NCBI GenBank assembly: GCA_964600255.1
Contig: CAZRIX010000002.1
Coordinates: 34,067 to 98,066, forward strand
Direction: 5' to 3'
DNA length: 64,000 nt
Origin: an uncultured Candidatus Saccharibacteria bacterium
Lineage (GTDB): Bacteria > Patescibacteriota > Minisyncoccia > Phycocordibacterales > PALSA-1337
Position 1 is the first letter of the stretch. The number at the start of each line of letters is the position of its first letter. The position numbers and the translations under genes were made by a program. The notes beneath the pieces are model-generated. The model made no database searches. It was not told the DNA's origin and saw only the letters and a program-made list of their open reading frames with translations. Below, piece by piece: positions 1 to 64,000 of the stretch.

Positions 1-957
1 GATTCTAACCGAGATGCTGAGAAGGACGTTTTCCGTATTATCGCGCGTCAGAACGAAGTACGTGGCTTTCTGAACGGTATTAAGGTTCGTGAGGATAAGT
101 TAATCATAGAAGATTCGAACTATAAGAGTGAAATGCAGCAAGCTTACTCAATAGTTGGTCGTGAAGCATTGGATAATGCAGATTTGATAGTCTCTGATGA
201 ACCAAGATCATCACAGTACGATCGCATGAAGCAAATAGAAAAAATAAAGGTGCGCATCGAGGATTCTGGTGCTGGTAATAGTATAGATATTCTACGTGAA
301 TATAAGGAGGTTGAGGACAGAGACAATTTCTTAGCAAAAGAATTGGTGGATCTAGAAGCTTCAAAAGCTAATCTTCATAATTTGATTGCTGATCTTGATG
401 CACGTTTGAATCTTGAATTCAAGGATGGAATACTAAAAATAAATGCACAGTTCCAGAACTATTTTTCTCTAATGTTTGGTGGTGGAAGTGCAAGTCTAAG
501 TGTTATACGAGAAAAGAAAAGAAAGAAGAAGTCTGATACAGATATCAGTGCTGTACTAGCAGATGATGCTGACGCTGGTGTTGAAGAAATGGAAGAAGGT
601 GAAGAGGGAATCGATATTTCTGTTAACCTACCACGCAAAAAAGTAAAAAGTCTAATGATGCTATCTGGTGGCGAAAGAGCACTGACCTCAATCGCATTAC
701 TTTTTGCTATATCATCGGTGAACCCACCTCCATTTATCATTCTCGATGAAACAGATGCAGCACTTGATGAGGCGAATTCACGTAAGTATGGAGATATGAT
801 CTCAAGTCTTTCACAGTACTCACAACTTATCCTAATCACACACAACCGCGAGACAATGTCACGAGCAGGAGTACTCTATGGAGTCACAATGGGTGGAGAT
901 GGATCGTCAAAGTTACTCTCAATTCAATTTGAAGAGGCGGTGAAGGTGGCGAAGTAG
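1..957 (+). CDS. smc: Chromosome segregation protein SMC, C-terminal part (5' end lies outside the window)
   Basis: The frame is open from base 1. It carries the ABC-ATPase signature and D-loop (LSGGERALTSIALLFAI...ILDETDAALD) and a C-terminal coiled-coil/hinge-proximal segment. Confidence 0.8.
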   Translation, partial: DSNRDAEKDVFRIIARQNEVRGFLNGIKVREDKLIIEDSNYKSEMQQAYSIVGREALDNADLIVSDEPRSSQYDRMKQIEKIKVRIEDSGAGNSIDILREYKEVEDRDNFLAKELVDLEASKANLHNLIADLDARLNLEFKDGILKINAQFQNYFSLMFGGGSASLSVIREKKRKKKSDTDISAVLADDADAGVEEMEEGEEGIDISVNLPRKKVKSLMMLSGGERALTSIALLFAISSVNPPPFIILDETDAALDEANSRKYGDMISSLSQYSQLILITHNRETMSRAGVLYGVTMGGDGSSKLLSIQFEEAVKVAK

Positions 958-983
958 GGAAAACTTAGAAAAATATGTGTTTA

Positions 984-1013
984 TTGACACATAGCGTCTA
1001 GTCATGATATAAT
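984..1013 (+). promoter_or_regulatory. Near-consensus sigma70 promoter, TTGACA-N18-TATAAT
   Basis: TTGACA at 984-989 and TATAAT at 1008-1013, read directly from the sequence, about 50-80 nt upstream of the secreted-protein ORF. Confidence 0.55.
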
Positions 1014-1064
1014 ATCAAAGTAAGTGATCATTGACAACCGAATCCAGCAGGCTCCTGTTGAGTA

Positions 1065-1484
1065 ATGCTGAATAGGTTAACTTTTACTACCGTTATGAAG
1101 AAGATGTTTCAGGTACTGGCCCTCATTGCGGCCTTCGCGTCTGTTCATGCAATTGACCAGACGCTCGGTATTGCCGAGCCGACCAAGGCCTTCAAGGGGG
1201 AGTTGTTCCAGGTGCCGGCGGAGATCACCGAGTTAGAGGTCAATCGTGATGACTACGAGGGGGAGGTCTGGTACGGGGTTTATACCCCAAACACCCCTGG
1301 TGGGTTCGTCAACTTCATGCAGTCCGACGATGGCACTCTCACCTCACTCAGGATCGTGGTCAACGACCAAACGGTGTACGAGTGGTCGTCGAAGCCGGGC
1401 CAGTCCGAGCCTAACAGGATCAAGATCGAGCTCGATGACTGGAAGGCCTTCTTCAAGAAGGATGTCCTCAGTCGGATGAAGTAA
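1065..1484 (+). CDS. Small secreted protein of unknown function; GC-rich islet
   Basis: N-terminal signal peptide (MKKMFQVLALIAAFASVHA), so the true start is probably the Met at 1095. Local GC is clearly higher than in the flanking genes. A hairpin terminator follows at about 1519-1550. Confidence 0.5.
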   Translation: MLNRLTFTTVMKKMFQVLALIAAFASVHAIDQTLGIAEPTKAFKGELFQVPAEITELEVNRDDYEGEVWYGVYTPNTPGGFVNFMQSDDGTLTSLRIVVNDQTVYEWSSKPGQSEPNRIKIELDDWKAFFKKDVLSRMK

Positions 1485-1584
1485 CTTTCGAGTTACCGTG
1501 CACAGCAACGAATGCTTAAGCTGGTCAGCCCCTGTGGTTGGCCAGTTTTTATTATATAGTCTATGTATTAAACAAAGCGTTATA

Positions 1585-3516
1585 TTAAGCCGGTACAAAA
1601 TCCAAAGTCTTTTTATCTAGATCTGCCGCCACTACTTTGAACTTGATAGGGTCCCCAAGAGTAAATCTCTTACCTGTCTTTTGTCCGATAATTGAATATG
1701 TTTTCTTGTCGAATTGATAGAAATCTGTACCAATGTTTCTGATATTTATCATTCCTTCTGACTTAGTTTCCTTTTCTTCTACATAGATTCCGTACTCTGT
1801 AACTCCGGAAATAGTGCCATCAAATACACTTCCAACTTTATCTGACATGTACTCGACTTGCTTTAGTTTCTTTGATTCTCGCTCTGCACTAGCAGCATCG
1901 ATCTCGCGAGCTGTAGATTTTTCGGCAATGTCTTGGAAGGCGATTATCTCTTTGTCACCAAATGTATCGTGCATCAAATGTCTCTGTAGAATTCTTTGGA
2001 TCAAAAGATCGGGGTAACGACGAATAGGTGAAGTGAAGTGAGTGTAGTACTCAAATGCTAGTCCGAAGTGGCCAATGTTCTTTGTTGAATACACAGCCTT
2101 TTGCATTGAACGAATCAAAGCTGTACTGATGAGTGCCTCATGCTGTGTGCCTTGTATTTGGTTCAATAGAGACTTTATGTCGCGTGCTGTGACTTTGCCA
2201 TCCTTAGTCTTTAGATCATAACCTAGAGCCTTTACAAATACTGCAAGGTCAGCCATACGTTCCTGGTCTGGTAGGTCGTGGATTCGGTAAAGTGAGCCTG
2301 TATCTCTTTTTCCTTTACTTTTAATTGCGTCAAAAATGAACCTAGCAACTTCACGGTTTGCCAATAGCATATATTCCTCAACTAGCTTGTGAGTATCAAG
2401 ACGTTCTTTCTTGTAAACTCCGATTGGCTTGCCATTTTCATCTAGCTTAAACTTTATTTCTTCCTGTTCGAACTCTATAGCGCCATTGTCATACTTTTGT
2501 TTCTGGAGTATTTTTGCAATCTCATTTAATTTATTTAATTCCTTAAAATACATTCCAGACTTTACATTCAAAACTTCCTGAGCATCTTCATATGTGAATC
2601 TGTGATCAGAGTTTATGATCGTTTTGCCAAAATGTCTTTCAAGTACGTCACCTTTTTCATTTAGAACAAACCATGCAGAGAAAGTAAGCTTGTCTTCATG
2701 TGGATTAAGACTACAAACGTCGTTTGATAGGACCTCAGGAAGCATTGGTATTGTACGATCTACTAGATATATGGAACAACCGCGCTTCAAAGCCTCTTTA
2801 TCAAGTTCTGAACCTACTGCTACATAATGAGATACGTCGGCAATGTGTACTCCGATTTCGTATTTGCCGTTACCGACTTCCTTGAATGAAATAGCGTCAT
2901 CGAAGTCTTTTGCATCAAATGGATCGATAGTAAAAGTAAGTGTCTTTCGGAAATCGACACGTTTTGGAATCTCATTTGCTATGTCGGTGTTTTTGTTCTT
3001 CTCGATTGTGTCAGCTTCGGCTTCGACTGCAGGAGGGAAGTTGATCTCGAATCCTTTCTCGAGAACAATAGATTCCATCTCTACATTGTTATTACCTTTG
3101 CGTCCAAGTATGCGGATGATGTCACCCTCAGGGTTTACCTTTGGATCTGTCCATTCACGCATTTTGACGTAAACTTTGTCACCTATAGATACCTTGGTCT
3201 GATCTTCTTTTGATAGGCGAATAGAAGCATAGGCCTTTTTATCATCAGGATATGCTGTTAGAACTCCTTCGCGAGAATCAACTATACAAACAAAAGAGTC
3301 ACGAGCTCGTTTTATAACCTTTGTTACTTCAGCTGTTTGCTGCTTGAATGAATTGGTCTTACCTAGCTTAACCTCTACAATATCTCCGTTTAGAGCTGTA
3401 TTTAGATTACCTATTTCAACTATTATATCTTTCTCTGCATCCTCTGGGTTTCTTATGTATCCGATTCCTTTACGAGTAGTGATTATTGTACCTTGCATTA
3501 TTACGTCTTTTTTCAT
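1585..3516 (-). CDS. rnr: RNase R / RNase II family 3'-5' exoribonuclease (RNB domain), short form
   Basis: RNB catalytic-domain motifs (HFGLAFEYYTHFTSPIRRYPDL), an N-terminal cold-shock-like region and a C-terminal S1-like region. At 643 aa it is shorter than a typical RNase R. Confidence 0.85.
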   Translation of the reverse strand: MKKDVIMQGTIITTRKGIGYIRNPEDAEKDIIVEIGNLNTALNGDIVEVKLGKTNSFKQQTAEVTKVIKRARDSFVCIVDSREGVLTAYPDDKKAYASIRLSKEDQTKVSIGDKVYVKMREWTDPKVNPEGDIIRILGRKGNNNVEMESIVLEKGFEINFPPAVEAEADTIEKNKNTDIANEIPKRVDFRKTLTFTIDPFDAKDFDDAISFKEVGNGKYEIGVHIADVSHYVAVGSELDKEALKRGCSIYLVDRTIPMLPEVLSNDVCSLNPHEDKLTFSAWFVLNEKGDVLERHFGKTIINSDHRFTYEDAQEVLNVKSGMYFKELNKLNEIAKILQKQKYDNGAIEFEQEEIKFKLDENGKPIGVYKKERLDTHKLVEEYMLLANREVARFIFDAIKSKGKRDTGSLYRIHDLPDQERMADLAVFVKALGYDLKTKDGKVTARDIKSLLNQIQGTQHEALISTALIRSMQKAVYSTKNIGHFGLAFEYYTHFTSPIRRYPDLLIQRILQRHLMHDTFGDKEIIAFQDIAEKSTAREIDAASAERESKKLKQVEYMSDKVGSVFDGTISGVTEYGIYVEEKETKSEGMINIRNIGTDFYQFDKKTYSIIGQKTGKRFTLGDPIKFKVVAADLDKKTLDFVPA

Positions 3517-3605
3517 GTGAATACTATAGCTTAAATATGAGCTTGTATCAATGTATGTGTGGTAAGTGTTGACGTTTTTTATGCATTCTGCTAGTATATC
3601 TCCAC

Positions 3606-3953
3606 ATGTTAATGATACGTCTACAACGAGTAGGAAGAAAGCACGAACCAGTTTTTCGTCTTGTTCTTACTGATTCAAAAAATAGTACAAAGAGTGGCAA
3701 GTACATCGAGGTACTTGGTTCATATGATCCAAGACAAGAAAACAAGATTGAGCAGTTCAATCTTGCAAAGATCAAGGAACATATGTCAAAGGGTGCTAAG
3801 CTTTCAGACACAGTTCATAACTTCCTAGTTAGTAAGAAGGCAATAGATGGAAAGAAGAAGAATGTTCTTCCAAAGAAGACTCCTATAAAGAAGGATGCCC
3901 CTGAAGGTGAGGCAAAGCCAGCTCCTGCTCCAGCAGCTGCACCTGCTGCTTAG
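3606..3953 (+). CDS. rpsP: 30S ribosomal protein S16
   Basis: The MIRLQRVGRKHEPVFRLVLTD N-terminus is canonical S16. The Met at 3612 is the likelier start. It has a C-terminal low-complexity Ala/Pro/Lys tail. Confidence 0.9.
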   Translation: MLMIRLQRVGRKHEPVFRLVLTDSKNSTKSGKYIEVLGSYDPRQENKIEQFNLAKIKEHMSKGAKLSDTVHNFLVSKKAIDGKKKNVLPKKTPIKKDAPEGEAKPAPAPAAAPAA

Positions 3954-4077
3954 TTTGTTTGAATGCCGGTGTTTTTAATATATTTCTATATATTTGACAC
4001 TGTGTAAAACTCGCTTTTAATATATCCATAGTACGGTACAATTATCCAGAGACGATTATAAAATAAGAAAAACAGAA

Positions 4078-4392
4078 ATGAACAATATTGACCAGCAATT
4101 TTTAGACTACGTAGTTAAAGGACTAGTAGATAATCCAAATGATGTAAAGATTACAAGAACAGTAGATGAAATGGGAGTACTTTTGACACTAGAAGTAAGT
4201 GCGGCTGATATGGGAAAAGTTATCGGTCGTTCAGGTAACACAGCAAAAGCTATCAGAACTCTACTTCGCGTAGTGGGCATGAAGAATAATTCAAGAGTGA
4301 ACTTAAAGATTAATGAACCGGAAGGGGGGATCAAGGTTCCCGGATCAACAATGAAAACAGTTGATGAAGCAATGGCGGATTTGAATCTATAA
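4078..4392 (+). CDS. KH-domain RNA-binding protein (UPF0109/YlqC-like)
   Basis: KH motif VIGRSGNTAKAIRTLL. It sits downstream of rpsP, as this protein does in many bacteria. Confidence 0.8.
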   Translation: MNNIDQQFLDYVVKGLVDNPNDVKITRTVDEMGVLLTLEVSAADMGKVIGRSGNTAKAIRTLLRVVGMKNNSRVNLKINEPEGGIKVPGSTMKTVDEAMADLNL

Positions 4393-4413
4393 TAAAAAAT
4401 AATCTCAAAACAG

Positions 4414-4444
4414 AAGCCACTCGAAAGGGTGGTTTTTGTTTTGC
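4414..4444 (+). terminator. Intrinsic terminator after the KH gene
   Basis: aagCCACTCgaaaGGGTGGtttttgtttt: a 6-bp stem, GAAA loop and T-tract. Confidence 0.6.
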
Positions 4445-4507
4445 TCCTATATAGACCATATACTCATGATGTGGTATATTGTTGGCTGGTAAGAGAAAGG
4501 GTAATAG

Positions 4508-4882
4508 ATGAAACATGCTAAGTTAAAAGAATCGCCACTTGACGAAGTTGTGCATATACATGCCGTAGCACAGCACAATATCGAGGCGTACGAGAGAATG
4601 CCATTCAAACGCCTCGTCGGTCTGCTGCCGCATCTGCTCACAACCATCAACTGCTGGTTGCATCAGACTGATACCAAGATGCTCGGTCTGTGCAATGGGA
4701 ATAAGGCTTCGCTCAGGCGCTGGGCAAGTAGGGCCGACTTGATTCTGCGACACATCCACAGTCTTGAGCGCCTAGCGTCTCAAGATAAACCGCCTCGCCA
4801 AGAGGTAATTGCACAGTTGGCATTGATTGAAGCATATCGAGCTGGTGCCAGCTCAACCCTAGCCATCAACGGTGTCCTCTAG
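4508..4882 (+). CDS. Hypothetical protein; GC-rich; paralog of the ORF at 5020
   Basis: Open frame in a GC-rich segment. It shares the C-terminal motif I.QLALIEAYR with the next ORF. A hairpin terminator follows at about 4895-4930. Confidence 0.5.
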   Translation: MKHAKLKESPLDEVVHIHAVAQHNIEAYERMPFKRLVGLLPHLLTTINCWLHQTDTKMLGLCNGNKASLRRWASRADLILRHIHSLERLASQDKPPRQEVIAQLALIEAYRAGASSTLAINGVL

Positions 4883-5019
4883 GACACCCCTTTCACAACT
4901 TCGCGCAGCCACCTTTGTGTGGCGCGCGATTTTCTTTCAGCATTTTATAAGTTGAATTATTATTAAAAAAACGTATTATGCTTAGGAAAACTGCACTACA
5001 CAACAAAACATAGAAATAA

Positions 5020-5433
5020 ATGAGCAAAACATTCATCAGGGTTCCAGAGTATGAAGTAGCTTACATCCAAGGATTCACATCACGATGCATGGTTGCTCTG
5101 CAATCGCTAGTGGGTAGAGATCTTAGTGATCTAAGAAAGATGGTTTCCAATTATCGCAGTACCTTTATAGGACTCGGGGCGTCGATGATGCAACTACTCA
5201 AGGATGATGTTACTGAGTCTCATAACTGGACCGTCAGATTCGATCAAGTCATGGCTATGATTGATGAGGTTGAGCAACTACTCACCACTTATCCTGAAAC
5301 ACCCAATGACTGGCAAAAGGTGATAGGACGGATTGCTATCATTGAGGCGTATCGTGATAGTACGGATTGTACAATTCGAACCAACATCGCGCGCGCCTCA
5401 AATGAAGGTGAGATACAGTCTCTTTCAGCTTGA
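5020..5433 (+). CDS. Hypothetical protein; paralog of the ORF at 4508
   Basis: Shares ...VIGRIAIIEAYRDS... with the ORF at 4508. No recognisable domain. Confidence 0.5.
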   Translation: MSKTFIRVPEYEVAYIQGFTSRCMVALQSLVGRDLSDLRKMVSNYRSTFIGLGASMMQLLKDDVTESHNWTVRFDQVMAMIDEVEQLLTTYPETPNDWQKVIGRIAIIEAYRDSTDCTIRTNIARASNEGEIQSLSA

Positions 5434-5502
5434 AGGTGATCTCTCGTGACAAATTCAACATTCCGTGGTATTGTGTGATAACACCTACCACGGGATTTTT
5501 TT

Positions 5503-6186
5503 ATGAAATACCACATAATCACATTGTTTCCGCAAAGCCTCGATTCATATCTAAGTGAGTCTATTTTGAAACGCGCAATAGAGAAAAAGAAAATAGAGGT
5601 TAAGTTCTATAATCCTAGAGAATTCGCAACAACAAAGAAGAATCCAACATACTCAGACCTACGAGTTGATAACAAGCCATATGGCGGCGGTCCAGGAATG
5701 ATAATCGAGGCACTTCCAGTTATTCGTGCTATCGACAAAGCGGTTGGTAAAAAATTAAAAGATAAGAAAACTAAGTCTAAAGTTAAAATAGTCTGGTTTA
5801 GTCCATCTGGTAAACAGTTCGATACTGAGCAGGCCAAAACTTTTTCAAATAAACTCACTGACATAGTATTTATCTGTGGAAGATATGAAGGGATAGACGC
5901 TAGAGTTAAGAAAGCTTTTAAGGTTGAAGATATATCAGTAGGACCATTTGTCCTTACAGGAGGTGAATTGCCAGCTATGATCCTGATAGACACAATTTCT
6001 CGTCAGATAGAAGGGGTACTTGGAGACCATGCTTCACTAGAAGAAAATAGAATAGCCAGTCCAGATGTATATACTCGCCCAGAAGTAGTACAATATAAGG
6101 GTAAGAACTACAAAGTACCAAAGGTACTTCTGTCGGGTAACCACAAACTTATAGATGAATGGAGAAAACAACAGGGTCAGAAATAG
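5503..6186 (+). CDS. trmD: tRNA (guanine37-N1)-methyltransferase
   Basis: MKYHIITLFPQ... with RVDNKPYGGGPGMI, which matches the TrmD SPOUT-family signature. Confidence 0.9.
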   Translation: MKYHIITLFPQSLDSYLSESILKRAIEKKKIEVKFYNPREFATTKKNPTYSDLRVDNKPYGGGPGMIIEALPVIRAIDKAVGKKLKDKKTKSKVKIVWFSPSGKQFDTEQAKTFSNKLTDIVFICGRYEGIDARVKKAFKVEDISVGPFVLTGGELPAMILIDTISRQIEGVLGDHASLEENRIASPDVYTRPEVVQYKGKNYKVPKVLLSGNHKLIDEWRKQQGQK

Positions 6187-7117
6187 TCTCATAGTAGTTA
6201 CAGCTACTGTCCCATTTATTTTTATTGCTCTACTTTTTTATCTAAAACCAAATCAAATAAGCTTTGATCAATACACAGCTAACCATCACTATGTTCAGAA
6301 TGTAAAACTTTTGATAGTTGGAGACATTATGCTTGATCGTAATGTTCGAAATATTATAAATAAAAATGGATTCGAAAGTTTTTTTGCTGGTGTTAGAGAT
6401 CTCATTCAAAACGCCGACATATCGATTGCAAACTTAGAGGGTGCATTTACTACAAACCCTTCAGTTACCGCTAGTCTGGTTAGTAAGGAATTGATTTTTA
6501 CATTTGATCCTGTGCTTGCACCAAAGCTATCTGTGCTCGGATTCGATATTATGGGGCTTGCGAATAACCATACATATAACTACGGTGCCAAGGGTCTGGA
6601 ATCTACACGTAGATACGTAGGTACTGCCGGTATGCTCTACTACGGAGATCCGTTTAATAGGACTGAAATAAGTACGATAATAATAAAGAATGGAATAAGA
6701 ATAGGTGTGGTCGGTTTTCATGAGTTTTATTACACTAATTTTAATAATGTATTTTCAGAGATATCACGCTTAAGAAGTGAGGTGGATGTACTAATAGTTA
6801 CTCCACATTGGGGTGTTGAGTATCAGAAAGAACCAACAAAGAAGATGAAAGAGTGGGCTCACGCATTCATCGATAGTGGCGCCGATGCTGTTGTCGGTAC
6901 TCATACTCATATAGTAGGTGATACTGAGGTATATAAAGGTAAGAAAATATACTATTCACTAGGGAACTTTGCTTTCGATCAGTATTTCTCAAAGGCAACT
7001 AGTCAGGGATTGGCTGTCATTCTCGATATTGGAAAAGAAAGTGAAGGAATAACTATAGACTTTACAGATATACCAGTATATATAGACCGAACAGGGGTAA
7101 GAGTAGGAAGTATTTAA
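6155..7117 (+). CDS. CapA/PgsA-family metallophosphatase-fold protein (poly-gamma-glutamate capsule biosynthesis-like)
   Basis: N-terminal TM helix, then the calcineurin-like motifs LIVGDIMLDR and GLANNHTYNYG. Its 5' end overlaps trmD, and its last 50 nt fall inside the direct repeat described below. Confidence 0.75.
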   Translation: MNGENNRVRNSLIVVTATVPFIFIALLFYLKPNQISFDQYTANHHYVQNVKLLIVGDIMLDRNVRNIINKNGFESFFAGVRDLIQNADISIANLEGAFTTNPSVTASLVSKELIFTFDPVLAPKLSVLGFDIMGLANNHTYNYGAKGLESTRRYVGTAGMLYYGDPFNRTEISTIIIKNGIRIGVVGFHEFYYTNFNNVFSEISRLRSEVDVLIVTPHWGVEYQKEPTKKMKEWAHAFIDSGADAVVGTHTHIVGDTEVYKGKKIYYSLGNFAFDQYFSKATSQGLAVILDIGKESEGITIDFTDIPVYIDRTGVRVGSI

Positions 7118-7287
7118 CCCACTTGACAAATATCCTAGATATGCTAGGATATTAGAGGATCAACAGGGAAAGTCTATAAAAGCCAATAGGCTCTTTCAAG
7201 GGGATCCACAAATACAAATTCTCAAAAAGAGAAAGGAGTTAGCAACTCAGAACCCGATGTCTGCAGCCAATGCAAGCTAGGGCTAGT
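7068..7287 (+). repeat. Direct repeat, copy 1 (about 220 bp): CapA 3' end, operator/promoter palindrome and 5' part of a putative small RNA
   Basis: It is largely identical at both ends to 7343-7554, with a divergent internal hairpin (see the finding). Confidence 0.8.
7123..7153 (+). promoter_or_regulatory. TTGACA -35 box followed by a perfect 10-bp inverted repeat (AATATCCTAG-atatg-CTAGGATATT)
   Basis: Read directly from the sequence. This is an operator-like palindrome occupying the promoter spacer. Confidence 0.55.
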
Positions 7288-7335
7288 AAAATTAAGTTCA
7301 TGCAGAAATAAAACCGGCCGTAAAACGCCGGTTTC
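7155..7335 (+). ncRNA. Candidate small RNA 1 (unidentified), bounded by promoter/operator and intrinsic terminator
   Basis: No ORF. It contains internal hairpins and ends with aaaaCCGGCcgtaaaacGCCGGttt plus a T-tract (7311-7338). Confidence 0.3.
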
Positions 7336-7342
7336 TTCTTGT

Positions 7343-7554
7343 ATACCGATATATATAGACCTAACAGGGGTAAGAGTGGGTAGTATTTAACCCCCCTTGA
7401 CAAATATCCTAGATATGATAGGATATTAGAGGATCAACAGGGAAGTGTGCCGCTAGGCACCTTCTAGGGGATCCACAAATACAAATTCTCCAAAAGAGAA
7501 AGGAGTTGACCACTCGGAACCCGATGTCTGCAGCCAATGCAAGCTAGGGCTAGT
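7343..7554 (+). repeat. Direct repeat, copy 2, including a remnant of the CapA C-terminal coding sequence
   Basis: Near-identical to 7068-7287. It carries a second TTGACA plus palindrome (7397-7427) with one mismatch in the right arm. Confidence 0.8.
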
Positions 7555-7765
7555 CGACAAGTATTAAACCTACGGAATTAACGAAACCTACGTAAGAAGA
7601 AAGGCGCTAGTAACTAGTCACCCAAATGTTTACAGCAGCCAAAACTACCTTCCCAGAGGTAGTCGCCGTAAGCAAGGGCTGGTAAAAGAGTAAAAAAAAT
7701 AAAACGAGTTGGTATTAAAGAAAGAATAAAATGACCGGCGTCCTCAGAGGATCGCCGGTCTAATC
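7429..7765 (+). ncRNA. Candidate small RNA 2 (unidentified, about 330 nt): longer paralog of RNA 1 with a roughly 200-nt unique 3' extension
   Basis: Its 5' part is shared with RNA 1 but has a different internal hairpin (gtgccGCTAggcac versus agccAATaggct). It ends in a strong terminator GACCGGCGtcctcagaggatCGCCGGTC plus T-tract (7733-7768). No ORF. Confidence 0.3.
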
Positions 7766-7968
7766 TTTTATAAAAACCCAAAAACTGTGTATAAACCCAT
7801 TGACTTCTCTCTATATCTCTGCTAAGCTCACCCTAACTTCATTAGATTGTGTTACTCTTGCAAATTGAAGGATTTCGTTAGTATTCATTAGGTAGTGAGC
7901 GCACCCATTGAGTTTTATTACTAATTATTAATCCTTAGCATTTTTTGCTATTTTTGTTTACACTTTTT

Positions 7969-10900
7969 ATGCATACAACAAAAAAGTATTTCAGTCGTTT
8001 CAAGGCACCTCTGACCGAGATGCCAAACCTGGTAGAATCACAGGTTAAATCATTCGAAGTTTTAATAGAACAAGGTATAAGTGAAGTTTTGAAGGAATTT
8101 TCTCCTATCAAAGACTATGCTGGTAAGAAATTCGAACTATCATTTGTAGGTTTCGAACTTGCTAAGCCAAAGTATGACGAGCATTTTGCTAAGAACAACA
8201 AGCTTTCATATGAAGGTCAGATCAAGGTAAAGGTAAAGTTGAAGAACAAGTTGCTGGATTCAACAAAAGAGCAGGAAATGTTCCTTGCTGATTTGCCATT
8301 GATGACCGATCACGGTACTTTCATCATTAACGGTATCGAGAGAGTGATAGTTGCTCAGCTAGCACGCTCATTCGGTATTTTCTTCACAGCAAATGAAGCA
8401 AAGGGTAAAACTTTCTTCGGTGCAAAGGTTATCCCAGCTCGCGGAGTTTGGATGGAGATCGAATCTGATTCAGACGGTACTATATATGTAAGAATCGACC
8501 GCAAGAGAAAGTTCCCAATCACATCTCTTCTAAGAATCCTAGGTGCACAGACAGATGCTGATATCCTAGCGTACTTTAAGGGTAATGAATTGGCTGTAAA
8601 AGCTATAGAACTTACTCTAGCAAAGGATCATGCAAAGACAGTTGATGATGCCTATGTTGAGATTCACAAGAGATTAAGAGATGGTGATCTAGCTACAGCA
8701 GACAATGCTCGTGAATTCATCGGAAATATTTTTAATCCAGAAAGATACGACATCAATCGTGTTGGACGTTTCCGTTTCAACAAGAGATTCAATAAGTCTA
8801 TGGATGAAAAGGAATTGGAGAGACGTACAGTTAATGCTGATGACGTTGCTACAATTATTTCTCATATCGTAGAGCTAAACAATACTCCAGATGCAGTTGA
8901 AGATGATATTGATCACCTAGGATCAAGACGTGTTCGATATGTTGGAGAGCTTCTACAGCAAAAGCTTCGTGTTGGTATGACACAGATGAAGAGAAATATT
9001 CAGGACAGAATGTCTACAGTAGAGCCTGATGTTACTTTGCCTGTGAATTTCGTTTTCCCACGTCCACTACAGGCACGTATTAAGGAATTCTTCACAACAA
9101 ACCAGCTATCACAGTTCATGGGTCAGGAAAACGTTCTATCTGAGATCGAAAACCTACGTCTTCTAACAGCACTCGGTCCTGGAGGTCTTACACGCGAGAG
9201 AGCAGGATTCGAGGTTCGTGACGTTCACCCTTCTCACTACGGAAGACTATGTCCGATCCACACACCAGAAGGTCCAAACATCGGTCTTGTGCTACGTCTT
9301 TCAACATATGCACGTATCAATGATTTCGGAATGATTGAAACTCCATATGCAAAGGTAAAGAATGGAAAGGTCACAGAGGAAATCTCATATCTAAACGCTC
9401 TTGAAGAAGAGAATTTCAGAATCGCTCACGCAGCTATTCCTTATGATAAGTCAGGTAAAATCACAGCTGATGAAGTTGAGGTTCGTATCAATGGTAAACC
9501 AGGTCTTGCAAAGGCAAATGACGTGGACTATATCGACGTATCAACAAACCAAGCCTTTTCTATCGGTACATCATTGATTCCTTTCCTAAACCACGACGAT
9601 GCAAACCGTGCACTCATGGGATCTAACATGCAAAGACAGGCTACTCCTTGTATCGTAACTGAAGCACCTCTAGTTGCTACAGGAATCGAAAAGCAAGCCG
9701 TTGTAGATACAGGAAGAATCGTTCTAGCTCCAGAAGACGGAGAGATCGTATATGTAGATGCAAAGAAAGTTATTTTTGAAGGTAAGAAAGTTGGAAAGAA
9801 GGAATACAATCTAGTTCACTTCTCAAGAACAAACGGATTTACATCTTTCCACCAGCGCCCAATCGTTAATCTAGGACAAAAAGTAAAGAAGGGAGATGTT
9901 CTAGTTGATACATCGACATCAGACAATGGAGAGATCGCTCTAGGACAAAACATGCTAGTAGCCTTCATGTCATGGTCAGGAAACAACTACGAAGACGCTA
10001 TTATTCTTTCAGAAAGAGTTGTTAAGAATAGTAAGTTTACATCAATCAACATTGAAGAATTCGTAGTAAACGTTCGCGATACAAAGCTAGGACCTGAAGT
10101 TACAACTTGCGATATTCCAAACGTCAGTGAAGCAAAGCTAAAGAATCTTGCAGAAGATGGAGTAGTTCGTGTTGGAGCAGAAGTTCGTCCAGGAGATATC
10201 TTGGTTGGTAAGATTTCACCAAAGGGTGAGACTCAACTTACACCAGAAGAGAGACTGCTACGCTCAATCTTCGGAGAAAAAGCTCGTGATGTAAAAGATA
10301 CATCAAAGAGAATGGAAGGAGGAAAGAGAGGACGTGTTATCTCAGTTAAGATTTTCTCTAGAGACAGAGGAGACAAGCTAGAATCTGGAATCATCAAGAA
10401 GATTTACATTGAAGTTGCAGAACTAAGAAATGTATCTGTTGGAGACAAGCTAGCTGGTCGTCACGGAAACAAGGGAGTTATTTCAAGAATCCTACCTGAG
10501 GAAGATATGCCATACATGGAAGATGGAACACCAGTAGATGTTATTCTAACACCACTTGGAGTGCCTTCACGTATGAACCTAGGACAGATTCTAGAACTTC
10601 ACCTTGGTCTAGCTGCAAATACTCTAGGATACCAGGCTATTGTTCCACCATTTACAGGAGCTACTGATGTTGAAATCAAGGAGGAGCTTGTAAAGGCAGG
10701 ATTCGATGCTTCAGGTAAAATGAAACTACGCGATGGTAGAACAGGAGTACATTTCGATCAGCCAATCGCTGTTGGTTATATGTACATCTTGAAACTTCAC
10801 CACATGGTTGAGGATAAAATCCACATGCGTTCAATCGGACCTTACTCTCTCATTACTCAACAGCCACTTGGAGGTAAAGCTCAGGGTGGAGGACAGAGAT

Positions 10901-11145
10901 TCGGAGAAATGGAAGTCTGGGCACTTCTAGGTCACGGAGCAGCACATACACTACGAGAAATCCTAACAATCAAGTCAGATGATATCCAGGGACGTTCACA
11001 GGCATTCGATTCAATCGTTAAGGGAGAGAGAATGAAACAGCCAAACCTTCCAGCATCATTCAACGTGCTTCTAAAGTCACTACGTGGCTTGGCTCTTGAT
11101 GTAGAACTTATTAAAAAGGGTCGCACTGAGGAAGAAACAGAGTAA
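7969..11145 (+). CDS. rpoB: DNA-directed RNA polymerase subunit beta
   Basis: Canonical RpoB motifs throughout. The ORF opens at 7945, but the Met at 7969 (MHTTKKYFSRF...) is the likelier start. Confidence 0.97.
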   Translation: MHTTKKYFSRFKAPLTEMPNLVESQVKSFEVLIEQGISEVLKEFSPIKDYAGKKFELSFVGFELAKPKYDEHFAKNNKLSYEGQIKVKVKLKNKLLDSTKEQEMFLADLPLMTDHGTFIINGIERVIVAQLARSFGIFFTANEAKGKTFFGAKVIPARGVWMEIESDSDGTIYVRIDRKRKFPITSLLRILGAQTDADILAYFKGNELAVKAIELTLAKDHAKTVDDAYVEIHKRLRDGDLATADNAREFIGNIFNPERYDINRVGRFRFNKRFNKSMDEKELERRTVNADDVATIISHIVELNNTPDAVEDDIDHLGSRRVRYVGELLQQKLRVGMTQMKRNIQDRMSTVEPDVTLPVNFVFPRPLQARIKEFFTTNQLSQFMGQENVLSEIENLRLLTALGPGGLTRERAGFEVRDVHPSHYGRLCPIHTPEGPNIGLVLRLSTYARINDFGMIETPYAKVKNGKVTEEISYLNALEEENFRIAHAAIPYDKSGKITADEVEVRINGKPGLAKANDVDYIDVSTNQAFSIGTSLIPFLNHDDANRALMGSNMQRQATPCIVTEAPLVATGIEKQAVVDTGRIVLAPEDGEIVYVDAKKVIFEGKKVGKKEYNLVHFSRTNGFTSFHQRPIVNLGQKVKKGDVLVDTSTSDNGEIALGQNMLVAFMSWSGNNYEDAIILSERVVKNSKFTSINIEEFVVNVRDTKLGPEVTTCDIPNVSEAKLKNLAEDGVVRVGAEVRPGDILVGKISPKGETQLTPEERLLRSIFGEKARDVKDTSKRMEGGKRGRVISVKIFSRDRGDKLESGIIKKIYIEVAELRNVSVGDKLAGRHGNKGVISRILPEEDMPYMEDGTPVDVILTPLGVPSRMNLGQILELHLGLAANTLGYQAIVPPFTGATDVEIKEELVKAGFDASGKMKLRDGRTGVHFDQPIAVGYMYILKLHHMVEDKIHMRSIGPYSLITQQPLGGKAQGGGQRFGEMEVWALLGHGAAHTLREILTIKSDDIQGRSQAFDSIVKGERMKQPNLPASFNVLLKSLRGLALDVELIKKGRTEEETE

Positions 11146-11157
11146 TACAATAATTAT

Positions 11158-11952
11158 ATGAATAAAATTATAAAAATAATTATTGCGACAATTGCCATCC
11201 TGCTTATTGGCGGAGCTATATATGCTATAAAATATTACGATCCGAAGGCACCAAAATATAGCAAAGAAGTAAACACTTCCGTTTCTGATTGGAAGACTTA
11301 TACAAGTACTAAATTTGGATTTGAAATAAAATATCCTAATGATTGGAAGATCGATGAAAATACTGGAGGATTGGATACTTCTATTTCTATTTACAAGCCA
11401 AATAGTTCAACAGGAGGCAATGATGTTTTAGAAAACAGAATACATATAGATATCAACCCTTCATGTGATTCGACAGCTTGGACAATCAGTGGAAACGAAA
11501 TATACGATTCATTTAATATACTTAATGTGTGTTTGGATTCTAGTAAGTCATTGCAAGCAAAATTAACGGCTTTAAATGATGATTATAAAACTATAGAAGA
11601 TCTAATTATTTCTACGTTCAAACTTACCTCTCCAACAAATACTTCATCAACACAGTCATCAGAATCAATAGGTATTCAGGTAATTTCTCCTAAGTCAGGT
11701 GATAAATTGGTAATTGGTAAAACTTACGACGTAAAGTGGTCAAATTATTCTGGCCAAGAGAAGCTAAATATAGTGCTAGTTGGAAAGAAGTCTTCAACGG
11801 TAATCACTTCAACATTAAAGGCAGCTAACGTCGGTACTTATACAATGACAGTACCAGCTGTTGATACAAGTGATACTTATAAAATAGAAGTATATCCAGC
11901 AGGAGGTAGAGAGCTAGTCGGAAGAAGCGGAGAGTTCACTATTACCAATTAA
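11158..11952 (+). CDS. Membrane-anchored Ser/Thr-rich protein of unknown function, inserted between rpoB and rpoC
   Basis: N-terminal TM helix (IIKIIIATIAILLIGGAIYAI). It starts 12 nt after the rpoB stop and ends 23 nt before the rpoC start, with no terminator on either side. Confidence 0.6.
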   Translation: MNKIIKIIIATIAILLIGGAIYAIKYYDPKAPKYSKEVNTSVSDWKTYTSTKFGFEIKYPNDWKIDENTGGLDTSISIYKPNSSTGGNDVLENRIHIDINPSCDSTAWTISGNEIYDSFNILNVCLDSSKSLQAKLTALNDDYKTIEDLIISTFKLTSPTNTSSTQSSESIGIQVISPKSGDKLVIGKTYDVKWSNYSGQEKLNIVLVGKKSSTVITSTLKAANVGTYTMTVPAVDTSDTYKIEVYPAGGRELVGRSGEFTITN

Positions 11953-11975
11953 TTTCATCAAATAATATAAAATAT

Positions 11976-14900
11976 ATGGAAAAATATACAAACAAAAAAA
12001 TGAATGATCCTCAAGATTTCGATGCTGTGAAGCTCGGAGTTGCTTCTCCAGAGAAAATCCTTGAATGGTCATTTGGTGAAATCACAAAGCCCGAGACTAT
12101 CAACTACAGAACACAGCGTTCTGAGAAGAGCGGTCTATTTGATGAAAAAATCTTTGGTCCAGATCGTGACTATGAGTGTTACTGTGGTAAATACCGTGGT
12201 ATTCGTTATAAGGGAATTATCTGTGAAAAGTGTGGAGTTGAAATCACACGCTCAATAGTTCGCCGTGAGAGAATGGGTCATATCGAGCTAGCTACTCCTG
12301 TATCACATATCTGGTTCCTACGCTCTATGCCATCAAGAATTGGTCTAGTTCTTGGAATGACTACTTCTGATCTAGAAAAGGTAGTTTACTTTGCTGGATA
12401 CATCGTTACAAAGATTCACCAGGGAGAGAAAGATTCATTCCTAAAGGAATTGGATTCTGAATACAAGACAAAGGTAAAGGCAGCTCAGGACGACAAGACA
12501 AAGGAAGCTCTAAAGGAACTTGTAGTTACAGCTCGTCGTGAAATCGAAAGTCTAGAACCTGGATTTGTTATGGATGAGGTTCAGTACCACAAGTACTCAA
12601 TGAAGTATGGTTCACTGTTTGAGGCAGGAATCGGAGCTGAAGCCATTTTTGAAATATTAAAAAAGACAGATATGGTAAAGCTTCTAGAATCTCTAAATGC
12701 AGAATTCGAGAAGGCAAGTGCAATCGAGAAGGAGAAGCTTTCAAAGAGAATTTCTTTGATCAAGTCTATGATCAAGTCTGAAACACGACCTGAATGGATG
12801 TTCCTTACAAGAATTCCAGTTATTCCACCAGCACTTCGCCCTATGGTTGCTCTAGATGGAGGACGTTATGCAACATCAGATGCAAACGATCTATACCGAA
12901 GAGTTATCAACCGTAACAACCGTCTTCTAAAGCTAAAGGAAATTGACGCTCCAGATGTTATCTTGAGAAATGAAAAAAGAATTCTTCAGGAAGCTGTTGA
13001 TGCCCTAATCGACAACTCAATCCGTCATGGTGCAGCTACAGGAGCAGCAGCTATCCAGGCTCAAAAGCGCGCTCTGAAGTCACTTTCAGACAATTTGAAG
13101 AGTAAGAGAGGTCTATTCCGTCAAAACCTTCTAGGAAAGCGTGTAGACTACTCAGGACGTTCTGTAATCGTTGTTGGACCTGAACTAGCTCTTGACCAGT
13201 GTGGACTTCCAAAGCACATGGCTCTTGAACTTTTCCGTCCATTCGTTATCTCAGGACTATTGAAGAGAGAACTAGCATTCAACATTCGTGGAGCTGGTAA
13301 GCTTATCGATGAAGGTGCAAAGGAAGTTTGGGAAATTCTAGAAGAAGTTATTGAAGGTAAGTACGTTCTACTAAACCGTGCTCCTACTCTACACAGACTA
13401 GGTATCCAGGCTTTCCGCCCAACCTTGATCGAAGGTAACGCTATCCAGGTTCACCCTCTAGTATGTACAGCTTTCAACGCTGACTTCGACGGAGACCAGA
13501 TGGCCGTTCACGTTCCACTTGGAGTTGAAGCTCAACTTGAAGCAAAGGAGATCATGGCTTCAAATAAAAATATTCTAAAGCCAGGAAACGGAGATCCTAC
13601 TGTTGTAGCAAAGCTACTTGATATCGTGCTTGGATGTTTCTGGGTTACAAAGGCGGTTGATGGAGAAATAGGAGAAGGTAAAATCTTCGAAAGTCCAGAA
13701 GCAGCTCTTTCAGCTCATAACTTCGGTGCAGTGTCATATCGCTCAAAGGTAAAGGTTCTTCCAGGAGAAGGTAAGAAGTACGAACAATTTGATGGAAAGC
13801 TATTCGAGACAACAGTTGGAAGAATTCTTTTCAACAATATGCTTCCAGCAGACTTCGCATTTATCAACAAGGAAATCGATCGTAAGAAGCTATCAGGAAT
13901 TATCGATGAACTTATCATTTCACATGGTATTGCTCAGATCCCTGGTATCCTAGACGGAATCAAGGCATTCGGATTCAAGTATGCTACTCATTCAGGTACA
14001 ACTTGGGGTATCGATGACGTTGTAATTCCAGAAGGAAAGAAGGATGTTATCGCTCAAGCAAAGGTAAAGTCAGAAGAGGTTATGAATCAATTCGGTGAAG
14101 GTCTTCTAACTGATGAAGAGAGACTACGTAAGAATATTGAGATCTGGCACAAGGCCAAGAACGATGTTGAAAAGCTAATCCCTGCGTCACTAGATAAGAT
14201 GGGATCAGTTTACGACATGGTTAACTCTGGAGCCAGAGGATCATACTCACAGATTACACAGATGGCGGGTATGAAGGGTCTTATCGCATCTACATCTGGA
14301 GAGACAATCGAATTCCCAATTCTATCTTGTTCAAAGGAAGGTCTAACACCTATCGAATACTTCATTACAACTCACGGTTCAAGAAAGGGTCTAACAGACA
14401 CAGCTTTGAACACAGCTAAGGCTGGTTATCTAACAAGAAAGCTTTTCGTTGTTGCTCAGGACGTTATGATCAATGAAGATGATTGTGGTACAAAGGACTC
14501 AATTATCATCAAGAAACAAACAGCTTCAGGAATCAACATTCCACTTTCAAAGAACATCAGAGGAAGAGTCCTTGCTGAAGATATCGTAGACAAGAGTGGA
14601 GCCGTTCTTTTCAAAAAGAATCACCTACTTACAAAGCTTGAAGCACAGAAGGTTGAAGAGACAGGAATCGAATCAGTTCATGTTCGCTCACCACTTTCAT
14701 GTAAGAGTATTAAGGGAGTTTGTGCACAATGTTATGGAGTGGATCTAGGAAACAACAAGATTGTTGAACTTGGAGAAGCTGTTGGAACAGTTGCAGGACA
14801 AGCTATCGGTGAACCAGGAACACAGCTAACAATGCGTACATTCCACGCCGGAGGTACAGCGTCAGTTGGAGGAGACATCACTCAGGGTCTACCACGTGTT

Positions 14901-15659
14901 GAAGAAATTTTTGAAAAGAGAAGACCAAAGAATCCTGCCGTTATCGCAACAGTTACAGGAACAGTTACAGAAATCAAGGATCTTGGAAAAGAGAAGTCAA
15001 TCAAGATTATGCCGGAAATGGAAGATCGCGCAAAGGGCAAGAAGGCAAGTGAAGTTGAATATCTATTCAATGTAAAGCGTGTACCTTTCGTTAAGGTTGG
15101 TGACCAAGTGAACAAGGGAGACATCATTACAGACGGATCAGCAGATATTGATGAGAAATTCGAATATGCAGGTGCAGAGAAGGCAAAGAATTACGTTATC
15201 GGAGAAATCGCAAAGATTTACGAACTTCAGGGAGAAACCGTTGCTCGTAAGCACATTGAGATTATCGTGAAGCAGATGTTCTCAAGAAGAAAGGTAACTG
15301 AGACTGGAGACACAAATCTAGCAGAGGGTACTATCGTTGATGATCTACAGCTACAAGAGGAGAATGCAATGGCAAAGGCAAATGGAGGAGCACCAGCCAA
15401 GGCAGAGCCAGTAGTTATGGGTATCACCGAAGTATCACTATCACGTAAGAGTTTCCTATCAGCAGCATCATTCCAGCACACAACACGCGTACTTATCAAC
15501 AGTGCAGTTCGTGGAAGTGAGGATGATCTAGTAGGTTTGATGGAAAACGTTATCATCGGCCGCCTAATCCCAGCAGGATCAGGATTCGTTGGAAGTCCAA
15601 AGCAAAGAATGATTGCAGAGGTACAACCAAAGGAAGGGGAGGACGAAGAGAATTACTAA
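11976..15659 (+). CDS. rpoC: DNA-directed RNA polymerase subunit beta'
   Basis: Zinc-finger CxxC motifs and the NADFDGDQM catalytic loop. Full-length at 1227 aa. Confidence 0.97.
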   Translation: MEKYTNKKMNDPQDFDAVKLGVASPEKILEWSFGEITKPETINYRTQRSEKSGLFDEKIFGPDRDYECYCGKYRGIRYKGIICEKCGVEITRSIVRRERMGHIELATPVSHIWFLRSMPSRIGLVLGMTTSDLEKVVYFAGYIVTKIHQGEKDSFLKELDSEYKTKVKAAQDDKTKEALKELVVTARREIESLEPGFVMDEVQYHKYSMKYGSLFEAGIGAEAIFEILKKTDMVKLLESLNAEFEKASAIEKEKLSKRISLIKSMIKSETRPEWMFLTRIPVIPPALRPMVALDGGRYATSDANDLYRRVINRNNRLLKLKEIDAPDVILRNEKRILQEAVDALIDNSIRHGAATGAAAIQAQKRALKSLSDNLKSKRGLFRQNLLGKRVDYSGRSVIVVGPELALDQCGLPKHMALELFRPFVISGLLKRELAFNIRGAGKLIDEGAKEVWEILEEVIEGKYVLLNRAPTLHRLGIQAFRPTLIEGNAIQVHPLVCTAFNADFDGDQMAVHVPLGVEAQLEAKEIMASNKNILKPGNGDPTVVAKLLDIVLGCFWVTKAVDGEIGEGKIFESPEAALSAHNFGAVSYRSKVKVLPGEGKKYEQFDGKLFETTVGRILFNNMLPADFAFINKEIDRKKLSGIIDELIISHGIAQIPGILDGIKAFGFKYATHSGTTWGIDDVVIPEGKKDVIAQAKVKSEEVMNQFGEGLLTDEERLRKNIEIWHKAKNDVEKLIPASLDKMGSVYDMVNSGARGSYSQITQMAGMKGLIASTSGETIEFPILSCSKEGLTPIEYFITTHGSRKGLTDTALNTAKAGYLTRKLFVVAQDVMINEDDCGTKDSIIIKKQTASGINIPLSKNIRGRVLAEDIVDKSGAVLFKKNHLLTKLEAQKVEETGIESVHVRSPLSCKSIKGVCAQCYGVDLGNNKIVELGEAVGTVAGQAIGEPGTQLTMRTFHAGGTASVGGDITQGLPRVEEIFEKRRPKNPAVIATVTGTVTEIKDLGKEKSIKIMPEMEDRAKGKKASEVEYLFNVKRVPFVKVGDQVNKGDIITDGSADIDEKFEYAGAEKAKNYVIGEIAKIYELQGETVARKHIEIIVKQMFSRRKVTETGDTNLAEGTIVDDLQLQEENAMAKANGGAPAKAEPVVMGITEVSLSRKSFLSAASFQHTTRVLINSAVRGSEDDLVGLMENVIIGRLIPAGSGFVGSPKQRMIAEVQPKEGEDEENY

Positions 15660-15689
15660 TATTTTGTAGACTTAAGTAATATATAAAGC

Positions 15690-15720
15690 AAAGAGGGTCC
15701 GAAAGGGCTCTTTTTGCTTT
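15690..15720 (+). terminator. Intrinsic terminator after rpoC
   Basis: aAGAGGGTCCgaaaGGGCTCTtttttgcttt. Confidence 0.6.
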
Positions 15721-15797
15721 GTTTGACAACGATATATATTTTTTATAGTATTTGGCTGTTACTCTCGGTAACCAAAACTAGTACAGAAGGGTTAAAC

Positions 15798-16148
15798 ATG
15801 ACTATAGATCTCGGTGTTTGTGCTTGGGTGATTCTTCCAAAGAGAAGGTTCGACAAAGTATGGACTTACGTTCATCAAAATGATATGGAATCTGGATTCT
15901 GTCATCATAATATTGGACCTGAATATTCAGTAAGAAGTTATCATCACAGCGAAGAGGAGCTCTTCATTAATCTAATGTCAATAAGAGAGTGTATTGTTGA
16001 CTACGATGTCCCTGGTGGAAAAGAAGATGAGCTTGAGTATACTAATTTGTATAAAGGTTTGTTGCGTATCCTAAGGCGCCATGTCTTTAAAGCGAAAGAA
16101 GTAAATATTGATGACCTTCATATGATCTTACTTCGTGTATCTGCTTAG
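15798..16148 (+). CDS. Hypothetical protein
   Basis: The ORF opens at 15714 inside the rpoC terminator, so the start is more likely the Met at 15798 (MTIDLG...). No recognised domain. Confidence 0.4.
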   Translation: MTIDLGVCAWVILPKRRFDKVWTYVHQNDMESGFCHHNIGPEYSVRSYHHSEEELFINLMSIRECIVDYDVPGGKEDELEYTNLYKGLLRILRRHVFKAKEVNIDDLHMILLRVSA

Positions 16149-16157
16149 TTCTCGTGT

Positions 16158-16245
16158 CACGCAGCAACTACGTACACACCGACGAAACGGTGCGGTGTTC
16201 ACTCACCAACCCTGGCGATTCCTCACGGATTCGCCGGTTTTTTAA
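16158..16245 (+). repeat. Repeat R1: two-hairpin GC-rich module ending in an intrinsic terminator
   Basis: ACACCGACGAAACGGTGC...ACCAACCCTGGCGATTCCTcacGGATTCGCCGG plus T6. It is paralogous to 16712-16790. Confidence 0.7.
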
Positions 16246-16384
16246 TCTAAATGAGTGGAGGGATCTGATGACTTCATATGCTCATTACTCTTTGACATGG
16301 GTGTTGTTTAATGATATTTTGTTGTGTGTGGACTGGCGTGCAAAAGTAAGCCGTGATGGTCCAAAGTACATATAAAACCTGGTT

Positions 16385-16705
16385 ATGATAACTAGAAAGA
16401 CTGTCTGCATAGTCACTGTGATTGTGATGGTCGCTTGCGCAAGCATTGGCGTACCAGTGTTGGTTGCATACGAAGAGGACTTCGTAATCGCTGTCAATTC
16501 GTTAGAATCTCATGGCAGAGACACGACGTATGTCTGTCGCTGGACTGACGGAAAGGTTGCACTGATGCACAGTTCCACTGGTGAAGTTTGTATTCTCTCT
16601 ATTCAATGTAACTTCCAAAACATCGCGGTGGGCGAAACCTACACCGCCATGCCGGGACTTACATGTAGATGGGGACGTCTTCCTGGACAACTCAGGAAGG
16701 TATAA
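16385..16705 (+). CDS. Small Cys-rich secreted/membrane-anchored protein; GC-rich
   Basis: Signal/anchor sequence (VCIVTVIVMVACASIGVPVLVA). It sits between repeats R1 and R2. GC is elevated. Confidence 0.4.
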   Translation: MITRKTVCIVTVIVMVACASIGVPVLVAYEEDFVIAVNSLESHGRDTTYVCRWTDGKVALMHSSTGEVCILSIQCNFQNIAVGETYTAMPGLTCRWGRLPGQLRKV

Positions 16706-16711
16706 CAGTTT

Positions 16712-16790
16712 ACATAGCGTTCACACCGACGAAACGGTGCTGGTACAAAATACCAACCCTGGCGATTCCTAGCGGAGTCGCCGGTTTTTT
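16712..16790 (+). repeat. Repeat R2: second copy of the two-hairpin terminator module
   Basis: ACACCGACGAAACGGTGC...ACCAACCCTGGCGATTCCTagcGGAGTCGCCGG plus T7, with compensatory changes in the stem. Confidence 0.7.
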
Positions 16791-16796
16791 TATATA

Positions 16797-18017
16797 CTAC
16801 TTCAAATACGTAATATCTCTTGGATAAAACGTATTTGCAGTCCACTCGCCAGCTATTTCAAAACGTTTACGCCATGATAGGAAGTTGAATAGATAAATTG
16901 TTCTCCATACCCACCACATTATTCTTCCACTTACATTTATACCAAAGAAATTTCCGATAGCATACCACTGACCAATAGATATGAGGAGTCCTTTTGATTT
17001 GAAATCAAAAGATCGTGGTTTTTTATTAGACTTTGTGGCTATTATAAAAATATTATCCGCTAAGACCTTGCTTTGCTGTACCGCAACCTGTGCCAACATT
17101 GGAAAGGTTCCAGACGCATCTCCAAGTGCAAAGGTATGTGGATCATTCTGACTGTGGAGTGAAGAGTCTACCTCCATACGTCCTTTTGCTCCTACTGCTA
17201 CGCCTTTTATCTCGGATAAAGTTGGTGCTACACCTGCAACCCAAACGAGTGTATGAGCTTTTAAGCTACTGCCATCTTTAAAACTTAGAGCATATGGTTC
17301 AACCTTGGTAACTATAGCGTTTGCAACTACGTTTATCCCAAGCTCGCCCAACCTTTTAAGTGCCAATGCCCGCATTTTCACTGGGAACTGAGAGATAATA
17401 TCTGGTGTGGCAGTGACAAGTGAGATATGTATATCTGACTCAACAAAACCAGATCTACTATAGTAGGTTTTTAGCAATAAATGCATATACTCAGCGTACT
17501 CTGCTGCCAATTCAACTCCAGTAGGTCCAGCGCCTACAATAGCAACTTTCAGCATGTCTTTGTTGCCAGTTTCGACTGCTTGCTCAAATGTCTGCAATAT
17601 ATGGTTGCGTAGAACTATTGCATCGTGAAGACTCTTTAGAGTAAAGCAATGTTCCTTTGCGCCTACGGTACCAAAATAGTTCGTATCAGCTCCAGTCGCA
17701 ACAACAAGAAAGTCGTATGAATATTGAGATTTGTCTGTAATGACTCGCTTCGAATTTTGATCCACTTCAATAACTTCATCCTCAACAAAGTTTACACATG
17801 TGCCACGAAAGACCTCGCGGATAGGCTCTACAATACTTGTTGGAGATAGACCACCAGTAGCGACTTCGTGAAGTAGTGGAGTGAAAAGGAAAAAATTGGA
17901 ACGATTGATTAAAGTGATTTCTATTGTATTTTTTTCGAAAAGTTTTTCGAGACGGCGAGCAGTATAGACTCCACCGAATCCTCCACCTACTATAACTATT
18001 TTTGTTTTTTCTTTCAT
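16797..18017 (-). CDS. ndh: Type II NADH dehydrogenase / FAD-dependent pyridine nucleotide-disulfide oxidoreductase
   Basis: Two Rossmann GxGxxG motifs (IVIVGGGFGGVYTA and VAIVGAGPTGVELAAE) and a C-terminal hydrophobic segment. Confidence 0.8.
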   Translation of the reverse strand: MKEKTKIVIVGGGFGGVYTARRLEKLFEKNTIEITLINRSNFFLFTPLLHEVATGGLSPTSIVEPIREVFRGTCVNFVEDEVIEVDQNSKRVITDKSQYSYDFLVVATGADTNYFGTVGAKEHCFTLKSLHDAIVLRNHILQTFEQAVETGNKDMLKVAIVGAGPTGVELAAEYAEYMHLLLKTYYSRSGFVESDIHISLVTATPDIISQFPVKMRALALKRLGELGINVVANAIVTKVEPYALSFKDGSSLKAHTLVWVAGVAPTLSEIKGVAVGAKGRMEVDSSLHSQNDPHTFALGDASGTFPMLAQVAVQQSKVLADNIFIIATKSNKKPRSFDFKSKGLLISIGQWYAIGNFFGINVSGRIMWWVWRTIYLFNFLSWRKRFEIAGEWTANTFYPRDITYLK

Positions 18018-18055
18018 TGCTTTTCATTATATAGCATTTAACTTATAATATAAAC

Positions 18056-19051
18056 ATGAAAAAAATAAAAGTTGCAATAAATGGTTTCGGTAGAATCGGA
18101 AGAGCTTTTTATAAACTATCAAAAGAGAATCCAGAGTTAGAGGTTGTTGCAGTAAATGACCTCACATCGATAGAGAATGTGGAGTATCTCTTAAAGTACG
18201 ACTCTGCATATGGTCAAACAAAGTATACCCTCGAAGGCGTAAAGTATATTAGCGAGAAAGATCCTACAAAACTTCCATGGAAGGAATTGGGTATAGATGT
18301 TGTTGTAGAGTCTACTGGACTCTTTACTTCAAGTGAAAAGGCTCAAGCTCACATTGTAGCTGGAGCGAAGAGAGTCGTAGTTACAGCACCGATAAAAGAC
18401 GAACCAGGATCAGCTATCAAGGGCGAGACTATTTTGATGGCAATGAATGAGGACAAGCTTGCGAACTGCCAGATTTCATCAAATGCTAGTTGTACAACAA
18501 ATGCTGGAAGTCCACTACTAGCCATCCTAGATGAAGCAATTGGTGTAGAGAAGGCACTTTTGAATACCGTTCATGCCTACACAGCAAGCCAGTCACTAGT
18601 AGATGGTCCAAGCAAGAAGGATATGCGAGAAGGACGTGCAGCTGCTCAGAACATCGTACCTTCATCAACAGGTGCGGCTATTGCTGTAACAAAGATCATG
18701 ACAGGATTAAAGGGACTTTTCGATGGAATCTCTATCCGTGTTCCAGTAGTTACAGGGTCAGTAGTAGACATTACTTTTATTTCAAAGAGAGATACAACAG
18801 CTGAGGAAGTAAATGAAATATTAAAAAAGGCAGCCGCTCTACCAAGATGGAAGGGGATATTTACAGTTACAGAAGAAGACCTGGTGTCTTCAGATATAAA
18901 GGGTAATCCACATGCGTCAATAGCAGACCTAGCATTTACAAGGGTAGTAGGAGGTAACCTAGTGAAAGTATTGGGTTGGTATGATAATGAGATGGGGTAT
19001 ACAAATACCTTGGTGAGACATGTGATTGAGGCGGGGAAGTTAATTAATTAA
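18056..19051 (+). CDS. gap: Glyceraldehyde-3-phosphate dehydrogenase
   Basis: INGFGRIGR NAD-binding motif and the catalytic SNASCTTN. Confidence 0.95.
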   Translation: MKKIKVAINGFGRIGRAFYKLSKENPELEVVAVNDLTSIENVEYLLKYDSAYGQTKYTLEGVKYISEKDPTKLPWKELGIDVVVESTGLFTSSEKAQAHIVAGAKRVVVTAPIKDEPGSAIKGETILMAMNEDKLANCQISSNASCTTNAGSPLLAILDEAIGVEKALLNTVHAYTASQSLVDGPSKKDMREGRAAAQNIVPSSTGAAIAVTKIMTGLKGLFDGISIRVPVVTGSVVDITFISKRDTTAEEVNEILKKAAALPRWKGIFTVTEEDLVSSDIKGNPHASIADLAFTRVVGGNLVKVLGWYDNEMGYTNTLVRHVIEAGKLIN

Positions 19052-19052
19052 A

Positions 19053-19307
19053 ATGAAACAGAAAAGATATTGGTTAAGAATTGGGATGCTTGGAATCATA
19101 CTCGGACCAATTGTCTGGTTTTGCTATTTAAAATTAGCAATTCCCACCTCGGTTGAAGTTACGGAACTTCCATTATATGATGCAATAGTACTCGGTCTGA
19201 TAGTTTACGGATCAGCTGCATTAATAGGATTTATCGTCGGATCAATAATTGGTTGGATTTACGATAGTGTGAAAAAAAGAAAGTATATAGTAAGTGGAGA
19301 TAAATAA
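19053..19307 (+). CDS. Small membrane protein (2 TM helices)
   Basis: Hydrophobic helices. It is tightly packed between gap and the next ORF. Confidence 0.4.
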   Translation: MKQKRYWLRIGMLGIILGPIVWFCYLKLAIPTSVEVTELPLYDAIVLGLIVYGSAALIGFIVGSIIGWIYDSVKKRKYIVSGDK

Positions 19308-19548
19308 ATATATGGATAATACAACAAATAAAATAGAATATTTTAATAAGCGAGCAAGACTTATACTGGATGAACGTAAAACACCAGGACAAGATGCTCA
19401 AATATACTCTGATCTCGGAGATGCTCTTGCATTGATCTCAAATAGGGTATTTGATCTTGGAATCGAGTCTGCTCAAAGGGTTTGCATGGCATTGAAAGAT
19501 GAAGAATTAAACAAAATTTTTGAAGAGTTAAAAACCATAACTAAATAG
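19294..19548 (+). CDS. Hypothetical small protein
   Basis: Open frame overlapping the previous ORF by 14 nt. Confidence 0.35.
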   Translation: MEINKYMDNTTNKIEYFNKRARLILDERKTPGQDAQIYSDLGDALALISNRVFDLGIESAQRVCMALKDEELNKIFEELKTITK

Positions 19549-19655
19549 AGCAGAAAATCCGTAATGTAAACATATCTTGCTCTATTATACAATCTATGGT
19601 ATTGTGTGGTCTGCAGTTTTAGAGAAAATCAGTAAAAATCAACAGTTCATTTGTT

Positions 19656-20051
19656 ATGAAAAGTGCGATTCGTCTATTGGCCATCATTGGCCTGCTCTTG
19701 GGAATCAACATCGGTTCAAGTGCTGCAGACATGCGCAGTGTGTTTGAGTCCCCGAAGTCTACTGCCTCGATGCCTGGCAAGGTCGTGTTCGACCGCGACA
19801 TCGAGGGTTCGAAGTTTGTGGCTATCAAGTCCGGCAAGACCACGTACGTCCAGTATATGCTGGCTACGGATGTGAATCTTTACTCGATCGACCCCGTGAG
19901 TGGTGGTTCTTGCATCACCCTTAGGAAGGACAAGCGTCGTACCATCGTCTTCTTTCCCATCCCGTTCCCGGACAACAAGGATGAGAGCGTTGAGTGGGTA
20001 CAGCTCGAGGAAGCCGATTTCAAGAAGTTGATCGAGGCTCTCAAACCCTGA
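19656..20051 (+). CDS. Small secreted protein; GC-rich islet; possibly related to the ORF at 1065
   Basis: Signal peptide (LLAIIGLLLGINIGSSAA), elevated GC, and a GC-rich terminator region after the stop (ccccggctgcgccaaaagcgtacgccgggttcttttttat). Confidence 0.5.
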   Translation: MKSAIRLLAIIGLLLGINIGSSAADMRSVFESPKSTASMPGKVVFDRDIEGSKFVAIKSGKTTYVQYMLATDVNLYSIDPVSGGSCITLRKDKRRTIVFFPIPFPDNKDESVEWVQLEEADFKKLIEALKP

Positions 20052-20140
20052 ACCTTCTCATCCCCCCACCCACAAGTCCCCGGCTGCGCCAAAAGCGTAC
20101 GCCGGGTTCTTTTTTATATTTATTGTGATAAAATACCAAC

Positions 20141-20590
20141 ATGAAAATATTACTTGCTAGTGACCATGCTGGTTTCAAGATGAAAGAGGAAATCAAGGCA
20201 TTTCTAAACGCTGAAAATTTTAATATTGAAGACCTCGGTGCACATGTTTTTGCGGAGAATGATGACTACCCTGAGATCATGCTTCCAGTTGCAATGAGAA
20301 TCGTGAATGACCCTGTTGGTACAAAGGCAGTTATTTTTGGCAAAAGTGGCAATGGTGAGGCTATGATCTGCAACAGATTACCCGGAGTTAGGGCTGCTGT
20401 TTACCACGGAGGCAACCTCGAGATAGTAAGACTATCTAGAATGCATAATGATGCCAATATCCTATCAATCGGTGCTGGTTTTATGGAAGACGAAGAAGTA
20501 AAGGAGGCTGTGAGACTTTGGATATCTACGCCATTTAGTAATGAGGAAAGGCACATCAGAAGAATAGAAAAGCTAGATGCTATAGAATAG
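20141..20590 (+). CDS. rpiB: Ribose-5-phosphate isomerase B
   Basis: MKILLASDHAGFKMKEEI with the RpiB/LacAB fold. Confidence 0.9.
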   Translation: MKILLASDHAGFKMKEEIKAFLNAENFNIEDLGAHVFAENDDYPEIMLPVAMRIVNDPVGTKAVIFGKSGNGEAMICNRLPGVRAAVYHGGNLEIVRLSRMHNDANILSIGAGFMEDEEVKEAVRLWISTPFSNEERHIRRIEKLDAIE

Positions 20591-20592
20591 TC

Positions 20593-21282
20593 TTGAATAT
20601 TAAAATGGAAATCATACCTGCAATATTGCCTAAGAATTTTAGAGAAATAGAGGAAAAGATCGGACTTTTGGTTGGATTGAGTAAAAAAGTACAAGTAGAC
20701 ATTTGTGATGGAAAATTTGTACCAAGTATTACATGGCCATATTGGAAAGCTAACGAAAGACCAGATGAAAACTTCGAGGCAATCCTCAGGGAAGAAAGAG
20801 GTATGCCAGAGTGGGAGGATTTTGACTATGAATTCGATCTAATGATAGAGAATCCTACTGCAGACGACGCTAGAAAGTGGCTTTCTGCTGGTGCGGAGAG
20901 AATAATACTACATCTACACTCATCAAAAGACTTAGATCCAGTTATAGGAGTATTGGACGGCCTGGTACAGATAGGAATCGCAATAAATTCGACTACTGAT
21001 GTTAACGATTTGAAAAAATACGCTGATAGAATTCAATACGTACAGGTAATGGGTATAAGAAAAGCTGGATTCCAAAGGCAGAAATTTGAAATGGCAACGT
21101 TGGATAAAGTTAAAGAAGTCAAAACCACATTTCCAAATCTACAGGTACAGGTTGATGGAGGTGTAACCCTAGAAACTGCAGAAATGCTGAAGGAAGCTGG
21201 AGTAGATCGAGTTGTTGCTGGCTCTGCTGTTTTTGATTCAACCGATATTGTGGATACCTTGGAACAATTCAGAAGTATTTAG
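20593..21282 (+). CDS. rpe: Ribulose-phosphate 3-epimerase family protein
   Basis: TIM-barrel Rpe motifs (IIPAILP...VDICDGKFVP...VDGGV). Divergent, with insertions. Confidence 0.7.
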   Translation: MNIKMEIIPAILPKNFREIEEKIGLLVGLSKKVQVDICDGKFVPSITWPYWKANERPDENFEAILREERGMPEWEDFDYEFDLMIENPTADDARKWLSAGAERIILHLHSSKDLDPVIGVLDGLVQIGIAINSTTDVNDLKKYADRIQYVQVMGIRKAGFQRQKFEMATLDKVKEVKTTFPNLQVQVDGGVTLETAEMLKEAGVDRVVAGSAVFDSTDIVDTLEQFRSI

Positions 21283-21299
21283 GTGCTATAATATAGCAA

Positions 21300-22151
21300 A
21301 TGCCACTGAACCCACTAAATGATGAGAAAGCCAAACTTCTTTTTGATAAGGCTTACGCCATAAGAAAGTCTATTATTGAAATGCTCATAGAGGCAAAAAG
21401 TGGTCACACGGCAGGACCTCTGGATATGGCTGATATTTTTGCATATTTGTACTTTCATGCATTAAGACATGATCCAAAAAAGCCCGATTGGGAATACAGA
21501 GACAGACTAGTGCTTTCAAATGGGCATATTTGTCCAGTTCTGTATGCAACAATGGCCCATGCAGGATATTTCCCCGTTGAGGAACTCAAAACTCTTCGCA
21601 AGTTCAAGTCTCGTCTGCAAGGTCATCCACATCGCGAATTTCTACCAATGCTCGAGAATTCATCTGGACCACTAGGATCTGGACTATCTCAGGCTGTAGG
21701 AATGGCACTAGCTGAAAGAATTGACCATGGCAAAACATCAAGCAAACAATTCGTCTGCCTTTTGGGTGATGGAGAACTCGATGAAGGTCAGAATTGGGAG
21801 GCTATAATGCTTGCTGGCAAGGAAAAAATCCAAAATCTCACAGTTTTTGTAGATAGAAACAATATTCAAATAGATGGTTTTACCGAGGATGTTATGCCAC
21901 TCAATCCACTTGCTGATAAGTGGCGTTCTTTCAACTGGCATGTGCAGGAAATTGACGGGCACAATTTCCGCGCTATCGATGAGGCTTGGGGACAAGCTCA
22001 GGCTGTGTTCGACAAGCCTTCGGTGATAATAGCAAATACAATATCATCAAAGGGAATTCGGGATTATGAGCGCAAATACGAATGGCATGGCAAACCACCA
22101 ACAGCTCCAGAGGAGATAAAGGTGGCAAAGCATGCATTTGGAATTATTTAA
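21300..22151 (+). CDS. Transketolase, N-terminal (TPP-binding) subunit
   Basis: HTAGPLDMADIFAYLY, GDGELDEGQNWEA. Confidence 0.9.
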   Translation: MPLNPLNDEKAKLLFDKAYAIRKSIIEMLIEAKSGHTAGPLDMADIFAYLYFHALRHDPKKPDWEYRDRLVLSNGHICPVLYATMAHAGYFPVEELKTLRKFKSRLQGHPHREFLPMLENSSGPLGSGLSQAVGMALAERIDHGKTSSKQFVCLLGDGELDEGQNWEAIMLAGKEKIQNLTVFVDRNNIQIDGFTEDVMPLNPLADKWRSFNWHVQEIDGHNFRAIDEAWGQAQAVFDKPSVIIANTISSKGIRDYERKYEWHGKPPTAPEEIKVAKHAFGII

Positions 22152-22160
22152 TATAAAATT

Positions 22161-22421
22161 ATGAAAATATTTGAAATCATTTTAAAAGTTTTGTTTCTGG
22201 CTGGGTCTATTTATTCAATTCGTGCCGAATCTATACAAACCCCATACTTGATCGCATATTTGGTCATATGTTTGGTACTTGGAGTTGTTCTATTCTTCAA
22301 CAAAAAGCAAAGTTATGGCTATGAACTAGCAAATAGAGAGATTGTGATCAGGAAGATTGAGGGAGTACTGCTAGGGGTTTTTGCTATATTCGCTTTCATT
22401 GTTCAAGTACTTAACTTTTAA
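22161..22421 (+). CDS. Small membrane protein between the transketolase halves
   Basis: Three hydrophobic helices; 86 aa. Confidence 0.4.
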   Translation: MKIFEIILKVLFLAGSIYSIRAESIQTPYLIAYLVICLVLGVVLFFNKKQSYGYELANREIVIRKIEGVLLGVFAIFAFIVQVLNF

Positions 22422-22427
22422 TCAGAA

Positions 22428-23423
22428 ATGTTAAACGCAATTCAAAAACTTAATCCAAAACTATTCGACAAGGATGTCGAGCAACTTCCTATTCGCAAGG
22501 GATTTGGCGAAGGGCTTTTGAAAGCTGGGGAAAATGATAAAAGAGTGGTTGGGTTGTGTGCTGACCTGACTGAATCGACATACATGCACCTTTTTAAAGA
22601 GAAATTTCCTGAAAGGTTCATTGAGATGGGTATTGCTGAGCAGAATCTTGCTAGTGTGGCATCTGGAATGGCTGCTATGGGTAAGATTCCATTCATTACT
22701 TCATATGCAATGTTTTCTCCAGGTAGAAATTGGGAGCAGATTCGTACTACGATCTGCTATAACGACCGTCCAGTGAAGATTGCAGGCTCACACGCTGGAA
22801 TCTCGGTCGGACCTGACGGAGGAACTCATCAAGCTATCGAGGATATCGCTATTACTCGTGTAATTCCAAATATGGTAGTTATCTCTCCATGTGACGCAAT
22901 AGAGGCACGCAAAGCCACTATCGCATGTGCAAGTACAAATTTTCCTACATATCTACGTCTAGCAAGAAACAATACCCCAGTTATAACTACAAACGAGAGT
23001 CCGTTCGAAATCGGCAAGGCTCAGTTATTGTTCTCATCCACCAAGAAGGCTGAAGTGGGAATAATAGTCACTGGGGCTCTGACATACAGGGCTTTAAAGG
23101 TTGCAAACGAGTTAGAGAAGGTAGGAAAGTCCGTTAAGGTTCTAAACATCAGTACTATAAAGCCACTAGATGAACAAGCTGTATGGCAACTGGCTCATGA
23201 AGCCGGAGCTATCGTTACCGTGGAGGAGCATCAGATCGCTGGAGGTCTCGGGGGATCGGTGGCGGAGTGTCTAGCAAAGCATTATCCGACGCCAATGGAA
23301 TTTGTTGGGGTAAAGGATCTATTCGGACAATCTGGAACACCAGATGAGCTCGTAGAACACTATGGAATGGGTGAAAAAGACATACTTTCTGCTGTGCATA
23401 AGGTAATGTTGCGAAAAAAATAA
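22428..23423 (+). CDS. Transketolase, C-terminal (pyrimidine-binding) subunit
   Basis: Transketolase pyrimidine-binding and C-terminal domains (GIAEQNLASVASGMA...). Confidence 0.9.
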   Translation: MLNAIQKLNPKLFDKDVEQLPIRKGFGEGLLKAGENDKRVVGLCADLTESTYMHLFKEKFPERFIEMGIAEQNLASVASGMAAMGKIPFITSYAMFSPGRNWEQIRTTICYNDRPVKIAGSHAGISVGPDGGTHQAIEDIAITRVIPNMVVISPCDAIEARKATIACASTNFPTYLRLARNNTPVITTNESPFEIGKAQLLFSSTKKAEVGIIVTGALTYRALKVANELEKVGKSVKVLNISTIKPLDEQAVWQLAHEAGAIVTVEEHQIAGGLGGSVAECLAKHYPTPMEFVGVKDLFGQSGTPDELVEHYGMGEKDILSAVHKVMLRKK

Positions 23424-23619
23424 AATCTGGTATATTTTTTACATGAATTTTTATTCACAAACCAACTATCACGTGATTAGTCTCTTCTGGCCAAAAAGTT
23501 CCAGAGTTGGTATTGTGATGTATCTATAATCGATAAATCTCAATAACGAGCTCTGGAACAACCCAGGGCTCGTTCTGTATTGGAATACAGAAGCACAAAA
23601 ACATCAGAACAAGTTTGTT

Positions 23620-23913
23620 ATGAGTGATGAAATGTTTAGGAACAAAGCATTGACGACTCCAGTCGATGGCAGGCCAACTCATGGCCTCATCGGCTGGAAG
23701 GTTATTGATGGGATACCGATGGAGTATATCTACATTACAGAAAAGAGGGGTTGGGTACTTATGGAGACACATCGCAAGGAGAAAGAGGAAGCGAAGGCTA
23801 GAAACATCGAACTCTACTCCAGGCCACGAGAACTTCCTCAAGAGAATAGTACAGGTAATTGCGGTACCGCAAGGCTATTCTGGAGAGTAAGTCCTTTTGG
23901 AAGCGCATGGTAG
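23620..23913 (+). CDS. Hypothetical protein; GC-rich
   Basis: Followed directly by a perfect 9-bp-stem terminator. The antisense ORF 23524-23841 is probably spurious. Confidence 0.4.
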   Translation: MSDEMFRNKALTTPVDGRPTHGLIGWKVIDGIPMEYIYITEKRGWVLMETHRKEKEEAKARNIELYSRPRELPQENSTGNCGTARLFWRVSPFGSAW

Positions 23914-23933
23914 CTCCAAGACCAGTTCTTAAT

Positions 23934-23963
23934 CCACCACCTCGAAAGAGGTGGTGATTTTTT
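23934..23963 (+). terminator. Intrinsic terminator (CACCACCTCgaaaGAGGTGGTG plus T6). A second hairpin at 23978-24004 serves the convergent minus-strand gene.
   Basis: Read directly from the sequence. Confidence 0.7.
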
Positions 23964-24021
23964 ATATATAAAAGAAAGCAGCGTCCGTTTCCGAACGCTG
24001 CTGCAGGAGTGGCTCCTAACT

Positions 24022-24507
24022 CTACCAATTCGCTTTCCACTGATCCACGATGTATTTCAGAGAATCGAACTCGGTACCAGCTTGAATTTCCGGCAAGACC
24101 CTGGTGTTGCTGATTCTAGCACCGAAGTAACGCTCAAACTCCTTCCTCTGAGAAGGATGTAGGACAATCACCCTGAGCAAGGTCCTGTCACTACCGACCG
24201 TGATGTTTTGGACAGCTTCCACAACTTGCAGTGACTGGCAGTAAACACCTGTCCTCCTCAACTCCTTCAGTGCTCCATACCAGGCATGTCGATTCTCGAC
24301 ACGACTCGTAATAACTACCGAGACCGCCTTGAGGTGTTGGATCGCAAACGCGACTCTTTCCGCAAGGTCAGATGGTATTTCACCCCAATGATAATCCTGC
24401 ATGTGGTGCGCGATCGTACTGCACAAGCCTTCGCTAAACATAGCTTGGACTCGGGATGCATTTATCCCATGTTGGCTGTTCGACATAATCAATGTACTAT
24501 AACCCAA
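24022..24507 (-). CDS. Hypothetical protein; GC-rich
   Basis: A 161-aa ORF convergent with 23620-23913. The hairpin GCAGCGtccgtttccgaaCGCTGC followed by an A/T run lies 3' of it. Confidence 0.45.
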   Translation of the reverse strand: MGYSTLIMSNSQHGINASRVQAMFSEGLCSTIAHHMQDYHWGEIPSDLAERVAFAIQHLKAVSVVITSRVENRHAWYGALKELRRTGVYCQSLQVVEAVQNITVGSDRTLLRVIVLHPSQRKEFERYFGARISNTRVLPEIQAGTEFDSLKYIVDQWKANW

Positions 24508-24644
24508 TCGGCTACCAAGTCACAGCGTACACACGTACACCAGAAAAATTGATAAGCAAAAGGATTGTTCAAAAAAATAGTATCATTGTAATGTAGACTG
24601 TCAATACTAATCAAATACGCGAATATAAGATATAGTTATGTCAA

Positions 24645-26657
24645 ATGCCACTTTTTGACCTATCCAAAAACATGTCTCCTGCGGGAGATCAACCAAAAGC
24701 GATCGAGGCACTGACCAAGGGTCTCAAGAAAGGTTTGCGCAAGCAGACTCTATTTGGCGTTACAGGATCAGGTAAAACATTTACTATGGCGAACGTTATA
24801 GCCAATAACGGCAAGCCTACATTGATCATTGCTCATAACAAAACATTAGCTGCTCAACTTGCTCAAGAGTATAGAGAATTTTTCCCAAACAATGCCGTAC
24901 ACTATTTCGTATCATATTACGACTACTATCAACCAGAAGCTTACATGCCAGTGACTGATACATATATTGAGAAGGAAGCTATGATCAATGAAGAAATAGA
25001 TCGTTTAAGACATGCCTCAACACAAGCACTACTTACTAGAAAAGATGTAATCATTGTCGCTTCCGTTTCTTGTATATATGGATTGGGAAGTCCAGAAGAG
25101 TATGAAAAAGTGAATATGAAGATTGCGGTTGGTATGGAGGTCTCTAGAACTGAATTGATACGCAAGCTTATCGATATACATTTTGAAAGAACAAATGCCG
25201 ATATCAATGCAGGACAATTCCGTGCTTTGGGAAATATGATTGAGATAATGCCTGTAAGTGATCGAACAATCTATAGAATAGAATATGATGCAAGTACTAT
25301 ATCGAAAATCATTGAGCTTGACCCTGTAACTATGTCTATACGTGGCGAGCACGAGATAATTTTTCTTTTCCCAGCAAAACATTTCATATCTACAGATGAG
25401 CAGTCAAAAAGAGCTTTCAATACCATCAAGACTGAGCTCGAATCAAGATTAAAGGAATTGGAAAAGGCCGGAAAGAATCTCGAGGCTGAAAGATTGAAGA
25501 GGCGAGTAAAATATGATCTGGCACTTATCAAAGAAGTTGGGTACTGCAATGGTATAGAGAATTACTCAAGACATTTCTCTGGCAAAAAAGCCGGCGAAGC
25601 ACCTGATTCTCTTTTGGCATATTTCCCCCACAAAGCTGATGGAACTCCAGACTTCCTAACTGTTATAGACGAATCACACGTAACTGTTCCACAACTAGGT
25701 GGAATGTATGCAGGGGACGCTTCACGTAAAGACACCTTGATCGAGTACGGTTTCCGCCTTCCATCAGCTCGTGACAATCGCCCGATGAAGTTTGAAGAGT
25801 TCGAGAAGGCAGTTGGCCAGGTAATTTACACTACCGCAACCCCCGGCAAGTTCGAGAAGGAACATTCAGAACAAGTTGTTGAGCAAATCATTCGCCCAAC
25901 AGGTCTGATAGACCCTGTGATAGATGTTCGTCCTGTAGCAGAGAAAGGGAACTATAAGGGGCAGATTTTTGACTTTATAGAGCAAGCCGAGGCTGTGATA
26001 AAGAAAGGCGATCGCGTAATTGCAACAACTCTAACCAAGAAAATGGCAGAGGATTTGAGTGAATATTTGAAAGAAAAAAAGATTAAAGCAGAATATCTAC
26101 ATAGCGATATCAAAACTATTGATAGAATTACGATTTTAACTGAATTCCGTCGTGGTAAATTCGACGTTCTAGTTGGAGTTAATCTACTTCGAGAAGGTTT
26201 GGATCTTCCAGAAGTTTCTTTGATTGGAATTCTTGATGCTGATAAGGCTGGATTCCTGCGTTCAGAAACTTCTCTCATTCAAATCATCGGTCGTGCAGCG
26301 CGTAATGTGAATGGCCGAGTTATCCTTTATGCTGATGTTATGAACGATGCTCTCAACTATGCAATCGCCGAAACTGAGCGTCGTCGCAAGATACAAACTG
26401 ATTACAATACAAAGCATGGTATAACTCCAAAGACGATAATAAAGAAAATTCAAGATATTACTGATCAACTTCAGACTGAGCACGATAAAGCCGTGAATGA
26501 GCTAGTGAAGATAGACGAAAAAATGATGGCGGAGAATCCAAAGAAGCTTATCAAGATGAAAGAAGATGAAATGAGCGAGGCTGTGAAGGTCCTAGACTTT
26601 GAAACTGCAGCTATGCTCCGAGATGAGATTGCGATACTAAAGAAAAGAATGGTATAA
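24645..26657 (+). CDS. uvrB: Excinuclease ABC subunit B
   Basis: Walker A motif GVTGSGKTF, helicase motifs, and the C-terminal UVR domain. Confidence 0.97.
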   Translation: MPLFDLSKNMSPAGDQPKAIEALTKGLKKGLRKQTLFGVTGSGKTFTMANVIANNGKPTLIIAHNKTLAAQLAQEYREFFPNNAVHYFVSYYDYYQPEAYMPVTDTYIEKEAMINEEIDRLRHASTQALLTRKDVIIVASVSCIYGLGSPEEYEKVNMKIAVGMEVSRTELIRKLIDIHFERTNADINAGQFRALGNMIEIMPVSDRTIYRIEYDASTISKIIELDPVTMSIRGEHEIIFLFPAKHFISTDEQSKRAFNTIKTELESRLKELEKAGKNLEAERLKRRVKYDLALIKEVGYCNGIENYSRHFSGKKAGEAPDSLLAYFPHKADGTPDFLTVIDESHVTVPQLGGMYAGDASRKDTLIEYGFRLPSARDNRPMKFEEFEKAVGQVIYTTATPGKFEKEHSEQVVEQIIRPTGLIDPVIDVRPVAEKGNYKGQIFDFIEQAEAVIKKGDRVIATTLTKKMAEDLSEYLKEKKIKAEYLHSDIKTIDRITILTEFRRGKFDVLVGVNLLREGLDLPEVSLIGILDADKAGFLRSETSLIQIIGRAARNVNGRVILYADVMNDALNYAIAETERRRKIQTDYNTKHGITPKTIIKKIQDITDQLQTEHDKAVNELVKIDEKMMAENPKKLIKMKEDEMSEAVKVLDFETAAMLRDEIAILKKRMV

Positions 26658-26664
26658 TCTTGCC

Positions 26665-27441
26665 ATGAGAGAAAAAGTACTAGTCGCTATAAGTGACTTG
26701 AATCTAGCAAAAGTATTATTAGAACAAGTTTCTAAAGAAGGTTTTGATGCTTACAGTGTTGTTAGCGGTTCAGATGTGATTCCGAAAATGAAAGAGGTCA
26801 AGCCAGATATACTTTTGATAGATACGATGCTTCCAGATATGAATGGTTATGACGTTTTAAACGAGAAAAGTTTGGATAAGGATGTAACAAAGATTCCAGT
26901 TATAGTTATTTCAAATTCCGGAGCACCAATACATGTAAACAAGATTCCATCTACACCGATGATGCGAGATTACATCGTCAAAGCGCACATAGAGCCGTCT
27001 GAAGTTATAGAAAAGATAAACAAGGTATTCGGTAAGTCATTAAATACTGCAGATTCAGCGAAGCAGAGCACTGGTGGAAAAAAGATTCTATGGGTAGAGG
27101 ACGATAGACTTTTGAGTACAATACTATCAAAGAAAATAACTGCATCAGGGTATACATTACTAAAGGCAAATCAGGGTGACGATGCATTTAAAATATTGGA
27201 AAAAGATACACCTGACCTCATAATGCTAGACATAATGCTACCTGGAATGACTGGGCTTGAGGTTCTACAGAAGATCAAAATGGATACAAAGTTCAAAAAC
27301 ATTCCAGTTATCATGCTTTCAAATACCAACAAGCAAAGCTATATAGAGAATGCAAAAATGTTGGGAGCTAACAAGTTTTTGGTAAAGGCTGCAGTATCAC
27401 TAGATGAAATCATAGCTGAAGTAGATAGACTAGCGAAATAG
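26665..27441 (+). CDS. Response regulator with two tandem receiver (REC) domains and no output domain
   Basis: Two CheY-like domains (ILLIDTMLPDMNGYDVL and LIMLDIMLPGMTGLEVL), each with the phospho-acceptor Asp and conserved Lys. It starts 8 nt after uvrB. Confidence 0.8.
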   Translation: MREKVLVAISDLNLAKVLLEQVSKEGFDAYSVVSGSDVIPKMKEVKPDILLIDTMLPDMNGYDVLNEKSLDKDVTKIPVIVISNSGAPIHVNKIPSTPMMRDYIVKAHIEPSEVIEKINKVFGKSLNTADSAKQSTGGKKILWVEDDRLLSTILSKKITASGYTLLKANQGDDAFKILEKDTPDLIMLDIMLPGMTGLEVLQKIKMDTKFKNIPVIMLSNTNKQSYIENAKMLGANKFLVKAAVSLDEIIAEVDRLAK

Positions 27442-27476
27442 TCACGAGACTGATATAGTAGGCTATTATACAAAAT

Positions 27477-30146
27477 ATGCCCAAAAAAGACCCCAATTTT
27501 ACACATAGAGGTGATGAGAAAATCATTGTTAAAGGCGCTAGAACACACAATTTGAAAAATATCAGTGTGGAGATGCCTCGTAACAAAATGGTTGCAATAA
27601 CTGGCCTATCAGGATCAGGTAAGTCTTCTCTTGCATTTGATACTATTTTTGCTGAAGGACAAAGACGTTATGTTGAATCTCTTTCATCATATGCGCGCCA
27701 ATTCCTAAAGCAGATGCAGAAGCCTGATGTGGATGAGATTATAGGTCTTTCTCCAGCCATTTCTATTGATCAAAAATCTAGATCGAACAACCCCCGCTCA
27801 ACTGTTGCAACAATCACAGAGATCTACGATTATCTTCGTATTCTTTTTGCTCGTGTTGGAAAGCCTCATTGTCTTATCTGCGATCGTGAAATTCATCGTA
27901 TTTCAAAGGAGGAGATTCTTGAAACAATCATAAAGCAAGTAAGTAATCACAACAAGACTGGCAAAAAAGTCATGGGTGTTGAACTTAATGAACAGAAAGT
28001 AAAAATCTACGCTCCAATTGTAGTCGGAAGAAAGGGTGAATACTATCAGCTACTTTATGATCTACTAGGCAAAGGTTATGATCGTGTAAAGGTTGATGGC
28101 AAGGTTATGCGTCTTCGTGAACAGATCATTCTAGACAAAAACAAGAAGCACGATATCGATGTTCTAGTTGATGAAATGTTCCTAAGCGAGTTCAAGCCTG
28201 CAGTAAAAGTTGCAGCAATAGCTGGCAAGTCTGGAGACAAGACTAGTGAAAAGGCTGGGAAGAATACAGAGCGTGCGAAGCAGGTAGACAATGCACGTGA
28301 GAGACTTTCAGAGGCACTAGAAAAAGCAATAGAAGAAGCACAGGGTCTCATCAAGATAGAATTCCCAGACGAAGAAAAGCTTATGTCGGTGAAGTTTATG
28401 TGTCCATACGACGGATTCTCATATCCTGAGATCGAACCTCGTCTCTTCTCTTTCAATTCTCCATATGGAGCTTGTGCAACATGTAATGGATTGGGTACAA
28501 AGGAGTTTTTTAGTAACGAGGAATGTCCTGCTTGTAAAGGTGCGCGTCTACGCGAGGAAGCTTTGAATGTTCGTCTAGATAAGAAGAACATCATCGCTAT
28601 CACAGCGATGTCTATCGAGGACTGCATGGAATTTTTTAAGAAAATAGAGCTTACCGAGACAGAACGTGGGATCGCGAAGATCATCCTTCGTGAAATCGAG
28701 GCTAGATTACAGTTCATGGTAAACGTAGGTATTGAGTACCTAACCCTAGATCGTCGCGCACATACACTGTCTGGTGGAGAGGCGCAACGTATTCGTCTAG
28801 CATCTCAGCTTGGTTCAGGGCTAGTAGGTGCATTGTACGTACTTGATGAACCAACAATCGGTCTGCATCAGCGTGATAATGATAGATTGATCAAAACCCT
28901 TACAAGTCTACGAGATCTTGGTAATACAATTATAGTTGTTGAGCACGATGAGGATACAATGTTTGCCTCTGACTATATAATCGATATCGGTCCTGGCGCA
29001 GGAGTTCATGGTGGTAATGTTGTCGTATCCGGTTATCTAGATGAATTACTTACAGCAAAGAAAAATACTTCAAATTCTCTGACTCTTTCATATCTACGCG
29101 GAGAAAGTAAGATAGAGGTCCCAGATACTCGACGCGAACCTAAGGGCAAGATCTCGATCAAGGGTGGCAATATCTTTAACATTAAGAACATGGACGCAGA
29201 CATTTCACTCAATTGTCTGAATGTCATCACAGGAGTGTCTGGATCTGGTAAATCATCATTTATGTACGAGATTCTACACAAGAACCTTGAGGCTAGACTG
29301 GAGTTTAGACATAGAACAGCGCAAATATTTAACTGTTCTAGTTTTACTGGAACTGAATACCTAGGAAGAACAATTCTAATAGATCAGAGTGCAATAGGTC
29401 GTACTCCAAGATCAAATCCAGTTACATATACTGGCGCATGGACACATATTCGTGATCTTTTTGCTAATTCTCCAGAATCACGAGCTCATGGTTGGGGCCC
29501 AAGTCGTTTTTCTTTCAATGTAAAAGGTGGACGCTGTGAAGCTTGTCAGGGTAATGGTGAGATTGCAGTTGAAATGCATTTCCTTCCAACGGTATACGTA
29601 CCTTGCGAAGTATGTAATGGTAAAAGATTCATGAAAGAAACATTGGAGATAAAGTACAAGGGTAAAAATGTATTCGAAGTTCTAGAAATGACAGTTGAGG
29701 AAGGGCTGAAGTTCTTTGAGGATATCCCATCGGTATCAGACCGTTTGCAGACATTGGGTGAAGTAGGTCTTGGATATCTAAAACTCGGTCAATCTGCAAC
29801 AACACTATCAGGTGGAGAAGCGCAGAGAGTCAAAATCTCTTCAGAACTTTATCGTGCACATCTACAGAAGACTATTTACCTTCTTGATGAACCGACCGTA
29901 GGACTACATTATGAAGACGTGCGCAAGCTCATCGAAATTCTACAGAGACTTGTTGAAAAGGGAAATACTGTGGTGGTGATCGAGCACAACCTAGACTTGA
30001 TCAAGTCAGCAGATTACATAATAGACATCGGTCCAGATGGCGGCGCTCGTGGAGGTAAAATTGTTGCAAAGGGAACTCCAGAAGATGTTGCGAGAAATGA
30101 GAAGTCTTATACTGGGCAGTATTTGAAGAAAGTTTTGAAGAGATAG
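27477..30146 (+). CDS. uvrA: Excinuclease ABC subunit A
   Basis: Two ABC ATPase modules (GLSGSGKSSLAF and GVSGSGKSS) and Zn-finger CxxC pairs. At 889 aa it is slightly short. Confidence 0.97.
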   Translation: MPKKDPNFTHRGDEKIIVKGARTHNLKNISVEMPRNKMVAITGLSGSGKSSLAFDTIFAEGQRRYVESLSSYARQFLKQMQKPDVDEIIGLSPAISIDQKSRSNNPRSTVATITEIYDYLRILFARVGKPHCLICDREIHRISKEEILETIIKQVSNHNKTGKKVMGVELNEQKVKIYAPIVVGRKGEYYQLLYDLLGKGYDRVKVDGKVMRLREQIILDKNKKHDIDVLVDEMFLSEFKPAVKVAAIAGKSGDKTSEKAGKNTERAKQVDNARERLSEALEKAIEEAQGLIKIEFPDEEKLMSVKFMCPYDGFSYPEIEPRLFSFNSPYGACATCNGLGTKEFFSNEECPACKGARLREEALNVRLDKKNIIAITAMSIEDCMEFFKKIELTETERGIAKIILREIEARLQFMVNVGIEYLTLDRRAHTLSGGEAQRIRLASQLGSGLVGALYVLDEPTIGLHQRDNDRLIKTLTSLRDLGNTIIVVEHDEDTMFASDYIIDIGPGAGVHGGNVVVSGYLDELLTAKKNTSNSLTLSYLRGESKIEVPDTRREPKGKISIKGGNIFNIKNMDADISLNCLNVITGVSGSGKSSFMYEILHKNLEARLEFRHRTAQIFNCSSFTGTEYLGRTILIDQSAIGRTPRSNPVTYTGAWTHIRDLFANSPESRAHGWGPSRFSFNVKGGRCEACQGNGEIAVEMHFLPTVYVPCEVCNGKRFMKETLEIKYKGKNVFEVLEMTVEEGLKFFEDIPSVSDRLQTLGEVGLGYLKLGQSATTLSGGEAQRVKISSELYRAHLQKTIYLLDEPTVGLHYEDVRKLIEILQRLVEKGNTVVVIEHNLDLIKSADYIIDIGPDGGARGGKIVAKGTPEDVARNEKSYTGQYLKKVLKR

Positions 30147-30190
30147 TATACGTATTTTTCTCTGCATTGTAATATAATGATATAGATTCT

Positions 30191-31414
30191 ATGACTATAG
30201 ATGATTTTAAAAAAATAAATCTACCCGAAGCACCAGGAGTCTATTTTTTCAAGGATATTGAAAATAATATCCTGTATATTGGTCGTGCAACTTCACTACA
30301 TGATCGTGTGAAGAGCTATTTTAGTAATGACCTCATCGCTACACGAGGTCCATTACTAGTGGATATGGTTACAAAGGCTAATACTATTGAATTCATTCAA
30401 ACTGATTCAGTGCTTGAGGCGATAATTCTCGAAAGTAACCAGATAAAAGCCAATCTACCTTTTTACAATACTAAAGAAAAGGATAATAAGAGTTATAACT
30501 TTGTAGTTATTACTGACGAAGAGTTTCCAAGAGTCGTAATCGTTCGAGGAAGAACTTTGGATAAACTGGATGAAAATGAATTGGGTTACAAGATAAAATA
30601 TCAATTCGGTCCATACCCTCAAGGTTCTCTTCTTCGTGATGCTCTGAAGATTGTGCGCAAGATTTTCCCTTTTAGAGATGAAAAAGCAAGCCTTAAGCAT
30701 CAAGAATCTTTCTACAAATCTCTCGGCCTTTCTCCGAAAACCGACAGTCCTGAGGCCAAGCGAGACTATCAATTAACTATTCGTAACCTAGTCCTATTTT
30801 TTGAAGGCAAAAAAGAGAAGTTGATCAAGACTTTGGAGAAAGAGATGGATGAATATGCCAAACTTGAGCAGTTTGAGAAAGCAAAGGAGGTTCGCAACAC
30901 TATTTATGCTTTGAACCATATTCAGGACGTATCTTTGATCAAAAGTAATACTGAAGTTGATTATGCTGATGGTTTTCGAATAGAAGCATATGATATAGCA
31001 CACATGTCCGGCAAGGATACCGTGGGTGTGATGACGGTCGTTGTAAATGGTGAGCTACAAAAAAGTCAGTACAAGAAATTTAAATTATCTAAAGATGCAA
31101 ACAATGATACAGCTGGACTTCGAGAGATCCTGACTCGTAGATTTACTCATCCGGAATGGAAATCTCCTGACCTAATCGTTATCGATGGTGGACTTGGTCA
31201 AATAAACACTGCTATTGAAGTAGTAAAGAATATTCCCATAGTCTCAGTTGTTAAAAATGAGGCACATAAACCTGATCATTTCCTGGGTGATGAGGCTATG
31301 GTCAAACAATATTCAAAAGATATACTACTAGCCAATAGTGAGGCTCATCGTTTTGCAATTGCATACCACAAGAAGGTTCGTGCAAGGAATTTCATAAATA
31401 GGTTGATAAAGTAG
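30191..31414 (+). CDS. uvrC: Excinuclease ABC subunit C, short form lacking the C-terminal (HhH)2 domain
   Basis: GIY-YIG motif (GVYFFKD...ILYIGRA), UVR domain, and an RNase H-like 3' endonuclease domain (RIEAYDIAHMSG...IVIDGGLGQ). Only 407 aa. Confidence 0.85.
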   Translation: MTIDDFKKINLPEAPGVYFFKDIENNILYIGRATSLHDRVKSYFSNDLIATRGPLLVDMVTKANTIEFIQTDSVLEAIILESNQIKANLPFYNTKEKDNKSYNFVVITDEEFPRVVIVRGRTLDKLDENELGYKIKYQFGPYPQGSLLRDALKIVRKIFPFRDEKASLKHQESFYKSLGLSPKTDSPEAKRDYQLTIRNLVLFFEGKKEKLIKTLEKEMDEYAKLEQFEKAKEVRNTIYALNHIQDVSLIKSNTEVDYADGFRIEAYDIAHMSGKDTVGVMTVVVNGELQKSQYKKFKLSKDANNDTAGLREILTRRFTHPEWKSPDLIVIDGGLGQINTAIEVVKNIPIVSVVKNEAHKPDHFLGDEAMVKQYSKDILLANSEAHRFAIAYHKKVRARNFINRLIK

Positions 31415-31535
31415 GGATTAGTGGTAATATTGATATGTATTGCCCTTTGTGTAAATAAGTATCGAAGAGTCCTTTGAGACTCCCTGACACTGACCATGTC
31501 TGAGAACGGTAACAATATCCGTACCTCGATGCTTT

Positions 31536-31566
31536 CCGGCCCCTCCTCCTGGGGGCCGGTTTTTCT
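31536..31566 (+). terminator. Intrinsic terminator (CCGGCCCCtcctcctGGGGGCCGG plus T5)
   Basis: Read directly from the sequence. It lies 120 nt after uvrC, and the intervening 31415-31535 is hairpin-rich. Confidence 0.65.
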
Positions 31567-31660
31567 TTATGTGAGCTAACTTATCCACAAACGATGCGAT
31601 ACTTACGGTAGTTACTTGATACAATGGTATGGATATAAAAATCTATATATTCAAACAAAT

Positions 31661-32584
31661 ATGCACAGAATACGAGCAGGAATAATACGAGGTGGACCAA
31701 GTAGTGAGTATGACAACTCGCTTAAAACTGGTGCGAATATATTGAAGCACCTACCACCTGACAAATTCTCAGTTAGAGATATTTATATAGATAAGAATGG
31801 TGTATGGTACATGCATGGAATTCCGAGTACTCCACACGAGGTGCTCAACCATCTAGATGTGGTCATCAATGGTCTGCATGGACACTATGGTGAGGACGGC
31901 AAGATCCAGCAGATTTTTGAACAACATGGAATACCTTTTACAGGTTCTGACTCATTCGCATCAGCCATTGGCATGAACAAGAAGCTCGCAAAGGAAGTTT
32001 ATAAGAAAGAAGGTATAAAAACTCCAGAATCAAGACTTATAGAATCATTGGCTGAAGTGAGCAAGGAGGCCCACAAAATATTTAGGACATTCTCTCCACC
32101 CATGGTAGTTAAACCTAACCGTGGCGGTTCATCGCATGGAATAACCATTGCAAAGGATTTTACTGCTTTTGATGATGCTGTTCGTAAAGTATACGAGCAC
32201 AGTGGGTCTGTTCTTGTAGAAGAATTTATTAATGGAAAAGAAGCAAACTGTGTAGTTGTTGATGGATATAGAGGTCAGGATTTCTATACACCACCTCCAA
32301 TAGAAGTCCGAGGCAACGAACATTTCTCGCCTGGTTTATTCACTGACAAGGAGAAAGAAGAGATTTCAAGTATGGCAATTAAAGCTCACAAAGCTCTAGG
32401 ACTGAAGCACTACTCAAGTTCAGACTTCATCGTGCACCCCAAGAGAGGAGTGTTCATACTTGAGACTGACTCTCAACCAAGTTTGGCTGAAGAATCACTT
32501 TTCCCAAAAGCACTGAGATCTGTAGGGGCGTCACTTACACACTTTCTTGAGCACATAATCGACCTTGCATTAAATAAAAAATAA
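31661..32584 (+). CDS. ddl: D-alanine--D-alanine ligase
   Basis: MHRIRAGIIRGGPSSEYDNSL and the ATP-grasp fold. The ORF opens at 31616, but the Met at 31661 fits the Ddl N-terminus. Confidence 0.9.
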   Translation: MHRIRAGIIRGGPSSEYDNSLKTGANILKHLPPDKFSVRDIYIDKNGVWYMHGIPSTPHEVLNHLDVVINGLHGHYGEDGKIQQIFEQHGIPFTGSDSFASAIGMNKKLAKEVYKKEGIKTPESRLIESLAEVSKEAHKIFRTFSPPMVVKPNRGGSSHGITIAKDFTAFDDAVRKVYEHSGSVLVEEFINGKEANCVVVDGYRGQDFYTPPPIEVRGNEHFSPGLFTDKEKEEISSMAIKAHKALGLKHYSSSDFIVHPKRGVFILETDSQPSLAEESLFPKALRSVGASLTHFLEHIIDLALNKK

Positions 32585-32610
32585 TGTAAAATCATTAAAT
32601 CCCTCGTAAA

Positions 32611-32752
32611 GGGCTCGTAGCTGTCATGGTAGATATACAACGGATAGCTTCAAGCTAAGTAGGAAATCAAATAGTAAACAAGGGCTTGTGGCTGTTATGG
32701 TAGGTATACAACAGATAGCTACAATCAGTGATTAAGTTAGTATAAGTTACAA
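32611..32752 (+). repeat. Two tandem 71-nt degenerate copies of tRNA-Ala (pseudo-tRNA units)
   Basis: Each unit starts GGGCT(C/T)GT(A/G)GCTGT(C/T)ATGGTAG and matches the 5' half of the adjacent tRNA-Ala. Their 3' halves lack T-loop motifs. Confidence 0.6.
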
Positions 32753-32825
32753 GGGCTCGTAGCTCAGATGGTAGAGCAATCGCTTTGCAAGCGAAAGGTC
32801 AGGAGTTCGAATCTCCTCGAGTCCA
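32753..32825 (+). tRNA. tRNA-Ala (anticodon UGC)
   Basis: GGGCTCGTAGCTCAGATGGTAGAGC...CTTTGCAAG...GGAGTTCGAATCTCCTCGAGTCCA: a cloverleaf with a G3:U70 pair in the acceptor stem, anticodon TGC, and the GTTCGAATC T-loop. No encoded CCA. Confidence 0.9.
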
Positions 32826-32835
32826 CAACTAAAGA

Positions 32836-32866
32836 AAAGACTGGCGTTTGCTAGTCTTTTCTTTTG
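32836..32866 (+). terminator. Intrinsic terminator after the tRNA
   Basis: AAGACTGGCgtttGCTAGTCTT plus T-rich tail. Confidence 0.6.
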
Positions 32867-32977
32867 TCTGAAACTTGAAAGGAGATGAGAAAAGCGGAGC
32901 TATGTCGAGCCAGCAGGCGAGACTGCGAGCTGGGGTCGCGGAAAGTTCTGAACGTCGGTGAAGAACTTATCCGTGAC

Positions 32978-32997
32978 CGAATCTCCTCGAGTCCACA
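32978..32997 (+). repeat. 20-bp direct repeat of the tRNA-Ala 3' end (CGAATCTCCTCGAGTCCACA)
   Basis: Identical to 32808-32827 and lying 150 bp downstream. This is an att-site-like signature. Confidence 0.7.
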
Positions 32998-33030
32998 AAA
33001 ACAAACCCGCAGCCAACACTGCGGGTTTCG

Positions 33031-33486
33031 CTATTTGCTTTTCATACACTGTGCTAACACAGTAGTAATTGAACCGTCCTCCATTAAGACCAGATTTGTT
33101 GGATGGTCACGTGGATGACACCTACAGGACTCACCGAGAGAGGTCCGAATCTTCACTCGATTGCCCTTGTTCGTCTGGTGATAGTACCAGCGCACACCAA
33201 TCTCCATTGTAGGTACTGGAGAAAGCGGTGCTGGACGTTTCGCTACGTGTTGCCACCTTGTATACCGTACACCATTGTCATCGAGCGCTAAACTTTGTCG
33301 ACAAAGCCAAGTGAAACTTACCATCAGGATTGGTCTGCCGGACGTTTTTTTAATACTCCAATTGCAGACCTCACCTCGGTAAACACCGACCTCTACAGAC
33401 TCTAATTCTACTTGTCCACCATCTGACAGCCTGAGATCTTCCAGCCAACCCATAAGGCGATCTGGACACCTAAGATACAGATGCAT
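33031..33486 (-). CDS. Hypothetical protein; GC-rich islet adjacent to the tRNA
   Basis: A 151-aa ORF with elevated GC. It ends next to the hairpin CCCGCAGccaacaCTGCGGG (32997-33025), which is followed on the minus strand by a T-tract. Confidence 0.35.
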   Translation of the reverse strand: MHLYLRCPDRLMGWLEDLRLSDGGQVELESVEVGVYRGEVCNWSIKKTSGRPILMVSFTWLCRQSLALDDNGVRYTRWQHVAKRPAPLSPVPTMEIGVRWYYHQTNKGNRVKIRTSLGESCRCHPRDHPTNLVLMEDGSITTVLAQCMKSK

Positions 33487-33570
33487 TTTACCTCCTTTCT
33501 GTTTCTGACGAAATTATACCACTAGAGATAGTCTTATACATACTACGAAACATAAATATGAAAAAGTATA

Positions 33571-34443
33571 CTAATCAGTCTTTGCCACCTGAACATTCTT
33601 GTATTCTGGTGCTTCGGCTAAATATCTAGCTTGGATTTCAGCAATTCCTAAGCCTCTCTTGTAAATACCGACTTTATCTAGAGTACCGACTGTTGAATAT
33701 GTTGATGTATTACCGGGGGCTCCGAAATAGAAATAATAATTGCTATTATCCCATAGAGTATATAGAGCAAACGAATTACTTCCAACTTCTTTCCCATCTA
33801 CATACAGTCTCGTGACTTTAGAAACTGCATCAACACTATAGGCTATAAAGTACCATTTACCAATTGTTAGAACAGGACCACTACTGATATTAACGGTTAA
33901 GCCTGCTCCTGGAACAATATATGTAAAAGCTCCAACTTTATTGCCTGTCATTGTAATCCCTGAATGATTACCTTCTCTACCCATAAGCATTCTGTTTACA
34001 CCTGGCTGAGCTTCTGTTGGTTTAAACCATAATGCATAAGTGAATGAAACATTAGCTGCATTAGTTGCCGATCTATCCTCACTATTACCTGGAATAAATC
34101 TAGCACCTGTATTAGTACCACTGCAATACAATCCTTTTCCACCCGTAGTCGGAGAGTCGTTGACGATACTACAACCACTTGGCATAGCGATTGAATATCC
34201 GTTACCTATACTATCTTTTATTACAGAGGTATCTGTATCTTCAAAATCAAAGTAAGCGATTGAGTCAGCTCCGTATCCTCTAAAAATAGATCCACTAGCC
34301 TGCTGCCCAGCAGCAATTCTAGCTTTTTCCCTTGAACTGCCGAGACTAGCAAGCACCACAGATGACAGGAGTCCTATTATTGATATCACTACGAGTAGCT
34401 CTATCAATGTAAAACCTTTCCCGTAAGTTACACTAATTTTCAT
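33571..34443 (-). CDS. Type IV pilin-like protein (prepilin N-terminal cleavage/methylation motif) with a beta-rich C-terminal domain
   Basis: KGFTLIELLVVISIIGLLSSVVLASL is a class III signal/prepilin motif. Confidence 0.7.
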   Translation of the reverse strand: MKISVTYGKGFTLIELLVVISIIGLLSSVVLASLGSSREKARIAAGQQASGSIFRGYGADSIAYFDFEDTDTSVIKDSIGNGYSIAMPSGCSIVNDSPTTGGKGLYCSGTNTGARFIPGNSEDRSATNAANVSFTYALWFKPTEAQPGVNRMLMGREGNHSGITMTGNKVGAFTYIVPGAGLTVNISSGPVLTIGKWYFIAYSVDAVSKVTRLYVDGKEVGSNSFALYTLWDNSNYYFYFGAPGNTSTYSTVGTLDKVGIYKRGLGIAEIQARYLAEAPEYKNVQVAKTD

Positions 34444-34511
34444 ATAATTATCATATCACACAAATATAGATATTTGTATAATAAATTAGAATAAGTGGTA
34501 TAATTATATCT

Positions 34512-34781
34512 ATGTTGGATATTAATGTTGTGCTAGCTGCAATCGCATTTTTATTAATAATCGTATACTGGATTTCTGTATTCATTATTTTCTACCACCT
34601 CGTGCGATTTGGTGTTGGTCGTCAGCCCAAAATTCTCTCAGCGTTATTCGTCCTAGGATCATTTATACTTTTCTTTATCAGTATTGTTTTATTTTCAAAT
34701 ATAAACACAGGACAACTCAACATTCAACTCCAAAGTATTATAAATAGTAACTCATCATTTTTTAATATTAATCTAATCTAA
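34512..34781 (+). CDS. Small membrane protein
   Basis: Two long hydrophobic helices. Confidence 0.4.
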   Translation: MLDINVVLAAIAFLLIIVYWISVFIIFYHLVRFGVGRQPKILSALFVLGSFILFFISIVLFSNINTGQLNIQLQSIINSNSSFFNINLI

Positions 34782-34782
34782 A

Positions 34783-35340
34783 ATGGCAACACTTTTCTCA
34801 GTATTCAAAAATACATTAAACACATTTCAGGGTCAGGAGCCGGGGGAACGTGTATTACTGTTCCTCAGAAGACATCCGATTACCATAATACTAAGAATAG
34901 TGGGGCTTCTTATAGCATACGTAATACCGATACTTCTCAGTTTTATCTTTGTAGAGTTCATAGTAAACAATGAGCTTATGGTCGTGTACCTATTTATACT
35001 AAGCATATGGACTCTATTCGTGTGGGTGATAATTTTCTACTCTCTTACGATGTACACCCTGGATGTGTGGATAGTTACTGATACAAGAATAATAGACAGC
35101 ACTCAGCATGGATTCTTCAATAGAACAGTAGCTGAACTTCACCTATCTAGAATTCAAGATATATATGTAAAAATGGGTGGGCCACTAGAAAACATTGTAA
35201 ACTTTGGAAACCTTATGATACAAACTGCAGGAACTGAGGAGAGATTTGTATTTGAACAAATACCAAGACCAATACAGGTAAAAGATACGATAATGGAAAT
35301 ATCATTTCCAGACAATCACCAACCAAAAACTAGTGTTTAA
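34783..35340 (+). CDS. Membrane protein with a bacterial PH (YdbS/YdbT-like) domain
   Basis: Two TM helices followed by a bPH_2-like region (DTRIIDSTQHGFFNRTVAELHLSRIQDIYV). Confidence 0.55.
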   Translation: MATLFSVFKNTLNTFQGQEPGERVLLFLRRHPITIILRIVGLLIAYVIPILLSFIFVEFIVNNELMVVYLFILSIWTLFVWVIIFYSLTMYTLDVWIVTDTRIIDSTQHGFFNRTVAELHLSRIQDIYVKMGGPLENIVNFGNLMIQTAGTEERFVFEQIPRPIQVKDTIMEISFPDNHQPKTSV

Positions 35341-35363
35341 ATCATAGTTATCCACAGATTTAT

Positions 35364-35392
35364 TTGCAGGTGAACGTACGTTCACTTATAAT
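35364..35392 (+). promoter_or_regulatory. Promoter (TTGCAG-N17-TATAAT) with a perfect 16-bp palindrome GTGAACGTACGTTCAC (35370-35385); candidate LexA (Cheo-type GAAC-N4-GTTC) operator
   Basis: The palindrome is read directly from the sequence. It lies in the promoter spacer upstream of the small ORF plus lexA. Confidence 0.6.
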
Positions 35393-35421
35393 GTACTCAT
35401 ACAAGAATAATTTAAAAACTT

Positions 35422-35631
35422 ATGAGTAAAATTACACTAGCACATAATTTAAGAAAGGAAATTAAGAAGTTGAACCGCGAGATAGATCTAAAGATTATAA
35501 AGGGTTTACCATACAAAGCAGAGGCACGAAGACACAAGTTCCTAGTATCACAGTTCTACGGCTTTTACGAAAGTTCAAAGAGAAGCTGGTTTCAGAAGAC
35601 ATTTAACGTTTTTGCTAGCTTTGTTCTATAA
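35422..35631 (+). CDS. Small basic protein (69 aa), first gene of the putative lexA operon
   Basis: Its ORF ends 8 nt before the lexA start, directly downstream of the LexA-box promoter. Confidence 0.45.
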   Translation: MSKITLAHNLRKEIKKLNREIDLKIIKGLPYKAEARRHKFLVSQFYGFYESSKRSWFQKTFNVFASFVL

Positions 35632-35639
35632 TAACAATA

Positions 35640-36203
35640 ATGAACGAATACAAAGACAAAATATTTTCTTTCTACGAAAGACAGAAACGAATGCCAAGCT
35701 ATGCGGAGATTATGAATCTTCTAGGATTCAAGTCTAAGAATGCAGTCTACAAACTTATAAACAAGCTTATAGACGCGGGCATTCTAGAGAAGGACAGCAC
35801 TGGCAAGTTACTGCCAACCAACTTATTTCAAGAAGTTAAGCTTCTCGGTCTAGTTGAAGCTGGAATACCATCTGTAGCTGATGAGGAAGTTTTGGACACA
35901 ATCAATCTCGACAGTTATCTCGTTAGGAATCGACTAGCCTCATATCTACTCGAAGTTAAAGGAGATTCCATGATTGAAGAGGGAATCCATGAAGGAGATT
36001 TGGTTATAGTAGAGCGAAGAAGTGATGCAAAGGAGGGTGACATAGTAATAGCCGATGTGGATGGAGGTTGGACTATGAAGTACTATAGAAAAAAGGGTAA
36101 TCAAGTCTATCTTGAGCCAGCCAACAAAAAGTATAAGCCTATTTACCCAGAAAATGACCTAAAAGTCGCTGCTATAGTCAAAGGTGTAATCAGGAAATAC
36201 TAA
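35640..36203 (+). CDS. lexA: LexA repressor (S24 peptidase)
   Basis: N-terminal winged HTH plus an S24 domain with the catalytic Ser (GDSM) and Lys (TMKYY). Confidence 0.9.
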   Translation: MNEYKDKIFSFYERQKRMPSYAEIMNLLGFKSKNAVYKLINKLIDAGILEKDSTGKLLPTNLFQEVKLLGLVEAGIPSVADEEVLDTINLDSYLVRNRLASYLLEVKGDSMIEEGIHEGDLVIVERRSDAKEGDIVIADVDGGWTMKYYRKKGNQVYLEPANKKYKPIYPENDLKVAAIVKGVIRKY

Positions 36204-36251
36204 TTTGACTTTTACTTGTAAAAAGGGTGGATTTCGGCTAGAATTGCCGGT

Positions 36252-36794
36252 ATGAATAATTCACATTTTCACACAATACCACAAAACAAAGCACCCGAGA
36301 TTCTTAACCTAATTGTTGAGATAACTCAGGGCGAATCAAACAAGTATGAGTACAACAAGGAGCTTGGAATACTAGAGCTTGATCGTGTACTTTTTGGACC
36401 TATGTTCTATCCAGTAAACTACTGTGATGTACCTTCTACATGGAATGAGGGTGACAATGATCCGCTGGATGCTGTAGTCTTTAGTACATATCCAGTACTA
36501 CCTGGAACTCTTGTTAAGGGTCGTGTTATAGGTGTTATGGAAATGATTGATAACGGAGAGGAAGATTACAAGATCATTACAGTTAACAGTAAGGATCCTA
36601 GATACGCACATATAGACCATGTAGATCAACTAGCTCCATACGAGAGAAAGGATATCCAGACTTTCTTTGAAACATACAAGATACCTCAGACAGGCAAGGA
36701 TACAGTAAAAGTTGGCAAGTTCCTTGGACCAAAGGAAGCTTACGAACACATCAAGAAGGCGATGGATTGCTATAACAAGAAGTTTGGCAAATAA
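36252..36794 (+). CDS. ppa: Inorganic pyrophosphatase
   Basis: Family I PPase motifs (DNDPLDAVV, EYNKELG). Confidence 0.9.
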   Translation: MNNSHFHTIPQNKAPEILNLIVEITQGESNKYEYNKELGILELDRVLFGPMFYPVNYCDVPSTWNEGDNDPLDAVVFSTYPVLPGTLVKGRVIGVMEMIDNGEEDYKIITVNSKDPRYAHIDHVDQLAPYERKDIQTFFETYKIPQTGKDTVKVGKFLGPKEAYEHIKKAMDCYNKKFGK

Positions 36795-37020
36795 TAGCAC
36801 CATCATTTAAGTTAGAGTAAAATTCAAGACCATGGCTGAAGCATTAGAAACAATCAAAGAGGCACTAGGAAAGCTATCATTCTTCATAATGTGGATCGTT
36901 GTTGGTGTCCTAGTACTTCCTTGTGTCTATGTTGCAACCGTCTACTATCCAATGTGGGAAAAGTGGGGTGAAGATTTCTAATTTATTTTGTTTAAGTGCT
37001 TGAAGTGATAGAATACCCTT

Positions 37021-38406
37021 ATGTCGCCAACGATTTTTATTATTCTCGGTATTACTGGAGATCTAGCTGGCAGGAAACTACTTCCTGCGCTTCTTAGTCT
37101 GTATGTTAAAAAAGAGTTACCCAGCAAGTTTGCTATTGTTGGTTTTTCTAGACGTCCTTTGAACCGTGCAGAGTTCCGAGCCTTCATTAGAAGTCATATG
37201 CATATCAAGCCTGGTCAGTTCCACGAAGAGGATGTGAAGCACTTCATAGATCATATGTACTATGAGCAAGGTAATTTCGACACATCGGATTCGTACGCGC
37301 ACCTTTCTCAAAGATTAAAGAGTATTGATGATATTTTTGGTCAATGTTCTAACAAACTTTTCCACCTTTCAACACCACCGTCGCTATACGAATCAATTTT
37401 TACTCAGTTATACAACTCAGGACTAACAATCCCTTGTGGTGGAGATGAGGGTTGGACTAGAATATTGGTTGAGAAGCCTTTTGGGAATGATATTGAAACA
37501 GCAAAGAAGCTCGACAAAAAACTTGGTGGTCTCTTCAAGGAGGACCAGATTTTCCGTATAGATCACTACCTTGCAAAAGAAGCTTTGCAAAATATTCTCG
37601 CATTTCGTTTTGCCAATTCTCTTTTTGAATCACTATGGAACAGAAACCACATAGACAAGATTCATATCAAGCTAATGGAGAAAATAGGTGTAGGGACTCG
37701 AGGATCTTTTTATGACGCTATCGGAGCATTGAAGGATGTGGGACAAAACCACATACTCCAGATGCTAGCCTTGGTTGCTATGGAACCTCCAGCAAAGATG
37801 GATGCTCACTCTATTCGAGAAGAGAGGGCAAAGGTCCTATCTAAACTTCAGCTAGCAAATCCAAAAAATATCTCATCACGTGTTGTTAGAGGACAGTATG
37901 AAGGATATAGATATGAACCTGGAATAAAGGAGCATACACAGACCGAAACTTTTTTCCGTATAGAAGCCTTCATAGACAATCCTAGGTGGAAGAATGTGCC
38001 ATTCTATATCGAAAGTGGCAAAGAAATGTCAGAGCAGAAAACTGAGATCAATATTTATTTTAAGAATGATAAAGACGATAAGACATACGAGGACAGACAG
38101 AACGTACTAACATTCCGTATTCAGCCAGATGAGCTTATAAAAATTGGCTTCTGGGTAAAGACGCCAGGTTTTACAATGGATGTTGAACCAAAAGTTTTAA
38201 AATTCAAATACAGTGACCACCCTTCACACGCTATTCTGCCTGATGCATACGAGAGAGTGCTCTATGATTCAATAATAGGAGATCAGACACTGTTTACCAG
38301 TACGGATGAAGTGCTCCATGCTTGGAAATATATTACTTCTATTATAAACTCATGGAGTTCAGTGCCATTAACAATATACAAAAAAGGTTCACAGGAGGTG
38401 ATATAA
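37021..38406 (+). CDS. zwf: Glucose-6-phosphate 1-dehydrogenase
   Basis: GITGDLAGRKL NADP motif and the RIDHYLAKE active-site motif. Confidence 0.9.
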   Translation: MSPTIFIILGITGDLAGRKLLPALLSLYVKKELPSKFAIVGFSRRPLNRAEFRAFIRSHMHIKPGQFHEEDVKHFIDHMYYEQGNFDTSDSYAHLSQRLKSIDDIFGQCSNKLFHLSTPPSLYESIFTQLYNSGLTIPCGGDEGWTRILVEKPFGNDIETAKKLDKKLGGLFKEDQIFRIDHYLAKEALQNILAFRFANSLFESLWNRNHIDKIHIKLMEKIGVGTRGSFYDAIGALKDVGQNHILQMLALVAMEPPAKMDAHSIREERAKVLSKLQLANPKNISSRVVRGQYEGYRYEPGIKEHTQTETFFRIEAFIDNPRWKNVPFYIESGKEMSEQKTEINIYFKNDKDDKTYEDRQNVLTFRIQPDELIKIGFWVKTPGFTMDVEPKVLKFKYSDHPSHAILPDAYERVLYDSIIGDQTLFTSTDEVLHAWKYITSIINSWSSVPLTIYKKGSQEVI

Positions 38407-38426
38407 TACTTAAATAAAATAAATAT

Positions 38427-38654
38427 ATGTTTCAAAACTTTCTACTTAAGCAAATGTTAAAAAAGCAGATGAAGGATGTGCCTGCAGAGCAACAAGAACA
38501 GATCCTGGCTATGATTGAGAAGAATCCTGATTTCTTTATGAAGGTAGCTCAGGAGGCGCAAGAGAAAATAAAAGGTGGCATGCCACAACAAGAGGCTATG
38601 ATTGCGGTAATGAAGGCGCATGAAGCAGAACTTAGAGAAGTAATGGGTAAGTAG
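38427..38654 (+). CDS. Small hypothetical protein
   Basis: 75 aa, Gln/Lys/Met-rich. Confidence 0.35.
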   Translation: MFQNFLLKQMLKKQMKDVPAEQQEQILAMIEKNPDFFMKVAQEAQEKIKGGMPQQEAMIAVMKAHEAELREVMGK

Positions 38655-38726
38655 CGAGCGAGGAGTGGATAAATGTATTGATGTAAAATCCTAGGTCTGA
38701 TAAGATTTTGTTTGGAAGGAGAAAAC

Positions 38727-38921
38727 ATGAGCTTAAAATATCATCTAGTCATGGGATTCTTTTACGTCGTTCAGCTGGAGCAGCGTTATCCGTCACCGGA
38801 GAACTGGTGTTCGCACCCGAGGGACGGGGACTACATCGAGGATGTCCACCGTTGGAGGGGGATCCCCCATACAGTCTGTGCAGGCGGGATATTCCGACAC
38901 GGTTTTAACAGGGGCCAATAG
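38727..38921 (+). CDS. Small Cys/His/Trp-rich protein (64 aa); GC-rich
   Basis: Strong Shine-Dalgarno sequence (GGAAGGAG) 7 nt upstream of the ATG. A strong terminator follows at 38945-38975 (GCCCGCCGACTCagaGTCGGCGGGC). Confidence 0.35.
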   Translation: MSLKYHLVMGFFYVVQLEQRYPSPENWCSHPRDGDYIEDVHRWRGIPHTVCAGGIFRHGFNRGQ

Positions 38922-39294
38922 CAGGCTCCTGTACAGGTAAGCAAGCCCGCCGACTCAGAGTCGGCGGGCGCTTTACTTGTCAAAATTAATCAAATAGTAA
39001 GACAAAAGGCGCCTGTAGGGGCGCCTTGTTGCGTGTGAAAGAGGTGTCAGATAGACATTCTCAGAAGTTCAAAAAGTGGTACGTAACGCCTATGCGTGAA
39101 GATACTCAGTATTCCGACACCGAGCTCGTAAACAGCAAACGCTACGAAACCAAGCAAGAACAAGAATACGCAGACGAATAGAGCAGCTGCGATTTGAAAT
39201 ACAAACCATAAGGCTTTTAGTGCGTTCATCTCGCAATATACTACCATTTTTCGTCCTCTTTCAAAATACCCAAATATCTGCTATTGTTTTCTTC

Positions 39295-40392
39295 ATGTCA
39301 CTATCAATAGGAATCGTAGGTCTACCAAACGTAGGTAAATCAACACTTTTTAACGCCCTTACCAAGAAGAGTGTTCTTGTCGCTAACTATCCTTTCGCCA
39401 CAATAGACCCTTCTGTGGGCGTTGTGGCAGTTCCTGACGAGCGTCTTTGGAAGCTTTCTGATTTTTCTAAAACTCAAAAAACTGTTCCTGCAGTAGTCGA
39501 ATTCGTAGACATTGCTGGTCTAGTAAAAGGTGCATCTGATGGCGAAGGTCTCGGTAACCAATTCCTTACAAATATTCGTGAGACTGACGCTATCGCTGAA
39601 GTGGTGCGTATTTTCGAAGACGACAACATCATTCACGTCGATGGTAAGGTTAATCCAATCAAAGACATTGAGGTTATTAACCTCGAACTCATTCTCGCTG
39701 ATCTTCAAACCGTTACGAAGCGTCTTTCAAATCTTGGAAGAGAAGTTAAATCTGGCCGCAAGGAGGCTATTTTGGAAAATGGTCTATTAGAAAAAATAAA
39801 GGTTGCATTGGAAGCCGGTAAACTTGCATCAAGTGTTGTTCCTGATGAATTCGAAGCTCCTTTTGTGAAGTCACTTCATCTTCTAACTTCAAAGCCTTTT
39901 ATGTATATTCTAAACAAAAAATCTGGCGGCAAGAATCTAGATGAATTAAAGGATGCACGCTGGGATGCTCTCATGTCTTTCTTTAAGGAGAATAACGCTA
40001 AATGGGTAGTAGTTGATGCAGGAATCGAACATGAATTAAAAGATATTGATGACAAAGATAAAAAGGAACTACGCGAAGGCCTAGGTGCCAATGACGATGG
40101 CATAGATAATTTGATAAAAAAAGGTTATGAACTTCTAAACCTTATGACTTATTTCACTACGGGTGAAAAGGAAACTCGTGCTTGGACAATAGGTAGAGGT
40201 TGGAAGGCACCAAAAGCAGGAACAGCTATTCACGGAGATTTCGAGGAGAAGTTTATCAAAGCAGAAGTAATAGAATGGGACAAACTAATAGAGTCAGGAT
40301 CATTTGCAAACGCACGTGAGAAGGGACTTTTGAGAACAGAAGGAAAGGAGTATGTCGTGCAGGATGGAGATGTGATGGAGTTTAAAATCTAA
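39295..40392 (+). CDS. ychF: Ribosome-binding ATPase YchF (Obg-family GTPase)
   Basis: [20 protein letters not shown]1 motif, the TGS domain and the C-terminal (DGDVMEFKI). Confidence 0.9.
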
Positions 40393-41321
40393 ACAAAATA
40401 TGTTCCAATCATTATTAGAGTAATGGCAACTATTTTTTGTGCTAAATGCTTTTTAGAAAGAGATTCGATAGATATTTGGGGGAAAAATAATGTTAGGATA
40501 ACTCCAATAACAAGCACGAATACTGGTTGAAATGCTCCAGCAAGCAGCACAAGAGCCACTGGGGCTAGCAAAGTTGCATAACCTACGCATCCATCAGCGA
40601 GAATACTGAGTGTCTCATTAAATGAACTTAGCGACAGAACGCTAATCTTATTACTCCTTAAAACATTCAAAAACTGATTCCTGTACACAGGTACAAATAG
40701 TAGGAATATGCCTCCGAGCACCACTTTTCCAAGCAAAGACCAGAACGTAGATAGCCAGAATCCCTCATCTATAGCAACTAGTTTAAACAAAACTGTGCTT
40801 ATAGCATACAACATTGAGGCGGTTAGCATATAAAGTACAACTTTGCCTTTGAAACGAATTTCGCTTACACCAAGATCAAACGATAGCACCACAGCTCCTG
40901 CAATAATCACCAGAGAAGCCACAGTTTGAGTTAATGTTATACTTTCTCCTAAAATAAAATAACCGAGAATAAATCCGAATATTGGAACTGTTTGATAGAA
41001 AGGCACTACGTTAGTTGCTTCGTCCTCAGATAGCGCATACAAATACAAAAGAATCGCAACAACCGTCATCATACCGGTAATAGCCAAGACCACACCTTGC
41101 AATACTGTTACAGAGAACACGGCAGGGTACATAAAATAAACAATGGGTAGAGCGAAGATACTGAAAATTGCTGAGAAAATGATTAGTGATCCAACCTCAC
41201 CACCCTTGAGGTACTTGGATATCAGGTACTTATCAAGATGATTCGTTGATGCGTAGAATAGGGAACCTAGAATTGCAATAATTAACCAGCTCATGGGAAG
41301 TATAGTAGCATACAAATACAT
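40389..41321 (-). CDS. EamA/DMT-family transporter (10 TM)
   Basis: Two EamA-like repeats of hydrophobic helices. Confidence 0.75.
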   Translation of the reverse strand: MYLYATILPMSWLIIAILGSLFYASTNHLDKYLISKYLKGGEVGSLIIFSAIFSIFALPIVYFMYPAVFSVTVLQGVVLAITGMMTVVAILLYLYALSEDEATNVVPFYQTVPIFGFILGYFILGESITLTQTVASLVIIAGAVVLSFDLGVSEIRFKGKVVLYMLTASMLYAISTVLFKLVAIDEGFWLSTFWSLLGKVVLGGIFLLFVPVYRNQFLNVLRSNKISVLSLSSFNETLSILADGCVGYATLLAPVALVLLAGAFQPVFVLVIGVILTLFFPQISIESLSKKHLAQKIVAITLIMIGTYFV

Positions 41322-41339
41322 CGTGAGTCTAAAATATAT

Positions 41340-41500
41340 TCCCCTGGATGCGCAACAAGGGACCCGAAGACACGGGGTCTAAGGGTCCCTACAACCAATG
41401 CCGTGGGCATTCTTAACCAGGTGGTCCCGGTGTCGATGCGCCTTTCGTTCGCCACTACTCAGCGCAGTAGGTTGCATAGCCAGCTTATCAAAACTTTACA
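41340..41500 (+). other. GC-rich hairpin-dense non-coding segment (candidate structured RNA, unidentified)
   Basis: Nested stems GGGACCC-ga-AGAC-acggg-GTCT-aa-GGGTCCC, ATGCCgtggGCAT and CTACTcagcgcAGTAG. No convincing ORF. Confidence 0.25.
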
Positions 41501-41519
41501 ATCCCAGACATATGGTCAA

Positions 41520-41738
41520 ATATATACAAGTGTGGTATAGTATGGCAAATGAAAAAACGCTCTTTTCGGATCCTGCAACATCTCGGCAGACACACTTATA
41601 GTGACAAGCCGGAACGATTCGGTCAGGATATGTTTATGGTGGTGCTCATCATAAGCATCGTATGGGCCTTTCCAAAATAGGCCCGTCAACAAATTCGAGA
41701 AAGCCCCGCGTCTCTTCACGACCGGGGCTTTTTGTTAT
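41520..41738 (+). promoter_or_regulatory. leuS leader: extended -10 promoter (TGGTATAGT) plus a roughly 190-nt leader ending in an intrinsic terminator that abuts the start codon
   Basis: Terminator AAAGCCCCGcgtctcttcacgaCCGGGGCTTTTTG at 41703-41735, with the leuS ATG at 41739. GGUGG-containing segments lie upstream. Confidence 0.4.
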
Positions 41739-44585
41739 ATGATGTCTAATACTATGAATCCATATGATCATACAAAAGTTGAAAAGAAGTGGCAAAAAGT
41801 TTGGGAATCAAAGAAACCAAACAAGGTAAAAGAGGATCCGAAGAAACCCAAATTCTATGCACTCATAGAATTCCCATTTCCATCTGGTGCAGGACTTCAT
41901 GTAGGTCATATCAGAAGTAATACCGCTATGGATATAATTTCCCGTAAGCGAAGAATGGAAGGTTACAATGTTCTATATCCAATCGGTTGGGATGCATTTG
42001 GATTGCCAACAGAAAACTACGCCATCAAGACTGGTATCCAACCCGCAATAGTTACAAAGCAGAATACTGACAATTTCCGTAAGCAACTGAAAGCTCTAGG
42101 ATTTTCTTTTGACTGGTCACGAGAAATAGATACAACAGATCCAAAATACTACAAATGGACGCAGTGGATTTTCCTACAATTTTTGAAAAAAGGATTGGCA
42201 TACAAAAAGAAGATGATTATAAACTGGTGTCCAAAAGACCTTATCGGACTAGCAAACGAGGAGGTGGTCAACGGATGTTGCGATCGCTGTGGAACACAAG
42301 TTGAGAAAAAAGAAAAAGAGCAGTGGATGCTTGCCATTACCAAGTATGCTGACCGTTTGGACAAAGATCTAGATGAGACTGAATTCCTAGAGAAAATAAA
42401 GATCCAACAAAGAAATTGGATTGGAAAGAGTGAGGGTGCAGAGATTAATTTTCCAATAAAAGGTAGTAGTGACAAAATTAAGGTTTATACAACACGTCCA
42501 GATACATTGTTTGGTGTGACTTATGTTGTACTTGCGCCAGAACACCCCTTTGTCCAGGAATATTCAGGCAAAGCAGAGAATACAATAGAGATTGCAAAGT
42601 ATATTAAAGATGTAAAGAGTAAGACCGACATCGAGCGCACAGACACAAAGAAAGAAAAGACTGGGGTTGAATTAAAGGGAATTAAAGCAATTAACCCAAT
42701 TAATAATGAAGAAATACCTGTCTGGGTGGCAGATTATGTACTAGGTGACTACGGAACTGGGGCTGTTATGGCTGTACCTGCACATGACGAAAGGGATTTT
42801 GAATTTGCAAAAAAATATGGGTTGGGTATGAGACATGTTATTGCTCCAAGTCTAATTGATACAACAAACCCACCACAGCAAGGAAAGCAGGATACTTTTA
42901 GAGAAATAATTCTAGCTATAGTTTACGATCCGAGAAACAAGAAGTACTTAACGCTTAAATGGAAAAATCAGCCTTGGACAACTTTTGTGACCGGCGGAAT
43001 TGAAAAGAATGAGAGCGCATTAGAATCGGCAAAGAGAGAAATCCTGGAAGAAACAGGATATAAGAATATAAGACTTGTAAGAAGCCTTGGAATGTCTGAA
43101 TCCTTTTTCTACGCAGCTCACAAGGGAGTGAACAGAAGGGTTCATGTCGAGCACTTTTTATTTGAATTAGTAGACGATGCAAGAGTGGATTTAGGTGAAG
43201 TAGAAAAAGCTAATTATGATGTGCAGTGGCTATCCACTGAGGAAATTTCAAAAACAAAACTACAGCACGTAGAGTTTAATATGCTTTGGAAACGTATTCA
43301 GACAGGGAACGACACCTTTATTGATTCAGGAACTATTGTAAACTCAGGAGATTTTACAGGCAAGAATTCTGAAGAAGCTAAGAAGGCGATGACCCTAGTA
43401 GCCGGTGGCGAATGGGTTACAAAGTTCAAACTCCGCGATTGGGTTTTCTCTCGCCAGCGATATTGGGGTGAACCTATTCCTGTTGTTCACTGTGAAAAAT
43501 GTGGAATAGTTCCACTTCCAGACAAGGAACTTCCTTTGAAACTTCCTAAAGTTAAAAACTATGCACCTACTCAAAACGGTGAGTCTCCGCTTTCAGCTAT
43601 AGATAAGTGGGTAAATACAAAGTGTCCAAATTGTAAAGGTAAAGCAAAAAGAGAAACTGACACTATGCCAAACTGGGCAGGAAGTAGTTGGTACTATTTG
43701 AGATACACTGATGCAAAAAACAAAAAAGTTTTTGCTGATCCAAAGAACTTAAAATACTGGACTCCAGTAGACTGGTACAACGGTGGTATGGAGCATACAA
43801 CACTTCACTTACTGTATTCCCGATTCTGGCACAAATTCCTTTATGATCTTGGTCTAGTACCTACGAAGGAGCCTTACAAGAAGCGTACATCTCACGGTTT
43901 GATACTTGCTGAAGGAGGGGCAAAGATGTCTAAGTCAGTTGGTAATGTAATCAATCCAGATGATTTCGTAAAAACTGTCGGTGCTGACACGTTGAGAATA
44001 CATGAAATGTTTATGGGTCCATTTGATCAAGCTATTGCATGGGACACAAATAGTATTGCCGGCTCAAGAAGATTCATCGAGAGAGTTTGGAAACTTGTAG
44101 AAAAGATTGGTGAAAATAATATTGAAAAGATAGAGGTGGCAACACACAAAACAATAAAAAAAGTAGGTGAAGATATTGAGAAGATGGGATTCAATACTGC
44201 GATCAGTTCAATCATGATTTTATTGAATGATTTGGAGAAGGAAGACAAGATTCCAAAGGAAATTTATGAGACTTTACTCAAAATTTTGGCCCCCTTTGCA
44301 CCCCATGTTACCGAGGAATTATGGTCATTACTAAAGAACAAAGGTTCAGTTCACGCCAACTCATGGCCTCAGTATGATCCATCAAAACTTATAGAGAGTA
44401 CGGTAAGGATAATGATTCAAGTAAACGGGAAGGTTAGGGGGGAGATGAGTATACCAGCCGACACTGCAGATGCCGAGGTTGAGAAAATGGCTCTAAATAT
44501 GGATGAAATAAAAAAGTGGACATTTGACAAAGAAATTAAAAAGGTTATAGTTATTAAAAATAGGCTGGTGAATATCGTGTTTTAG
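41739..44585 (+). CDS. leuS: Leucyl-tRNA synthetase with an inserted NUDIX hydrolase domain
   Basis: Class I HIGH (PSGAGLHVGH) and KMSKS motifs, plus the editing-domain region (AVPAHDERDFEFAKKYGL). Inserted at about 42890-43330 is a domain carrying the NUDIX box GGIEKNESALESAKREILEETGY. Confidence 0.95.
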   Translation: MMSNTMNPYDHTKVEKKWQKVWESKKPNKVKEDPKKPKFYALIEFPFPSGAGLHVGHIRSNTAMDIISRKRRMEGYNVLYPIGWDAFGLPTENYAIKTGIQPAIVTKQNTDNFRKQLKALGFSFDWSREIDTTDPKYYKWTQWIFLQFLKKGLAYKKKMIINWCPKDLIGLANEEVVNGCCDRCGTQVEKKEKEQWMLAITKYADRLDKDLDETEFLEKIKIQQRNWIGKSEGAEINFPIKGSSDKIKVYTTRPDTLFGVTYVVLAPEHPFVQEYSGKAENTIEIAKYIKDVKSKTDIERTDTKKEKTGVELKGIKAINPINNEEIPVWVADYVLGDYGTGAVMAVPAHDERDFEFAKKYGLGMRHVIAPSLIDTTNPPQQGKQDTFREIILAIVYDPRNKKYLTLKWKNQPWTTFVTGGIEKNESALESAKREILEETGYKNIRLVRSLGMSESFFYAAHKGVNRRVHVEHFLFELVDDARVDLGEVEKANYDVQWLSTEEISKTKLQHVEFNMLWKRIQTGNDTFIDSGTIVNSGDFTGKNSEEAKKAMTLVAGGEWVTKFKLRDWVFSRQRYWGEPIPVVHCEKCGIVPLPDKELPLKLPKVKNYAPTQNGESPLSAIDKWVNTKCPNCKGKAKRETDTMPNWAGSSWYYLRYTDAKNKKVFADPKNLKYWTPVDWYNGGMEHTTLHLLYSRFWHKFLYDLGLVPTKEPYKKRTSHGLILAEGGAKMSKSVGNVINPDDFVKTVGADTLRIHEMFMGPFDQAIAWDTNSIAGSRRFIERVWKLVEKIGENNIEKIEVATHKTIKKVGEDIEKMGFNTAISSIMILLNDLEKEDKIPKEIYETLLKILAPFAPHVTEELWSLLKNKGSVHANSWPQYDPSKLIESTVRIMIQVNGKVRGEMSIPADTADAEVEKMALNMDEIKKWTFDKEIKKVIVIKNRLVNIVF

Positions 44586-44684
44586 AGACAGATTGGGGAT
44601 TCGTAGCTAGTGTAAGTTTTCCATAGATTTGACATATTATAAATGATAATGTAGTATCAAGAATACAAAACAAACAAAAATAGC

Positions 44685-45737
44685 ATGGCCAACATTCAAT
44701 TCAAACCAAAACAAACAACAAAGAGACTGCTTTCAGTTCTACCTGATCGTGCACGTGAGGTATTGATAAAAAGATACGGCCTTGGCAAAAGTACAGAGAA
44801 AATGACTCTTGATGCTATTGGAAAACTATATGGTATCACTCGTGAACGCGTACGTCAGATCGAAAACTATGCACTAGCAAATATTCGTAAGTCTGAATCA
44901 TACAAGACAGAGAAGGTAGCCTTTGCAGAACTAGAAACATTGATCCACAGTTTGGGAGGTATAGTTGTTGAGGAAGATTTCCTTGGTCATGCTTCAAGAG
45001 ATAAAGAACTACAGAACCATATTCACTTTATCCTAGTCATTGGTGATATCTTCAAGAAGAGAAGAGAGGATGACGAATTCAAGCATCGTTGGCATGTAAA
45101 TGAAGAGCTAGCAAAACAAGTAGAGGATTCTCTAAAGAAGCTTTACAGTGGTCTTTCAGATGATGATCTACTTCCTGAATCTGAAATCGTAGGCAAGTTC
45201 CTAGGTCACCTAGAGAATGTTTCTGAAAAATACAAGAATCAAGAAATCATAAAGAGATGGTTGGGTCTTTCAAAGTCTCTTGGCAAAAATGCTATGGGAG
45301 AATGGGGAGTTTCCAGTTCATCAAATATAAAGACAAAGGGTATGCGTGACTATGCATTCCTAGTTATCAGAAAGCATGGTTCTCCTATTCACTTCAAGGA
45401 AGTGGCAAAGCAGATCACTCAAGTTTTCAACAAGAAGGCCCACATTGCAACAACTCATAATGAGCTTATAAAGGACAAGAGATTTGTACTAGTAGGAAGA
45501 GGACTTTATGCACTAAAGGAATGGGGTTACATGTCAGGAGTCGTGAAGGATGTTATAAGAAATATCTTAGAAAAGAACGGTCCTCTAACAAAAGAAGAGA
45601 TTGTGGATAAGGTTATGAAGGAAAGATATGTGAAGGAAAACACAATCATGGTAAATCTTCAGAATCAGAAGCATTTCAAAAAAACTAAGGATGGTAAGTA
45701 CGAAGTGGTAGGTATTGCAACTCCTATTTCAGCTTAG
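44685..45737 (+). CDS. Protein with an N-terminal sigma-70 region-4-like HTH domain and an unknown C-terminal region
   Basis: LLSVLPDRAREVLIKRYGL...MTLDAIGKLYGITRERVRQIENYALANIR resembles sigma-70 region 4.2. The remaining roughly 270 aa have no recognisable domain. Confidence 0.55.
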   Translation: MANIQFKPKQTTKRLLSVLPDRAREVLIKRYGLGKSTEKMTLDAIGKLYGITRERVRQIENYALANIRKSESYKTEKVAFAELETLIHSLGGIVVEEDFLGHASRDKELQNHIHFILVIGDIFKKRREDDEFKHRWHVNEELAKQVEDSLKKLYSGLSDDDLLPESEIVGKFLGHLENVSEKYKNQEIIKRWLGLSKSLGKNAMGEWGVSSSSNIKTKGMRDYAFLVIRKHGSPIHFKEVAKQITQVFNKKAHIATTHNELIKDKRFVLVGRGLYALKEWGYMSGVVKDVIRNILEKNGPLTKEEIVDKVMKERYVKENTIMVNLQNQKHFKKTKDGKYEVVGIATPISA

Positions 45738-45798
45738 TTTGATCTAAAATTTCTATACTTTAAACATGTGTTAAAACATGTGATATAATATTTCCTGT

Positions 45799-47088
45799 AT
45801 GAATTTCATTTCAGTGCTATCTAATCTACTTTCTGAGCAACTCGTAACGACCGTGAGGGATCTAGTCATTCCAGTGATGCCAATGATGTTGGCATACATT
45901 CTCTTTAAGCTATTTTGGCCACTGTGGATAAACTATATTCGATCTGACACCTTTGCAAGAAGGAAATTCACCGTACTTGAGGTCAAACTACCCAGAGACT
46001 CTTTTAGATCACCAGCTGCTATGGAGCTTTTTATCAATGCACTACACAATACATCAGATGGTGGATTTTTTGCACAATATTGGAAAGGGGAAAAGAGACC
46101 TGGATATTCTCTGGAGATCATATCTGTCGAAGGAAAGGTGAAATTTATGATCTATACAGAAGATCAAAGAAAGAATGGAGTTATGGCTGCATTGTATTCA
46201 CAGTTCCCAGGAATAGAAGTTATGGAGGTACCTGACTACACTAGGGGAGTTCAATTTGATCCCAAGGAATCGACTATGTATGCAGCTGAGTTTATTTTTA
46301 CAAAAGAGGATTCAAGTAAGAACATGGCACATGTGTATCCCATAAAGACATATGTTGACTATGGACTTGATAAAGATCCAAAGGAAGAATTTAAAGTTGA
46401 TCCGTTAACGCCTATGATAGAGTTCCTTGGTTCTGTCGGCGCGAACCAGCAAGTTTGGTTTCAATATGTAATAAGGGCAAACATAAAAGAAGTTCAAGGT
46501 TCTCACATATATTTTAAAAAAACACAGCCTTACAAGGACCAGGCAAAGAAGGTTATTAACGAGATCATGGGTAGAGATCCAAAAACAAGGATAGCTGGTA
46601 CAAAGGATAAAGTATCCGGCAGAATTACACCACCCACACTTTCTGATGGAGAAAAGGAAATAGTAAAGGCAATTGAGCGTAACATGGCGAAGCCAGCGTT
46701 TGATGTCGGTATTCGAGTCATATACATGGGAAAGAAGAATGTATTCGACAAGCCAAACGGAATCGGTGGTATTGTTGGGTCTTTCAAACATTTTAGTACA
46801 GAAAACTTCAATGGTCTGAAGCCAAATGGAGACAAATATTCATCCAAATTCTCTGGATTACCATGGCAAGACTACAAAAAGATGAGAGAGACGAAGCAGA
46901 TGAAGATCGCACTCGAAGCATACAAGAGAAGATCATTCTTCTATGATCCAATAAAAAGTAAACATGTAATAATGAGTAGTGAGGAACTTGCAACTCTATA
47001 TCACTTCCCAGGTGCTGTTGCAGCTACTCCAGGTCTAAATCGTATTCCTTCAAAGAAATTCGAGGCTCCTTCAAATCTACCTATATAG
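45799..47088 (+). CDS. Hypothetical protein (429 aa) with an N-terminal hydrophobic segment
   Basis: Long ORF with AT-rich, host-like codon usage and no recognised motifs. Confidence 0.5.
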   Translation: MNFISVLSNLLSEQLVTTVRDLVIPVMPMMLAYILFKLFWPLWINYIRSDTFARRKFTVLEVKLPRDSFRSPAAMELFINALHNTSDGGFFAQYWKGEKRPGYSLEIISVEGKVKFMIYTEDQRKNGVMAALYSQFPGIEVMEVPDYTRGVQFDPKESTMYAAEFIFTKEDSSKNMAHVYPIKTYVDYGLDKDPKEEFKVDPLTPMIEFLGSVGANQQVWFQYVIRANIKEVQGSHIYFKKTQPYKDQAKKVINEIMGRDPKTRIAGTKDKVSGRITPPTLSDGEKEIVKAIERNMAKPAFDVGIRVIYMGKKNVFDKPNGIGGIVGSFKHFSTENFNGLKPNGDKYSSKFSGLPWQDYKKMRETKQMKIALEAYKRRSFFYDPIKSKHVIMSSEELATLYHFPGAVAATPGLNRIPSKKFEAPSNLPI

Positions 47089-47089
47089 T

Positions 47090-48046
47090 ATGCTTAAAAA
47101 TCATATGAAAAAAATTACAGGAGTCATAGTGTCTTTGATAATCGTCATCGTTGCTGTAATCCTGAACCTATCTTCAGCTCCAGATAATTTTCCTAAAACC
47201 CCGTTTGAGTATTCGATTCCAAAAGGTGGTTCACTGTACTCCACATCAAGAGACATGGAAACTAAGGGCATGATCAAGTCAGCTACATTTCTTAAGTACG
47301 CAGTAGCTGTACTTTCATTTAACAGAATAATTAAAGCTGGTGACTACAAATTTGAAGGGCCAGAATCAAGCATACAAATAGCACGAAGACTATATAAAGG
47401 TGACTTTAGGCAAACTAAAATTTCAGTAACAATACCTGAGGGCACAAATGTACGTGATATGGCCCTTATTCTCCTAAAGAATATACCTGGTTTTAATGCA
47501 CCATATTTCGTAAAGATTGCTAATAAGGAAGAGGGGTATCTATATCCTGACACATATTTATTCTTTGAAAATGTTAAAAGTGAAGAGATAGTTAGAACTA
47601 TGAAAGAAAATTTTAATAAAAAAATCTCATCAATAGACCAGGATATAAAAGCTACACAGAAGAGCTTAAGTGATATTGTAATAATGGCGTCTCTAATTGA
47701 AAAGGAATCTAACAATTTAGCTGATAGCAAAATAATTTCAGGGATACTTTGGAAAAGATTGGAGGAGGGCATGCCTTTGCAAGTAGACGCACCCTTCTAT
47801 TATCTAACAGGGAAGACAGGACCATATACGTCAGTAGACTTGAAAATAAAGTCTCCATACAATACATATTTGAATAAAGGCCTTCCGGTAGGACCCATTA
47901 CAAGTCCAAGCTTAGATTCAATAAAAGCTGCAATTAATCCTGTTGACTCGAAATATTATTATTATCTAACCGGCACTGATAAATTAATGCATTACGCCGT
48001 GACGTATCAGGAACATTTAGCGAATAAGGCTAAGTATATTAAATAG
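47090..48046 (+). CDS. mltG: Endolytic murein transglycosylase MltG (YceG family)
   Basis: N-terminal TM helix and a YceG-like domain (GDYKFEGPESSIQIARRLYKG...ASLIEKES...LQVDAPFYY). Confidence 0.8.
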   Translation: MLKNHMKKITGVIVSLIIVIVAVILNLSSAPDNFPKTPFEYSIPKGGSLYSTSRDMETKGMIKSATFLKYAVAVLSFNRIIKAGDYKFEGPESSIQIARRLYKGDFRQTKISVTIPEGTNVRDMALILLKNIPGFNAPYFVKIANKEEGYLYPDTYLFFENVKSEEIVRTMKENFNKKISSIDQDIKATQKSLSDIVIMASLIEKESNNLADSKIISGILWKRLEEGMPLQVDAPFYYLTGKTGPYTSVDLKIKSPYNTYLNKGLPVGPITSPSLDSIKAAINPVDSKYYYYLTGTDKLMHYAVTYQEHLANKAKYIK

Positions 48047-48099
48047 AAAATCACCCGACTAGCGGGTGACGTTCAGCACAATCTGGTTTCGTCTTGCGA

Positions 48100-48570
48100 C
48101 TACTTGCCACGCAAAGTGCTCGGGGTGACAGGCCTTATCTGTCTATCGTCCTTACTACCAGAAATTTGGACGATGGGTGTGAAGTTCGTGTCTTGCGGTC
48201 CTGGAATTTTCATTCGAGTCGCTAGGATGACAGAGTGCGGGGATATTGGAACGCTATCGATCCGCGATCCCATAGGTAGTTGGTGAAAACTGACCTGTGC
48301 TGGCTGTAGAATTGTCAACCAATTTCCATTCCCGTCGTAGTACGACCCGTGCACCTCGTAGGTGCCGTTGGTAATAGTGGTACTGGTTATAACCCACCTA
48401 TGACGCTTCTTTTCCTCCATTCGAGTTAGTACGGCAAGCACCGTGCACACTGCAAATGAAAACAAGATACTTGCAACTGCCAGTTTACGCTTGCTGTTAA
48501 CTAAAAACCAGACGCCAACAAGAATAGAAATGGCCGATACACATCCGAGCAGTATAGAGATATTATTCAT
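48100..48570 (-). CDS. Hypothetical membrane-anchored protein; GC-rich islet
   Basis: Two N-terminal hydrophobic helices and elevated GC. The hairpin CACCCGactaGCGGGTG at 48049-48075 lies between it and mltG. Confidence 0.4.
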   Translation of the reverse strand: MNNISILLGCVSAISILVGVWFLVNSKRKLAVASILFSFAVCTVLAVLTRMEEKKRHRWVITSTTITNGTYEVHGSYYDGNGNWLTILQPAQVSFHQLPMGSRIDSVPISPHSVILATRMKIPGPQDTNFTPIVQISGSKDDRQIRPVTPSTLRGK

Positions 48571-48626
48571 ATGATTTGCGTTGATCCAAAATTAGTTATA
48601 TACTGCATTTCAATAATAGTCAAGGT

Positions 48627-49688
48627 ATGAATATTTCGAGTAAAAGAAAAGTCTATGTTGGTATGTCAGGAGGAGTGGATAGCTCGGTCTCTGCTGCATT
48701 GCTTAAAAAGCGAGGGTACGACGTCACAGGAGTCTTTATCAAGGTTTGGCAACCAGACTGGATAAACTGTACATGGAAAGAAGACCGACTCGATGCTATG
48801 CGAGTTGCTGCAAAGCTAGAAATTCCATTTATCACACTAGATCTAGAGAAAGAGTATAAGGAGGAAGTGGTGGACTATATGATAAACGAATACAAGGCTG
48901 GCAGAACCCCAAACCCCGATGTGATGTGCAATCGTTACGTAAAGTTTGGAGGGTTTTTCGACTGGGCCATGAAACAAGGAGCTGACTATGTCGCAACAGG
49001 ACATTACGCGCAGGTTATAGACAATAACCTGGTAGCAGGCAACGACAAAAACAAAGACCAAACATATTTCCTATGGACCCTAAAGAAAGAACATTTAGCA
49101 AAAACGATATTTCCCGTAGGTAACATTGAGAAACCAGAGGCAAGAAAGCTGGCAAAAAAGTTCAATTTACCCAATGCAGAGAAGAAAGATAGCCAGGGAC
49201 TATGTTTCATAGGCAAAATAGATATAAAAGAGTTTCTAACGCACTATATAGACTCAAAACCAGGCATAGTTCTAAATGAAGACGGTGAGAATATCGGCGA
49301 GCACGATGGAAGCTTTTTCTATACCATAGGCGAGAGACACGGTTTTAATATAACAAAGAAAACACCGAATGATGAACCATACTATGTGATCTCAAAAGAC
49401 ATAGTCCGCAATACAATCACGGTCGCAAACAAGAATAGTGACGGAGAACTTCCAAATGGAATTACAAGGATAAAGCTAAGAGACGTAAATTGGAATACGG
49501 GTGAGGAACAAATAGGAAAAAATCTCAAGGCTCGCTCTCGATATAGAGCAGAACTGCAGGACATAAAGTTTATAGATGAAAGTACGGTGGAGTTTGCAAA
49601 ACCTCAGTACACTATCTCACCCGGACAGTCACTTGTCATATACGATGGGGAAATATGCCTAGGGGGAGGGATTATAGATATGATATAA
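48627..49688 (+). CDS. mnmA: tRNA-specific 2-thiouridylase
   Basis: PP-loop SGGVDSS, catalytic Cys residues, C-terminal beta-barrel. Confidence 0.9.
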   Translation: MNISSKRKVYVGMSGGVDSSVSAALLKKRGYDVTGVFIKVWQPDWINCTWKEDRLDAMRVAAKLEIPFITLDLEKEYKEEVVDYMINEYKAGRTPNPDVMCNRYVKFGGFFDWAMKQGADYVATGHYAQVIDNNLVAGNDKNKDQTYFLWTLKKEHLAKTIFPVGNIEKPEARKLAKKFNLPNAEKKDSQGLCFIGKIDIKEFLTHYIDSKPGIVLNEDGENIGEHDGSFFYTIGERHGFNITKKTPNDEPYYVISKDIVRNTITVANKNSDGELPNGITRIKLRDVNWNTGEEQIGKNLKARSRYRAELQDIKFIDESTVEFAKPQYTISPGQSLVIYDGEICLGGGIIDMI

Positions 49689-49695
49689 TCTCCGC

Positions 49696-50538
49696 ATGAA
49701 TCACCTGATAACCATAACAAAAGCTGACGGTAAGAAGGAACTTTTTGAAGAAACAAAACTCATAGACTCACTTCGAAACGCCGGAGGCAATGAGGTTATC
49801 ATCGAGGAAATACTAGAACAACTAAACAAAGAGATTTACGACGGAATGCCAACTAGCGAGATCTATTCAAAAGCATTCCATCTTTTACGCAGCCATTCTA
49901 TGCCGATGGCAGTAAAATATTCTCTTCGTCGAGCGCTATCTGAACTTGGTCCAGACGGTTTTCCATTTGAAAAATACGTGGCAAAGATTTTCCAAACTTG
50001 GGGTTACGAAACTTTAACAGATCAAACTGTTTTGGGAATTTGCGTACCACACGAAGTAGATGTAGTTGCTTGGAACAAAGACAAGCTAATCATGGTTGAA
50101 GCCAAGTTCCACAATGAACTCGATCTCAAGTCAGACTTGAAGGTTGCATTGTATATAAAAGCACGTTTTGACGATCTAAGGGGAAATCTATTTAACTATG
50201 GAGGAATACAGAGAAGACTTGATGAAGGATGGCTTATAACAAACACAAAGTTTACAGAACAAGCGATCCGCTACGGTGAATGTAACAAGCTAAAGATGCT
50301 AGGTTGGAACTATCCAGTTCGAGGCAACTTGCAAGACATCATTGAAGAATTACGTTTACATCCTTTCACATGTCTAACCTCACTTTCAAATGTTCACAAA
50401 AAAGCATTACTACAAAAGGGTGTAGTCATTTGTATGGAAATTTATGAAAATCAGTCTGTTCTAACTGAAATTGGTATGAAGCAAGATGATATCAAGCTAG
50501 TGATTGACGAAATCAAAACAGTTTGCGATATTAAGTAG
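49696..50538 (+). CDS. ATP-cone domain fused to a PD-(D/E)xK (Mrr-like) restriction-endonuclease-fold domain
   Basis: N-terminal ATP-cone ([22 protein letters not shown]...) and a nuclease core [18 protein letters not shown] (D...EAK). Confidence 0.6.
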
Positions 50539-50540
50539 TA

Positions 50541-52397
50541 ATGAATACAAAACAAATTACCGCATTTAACAAAAAGTATAAAAAGGACTCATCACTACTT
50601 GAGTATCTTAATTCTGAGTACTACAAACTACATAAAAAGTATGAGGATCTTTTCTGGAATACATACATGGGTATTTCCAAGGACTTAAAGACGGACGGGG
50701 AGAAGAAGATAAAGGCAGAAGCCGCACGTGATGCCTTTAGATCCAATAGACATCTAAAAGCGCTAGTTGACGAGAGAATAAAAACTGCAAAATCTGCAGA
50801 TAAGAAAAGACTCGAGATATGGTCTGACTTTTTTTCACTATTTCAAATACCAGAGAATGCAGTTCCAATTCGTGAGAAGGTAGCAAAACTAGAAGAGGAG
50901 CTAGCTACAAAAGTAAAAAGTAGAGAGGAAGGATACATTGATCCGAAGACTGGAAAGTTCGTTATTGCGTCTAGAAACAAAATGAGAACTACCATGCGCA
51001 CCGATTCAGACGAGGCAATTCGTAAAGCGTGTTTTGAGGCACTTGAGAAGCTTCCAATGGAGCATATTGATACATATATCGATATCATAAATGGTAGAAA
51101 CGAATATGCACAAGCGTTAGGTTATGAGGATTTCTATGACTACAAGATTCATCTCGATGAGGGCATGACAAAGGATGAGCTTTTCTCTATTTTTGACAAA
51201 ATCTATGATAAAACCAAATACGCATTTGAGAATATTAGAAAACTAGAAGAGAGTATGCCTGGCCTACGTAAGCCTTGGAACTTCGGGTACATGATGTCTG
51301 GTGATTTTGCAAAAGAGGAGGATCCGTATTTCCAATTTGAGAATGTGATTAATGTGTGGGGAAGGTCATTTTCTGCTCTAGGAATCGATTATAAGGGTGG
51401 AGAACTAAAACTTGATCTACTTGATAGAAAAGGTAAATATGACAATGGCTTTTGTCACTATCCAAAACTAGTAACTTACGATAAGAAGAATAGATTGGTC
51501 CCAGGATCATCAAACTTTACCTCAAATGCCATACCGAAACAGATAAGCTCAGGTGCAGGGGGTATCCATACTGTATTTCATGAAGCTGGGCACGCAGCAG
51601 ATAGACTGAACTCGGTTCAAAGAGAGGTCTGTATAAATAGTGAGTATCCACCAAATGCGGTGTCATGGGCAGAAACACAGAGTATGTTCATGGACTCAAT
51701 ATCAAGTAGTATTGAATGGAGAATGAGATATGCAAAGAATAACGAGGGTAAGTCATATCCATTTGATCTATACGAACGAAGGGTCAGGAAGTTGCATCCT
51801 TTAATACCACTCGACATGATGTCTATTATGTTTGTTATGAATTTTGAGAGGAGAATATATGAATGTAAGAATCTAACAAAAGATTTTGTAATCAAGACTG
51901 CGTATGAGGTCAATAAAATGTATTTTGATCGCTCAGAAGACAGTATTTCAATATTAAATGTCCCTCATATATATTCATGGGAGTCATCAGCGTATTACCA
52001 CGGTTATGGATTAGCAGAACTTGGAGTTAGTCAGTGGAGGGAGTATTTCTACAAAAAGTACGGCTATATTGTGGACAATCCTAAAGTCGGCAAAGAGATG
52101 ACAAAGGTTTGGAGATACGCTTCACTTTACAAACCAAAGGTATTGGTAAAGATGGCAACAGGCAAAACATTAACAGCTGATGCATATATCAACGAGATTA
52201 CTAGAGATATCGACGAGATTCTGAAAACTGCAAAGCAGAGAGTTTCAAGACTAGAAAAAGTTCCGGTAAACAAAAAACCTGTTCGTCTAAATGCAAAAAT
52301 TACTATGATCCATGGTGCCAAAAAGATTGCTGATAACAAGAAAAGTTTCGAGGATATGGAGAGAAAGTACAGGAAGTGGGTCTTGGAGCAAAAATAG
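50541..52397 (+). CDS. Putative zinc metallopeptidase (HExxH; M3/M32-like oligopeptidase/carboxypeptidase fold)
   Basis: HEAGH motif ([14 protein letters not shown]) in a roughly 600-aa all-helical protein. It starts 3 nt after the preceding gene ends. Confidence 0.5.
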
Positions 52398-52430
52398 AAA
52401 AAGCTAATATTTTATGCTAAACTCATTGGC

Positions 52431-54233
52431 ATGAACAAAGTTAATACAAAGCTAACAGGAGCAGAGATCCGATCTAGATTCCTTAAGTTTTTTGAAAAAA
52501 GGGGACATGTCATAATCCCTTCTGCCTCTCTAGTTACTCCAGATGAAAAGGGTATTACCAACTCTACACTTTTTAACACTGCAGGAATGCAACCTTTGGT
52601 GCCATATTTACTTGGCAAACCTCACCCTCAAGGTACACGTCTAGCTGATGCACAGAAAGTTCTTCGTACTGTTGATATAGATGATATCGGCGACAAGACT
52701 CACGCTACTTTTTTTGAAATGTTGGGTAACTGGTCACTAGGAGATTATTTCAAAAAGGAGGCGATAGAATGGAGTTATGAATTCCTTACATCAAAAGAAG
52801 AGGGTCTTGGTCTCGATCCTAGAAGACTGTATGTTACTGTTTTTGAAGGAGATGAAAATGCACCTAGAGACGAAGAAGCTGCACTTATTTGGAAAGACAT
52901 TTTTGCCAAGAACAATATTGAAGGAAATAGAATTTTCTATTTACCAGCAAAAAATAACTGGTGGGAAGCAGGAGACAACGGTCCATGTGGACCAGATACC
53001 GAGATGTTCTACGACATAACAAATAGATTTAATGGTCGTGGAATAACTCACGAAGAACACGTTCAAGCTGACGATGTGCGTGATGTAATAGAGATTTGGA
53101 ATGATGTTTTCATGCAGTATGAGAAAAAGGATGGGAAGATCATAGGCAAGCTTCCAAAGCCGTCTGTTGATACTGGTGCTGGATTAGAGAGATTGCTTAT
53201 CACCCTACAAGGTGTTGATAATATTTACGATACAGATCTACTAAAGCCTGCAATGGATTTTGTTCGCAACTCGGCAAAGAATTTTGATCTTAAGTCTGCA
53301 AGAATTATCGCTGACCATATTCGTTCTGCTACTTTCCTGATCAGTGATGGAGTAATTCCTTCAAATACAGATCGCGGATATATCCTAAGACGCCTACTTC
53401 GTCGTGCCATAGTAAATGCAAACAGAATGGGAATGCCAGAATTCAGTCTAAAGGACTTAGTAAATATATATTCAGAAATTTACTCAGATTCATACCCAGA
53501 ACTCACAGAGAAATCTGAGAATATTAGAGCAGAGATAAATCAAGAGGAGGAGAAATTTAGACATACTTTGGAAAAAGGTCTGAGAGAATTCGAAAAAGGC
53601 ACAGATCCTTTTACACTTTTCTCAAGTTATGGTTTTCCACTTGAACTTACCGTAGAACTTTCGAAAGAAAAAGGCATAGATATTGATATTAAAAAGTTCG
53701 AAGCAGAATTTAAGAAACATCAAGACCTATCTCGTGCCGGTGCTGAGCAAAAGTTCAAAGGAGGACTCTCTGATGCTGAAAACCCTATGGTTGTGAAGTA
53801 CCATACAGCAACCCACCTACTTCACCAAGCACTACATGATGTTCTAGGAGATGGTGTTGGTCAAAAGGGATCAAACATTACACCAGAGAGACTACGCTTT
53901 GATTTCTCATACGATAAGAAAATGACAGATGAGGAGAAGAAGAGGGTTGAGGATATAGTAAATGAAAAAATAAAGGCAAGTCTACCGATGAACAATGTCA
54001 TTATGCCAAAAGAGAAGGCATTAGAAACTGGTGCTAGACATTTCTTTGGAGAAAAGTATGGTGATGATGTTTCTATATACTATATTGGTAACAATCTAGA
54101 AACTGCATATTCAAAAGAGTTCTGTGGTGGTCCTCACGTAAAGAATACCTCTGAACTTGGAACATTTAAGATACAAAAAGAGGAGGCCAGTTCACAGGGA
54201 GTTAGAAGAATAAAAGCTGTATTGACACCATAG
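52431..54233 (+). CDS. alaS: Alanyl-tRNA synthetase, short form (catalytic plus tRNA-recognition plus editing domains; lacks the C-terminal C-Ala/DHHA1 domain)
   Basis: Class II motifs (FNTAGMQP), the editing HxxxH (HTATHLLHQALH) and CGGPHV. Only 600 aa. Confidence 0.9.
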   Translation: MNKVNTKLTGAEIRSRFLKFFEKRGHVIIPSASLVTPDEKGITNSTLFNTAGMQPLVPYLLGKPHPQGTRLADAQKVLRTVDIDDIGDKTHATFFEMLGNWSLGDYFKKEAIEWSYEFLTSKEEGLGLDPRRLYVTVFEGDENAPRDEEAALIWKDIFAKNNIEGNRIFYLPAKNNWWEAGDNGPCGPDTEMFYDITNRFNGRGITHEEHVQADDVRDVIEIWNDVFMQYEKKDGKIIGKLPKPSVDTGAGLERLLITLQGVDNIYDTDLLKPAMDFVRNSAKNFDLKSARIIADHIRSATFLISDGVIPSNTDRGYILRRLLRRAIVNANRMGMPEFSLKDLVNIYSEIYSDSYPELTEKSENIRAEINQEEEKFRHTLEKGLREFEKGTDPFTLFSSYGFPLELTVELSKEKGIDIDIKKFEAEFKKHQDLSRAGAEQKFKGGLSDAENPMVVKYHTATHLLHQALHDVLGDGVGQKGSNITPERLRFDFSYDKKMTDEEKKRVEDIVNEKIKASLPMNNVIMPKEKALETGARHFFGEKYGDDVSIYYIGNNLETAYSKEFCGGPHVKNTSELGTFKIQKEEASSQGVRRIKAVLTP

Positions 54234-54323
54234 ATATTTGATGTTAATATATAACTATATAACTTAACGTATGCCTTTATATCCCGAAAGGGGGAAGTTG
54301 GGCGATTCAAAGTACATTGTCGT

Positions 54324-54674
54324 ATGAGCAACAGAAACATTTTCATAATGTTGTTGGTTATCGCTGGGGCAGTTTTCGGATTCAAGAAAGTCGAAAAGTC
54401 CCAGGAGGAGCTGAATCATCAGATCCTTACAGGGAAGACCTTTGAGGTGATTCCAGTGATGACAGGTGATCGTTGGGTGGTCTCGACCTCAGGCTACTTA
54501 CCTGAACTCGGGGTCTTCCAAGTGATGACCACGAATGCTAGGGGAAGGGCCATGTTTGGATTCTGCAAGATCCCGATACCGCCCGGTGCCGAGGTGAAGT
54601 TTGAAGAGTACCAATTCTATCCACATGTGGATGTTGGGAAGTGCAAACTTTACATGGCTTCCCGGAAGCATTGA
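54324..54674 (+). CDS. Small secreted/anchored protein; GC-rich
   Basis: N-terminal hydrophobic segment (IFIMLLVIAGAVFGF). Elevated GC. Confidence 0.4.
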   Translation: MSNRNIFIMLLVIAGAVFGFKKVEKSQEELNHQILTGKTFEVIPVMTGDRWVVSTSGYLPELGVFQVMTTNARGRAMFGFCKIPIPPGAEVKFEEYQFYPHVDVGKCKLYMASRKH

Positions 54675-54766
54675 TTAGGGTCTGCCGTGCCAGTCGCATA
54701 GGCAGGCCTTTTCTATTTCTATTTCCACAGCAGCTATATTCATACACATGCTATAATAGACAAATC

Positions 54767-55897
54767 ATGTTCCAACTTTTTTCTAATAAAAAAGAGGGTA
54801 AAAGAAGTCTAATCCTAGATATTCAAAGTGGTCTAGTTCGTGGCGCGATAGTTTTAAAAAAAGATGACAATAGTTCTTTGGTCACATCACTAGTCACAAA
54901 GGCAATATCAGGCACTACCGAGATAAAAAATGCCGAGCATCTTACAAAACGAACTATAAAACTTCTATCCGAGGTTGTAGAACATTTGGCTCGAGACAAT
55001 GGATCATATGAGTTAGACAAAATCGAATACATACTCTCATCACCTTGGGTACATTCAAAACTCAAAACCGTGAAGGTAAAATATGACACAGAAACCGTTG
55101 TGGACAAGAATACCTTGATGGAAATCATCAAGGAAGATGCAGCTGATGCCAACACAACCAAGGATTCAAGGCTGATAGAGAGAAACATCTTTGATGTAAG
55201 GCTAAATGGATATCCAACTACCAACATCGTTAACAAAAAAGCACATGAGCTTGAGGTATCACTCGTAACATCATTTAGCTCAGACAAGTTCCTATCAAAG
55301 GTTAGTGCGACTGTGACCAAGTTTTTCAACTGCAAGAACGACACTTTGCATTCGGGATTACTACTACAATATACGGCTTTGCGTAATATCCTAAATGACA
55401 AAAATGAGTTCATTTACATACATGTTCATAGTGAATTGACCGATATGATAATCATAAAGGATGGTCTATGTCGGCACATAGCGAGTTATCCTTTTGGGAT
55501 AAAGACGCTATTGAGAAAAGTATCTAAGAGTACAAAAGAAACTATCGAGTCTAGTGATTCTATGCTTTCACTTTACCAAGGATCAAAACTAAGTGAAGTT
55601 GAACAAAATAGAATGAAAGATATAGTAAATCCATTAATATTGGAATGGAATAAACTTGGCAGTGATTCGTTTAAGGATATTTTTGATATAACAAATATAC
55701 CCAAGACGGTGTATCTATCCGCACACAGTCATTTTGATTTATTCAAACAGGCCCTAATTTTTGATAATAGCTTTAATTTTGATGTCATTTCATATGAATC
55801 TATTGATGTAGGCGATAACAATATTATATTCGCAAAAGGAGTAGCTCAGAGCAATATGATGAAAATATATGCGATTGCATTGAATGATAAAATATAA
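54767..55897 (+). CDS. Actin-like ATPase-fold protein (FtsA/PilM-like), divergent
   Basis: The N-terminus LILDIQSGLVRGAIV resembles an actin-fold phosphate-1 loop. A degenerate second motif (IHVHSELTDMIIIKDG) is also present. The ORF opens at 54641, so the start is uncertain. Confidence 0.4.
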   Translation: MFQLFSNKKEGKRSLILDIQSGLVRGAIVLKKDDNSSLVTSLVTKAISGTTEIKNAEHLTKRTIKLLSEVVEHLARDNGSYELDKIEYILSSPWVHSKLKTVKVKYDTETVVDKNTLMEIIKEDAADANTTKDSRLIERNIFDVRLNGYPTTNIVNKKAHELEVSLVTSFSSDKFLSKVSATVTKFFNCKNDTLHSGLLLQYTALRNILNDKNEFIYIHVHSELTDMIIIKDGLCRHIASYPFGIKTLLRKVSKSTKETIESSDSMLSLYQGSKLSEVEQNRMKDIVNPLILEWNKLGSDSFKDIFDITNIPKTVYLSAHSHFDLFKQALIFDNSFNFDVISYESIDVGDNNIIFAKGVAQSNMMKIYAIALNDKI

Positions 55898-55923
55898 GTA
55901 TGTTATAATATTTAACAATAAGT

Positions 55924-57300
55924 ATGGCTACCAAAAAAATCGTACAAGATATTGTTCCAGGGGAGAAACACTCTATAAGAGAGGTTACTCTTGATGATGA
56001 GATTGTAACCAAACCTAAAATAAATAGACCAGCAAGCAAGCGTAAAATAGTTAAAAAAGTAGTAGAAGAGGATGTAGAAATTGACGAAGAAGAGAGTGAG
56101 GATGAGGATACCATCGCAGAAAGTACAAGGGCAACTTCAAGAAAGCCTAAAATAAAGAAAAAGAAGATTTCACTGAAGTTTCTTTTAACTTTTGTAGTTA
56201 TTTTTGTATCAGTAGTAGTTATTGGTATAGCTCTTTCTCTTTCATATTCAAAAGCAGTAGTTACCATTACTCCAAAAGTAACAAATTTTGACATCAACGG
56301 AACCTTTACAGCAAAGAAGGGCAATTCTGAGATAGATCTAAACTATGATGTAATCTCAGTAACTGGTAGTACAAGTCAGATGGTCGTCGCAACAAAGGGT
56401 CCAAAGATTCAAACCAAAGCAAAAGGTACAGTAGTCATTTATAATAACTATTCCGACAAAGCACAGTCACTTGTAGCAGGAACTAGAGTTGCTACGCCAG
56501 ATGGACTAGTTTACAGAACAATATCAAGTATCACGGTACCAGGCAAAAAGTCTGTACCAGGCAGTGTTACAACAACAGTTATAGCAGACCAACCAGGTGC
56601 AAACTACAATATAAAGGTTGCTGATCTAAAGGGTGACTTCAAGCTTCCTGGTTACAAGGGTAGTGACAAGTACAATGGATTCTACGCTAGAATGAAGACC
56701 GATATGACCGGCGGATTCCTAGGAGAAAAGATGGTGATTGATGCGCAAGTAAAAGCAAAAGCTGTTAAGGTACTAGAGGATGAGCTGCGAGGAACTCTAC
56801 TATCAAAACTTCAGGCAAACCTACCTGATGACTATGTATTGTACGATGGTGCTTATAGCTTTGAATTTGAGACTCTCGATCCAATTATGAAAGATGCGGC
56901 TAGTGCTGAAATAGTAGTAAGATCTACTGTGTATGGAGCAATATTTAAAATAGATCCATTGATCAAGTTTATTGCAGGAAGTGAGATAAAGAAATTCCCC
57001 TCATCTACATATCAGATCGATGGCGAGGATGATCTAGCTTTCAAGATATCAAACTCAAAAGACTTCTCAGCAAAGAAAGGTACTCCTCTTATATTCACCC
57101 TAAAAGGCCCAATAACAATAAAGGGACTTTTCTCAGAATCTAAGCTAAAGGATGACCTAAAGGGAATCAAACTAACTGATAGTAATGCTGTTTTTGCCAA
57201 GTACCAGTCTATAGCAAATGCCCACGCTTTGATAACACCTTTCTGGCTAAGATCCTTCCCAAATTCTCCAGAACGCATTAATATAGAGTATAAGCATTGA
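55924..57300 (+). CDS. Single-pass membrane protein with an acidic N-terminal region
   Basis: The N-terminal region is charged (DEEESEDED). A single TM helix follows (LLTFVVIFVSVVVIGIALSL), then a large extracytoplasmic beta-rich domain. Confidence 0.5.
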   Translation: MATKKIVQDIVPGEKHSIREVTLDDEIVTKPKINRPASKRKIVKKVVEEDVEIDEEESEDEDTIAESTRATSRKPKIKKKKISLKFLLTFVVIFVSVVVIGIALSLSYSKAVVTITPKVTNFDINGTFTAKKGNSEIDLNYDVISVTGSTSQMVVATKGPKIQTKAKGTVVIYNNYSDKAQSLVAGTRVATPDGLVYRTISSITVPGKKSVPGSVTTTVIADQPGANYNIKVADLKGDFKLPGYKGSDKYNGFYARMKTDMTGGFLGEKMVIDAQVKAKAVKVLEDELRGTLLSKLQANLPDDYVLYDGAYSFEFETLDPIMKDAASAEIVVRSTVYGAIFKIDPLIKFIAGSEIKKFPSSTYQIDGEDDLAFKISNSKDFSAKKGTPLIFTLKGPITIKGLFSESKLKDDLKGIKLTDSNAVFAKYQSIANAHALITPFWLRSFPNSPERINIEYKH

Positions 57301-57344
57301 CTTTTAGTGGGTAGTTCTGGTAGTATATGTAAACGCAAAAATTA

Positions 57345-57584
57345 ATGGATTCCAAGATCAATAATACCCAAAAAACAAAGTCTACGACAACAGCATTTGG
57401 TGTTGTAACCGAAGCTCTGCCAGACACTTTGTTTAAAGTTAAAATTGACGGTAAGGAGGAAGACCAACTTGCGTATTTAGCAGGTAAAATGCGAATGCAT
57501 CGCATCCGAGTCCTTATCGGAGATAAAGTTGAGATGGAGTTGGATTCATACGGAGGTAGGGCACGTATTACAAAGAGATTTTAA
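57345..57584 (+). CDS. infA: Translation initiation factor IF-1
   Basis: S1-like fold: VTEALPDTLFKVKIDGKEEDQLAYLAGKMRMHRIRVLIGDKVEMELDSY. Confidence 0.9.
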   Translation: MDSKINNTQKTKSTTTAFGVVTEALPDTLFKVKIDGKEEDQLAYLAGKMRMHRIRVLIGDKVEMELDSYGGRARITKRF

Positions 57585-57611
57585 TAGCTTACTCATAGAT
57601 TTTTAATAAAA

Positions 57612-57728
57612 ATGAAGGTAAAGGCATCTGTAAAGAAAATTTGTCCAAAATGTAAAGTAGTTCGAAGAAAGAGCTACGTTTATGTTATTTGTAAGTCAAA
57701 CCCAAGACATAAGCAGAGACAAGGCTAA
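57612..57728 (+). CDS. rpmJ: 50S ribosomal protein L36
   Basis: [38 protein letters not shown] (38 aa, zinc-ribbon C-x2-C...C). It falls below the ORF-track cutoff and was found by reading the sequence. Confidence 0.9.
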
Positions 57729-57740
57729 TAATACAAACAT

Positions 57741-58121
57741 ATGAGAATACTAGGTATAACAATTCCAGATACAAAAAGACTTGATGTTGCACTAACTGTT
57801 TTATACGGTGTAGGTAGATCAAGAGCTACTAATATCCTAAAGCAAGCAAAGATTGATCCAACTATTAAATCAAAGGATCTATCAGTTGAACAGGAGAACG
57901 AAATCCGTAAGATCATTGAATCATTTAAAATAGAGGGAGACTTGAAGCGTGAAGTTGCTTCAAACATAAAGAGACACAAAGATATCAAAACATATCGAGG
58001 TACTCGTCATATGAGAAGACTTCCAGTAAGAGGCCAGAGAACAAAGACAAATTCTAGAACTGTCAGAGGTAACATAAGAAAGACCATGGGTTCAGGAAGA
58101 AAGAAAGAGGAAAAGAAATAA
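57741..58121 (+). CDS. rpsM: 30S ribosomal protein S13
   Basis: MRILGITIPDTKRLDVALTVLYGVGRSRA. Confidence 0.95.
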   Translation: MRILGITIPDTKRLDVALTVLYGVGRSRATNILKQAKIDPTIKSKDLSVEQENEIRKIIESFKIEGDLKREVASNIKRHKDIKTYRGTRHMRRLPVRGQRTKTNSRTVRGNIRKTMGSGRKKEEKK

Positions 58122-58145
58122 TACTGAATAATAATCAAGAACAAT

Positions 58146-58577
58146 ATGGCAAAGAAAATAGTTACAACTACAGAGACAGCAGAAGTAAAGGAGAAAGCTC
58201 CCAAGGTAGTTTCTGCTTCATCAAAGAAGCGTCTTTCTTCTGGAATTTTACACGTTCAGTCTACATACAATAACACTAAGGTATTACTTACAGACAATGA
58301 AGGTAATGCTGTTATGTGGGCATCTTGTGGTAACCTAGGATTCAAGGGTGCAAAGAAGGGAACTCCTTTTGCAGCTGCAAAGGTAGGTGAGACACTAGCT
58401 GCAAAGGCTGAGCTTCTAGGTCTAAAAGACATCAAGGTTGTAGTTAAAGGAGTAGGCTCTGGTCGCGAATCTGCAATCAGAGGCTTTATTTCTAGAGGGG
58501 TAAATATTTCTTCTATCAAGGACGAGACTCCAGTTCCTCATAACGGACCTCAGCCCAAGAAGCCAAGACGAGTATAA
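58146..58577 (+). CDS. rpsK: 30S ribosomal protein S11
   Basis: ILHVQSTYNNTKVLLTD..GNAVMWASCG. Confidence 0.95.
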   Translation: MAKKIVTTTETAEVKEKAPKVVSASSKKRLSSGILHVQSTYNNTKVLLTDNEGNAVMWASCGNLGFKGAKKGTPFAAAKVGETLAAKAELLGLKDIKVVVKGVGSGRESAIRGFISRGVNISSIKDETPVPHNGPQPKKPRRV

Positions 58578-58595
58578 TATTTAATTTATAAAATT

Positions 58596-59207
58596 ATGAA
58601 AATTGGACCAAGATACAAAATTGCAAGAAGACTAGGGGTAGGTGTTTTTGAAAAAACACAGACTCAGAAATTTACTGTACGTACAGAACAGAAGAGAGCA
58701 AATAGTAAGTCATCAAAGCCTCGTGCAAAGAGTGAATACGGACTTGGCATGATCGAGAGACAGAAAGCTCGTTTCGGTTACGGTATAACAAGTAAGCAAT
58801 TTTCTAACTATATCGAAAAGGCTATCGACAAGAAAGGCAATACTGGTGAACAACTAATCAGTCTACTTGAAGCTCGTCTAGATAACGTAGCTCTACGTGC
58901 TGGATATGCAACTACTCGTCAGGCTGCTCGTCAGGTATCTTCTCATGGTCACCTAACAGTTAACGGCAAGATCGTTACTATCCCTTCATACCAAGTTAAG
59001 GTTGGAGATGTGATCGGAATAAGAGAAGGAAGCAAGAAGAAGGCCCTTTTCAATACTCTAGATGATAGATTCAAGACAATCAAAATCCCCTCATGGTTAA
59101 AACTAAATTTCGACAAGAAGGAAGTGGAGGTTGTTGGTATACCGCATGTTGCCCCTACGGAGTTATTGTTCAATGTCGGAACAGTTTTGGAATTTTATAG
59201 TCGTTAA
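58596..59207 (+). CDS. rpsD: 30S ribosomal protein S4
   Basis: MKIGPRYKIARRLGV... with an S4 domain (LEARLDNVALRAGYATTRQAARQ). Confidence 0.95.
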   Translation: MKIGPRYKIARRLGVGVFEKTQTQKFTVRTEQKRANSKSSKPRAKSEYGLGMIERQKARFGYGITSKQFSNYIEKAIDKKGNTGEQLISLLEARLDNVALRAGYATTRQAARQVSSHGHLTVNGKIVTIPSYQVKVGDVIGIREGSKKKALFNTLDDRFKTIKIPSWLKLNFDKKEVEVVGIPHVAPTELLFNVGTVLEFYSR

Positions 59208-59243
59208 TTATTAAGGGATTTCAATAATTTTAAATAAAAATAT

Positions 59244-60212
59244 ATGTCAAATCATTCAATTATAGTTCCATCAAAGCCAAAGATAATCCGCGAGGAGGGT
59301 TTTAGTGGTATTTATGAAATTGACGGTCTATACCCAGGATACGGACATACTCTAGGTAATTCTCTAAGAAGAATTATTCTTTCATCTCTACCAGGTGCAG
59401 CTGTTACAAAGGTAAAGATCAAGGGTGTAGAACATGAATTCTCAACGATCGAGGGTGTTAAGGAAGACGTTATCGCTCTTCTTCTAAACTTCAAGAAGCT
59501 GAGAATTCGTTTGATCACAGATGAACCTCAAGTTATTACAATCAAGGCAAAGGGCGTAAAGACAATCACAGCAAAGGATATCGAAACACCAGGACAGGTT
59601 GAAATCCTAAACCCAGAGCTACACATTGCAACTCTTACAGACAAGTCATCTGACTTTGATGTAGAACTTACAGTTGAAAAGGGTCTTGGTTATGTTTCAA
59701 AGGAAATCCTTACAAAGGACCGTGTTGATATCGGTACTATCTCTCTTGATGCAACATTTACTCCTATAAGAAAGGTGAACTACGAGGTTGAGAATATGCG
59801 TGTTGGAGACAGAACAGATTTCAACCGTCTAAGAATCTCAATCGAGACTGATGGAACATTCACTCCAAAGGAAGCCCTTGAGAATTCAATCGCTCTTATG
59901 ATCATGCAATTGAAGTCAATTGTAGGATTCAAGGAGGAGGAAGTTGTTGTTGAGGAAAAGGCAGAAGCTGGATCTGAAACAGACGGAGGAGAACCAAAGC
60001 AAGAGATGGATGTTGAGTTCCTAAAGACACGCATCGATGCTATCGGACTTTCTCCAAGAACAACAAAGGCTCTTACAAGTGCAAACATCCGCACAATCGG
60101 AGGTTTGGCACGCAAGAAGGAAGTTGATATCCTAGATATCGAAGGTCTTGGAAGTAAGGGTATCCAGGAGATCAAGAAGGTACTTTCACAGTACGGTATA
60201 ACATTAAAGTAA
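59244..60212 (+). CDS. rpoA: DNA-directed RNA polymerase subunit alpha
   Basis: N-terminal dimerisation domain (GYGHTLGNSLRRILLSSLPG) and the C-terminal domain (LSPRTTKALTSANIRTIGGL). Confidence 0.95.
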   Translation: MSNHSIIVPSKPKIIREEGFSGIYEIDGLYPGYGHTLGNSLRRIILSSLPGAAVTKVKIKGVEHEFSTIEGVKEDVIALLLNFKKLRIRLITDEPQVITIKAKGVKTITAKDIETPGQVEILNPELHIATLTDKSSDFDVELTVEKGLGYVSKEILTKDRVDIGTISLDATFTPIRKVNYEVENMRVGDRTDFNRLRISIETDGTFTPKEALENSIALMIMQLKSIVGFKEEEVVVEEKAEAGSETDGGEPKQEMDVEFLKTRIDAIGLSPRTTKALTSANIRTIGGLARKKEVDILDIEGLGSKGIQEIKKVLSQYGITLK

Positions 60213-60237
60213 ACAGATTAATATTTAAAATAATTTT

Positions 60238-60588
60238 ATGAGACACCATTCAGTTACAAGAAAATTCGGACGTGAGAAAGATCAAAGAAATGCTTTGATT
60301 CGTTCTCTTGCACGAAACCTCATAAACGAGAACAGAATCCAGACTACTCTTGCCAAGGCAAAGGAGATCCGTCCTTTTGTTGAAAAGCTAGTTACAAAGG
60401 CTAAGTCAGGAACTCTTGCTTCACGTCGTACAGTTATTTCACAGCTAGGTGGTGAAGCAGAGACAAAGGTTCTCTTCGACACATTAGCAAAGAAATATGC
60501 TGATAGAAAGGGAGGATATACAAGAATTATTAAAATGGCTCCTCGTGTGCTTGACGCAGCACCTATGGCTATGATTGAATTTGTATAA
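60238..60588 (+). CDS. rplQ: 50S ribosomal protein L17
   Basis: MRHHSVTRKFGREKDQRNALIRSLARNLI. Confidence 0.95.
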   Translation: MRHHSVTRKFGREKDQRNALIRSLARNLINENRIQTTLAKAKEIRPFVEKLVTKAKSGTLASRRTVISQLGGEAETKVLFDTLAKKYADRKGGYTRIIKMAPRVLDAAPMAMIEFV

Positions 60589-60610
60589 TCATAATATAAT
60601 ACTGAAACAT

Positions 60611-60955
60611 ATGAATCACACTATAGATGCACAAGGAAAGAAGTTGGGAAGAGTAGCTAGTGAAGCTGCAGCACTTTTGAATGGTAAAATGTCTGTAAGT
60701 TTTTCTAGAAACGTAGTTTCTGACGTAAAGGTTAGTATCGTGAATACTAGTAAGGCAGATTTTGATATCAAAAAGTTAAAACAGAAGGAATACATCACTT
60801 TCACAGGTTTTAGAGGAGGTCTATATACAGAATCTCTTGAACACCTAATCGCTCGCAAGGGTGCAAAGGAGGTTTTTGAAAGAGCTGTTTACAGAATGCT
60901 TCCTTCAAACAGTTTGAGAAAGCAGAAGATGAAGAATTTAACTATCACAGATTAA
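60611..60955 (+). CDS. rplM: 50S ribosomal protein L13 (short)
   Basis: DAQGKKLGRVASEAAALLNGK. The ORF opens at 60575, but the Met at 60611 is the likely start. Confidence 0.8.
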   Translation: MNHTIDAQGKKLGRVASEAAALLNGKMSVSFSRNVVSDVKVSIVNTSKADFDIKKLKQKEYITFTGFRGGLYTESLEHLIARKGAKEVFERAVYRMLPSNSLRKQKMKNLTITD

Positions 60956-60960
60956 TTTAT

Positions 60961-61374
60961 ATGACAGCAATTAAAACAACAGATAAATACATTGAAGCAA
61001 TCGGACGTCGCAAGACTGCTACAGCTCGCGTAAGAATCGTTCCTGCAGCCAAGACTACTTACGATGTAAATGGTAAGACAGTTGAGGACTATTTTGCAAC
61101 AAAGGAACTTCAAGCAGTAGCTACTGGCTCAATGACTGAAGCGGCACTTACAGAAACAAAGTTTAAGGTTACTGTAGTTACAAAGGGTGGAGGTGTTAAC
61201 GGCCAGGCAGAGGCTATGAGACACGGTATCGCTCGTGCACTTATCGATTGGGACAAGGAACTAAGAGGTAAGCTAAAGAAGGCAGGAATGCTAAAGCGTG
61301 ATCCTAGAGCAAAGGAAAGACGTAAGTTCGGTCTAAAGAAAGCTCGCAAGTCACCTCAGTGGAGTAAGAGATAA
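60961..61374 (+). CDS. rpsI: 30S ribosomal protein S9
   Basis: C-terminus ...RKFGLKKARKSPQWSKR; GGGVNGQAEAMRHGIARAL. Confidence 0.95.
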   Translation: MTAIKTTDKYIEAIGRRKTATARVRIVPAAKTTYDVNGKTVEDYFATKELQAVATGSMTEAALTETKFKVTVVTKGGGVNGQAEAMRHGIARALIDWDKELRGKLKKAGMLKRDPRAKERRKFGLKKARKSPQWSKR

Positions 61375-61386
61375 TAAATACAAAAA

Positions 61387-61409
61387 GTCCGGCTTGCCCG
61401 GATTTTTTG
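61387..61409 (+). terminator. Intrinsic terminator after rpsI (TCCGGcttgcCCGGA plus T6)
   Basis: Read directly from the sequence. Confidence 0.6.
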
Positions 61410-61432
61410 TTTCAAGTATACTACCTTCACAT

Positions 61433-61975
61433 ATGAATGAAGAAAATGATATCAAAATAGAAGCCGATGAGAATCTAGATGATTCTGTAATCGCAGAGGA
61501 GAATGCTCTAGATACCATCAAATCATTAAAGGAGAAGCTAAAGGAGGCTGCTGCGGAGAAGCAGGAGTATCTTAATAACTGGCAGAGGGACAAAGCTGAG
61601 TTTCTAAACGCCCGCAAGCGCGACCAGGAGGCTCAGAAGGACTTTGCACGTTTTTCAAATGAGAATATTATTTCTGAACTTATTCCTGTCCTAGATAGCT
61701 TTAACATGGCAATGGGGAACAAGGAGGCTTGGGAGAAGGTAGACAAGAATTGGAGAATAGGTGTTGAATATATTTCAAATCAATTGAAAAAAGTTCTCGA
61801 GGATTTTGGACTAAAGGAGATTGACCCTATTGGCAAGCAATTCGACCCTATGCGCGACGAGGCGATAGAAGATGACAAAGACAGCGATATAGTCACAACC
61901 GTGGTTCAGAAGGGTTATGAGCTAAATGGTAAGGTCCTAAAGGCACCTAAGGTAAAGATTGGGGAGAAGAAATAG
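61433..61975 (+). CDS. grpE: Nucleotide exchange factor GrpE
   Basis: Coiled-coil N-terminus and the GrpE motif (DFARFSNENIISELIPVLDSFNMAM). The Met at 61433 is the likely start. Confidence 0.9.
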   Translation: MNEENDIKIEADENLDDSVIAEENALDTIKSLKEKLKEAAAEKQEYLNNWQRDKAEFLNARKRDQEAQKDFARFSNENIISELIPVLDSFNMAMGNKEAWEKVDKNWRIGVEYISNQLKKVLEDFGLKEIDPIGKQFDPMRDEAIEDDKDSDIVTTVVQKGYELNGKVLKAPKVKIGEKK

Positions 61976-62013
61976 CACAAATGCCCCTCATGCATTGCAA
62001 TTGGGGCATTAAA

Positions 62014-62463
62014 TCAGATTTGGTAATACCAAGATCTGTATTCCGCATTAGCGAGCATTTTGCATGCCAAACGGTATGTACCTTTCCTCTTAACAATTGA
62101 TAGTTGTTCAACTACTAATCTTATAGCTGGAGTCGATAACTCTTTCTCCTTAAGCATTTTCCAGATCAACTTATGATATTCCCGATACTCAGTATGGGAA
62201 TATTCAACAAACAACTTCCAATTCTCAACTGTTGGGTACAAAGACAACAGTTTAGCAAACCACCAAACACCGCACTCCTTGCCACTCTCCCTGAATCGCT
62301 TTAGGATATAGTGTAACTGATCTTCCCGGGGGATCTCCATCTCAGAATAGAACCATCGATAAACCTTCTCGTATTCATGAATATTCCAGGTATTATCGTT
62401 AGGCTTCCTCTTCATGATGATCTGAACCTCACGGAACAGTTCGCGTAACTTCCTTCTCGTCAT
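62014..62463 (-). CDS. Hypothetical protein (Trp/Tyr-rich, 149 aa)
   Basis: A minus-strand ORF between grpE and dnaK with AT-rich codon usage. Confidence 0.45.
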   Translation of the reverse strand: MTRRKLRELFREVQIIMKRKPNDNTWNIHEYEKVYRWFYSEMEIPREDQLHYILKRFRESGKECGVWWFAKLLSLYPTVENWKLFVEYSHTEYREYHKLIWKMLKEKELSTPAIRLVVEQLSIVKRKGTYRLACKMLANAEYRSWYYQI

Positions 62464-62545
62464 TTATCTCACCTCCTTTCACTTTTCATAGATTAACACA
62501 AATTAACTGCGTAGTCAATGTAACTGGGTAATTAATATATCCAAA

Positions 62546-62586
62546 CGAAAAGGCGGTCCATGTGGGGGAGCCGCCTATGTGGGTGA
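62546..62586 (+). repeat. GC-rich hairpin repeat, copy A (GAAAAGGCGGTCC..G..GGGAGCCGCC)
   Basis: Paralogous to 63197-63230. Both lie at the 3' ends of small genes. Confidence 0.6.
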
Positions 62587-62618
62587 CTTGTGATGTTTGA
62601 AGGCGTCACCCGGAGCCT

Positions 62619-62753
62619 TTAACAAACGAGCCTTAATGGGTAGCTGTTTGTGTACCTTTGGAGCCTCCCGTCTGTACCTCGGCGAACGTTGAGGATGGCA
62701 ATCACAACGACAGTAGCAAGGACTCCGAGTATAATAGCAACACGAGTTTTCAT
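62619..62753 (-). CDS. Small membrane peptide (44 aa): MKTRVAIILGVLATVVVIAILNVRRGTDGRLQRYTNSYPLRLVC
   Basis: Below the ORF-track cutoff. It contains one TM helix and is GC-rich. Its 3' end abuts hairpin repeat copy A. Confidence 0.25.
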   Translation of the reverse strand: MKTRVAIILGVLATVVVIAILNVRRGTDGRLQRYTNSYPLRLVC

Positions 62754-62863
62754 TTCTATTAGTATTCTATCATACTATATTACTTTGTCAATACCTTCGT
62801 AATGATTCAGAACCATCTAAAGTACCACCTAGACAACCCTGAATTTGTTGTTATAATACACAC

Positions 62864-63196
62864 ATGTTAGCTATTTCAAATAAACAATTGAATAGCACCT
62901 TTGAAAGAATCGTTCGCGACAAGAATGGGGTACTTGTTCGTGTTCGCTTCATTGTGGTTGAGGTTAATGGTAGCTTCCAAGCTCAGATCGTTTCTGCTGA
63001 AGCTATTGCGAGTCATGTAAATACAAATTCTAATACTCAATCTACTAAGCCAGAGTCTGAAGTTTTCTTTTTTCCTATATTTAAAAAGTCAGTAAATTTC
63101 CACAAGGAAGTTAAACACTTTGTTGAGTCATTCATTTCACCATACCAACCTCTCGACTTTTTAATGAGTCAACCAACTAGAGCGCCGTCTATGTAA
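62864..63196 (+). CDS. Hypothetical protein (110 aa)
   Basis: The ORF ends exactly where hairpin repeat copy B begins. Confidence 0.4.
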   Translation: MLAISNKQLNSTFERIVRDKNGVLVRVRFIVVEVNGSFQAQIVSAEAIASHVNTNSNTQSTKPESEVFFFPIFKKSVNFHKEVKHFVESFISPYQPLDFLMSQPTRAPSM

Positions 63197-63230
63197 AAGA
63201 AAAGGCGGTCCTGATGAGGGAGCCGCCCAT
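63197..63230 (+). repeat. GC-rich hairpin repeat, copy B (bidirectional terminator between convergent genes)
   Basis: AAAAGGCGGTCCtgatgaGGGAGCCGCCC. Confidence 0.6.
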
Positions 63231-63246
63231 TTGTACCATTTTCGGT

Positions 63247-63501
63247 TTAGACCAGACAGATATCATCAACACGACACCACGTTTCTCGTTGATCATCTTC
63301 GAAACTAATCCTAAATGCAACACCATGCGGAAACGCAATTGTCGCATAAGTACCTTGTGGAGTAGTTACCGACCCACTTTCAGGAACAGGAATTATCTCA
63401 ATAATGGTCGCGGTCTTACCGTTAATGGTAAATTGGCCATGAACAGATTCAAATTTGACCCTGTCCTTGACCTTGAATTGGTGAACTAACGATGTGCTCA
63501 T
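63247..63501 (-). CDS. Hypothetical protein; GC-rich
   Basis: A minus-strand ORF (the longest extension runs to 63546). The Met at 63501 (MSTSLVHQFKVKDRVKFE...) is the likely start. Confidence 0.4.
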   Translation of the reverse strand: MSTSLVHQFKVKDRVKFESVHGQFTINGKTATIIEIIPVPESGSVTTPQGTYATIAFPHGVAFRISFEDDQRETWCRVDDICLV

Positions 63502-63530
63502 ATAATCGGATATTATCAAAATATATATAA

Positions 63531-64000
<470 letters not shown>

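Follow-up and report, generated by a model that had tools for sequence, protein, structure and literature searches.

Both flanks of a tRNA-Ala gene in Patescibacteria may be built partly from tRNA copies

Introduction

The closest described analogue of the locus presented here is the tyrT-tyrV region of Escherichia coli, with its 178-nt repeats and the RttR (rtT) RNA. In the K-12 genome (NC_000913.3), where rttR is annotated, the repeats after tyrV are spaced 178 nt apart and each contains the last ~19 nt of tRNA-Tyr; the repeat copy nearest the tRNA overlaps the 3' end of tyrV by 19 nt. Duplicated tRNA ends are also produced by integrative elements that target tRNA genes, where their att sites lie; such elements include integrase-less, cis-mobilisable ones. 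Finally, several small RNAs that are not tRNAs are tRNA-like in part, among them tmRNA with its tRNA-like domain and the bacterial Y RNAs (YrlA).

The locus described here belongs to an uncultured Candidatus Saccharibacteria bacterium and lies in a 64,000-nt stretch of DNA, the whole of which is called the window. It resembles tyrTV in two ways: the tRNA appears to have been duplicated in tandem, and it is followed by non-tRNA sequence of the same orientation that ends in a copy of the last ~19-21 nt of the tRNA. The differences are equally clear. Only a single copy of the downstream RNA is present, with no tandem repeat found, as compared to three tandem copies in E. coli; a terminator-like hairpin stands between the tRNA and the RNA; and the extra tRNA copies are 5' relics, not a second intact gene. 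The RNA has no sequence or Rfam relationship to rtT (the rtT family was unmatched at E ≤ 10) and, unlike RttR, is a covarying three-way junction that also occurs without a tRNA-like end in distant lineages. The reading that we favour, with a probability of roughly 0.55, is that both flanks of this tRNA-Ala gene are built partly from tRNA copies, with relic units and a cis-element core upstream and a tRNA-linked RNA downstream.

Results and discussion

The tRNA-Ala locus

The only tRNA called by ARAGORN in the 64 kb window was a tRNA-Ala(UGC) at 32753-32826, which scored 69.4 bits against the Rfam tRNA model over 32753-32825 (gathering score 29). As read from the sequence, G3:U70 is present and CCA is not encoded. 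The features of the locus, in window coordinates, are as follows:

32565..32592, + strand: putative sigma70-type promoter TTGCAT-N16-TAAAAT, upstream of the units and overlapping the ddl stop codon (32582-32584); read from the sequence
32611..32681, + strand: pseudo-tRNA unit 1, 71 nt, GGGCTCG TAGCTGTCATGGTAGATATACAAC plus a 40-nt tail, a decayed full-length tRNA-Ala copy; repeat search, tail alignment, fold
32682..32752, + strand: pseudo-tRNA unit 2, 71 nt, GGGCTTG TGGCTGTTATGGTAGGTATACAAC plus a tail, orthologue of the sole unit of the relative L071; repeat search, relatives
32753..32826, + strand: intact tRNA-Ala(UGC); ARAGORN, Rfam, fold
32808..32828, + strand: repeat copy 1, comprising T-loop CGAAU, T-stem 3' strand, acceptor 3' strand, then ACAA; repeat search
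32828..32867, + strand: terminator-like hairpin and U-run immediately 3' of the tRNA; inverted repeat with 18-nt arms, 89% complementary
32868..33002, + strand: conserved three-way-junction RNA, as matched by our covariance model R1; fold, RNAalifold, cmsearch
32872-32886 with 32981-32993, + strand: closing helix of the RNA; RNAalifold
32893-32931, + strand: arm A of the RNA
32934-32978, + strand: arm B of the RNA
32978..32998, + strand: repeat copy 2, which is the 3' strand of the closing helix plus the tail; repeat search, RNAalifold
33003..33028, no strand assigned: GC-rich hairpin separating the RNA from the convergently oriented 151-aa gene; terminator scan, scored for the minus strand
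33031..33486, − strand: 151-aa ORF without a Pfam domain, a neighbour outside the feature; ORF, Pfam, relatives

The sequence TTGCA(A/T)-N16-TA(G/A)AAT is conserved at the end of ddl in all relatives, and TTGCAT-N16-TAAAAT is a putative promoter; a simple promoter scan did not score it (8/12 matches, under the scan cutoff). All relatives likewise have a hairpin and T-run at the position just 3' of the tRNA, though with differing sequences. The 151-aa ORF has a GC content of 47% as compared to 40% across the window. Weak homologues occupy the same position in two relatives, so the ORF is a syntenic gene and not island cargo. An earlier note on this DNA had recognized the intact tRNA, as confirmed by ARAGORN and Rfam; its "GC-rich islet", mentioned there as following the second repeat copy, is simply this minus-strand ORF, which lies outside the repeats.

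Degenerate tRNA copies upstream of the gene

The 25-nt word AAGGGCTCGTAGCT...ATGGTAGA occurs three times at an exact spacing of 71 nt (32609, 32680, and 32751) with 84-88% identity, and the two upstream units are 87% identical to each other across 45 nt. Neither unit was called by ARAGORN or matched by the Rfam tRNA model even at E ≤ 10; both fold as a simple hairpin without a tRNA cloverleaf score (that of unit 1 is a predicted 14-bp hairpin, z = −2.9). The tail of unit 1 aligns to tRNA positions ~29-76 with a score of 20 as compared to a shuffle mean of 6.1 (p = 0.0015), the homology taking in the anticodon arm, the T arm, and AGTAAACAA versus AGTCCACAA. The tail of unit 2 alone gave no significant match to the tRNA, and unit 2 is homologous to unit 1. 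The units are decayed tandem copies of tRNA-Ala. The earlier note had proposed tandem pseudo-tRNAs, and the 71-nt spacing, the tail of unit 1, and the absence of a tRNA score for either unit bear this out. Its close match over the first ~45 nt shrinks to only ~25 nt; of the two units, only unit 1 is detectably homologous to the tRNA past that point. The units are too diverged for TRF, which did not score a tandem array.

Several other identities were considered for the units and set aside. A small ORF within them ((M)VGIQR...) has invariant third codon positions and no ribosome-binding site. A transposon with target duplication, a CRISPR-like array, a type III antitoxin repeat, an ops or sigma54 site, and a LexA box were each unfit in geometry or sequence, as judged by eye. 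A possible resemblance to a split boxA (CUGUyUUGG...ACAAC) was also noted.

Across relatives the units take long (71-nt), short (~36-nt), and hybrid forms, and their count is 0, 1, or 2. There is one unit in L071 (91% Ddl identity to the window), none in L072 (82%) or L073 (80%), one in L115 (66%), a long and a short unit in L124 (64%), a short unit in L120 (63%), a decayed hybrid unit with 6/24 core mismatches in L125 (61%), and one unit in L001 (55%); L123 has no units. The units decay in L125 and have vanished from L072, L073, and L123; any function is dispensable. Where present, the units change in step with the tRNA. In L001, unit and tRNA alike have C at acceptor position 5; at D-loop position 16, the window and L071 have A in units and tRNA alike, with T elsewhere. 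This pattern points to gene conversion as the probable cause.

The core is under constraint: six long units share 91% identity over positions 13-31, as compared to 66% for the tails and a shuffle baseline of 52%. The derived core, N7-TAGCTGTYWTGGTAGRTATACAAY, has as its first 7 nt a copy of the adjacent tRNA, and it is found upstream of other tRNA species too: twice before tRNA-Thr in L064, as two short units before tRNA-Val in L065 (a Taylorbacteria-like organism), and before a further tRNA in L062, each time with the first 7 nt of its own neighbour. The core is known at only four independent tRNA loci, 3/4 of which were found by searching with the core itself. No RNA structure common to all unit families was found, the short units of L065 being unstructured; in IMG/VR, the unit core TGGTAGGTATACAAC gave 39 matches, all coding or chance, and none beside a tRNA-like context. 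The units resemble tandem tRNA pseudogenes in being degenerate head-to-tail copies of the adjacent tRNA. They differ from them in their specific derived core, which has been conserved between deep lineages and recurs in the units that precede other tRNA species, where each unit has the acceptor strand of the tRNA next to it. The earlier note saw repeated recombination in the tandem copies. The variable number and form of the units do mark the locus as recombinationally dynamic; integrase-type recombination, however, fails to explain them, because the derived, non-tRNA core is shared by units that precede other tRNAs.

One could suppose that all tRNA-like parts of the locus are neutral debris of an old tRNA-Ala tandem array, for which tyrTV of E. 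coli offers a verified precedent: the units would be functionless, the core would have reached other tRNAs by ectopic gene conversion within a dispersed repeat family, and the downstream RNA would merely be fused to a dead tRNA copy. Decay or loss of the units in L125, L072, L073, and L123 agrees with this idea, and hybrid and deleted forms are expected from unequal crossing-over. We nonetheless think it unlikely. Neutral intergenic DNA should be unalignable at 55-66% Ddl identity, whereas derived core bases without a counterpart in the tRNA are conserved at 91% against 66% for the tails; moreover, identical derived bases before tRNAs for Ala, Thr, Val, and a fourth tRNA cannot be independent in origin, and ectopic conversion would have had only short homology tracts, of 5-7 nt, to act on.

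The position of the core also raises the question of whether the units are extra tRNA promoters, with TATACA (or TACAAT) as a −10 element, tandem units as tandem promoters, and, for the short form, a start at or near tRNA position 1. The short-unit core ends 4-9 nt before the first base of the next unit or tRNA, with TATACA 6 nt upstream in the short unit of L124 and 7 nt in unit B of L065, and TACAAT 8 nt upstream in L120; long units have −10-like hexamers (TATAAG, TATAAT, TATAAA) 6-9 nt before the next G1. AT-rich spacers commonly contain such hexamers, though, and the −35 position would coincide, by eye, with the variable acceptor copy. The TGn extension is missing, a promoter scan of the + strand was empty, and a well-conserved canonical promoter already lies upstream, all of which makes a promoter role for the units very improbable.

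A structured RNA downstream of the gene

The segment beyond the terminator-like hairpin is predicted to form a three-way junction of ~125 nt (32872-32993) with a single-stranded 3' tail, UCCACAA (−53.8 kcal/mol, z = −5.5). RNAalifold applied to a MAFFT alignment of three sequences (window, L116, and L125) gave 42 pairs, 9 of them compensatory. In a 7-sequence alignment fitted to the model's own structure, 93.8% of cells were paired and double changes were observed in 26 of the 42 pairs, values reached by 0/500 shuffles; in slid controls of this alignment, 32-47% of cells were paired and 1-6 pairs had double changes. The RNA can be assigned to the + strand from its conserved G-U pairs. In cmsearch, model R1 scored 162.6 bits on the RNA of the window and matched after tRNA-Ala in L116 (156 bits), L125 (151 bits), and L124 (139 bits); both arms were matched in L013 (42 bits, E = 1e-8) and L008 (35 bits, after tRNA-Ala-CGC). 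With compensatory changes above controls in several lineages, the downstream segment is, by comparative evidence, a conserved structured RNA, and one that recurs after tRNA-Ala in other Patescibacteria. In L124 and L125, two mismatched pairs partly disrupt its closing helix, a 391-aa gene intervenes between tRNA and RNA in L124, and the segment with the RNA is absent from L073, L115, and L123.

Rfam 15 searched at E ≤ 10 with window positions 32500-33100, L013, and L008 returned only chance-level matches besides tRNA, and the whole window at gathering score returned tRNA only. When junction layout and motifs were compared by eye, tmRNA, 5S, SRP, RNase P, and hammerhead RNAs were rejected. The region downstream of the tRNA in L065 looks like arm B by eye but gave no model match at E ≤ 10, and was rejected as a homologue. 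Neither the upstream unit or core motif nor the downstream RNA was described in the literature searched; searches on Patescibacteria tRNA promoters, CPR structured RNAs, and rtT gave nothing relevant. Like tmRNA and YrlA, the RNA borrows tRNA(-Ala)-like helices in a non-tRNA context and could be read by tRNA-processing enzymes. It differs from tmRNA, however, in lacking the GGGCTCG acceptor strand of the tRNA, a different sequence pairing with the acceptor-derived 3' strand; in addition, position 70 pairs with A rather than G, an intact T loop is absent, and no tag-like frame is apparent. No tmRNA was called by ARAGORN, and Rfam tmRNA_permuted reached 12.1 bits as compared to its gathering score of 47.

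By eye, GAAAGG-AGAT, which forms the 5' strand of the closing helix, looks similar to the variable-loop/T-stem sequence GAAAGGTCAGGAGTT of the tRNA; this would suggest a dead tRNA copy with a T-loop insertion and so lends something to the idea of neutral array debris. That the downstream conservation is instead coding, with ORF 32885-33118 or its conserved 38-codon part encoding a small protein, is scarcely credible. A GGAG precedes the ATG at 32885, and neither the window nor L116 has a stop within the 38-codon frame. However, there is no spacer between GGAG and ATG, 6/8 of the codons that differ between the window and L116 are nonsynonymous, the frame in L001 ends after 5 codons, no homologue was found in 5.8 billion proteins, and the changes are pairwise compensatory within RNA helices.

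No convincing promoter was found for the RNA, and a strong terminator-like hairpin with a U-run intervenes in every lineage; co-transcription with the tRNA would therefore require read-through.

The direct repeat and the question of an att scar

The end of the tRNA recurs exactly downstream, as the earlier note had reported, although over 21 nt rather than 20 nt: CGAATCTCCTCGAGTCCACAA is found at 32808-32828 and again at 32978-32998. No further copies with ≤3 mismatches exist in the window (0 expected by chance). The repeat is not an assembly artefact, because the independent Logan assembly L070 is identical over 32798-33040. The organism is also present in SRR10036063, a sample rich in Paceibacteria. 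The offset between copies is 151 nt in the window and in L116 (63% Ddl identity) alike. In L124 and L125 only the 15 helix-pairing nt are still identical to the tRNA, the final 6 nt having drifted, and L013 and L008 have ≤8 nt and ≤5 nt, respectively, in common with the local tRNA end. The tRNA-like end is thus not essential to this RNA family.

A direct repeat running from T-loop to 3' end and bounding a segment that is missing in some relatives is also what an integrative element would leave at a tRNA, and the earlier note accordingly read the two copies as attL and attR. The element would have been of the tyrosine-recombinase type, inserted in the T-loop-to-3'-end of tRNA-Ala and since deleted to ~150 bp, or else a cis-mobilisable mini-element, and the conserved sequence would represent att arms. 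The repeat does span exactly the tRNA segment used by tyrosine-recombinase integrases, the element is patchy (missing in L073, L115, and L123), gene content downstream of the tRNA is variable, and the 391-aa gene of L124 separates tRNA from element. The tRNA 3' end of L120 carries an insertion of 676 nt flanked by a 9-nt repeat (AGTCCACAA) and is, in this one relative, evidently an insertion point.

Against this reading, no recombinase was detected by Pfam among gene-called ORFs of ≥70 aa from 24.6 to 44.6 kb, that is, within ~10 kb on either side; the region encodes UvrB, a response regulator, UvrA, UvrC, Ddl, a pilin-like protein, bPH, a LexA-like protein, PPase, G6PD, YchF, EamA, and LeuRS. 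Nor was an integrase found in the flanks of relatives. A search of IMG/VR for an attP-like copy gave 0 matches to the 20-mer and 2 and 12 matches to the element-core patterns, with no model match and no tRNA. Length and offset are unchanged in the filled state at 63% Ddl identity, an outcome that the earlier note had itself named as weakening a recombinational interpretation, and both arms follow tRNA-Ala in distant lineages without a comparable repeat. Most directly, the 150 nt between the copies are not the debris of an element but a terminator-like hairpin and a conserved structured RNA with RNA-type compensatory changes and strand-specific G-U pairs, and the second copy supplies the 3' strand of the helix that closes this RNA. 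The locus differs from known att sites in having no integrase within ~10 kb, no apparent cargo, no IMG/VR attP, and a repeat built into a helix. We conclude that the 21-nt repeat belongs to the structured RNA and is probably not the scar of an inserted element.

Proposed model and implications

The favoured reading, of flanks derived in part from tRNA copies, would run as follows: tandem duplication of tRNA-Ala left two relics, which lie after the conserved ddl-end promoter and before the tRNA, and unequal crossing-over would since have altered the number of units. Gene conversion may have held the first ~12-22 nt of each unit in step with the tRNA, while the derived "pseudo-D-arm" core (GCTGTY.TGGTAGRTATACAAY) would have stayed constant, most likely as a cis element of the pre-tRNA leader. 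Downstream of the hairpin would come the gene of the ~125-nt RNA, a three-way junction that is found widely after the tRNA-Ala genes of Patescibacteria. In the family of the window, its closing helix was probably rebuilt from a copy of the tRNA from T-loop to 3' end, so that the RNA would display an acceptor/T-like helix of 13 bp together with a 3' tail like that of a tRNA. Release and trimming could then be carried out by the enzymes of tRNA maturation (RNase P, 3' trimming, and CCA addition), as has been proposed for RttR after E. coli tRNA-Tyr. The sequences themselves, their conservation, the covarying base pairs, the changing unit counts, and the parallel changes in units and tRNA are direct observations; co-transcription, processing, and any function of the units we infer.

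A bolder extension, which we offer tentatively and hold to be doubtful, is that Paceibacteria carry two undescribed tRNA-linked elements. The first would be a leader module in imitation of the following tRNA's 5' quarter, its fixed "pseudo-D-arm" (GCUGUY.UGGUAGRUAUACAAY) being read by a dedicated factor that controls pre-tRNA maturation or transcription of many tRNA genes. The second would be the three-way-junction RNA travelling with tRNA-Ala, in one family with the T-stem and acceptor 3' strand of the tRNA, and hence processed, and perhaps CCA-tailed, in the manner of a tRNA.

A repeated tRNA 3' end is routinely taken as the mark of an integrated island; here it appears to serve as a functional component of the RNA gene next door to the tRNA. 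Because a tRNA-end repeat can have this origin, island callers would mis-annotate the locus. For the Patescibacteria, whose non-coding RNAs are hardly charted, the locus provides two candidate RNA elements: a covarying ~125-nt RNA linked to tRNA-Ala, and a leader motif in which the acceptor strand of whichever tRNA follows is repeated. If functional, the leader motif would point to a lineage-wide form of pre-tRNA handling in these minimal-genome organisms.

The tRNA-Ala locus

In the 64 kb, tRNA-Ala(UGC) was the only RNA gene found by ARAGORN and Rfam, and the locus matched no Rfam family beyond tRNA. Five housekeeping genes precede it, in the order UvrB, response regulator, UvrA, UvrC, and Ddl. 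On its 3' side are a 151-aa ORF and a pilin-like gene, both on the minus strand, followed by bPH, a LexA-like protein, pyrophosphatase, G6PD, YchF, EamA, and LeuRS. In the last (41739-44585), a NUDIX hydrolase domain (aa 390-510) interrupts the sequence directly behind the editing domain. Patescibacteria conserve the order ddl, tRNA-Ala as a gene pair, and the adjacency of ddl to tRNA-Ala(UGC) is kept over Ddl identities of about 41-91%; it is curious that an alanine tRNA should be tied to the gene for D-Ala-D-Ala ligase. The features concerned are:

32565-32592, sigma70-like promoter sequence TTGCA(A/T)-N16-TA(G/A)AAT, covering the ddl stop codon
32611-32681 and 32682-32752, two 71-nt pseudo-tRNA units
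32753-32826, tRNA-Ala(UGC)
32828-32867, terminator-like hairpin
32868-32998, folded region of the downstream RNA
32978-32998, exact second copy of the tRNA region's final 21 nt
33031-33486, minus strand, 151-aa ORF, no Pfam domain, 47% GC (window 40%)

Equivalent loci were fetched at graded distances via Ddl homologues. The promoter-like sequence is kept in L001, L071-L073, L115, L116, L120, L123-L125, and L127, the relatives tabulated here.

Upstream units and downstream RNA at tRNA-Ala, by Ddl identity
Window, 100%: 2 long units; full RNA
L071, 91%: 1 long unit; contig ends downstream
L072, 82%: 0 units; contig ends downstream
L073, 80%: 0 units; no RNA
L115, 66%: 1 long unit; no RNA
L124, 64%: 1 long and 1 short (35 nt) unit; 5' fragment, 391-aa gene, full copy
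L116, 63%: 0 units; full RNA
L120, 63%: 1 short unit; 676-nt insertion, then stretch homologous to the L124 5' fragment
L123, 63%: 0 units; no RNA
L125, 61%: 1 decayed short unit; full RNA
L127, 60%: 0 units; 5' fragment
L001, 55%: 1 long unit; 5' fragment

Units and RNA are thus both old and both patchy, each being found without the other.

Pseudo-tRNA units and their derived core

The start of each unit nearly repeats the tRNA's initial 25 nt (84-88% identity), and the two units are 87% alike across 45 nt. They had been taken for pseudo-tRNAs, and indeed no tRNA model of ARAGORN or Rfam matches either. Lying between the promoter at the end of ddl and tRNA-Ala, they most likely belong to the tRNA's 5' leader. 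The long units are decayed whole-tRNA copies; the tail of unit 1 aligns to the tRNA anticodon arm, T arm, and 3' end (p=0.0015). Part of that tail (32640-32651, ACGGATAGCTTC) is also complementary at 10/12 positions to arm B in the downstream RNA, on the 3' side of that arm (32963-32974, GAACTTATCCGT); in relatives, units and RNA with those parts intact rarely co-occur.

The earlier note's suggestion of repeated recombination here is borne out, as copy number and form vary among relatives in the way unequal crossing-over predicts: long and short units stand together in L124, the L125 unit is a hybrid that begins like a long unit and ends like a short one, and in L120 a long-unit tail lies ahead of the short unit. 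The units also track their own tRNA, with GGGCCCG in both unit and tRNA of L001 and D-loop position 16 being A in units and tRNA of the window and L071 and T in all others, which points to gene conversion. In L116 (3480-3510) and L123 (3480-3492), leaders counted as having no unit hold short stretches, GGGTGGTGTGGTTTAAAT and GGGCGAAATAA, that look like collapsed remnants; units may have been lost by internal deletion, not clean absence. L127 (10990-11100) has instead a different leader of about 140 nt with a long hairpin, running from promoter to tRNA-Ala, and the first bases of this leader, GGACTCGTCGACT, bear a faint likeness to the 5' end of the tRNA.

The unit is best conserved where it departs from the tRNA (C13-A14-G15 to G-T-C/T; A23-G24 to (G/A)TATA): across positions 13-31, six long units share 91% identity, as compared to 66% for the tails and 52% for the shuffle baseline. 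Scanning metagenomes for this core gave matches 5' of other tRNAs:

L064, two identical 79-nt units before tRNA-Thr(UGU)
L065, two 36-40-nt units before tRNA-Val(UAC); sources name the neighbouring ABC transporter Taylorbacteria or Paceibacterota
L062, two 74-nt units at a contig end, behind tRNA-Cys and tRNA-Leu

The 7 bases that lead into the core are in each case those of an acceptor strand, belonging to the neighbouring tRNA or to the unit that follows. Independent decay cannot have yielded identical derived bases four times. Two explanations are left: the core serves as a functional site, or the units are a dispersed family homogenised by conversion. As a canonical promoter the core was rejected (negative promoter scan, unfit geometry). 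We found no structure common to every unit family, no phage link in IMG/VR, and nothing on the core in the literature. The element is dispensable, since the L125 copy is decaying (6/24 mismatches).

A three-way-junction RNA behind the tRNA

The region 32868-32998 folds at -53.8 kcal/mol (z=-5.5), far beyond shuffles. Alignment with L116 and L125 gave a three-way junction of 42 pairs, 9 of them with compensatory double changes among three sequences. A covariance model built from these three loci added L124 as the fourth locus with a full copy (139 bits) and detected the two arms in lineages of only about 43% Ddl identity, behind tRNA-Ala(UGC) in L013 (42 bits, E=1e-8) and tRNA-Ala(CGC) in L008 (35 bits). 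Among seven sequences, in an alignment fitted to the model, 93.8% of cells are paired and double changes occur at 26/42 pairs, matched by 0/500 shuffles; sliding the partners by 1-3 columns lowers pairing to 32-47% and leaves 1-6 double-change pairs. Conserved G-U pairs fix the plus strand as the RNA strand. No family in Rfam 15 matches the RNA of the window, L013, or L008. It was rejected as tmRNA on the defining tests, and an overlapping ORF was rejected as coding: no homologue turned up, most of its changes are nonsynonymous, and its frame stops early in L001.

Fragments of 25-60 nt from the RNA's 5' end lie right behind the tRNA hairpin in L124 (1458-1484), L001 (6446-6505), and L127 (11226-11250). 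The full L124 copy (2885-3018) lies beyond its fragment and the 391-aa gene, AcrVA2-like in a precomputed record, which a Pfam scan did not confirm. Rearrangements seem to break repeatedly within the element.

The repeated tRNA end

The repeat, CGAATCTCCTCGAGTCCACAA, is identical in an independent assembly and, as claimed, exact; no further copy occurs in the window. An 11-mer of the tRNA 3' end, TCCTCGAGTCC, has an inverted copy on the minus strand 5 kb downstream, within the G6PD gene (37694-37704; 0.03 expected), probably by chance. In the RNA's closing helix, the second repeat copy supplies the 3' strand (32981-32993, opposite 32872-32886) and extends into a short tail.

The earlier note took the repeat for the att scar of an integrative element, which now appears unlikely. 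Some observations do favour it: the flank of tRNA-Ala is a variable region, and in L120 (1393-2086) the 676-nt insertion, whose 193-aa ORF has only a weak membrane-like Pfam match, abuts the tRNA end precisely and has the 9-nt direct repeat AGTCCACAA at both borders; with L124 (1410-1425) as the empty site, the tRNA end is a real insertion point in this family. However, the locus falls short of what defines such a scar. No recombinase lies within about 10 kb in the window or among called genes of relatives' flanks, and the tRNA 20-mer and element core are absent from IMG/VR. The arrangement recurs identically in L116 (a 23-nt repeat beginning 151 nt past the tRNA, the same offset as in the window), a constancy that the earlier note had itself counted against recombination. 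The GC-rich islet is the 151-aa gene, which lies outside the repeats. This gene is syntenic and fast-evolving, with weak homologues of 171 aa (E=6e-13) in L120 and 159 aa in L123 at the equivalent position.

In L124 and L125, identity to the tRNA persists only in the 15 paired nt, and L013 and L008 share at most 8 nt (L013's own T-stem word, GTCCGCTC) and 5 nt with their own tRNAs. The RNA family thus predates its tRNA-like end, which was acquired in the window's family and is retained where paired.

Proposed mechanism

We consider it somewhat more probable than the alternatives together (roughly 55%) that the locus is a single tRNA-Ala expression unit with both flanks partly built of tRNA copies. 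The leader relics would be maintained by unequal crossing-over and conversion, and a constrained cis element would lie within them. The trailer RNA would have borrowed the tRNA T-stem and acceptor 3' strand as its closing helix (13 bp, near the 12-bp acceptor/T stack), which would render it a substrate for tRNA end-processing enzymes. What the analysis shows are the sequence facts, the conservation, and the covariation, whereas transcription and processing are inferred; the main objection is the terminator-like hairpin between tRNA and RNA.

The best analogue is tyrTV of E. coli (NC_000913.3), where tyrV is followed by three 178-nt repeats, each with the last ~19 nt of tRNA-Tyr and annotated with the sRNA RttR. 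The window locus would work alike but is no family member: there is no homology, it is single copy with a different fold, and its tRNA relics lie 5' rather than 3'. Its interest lies mostly in an RNA family that we did not find catalogued and in the unexplained core of the leader.
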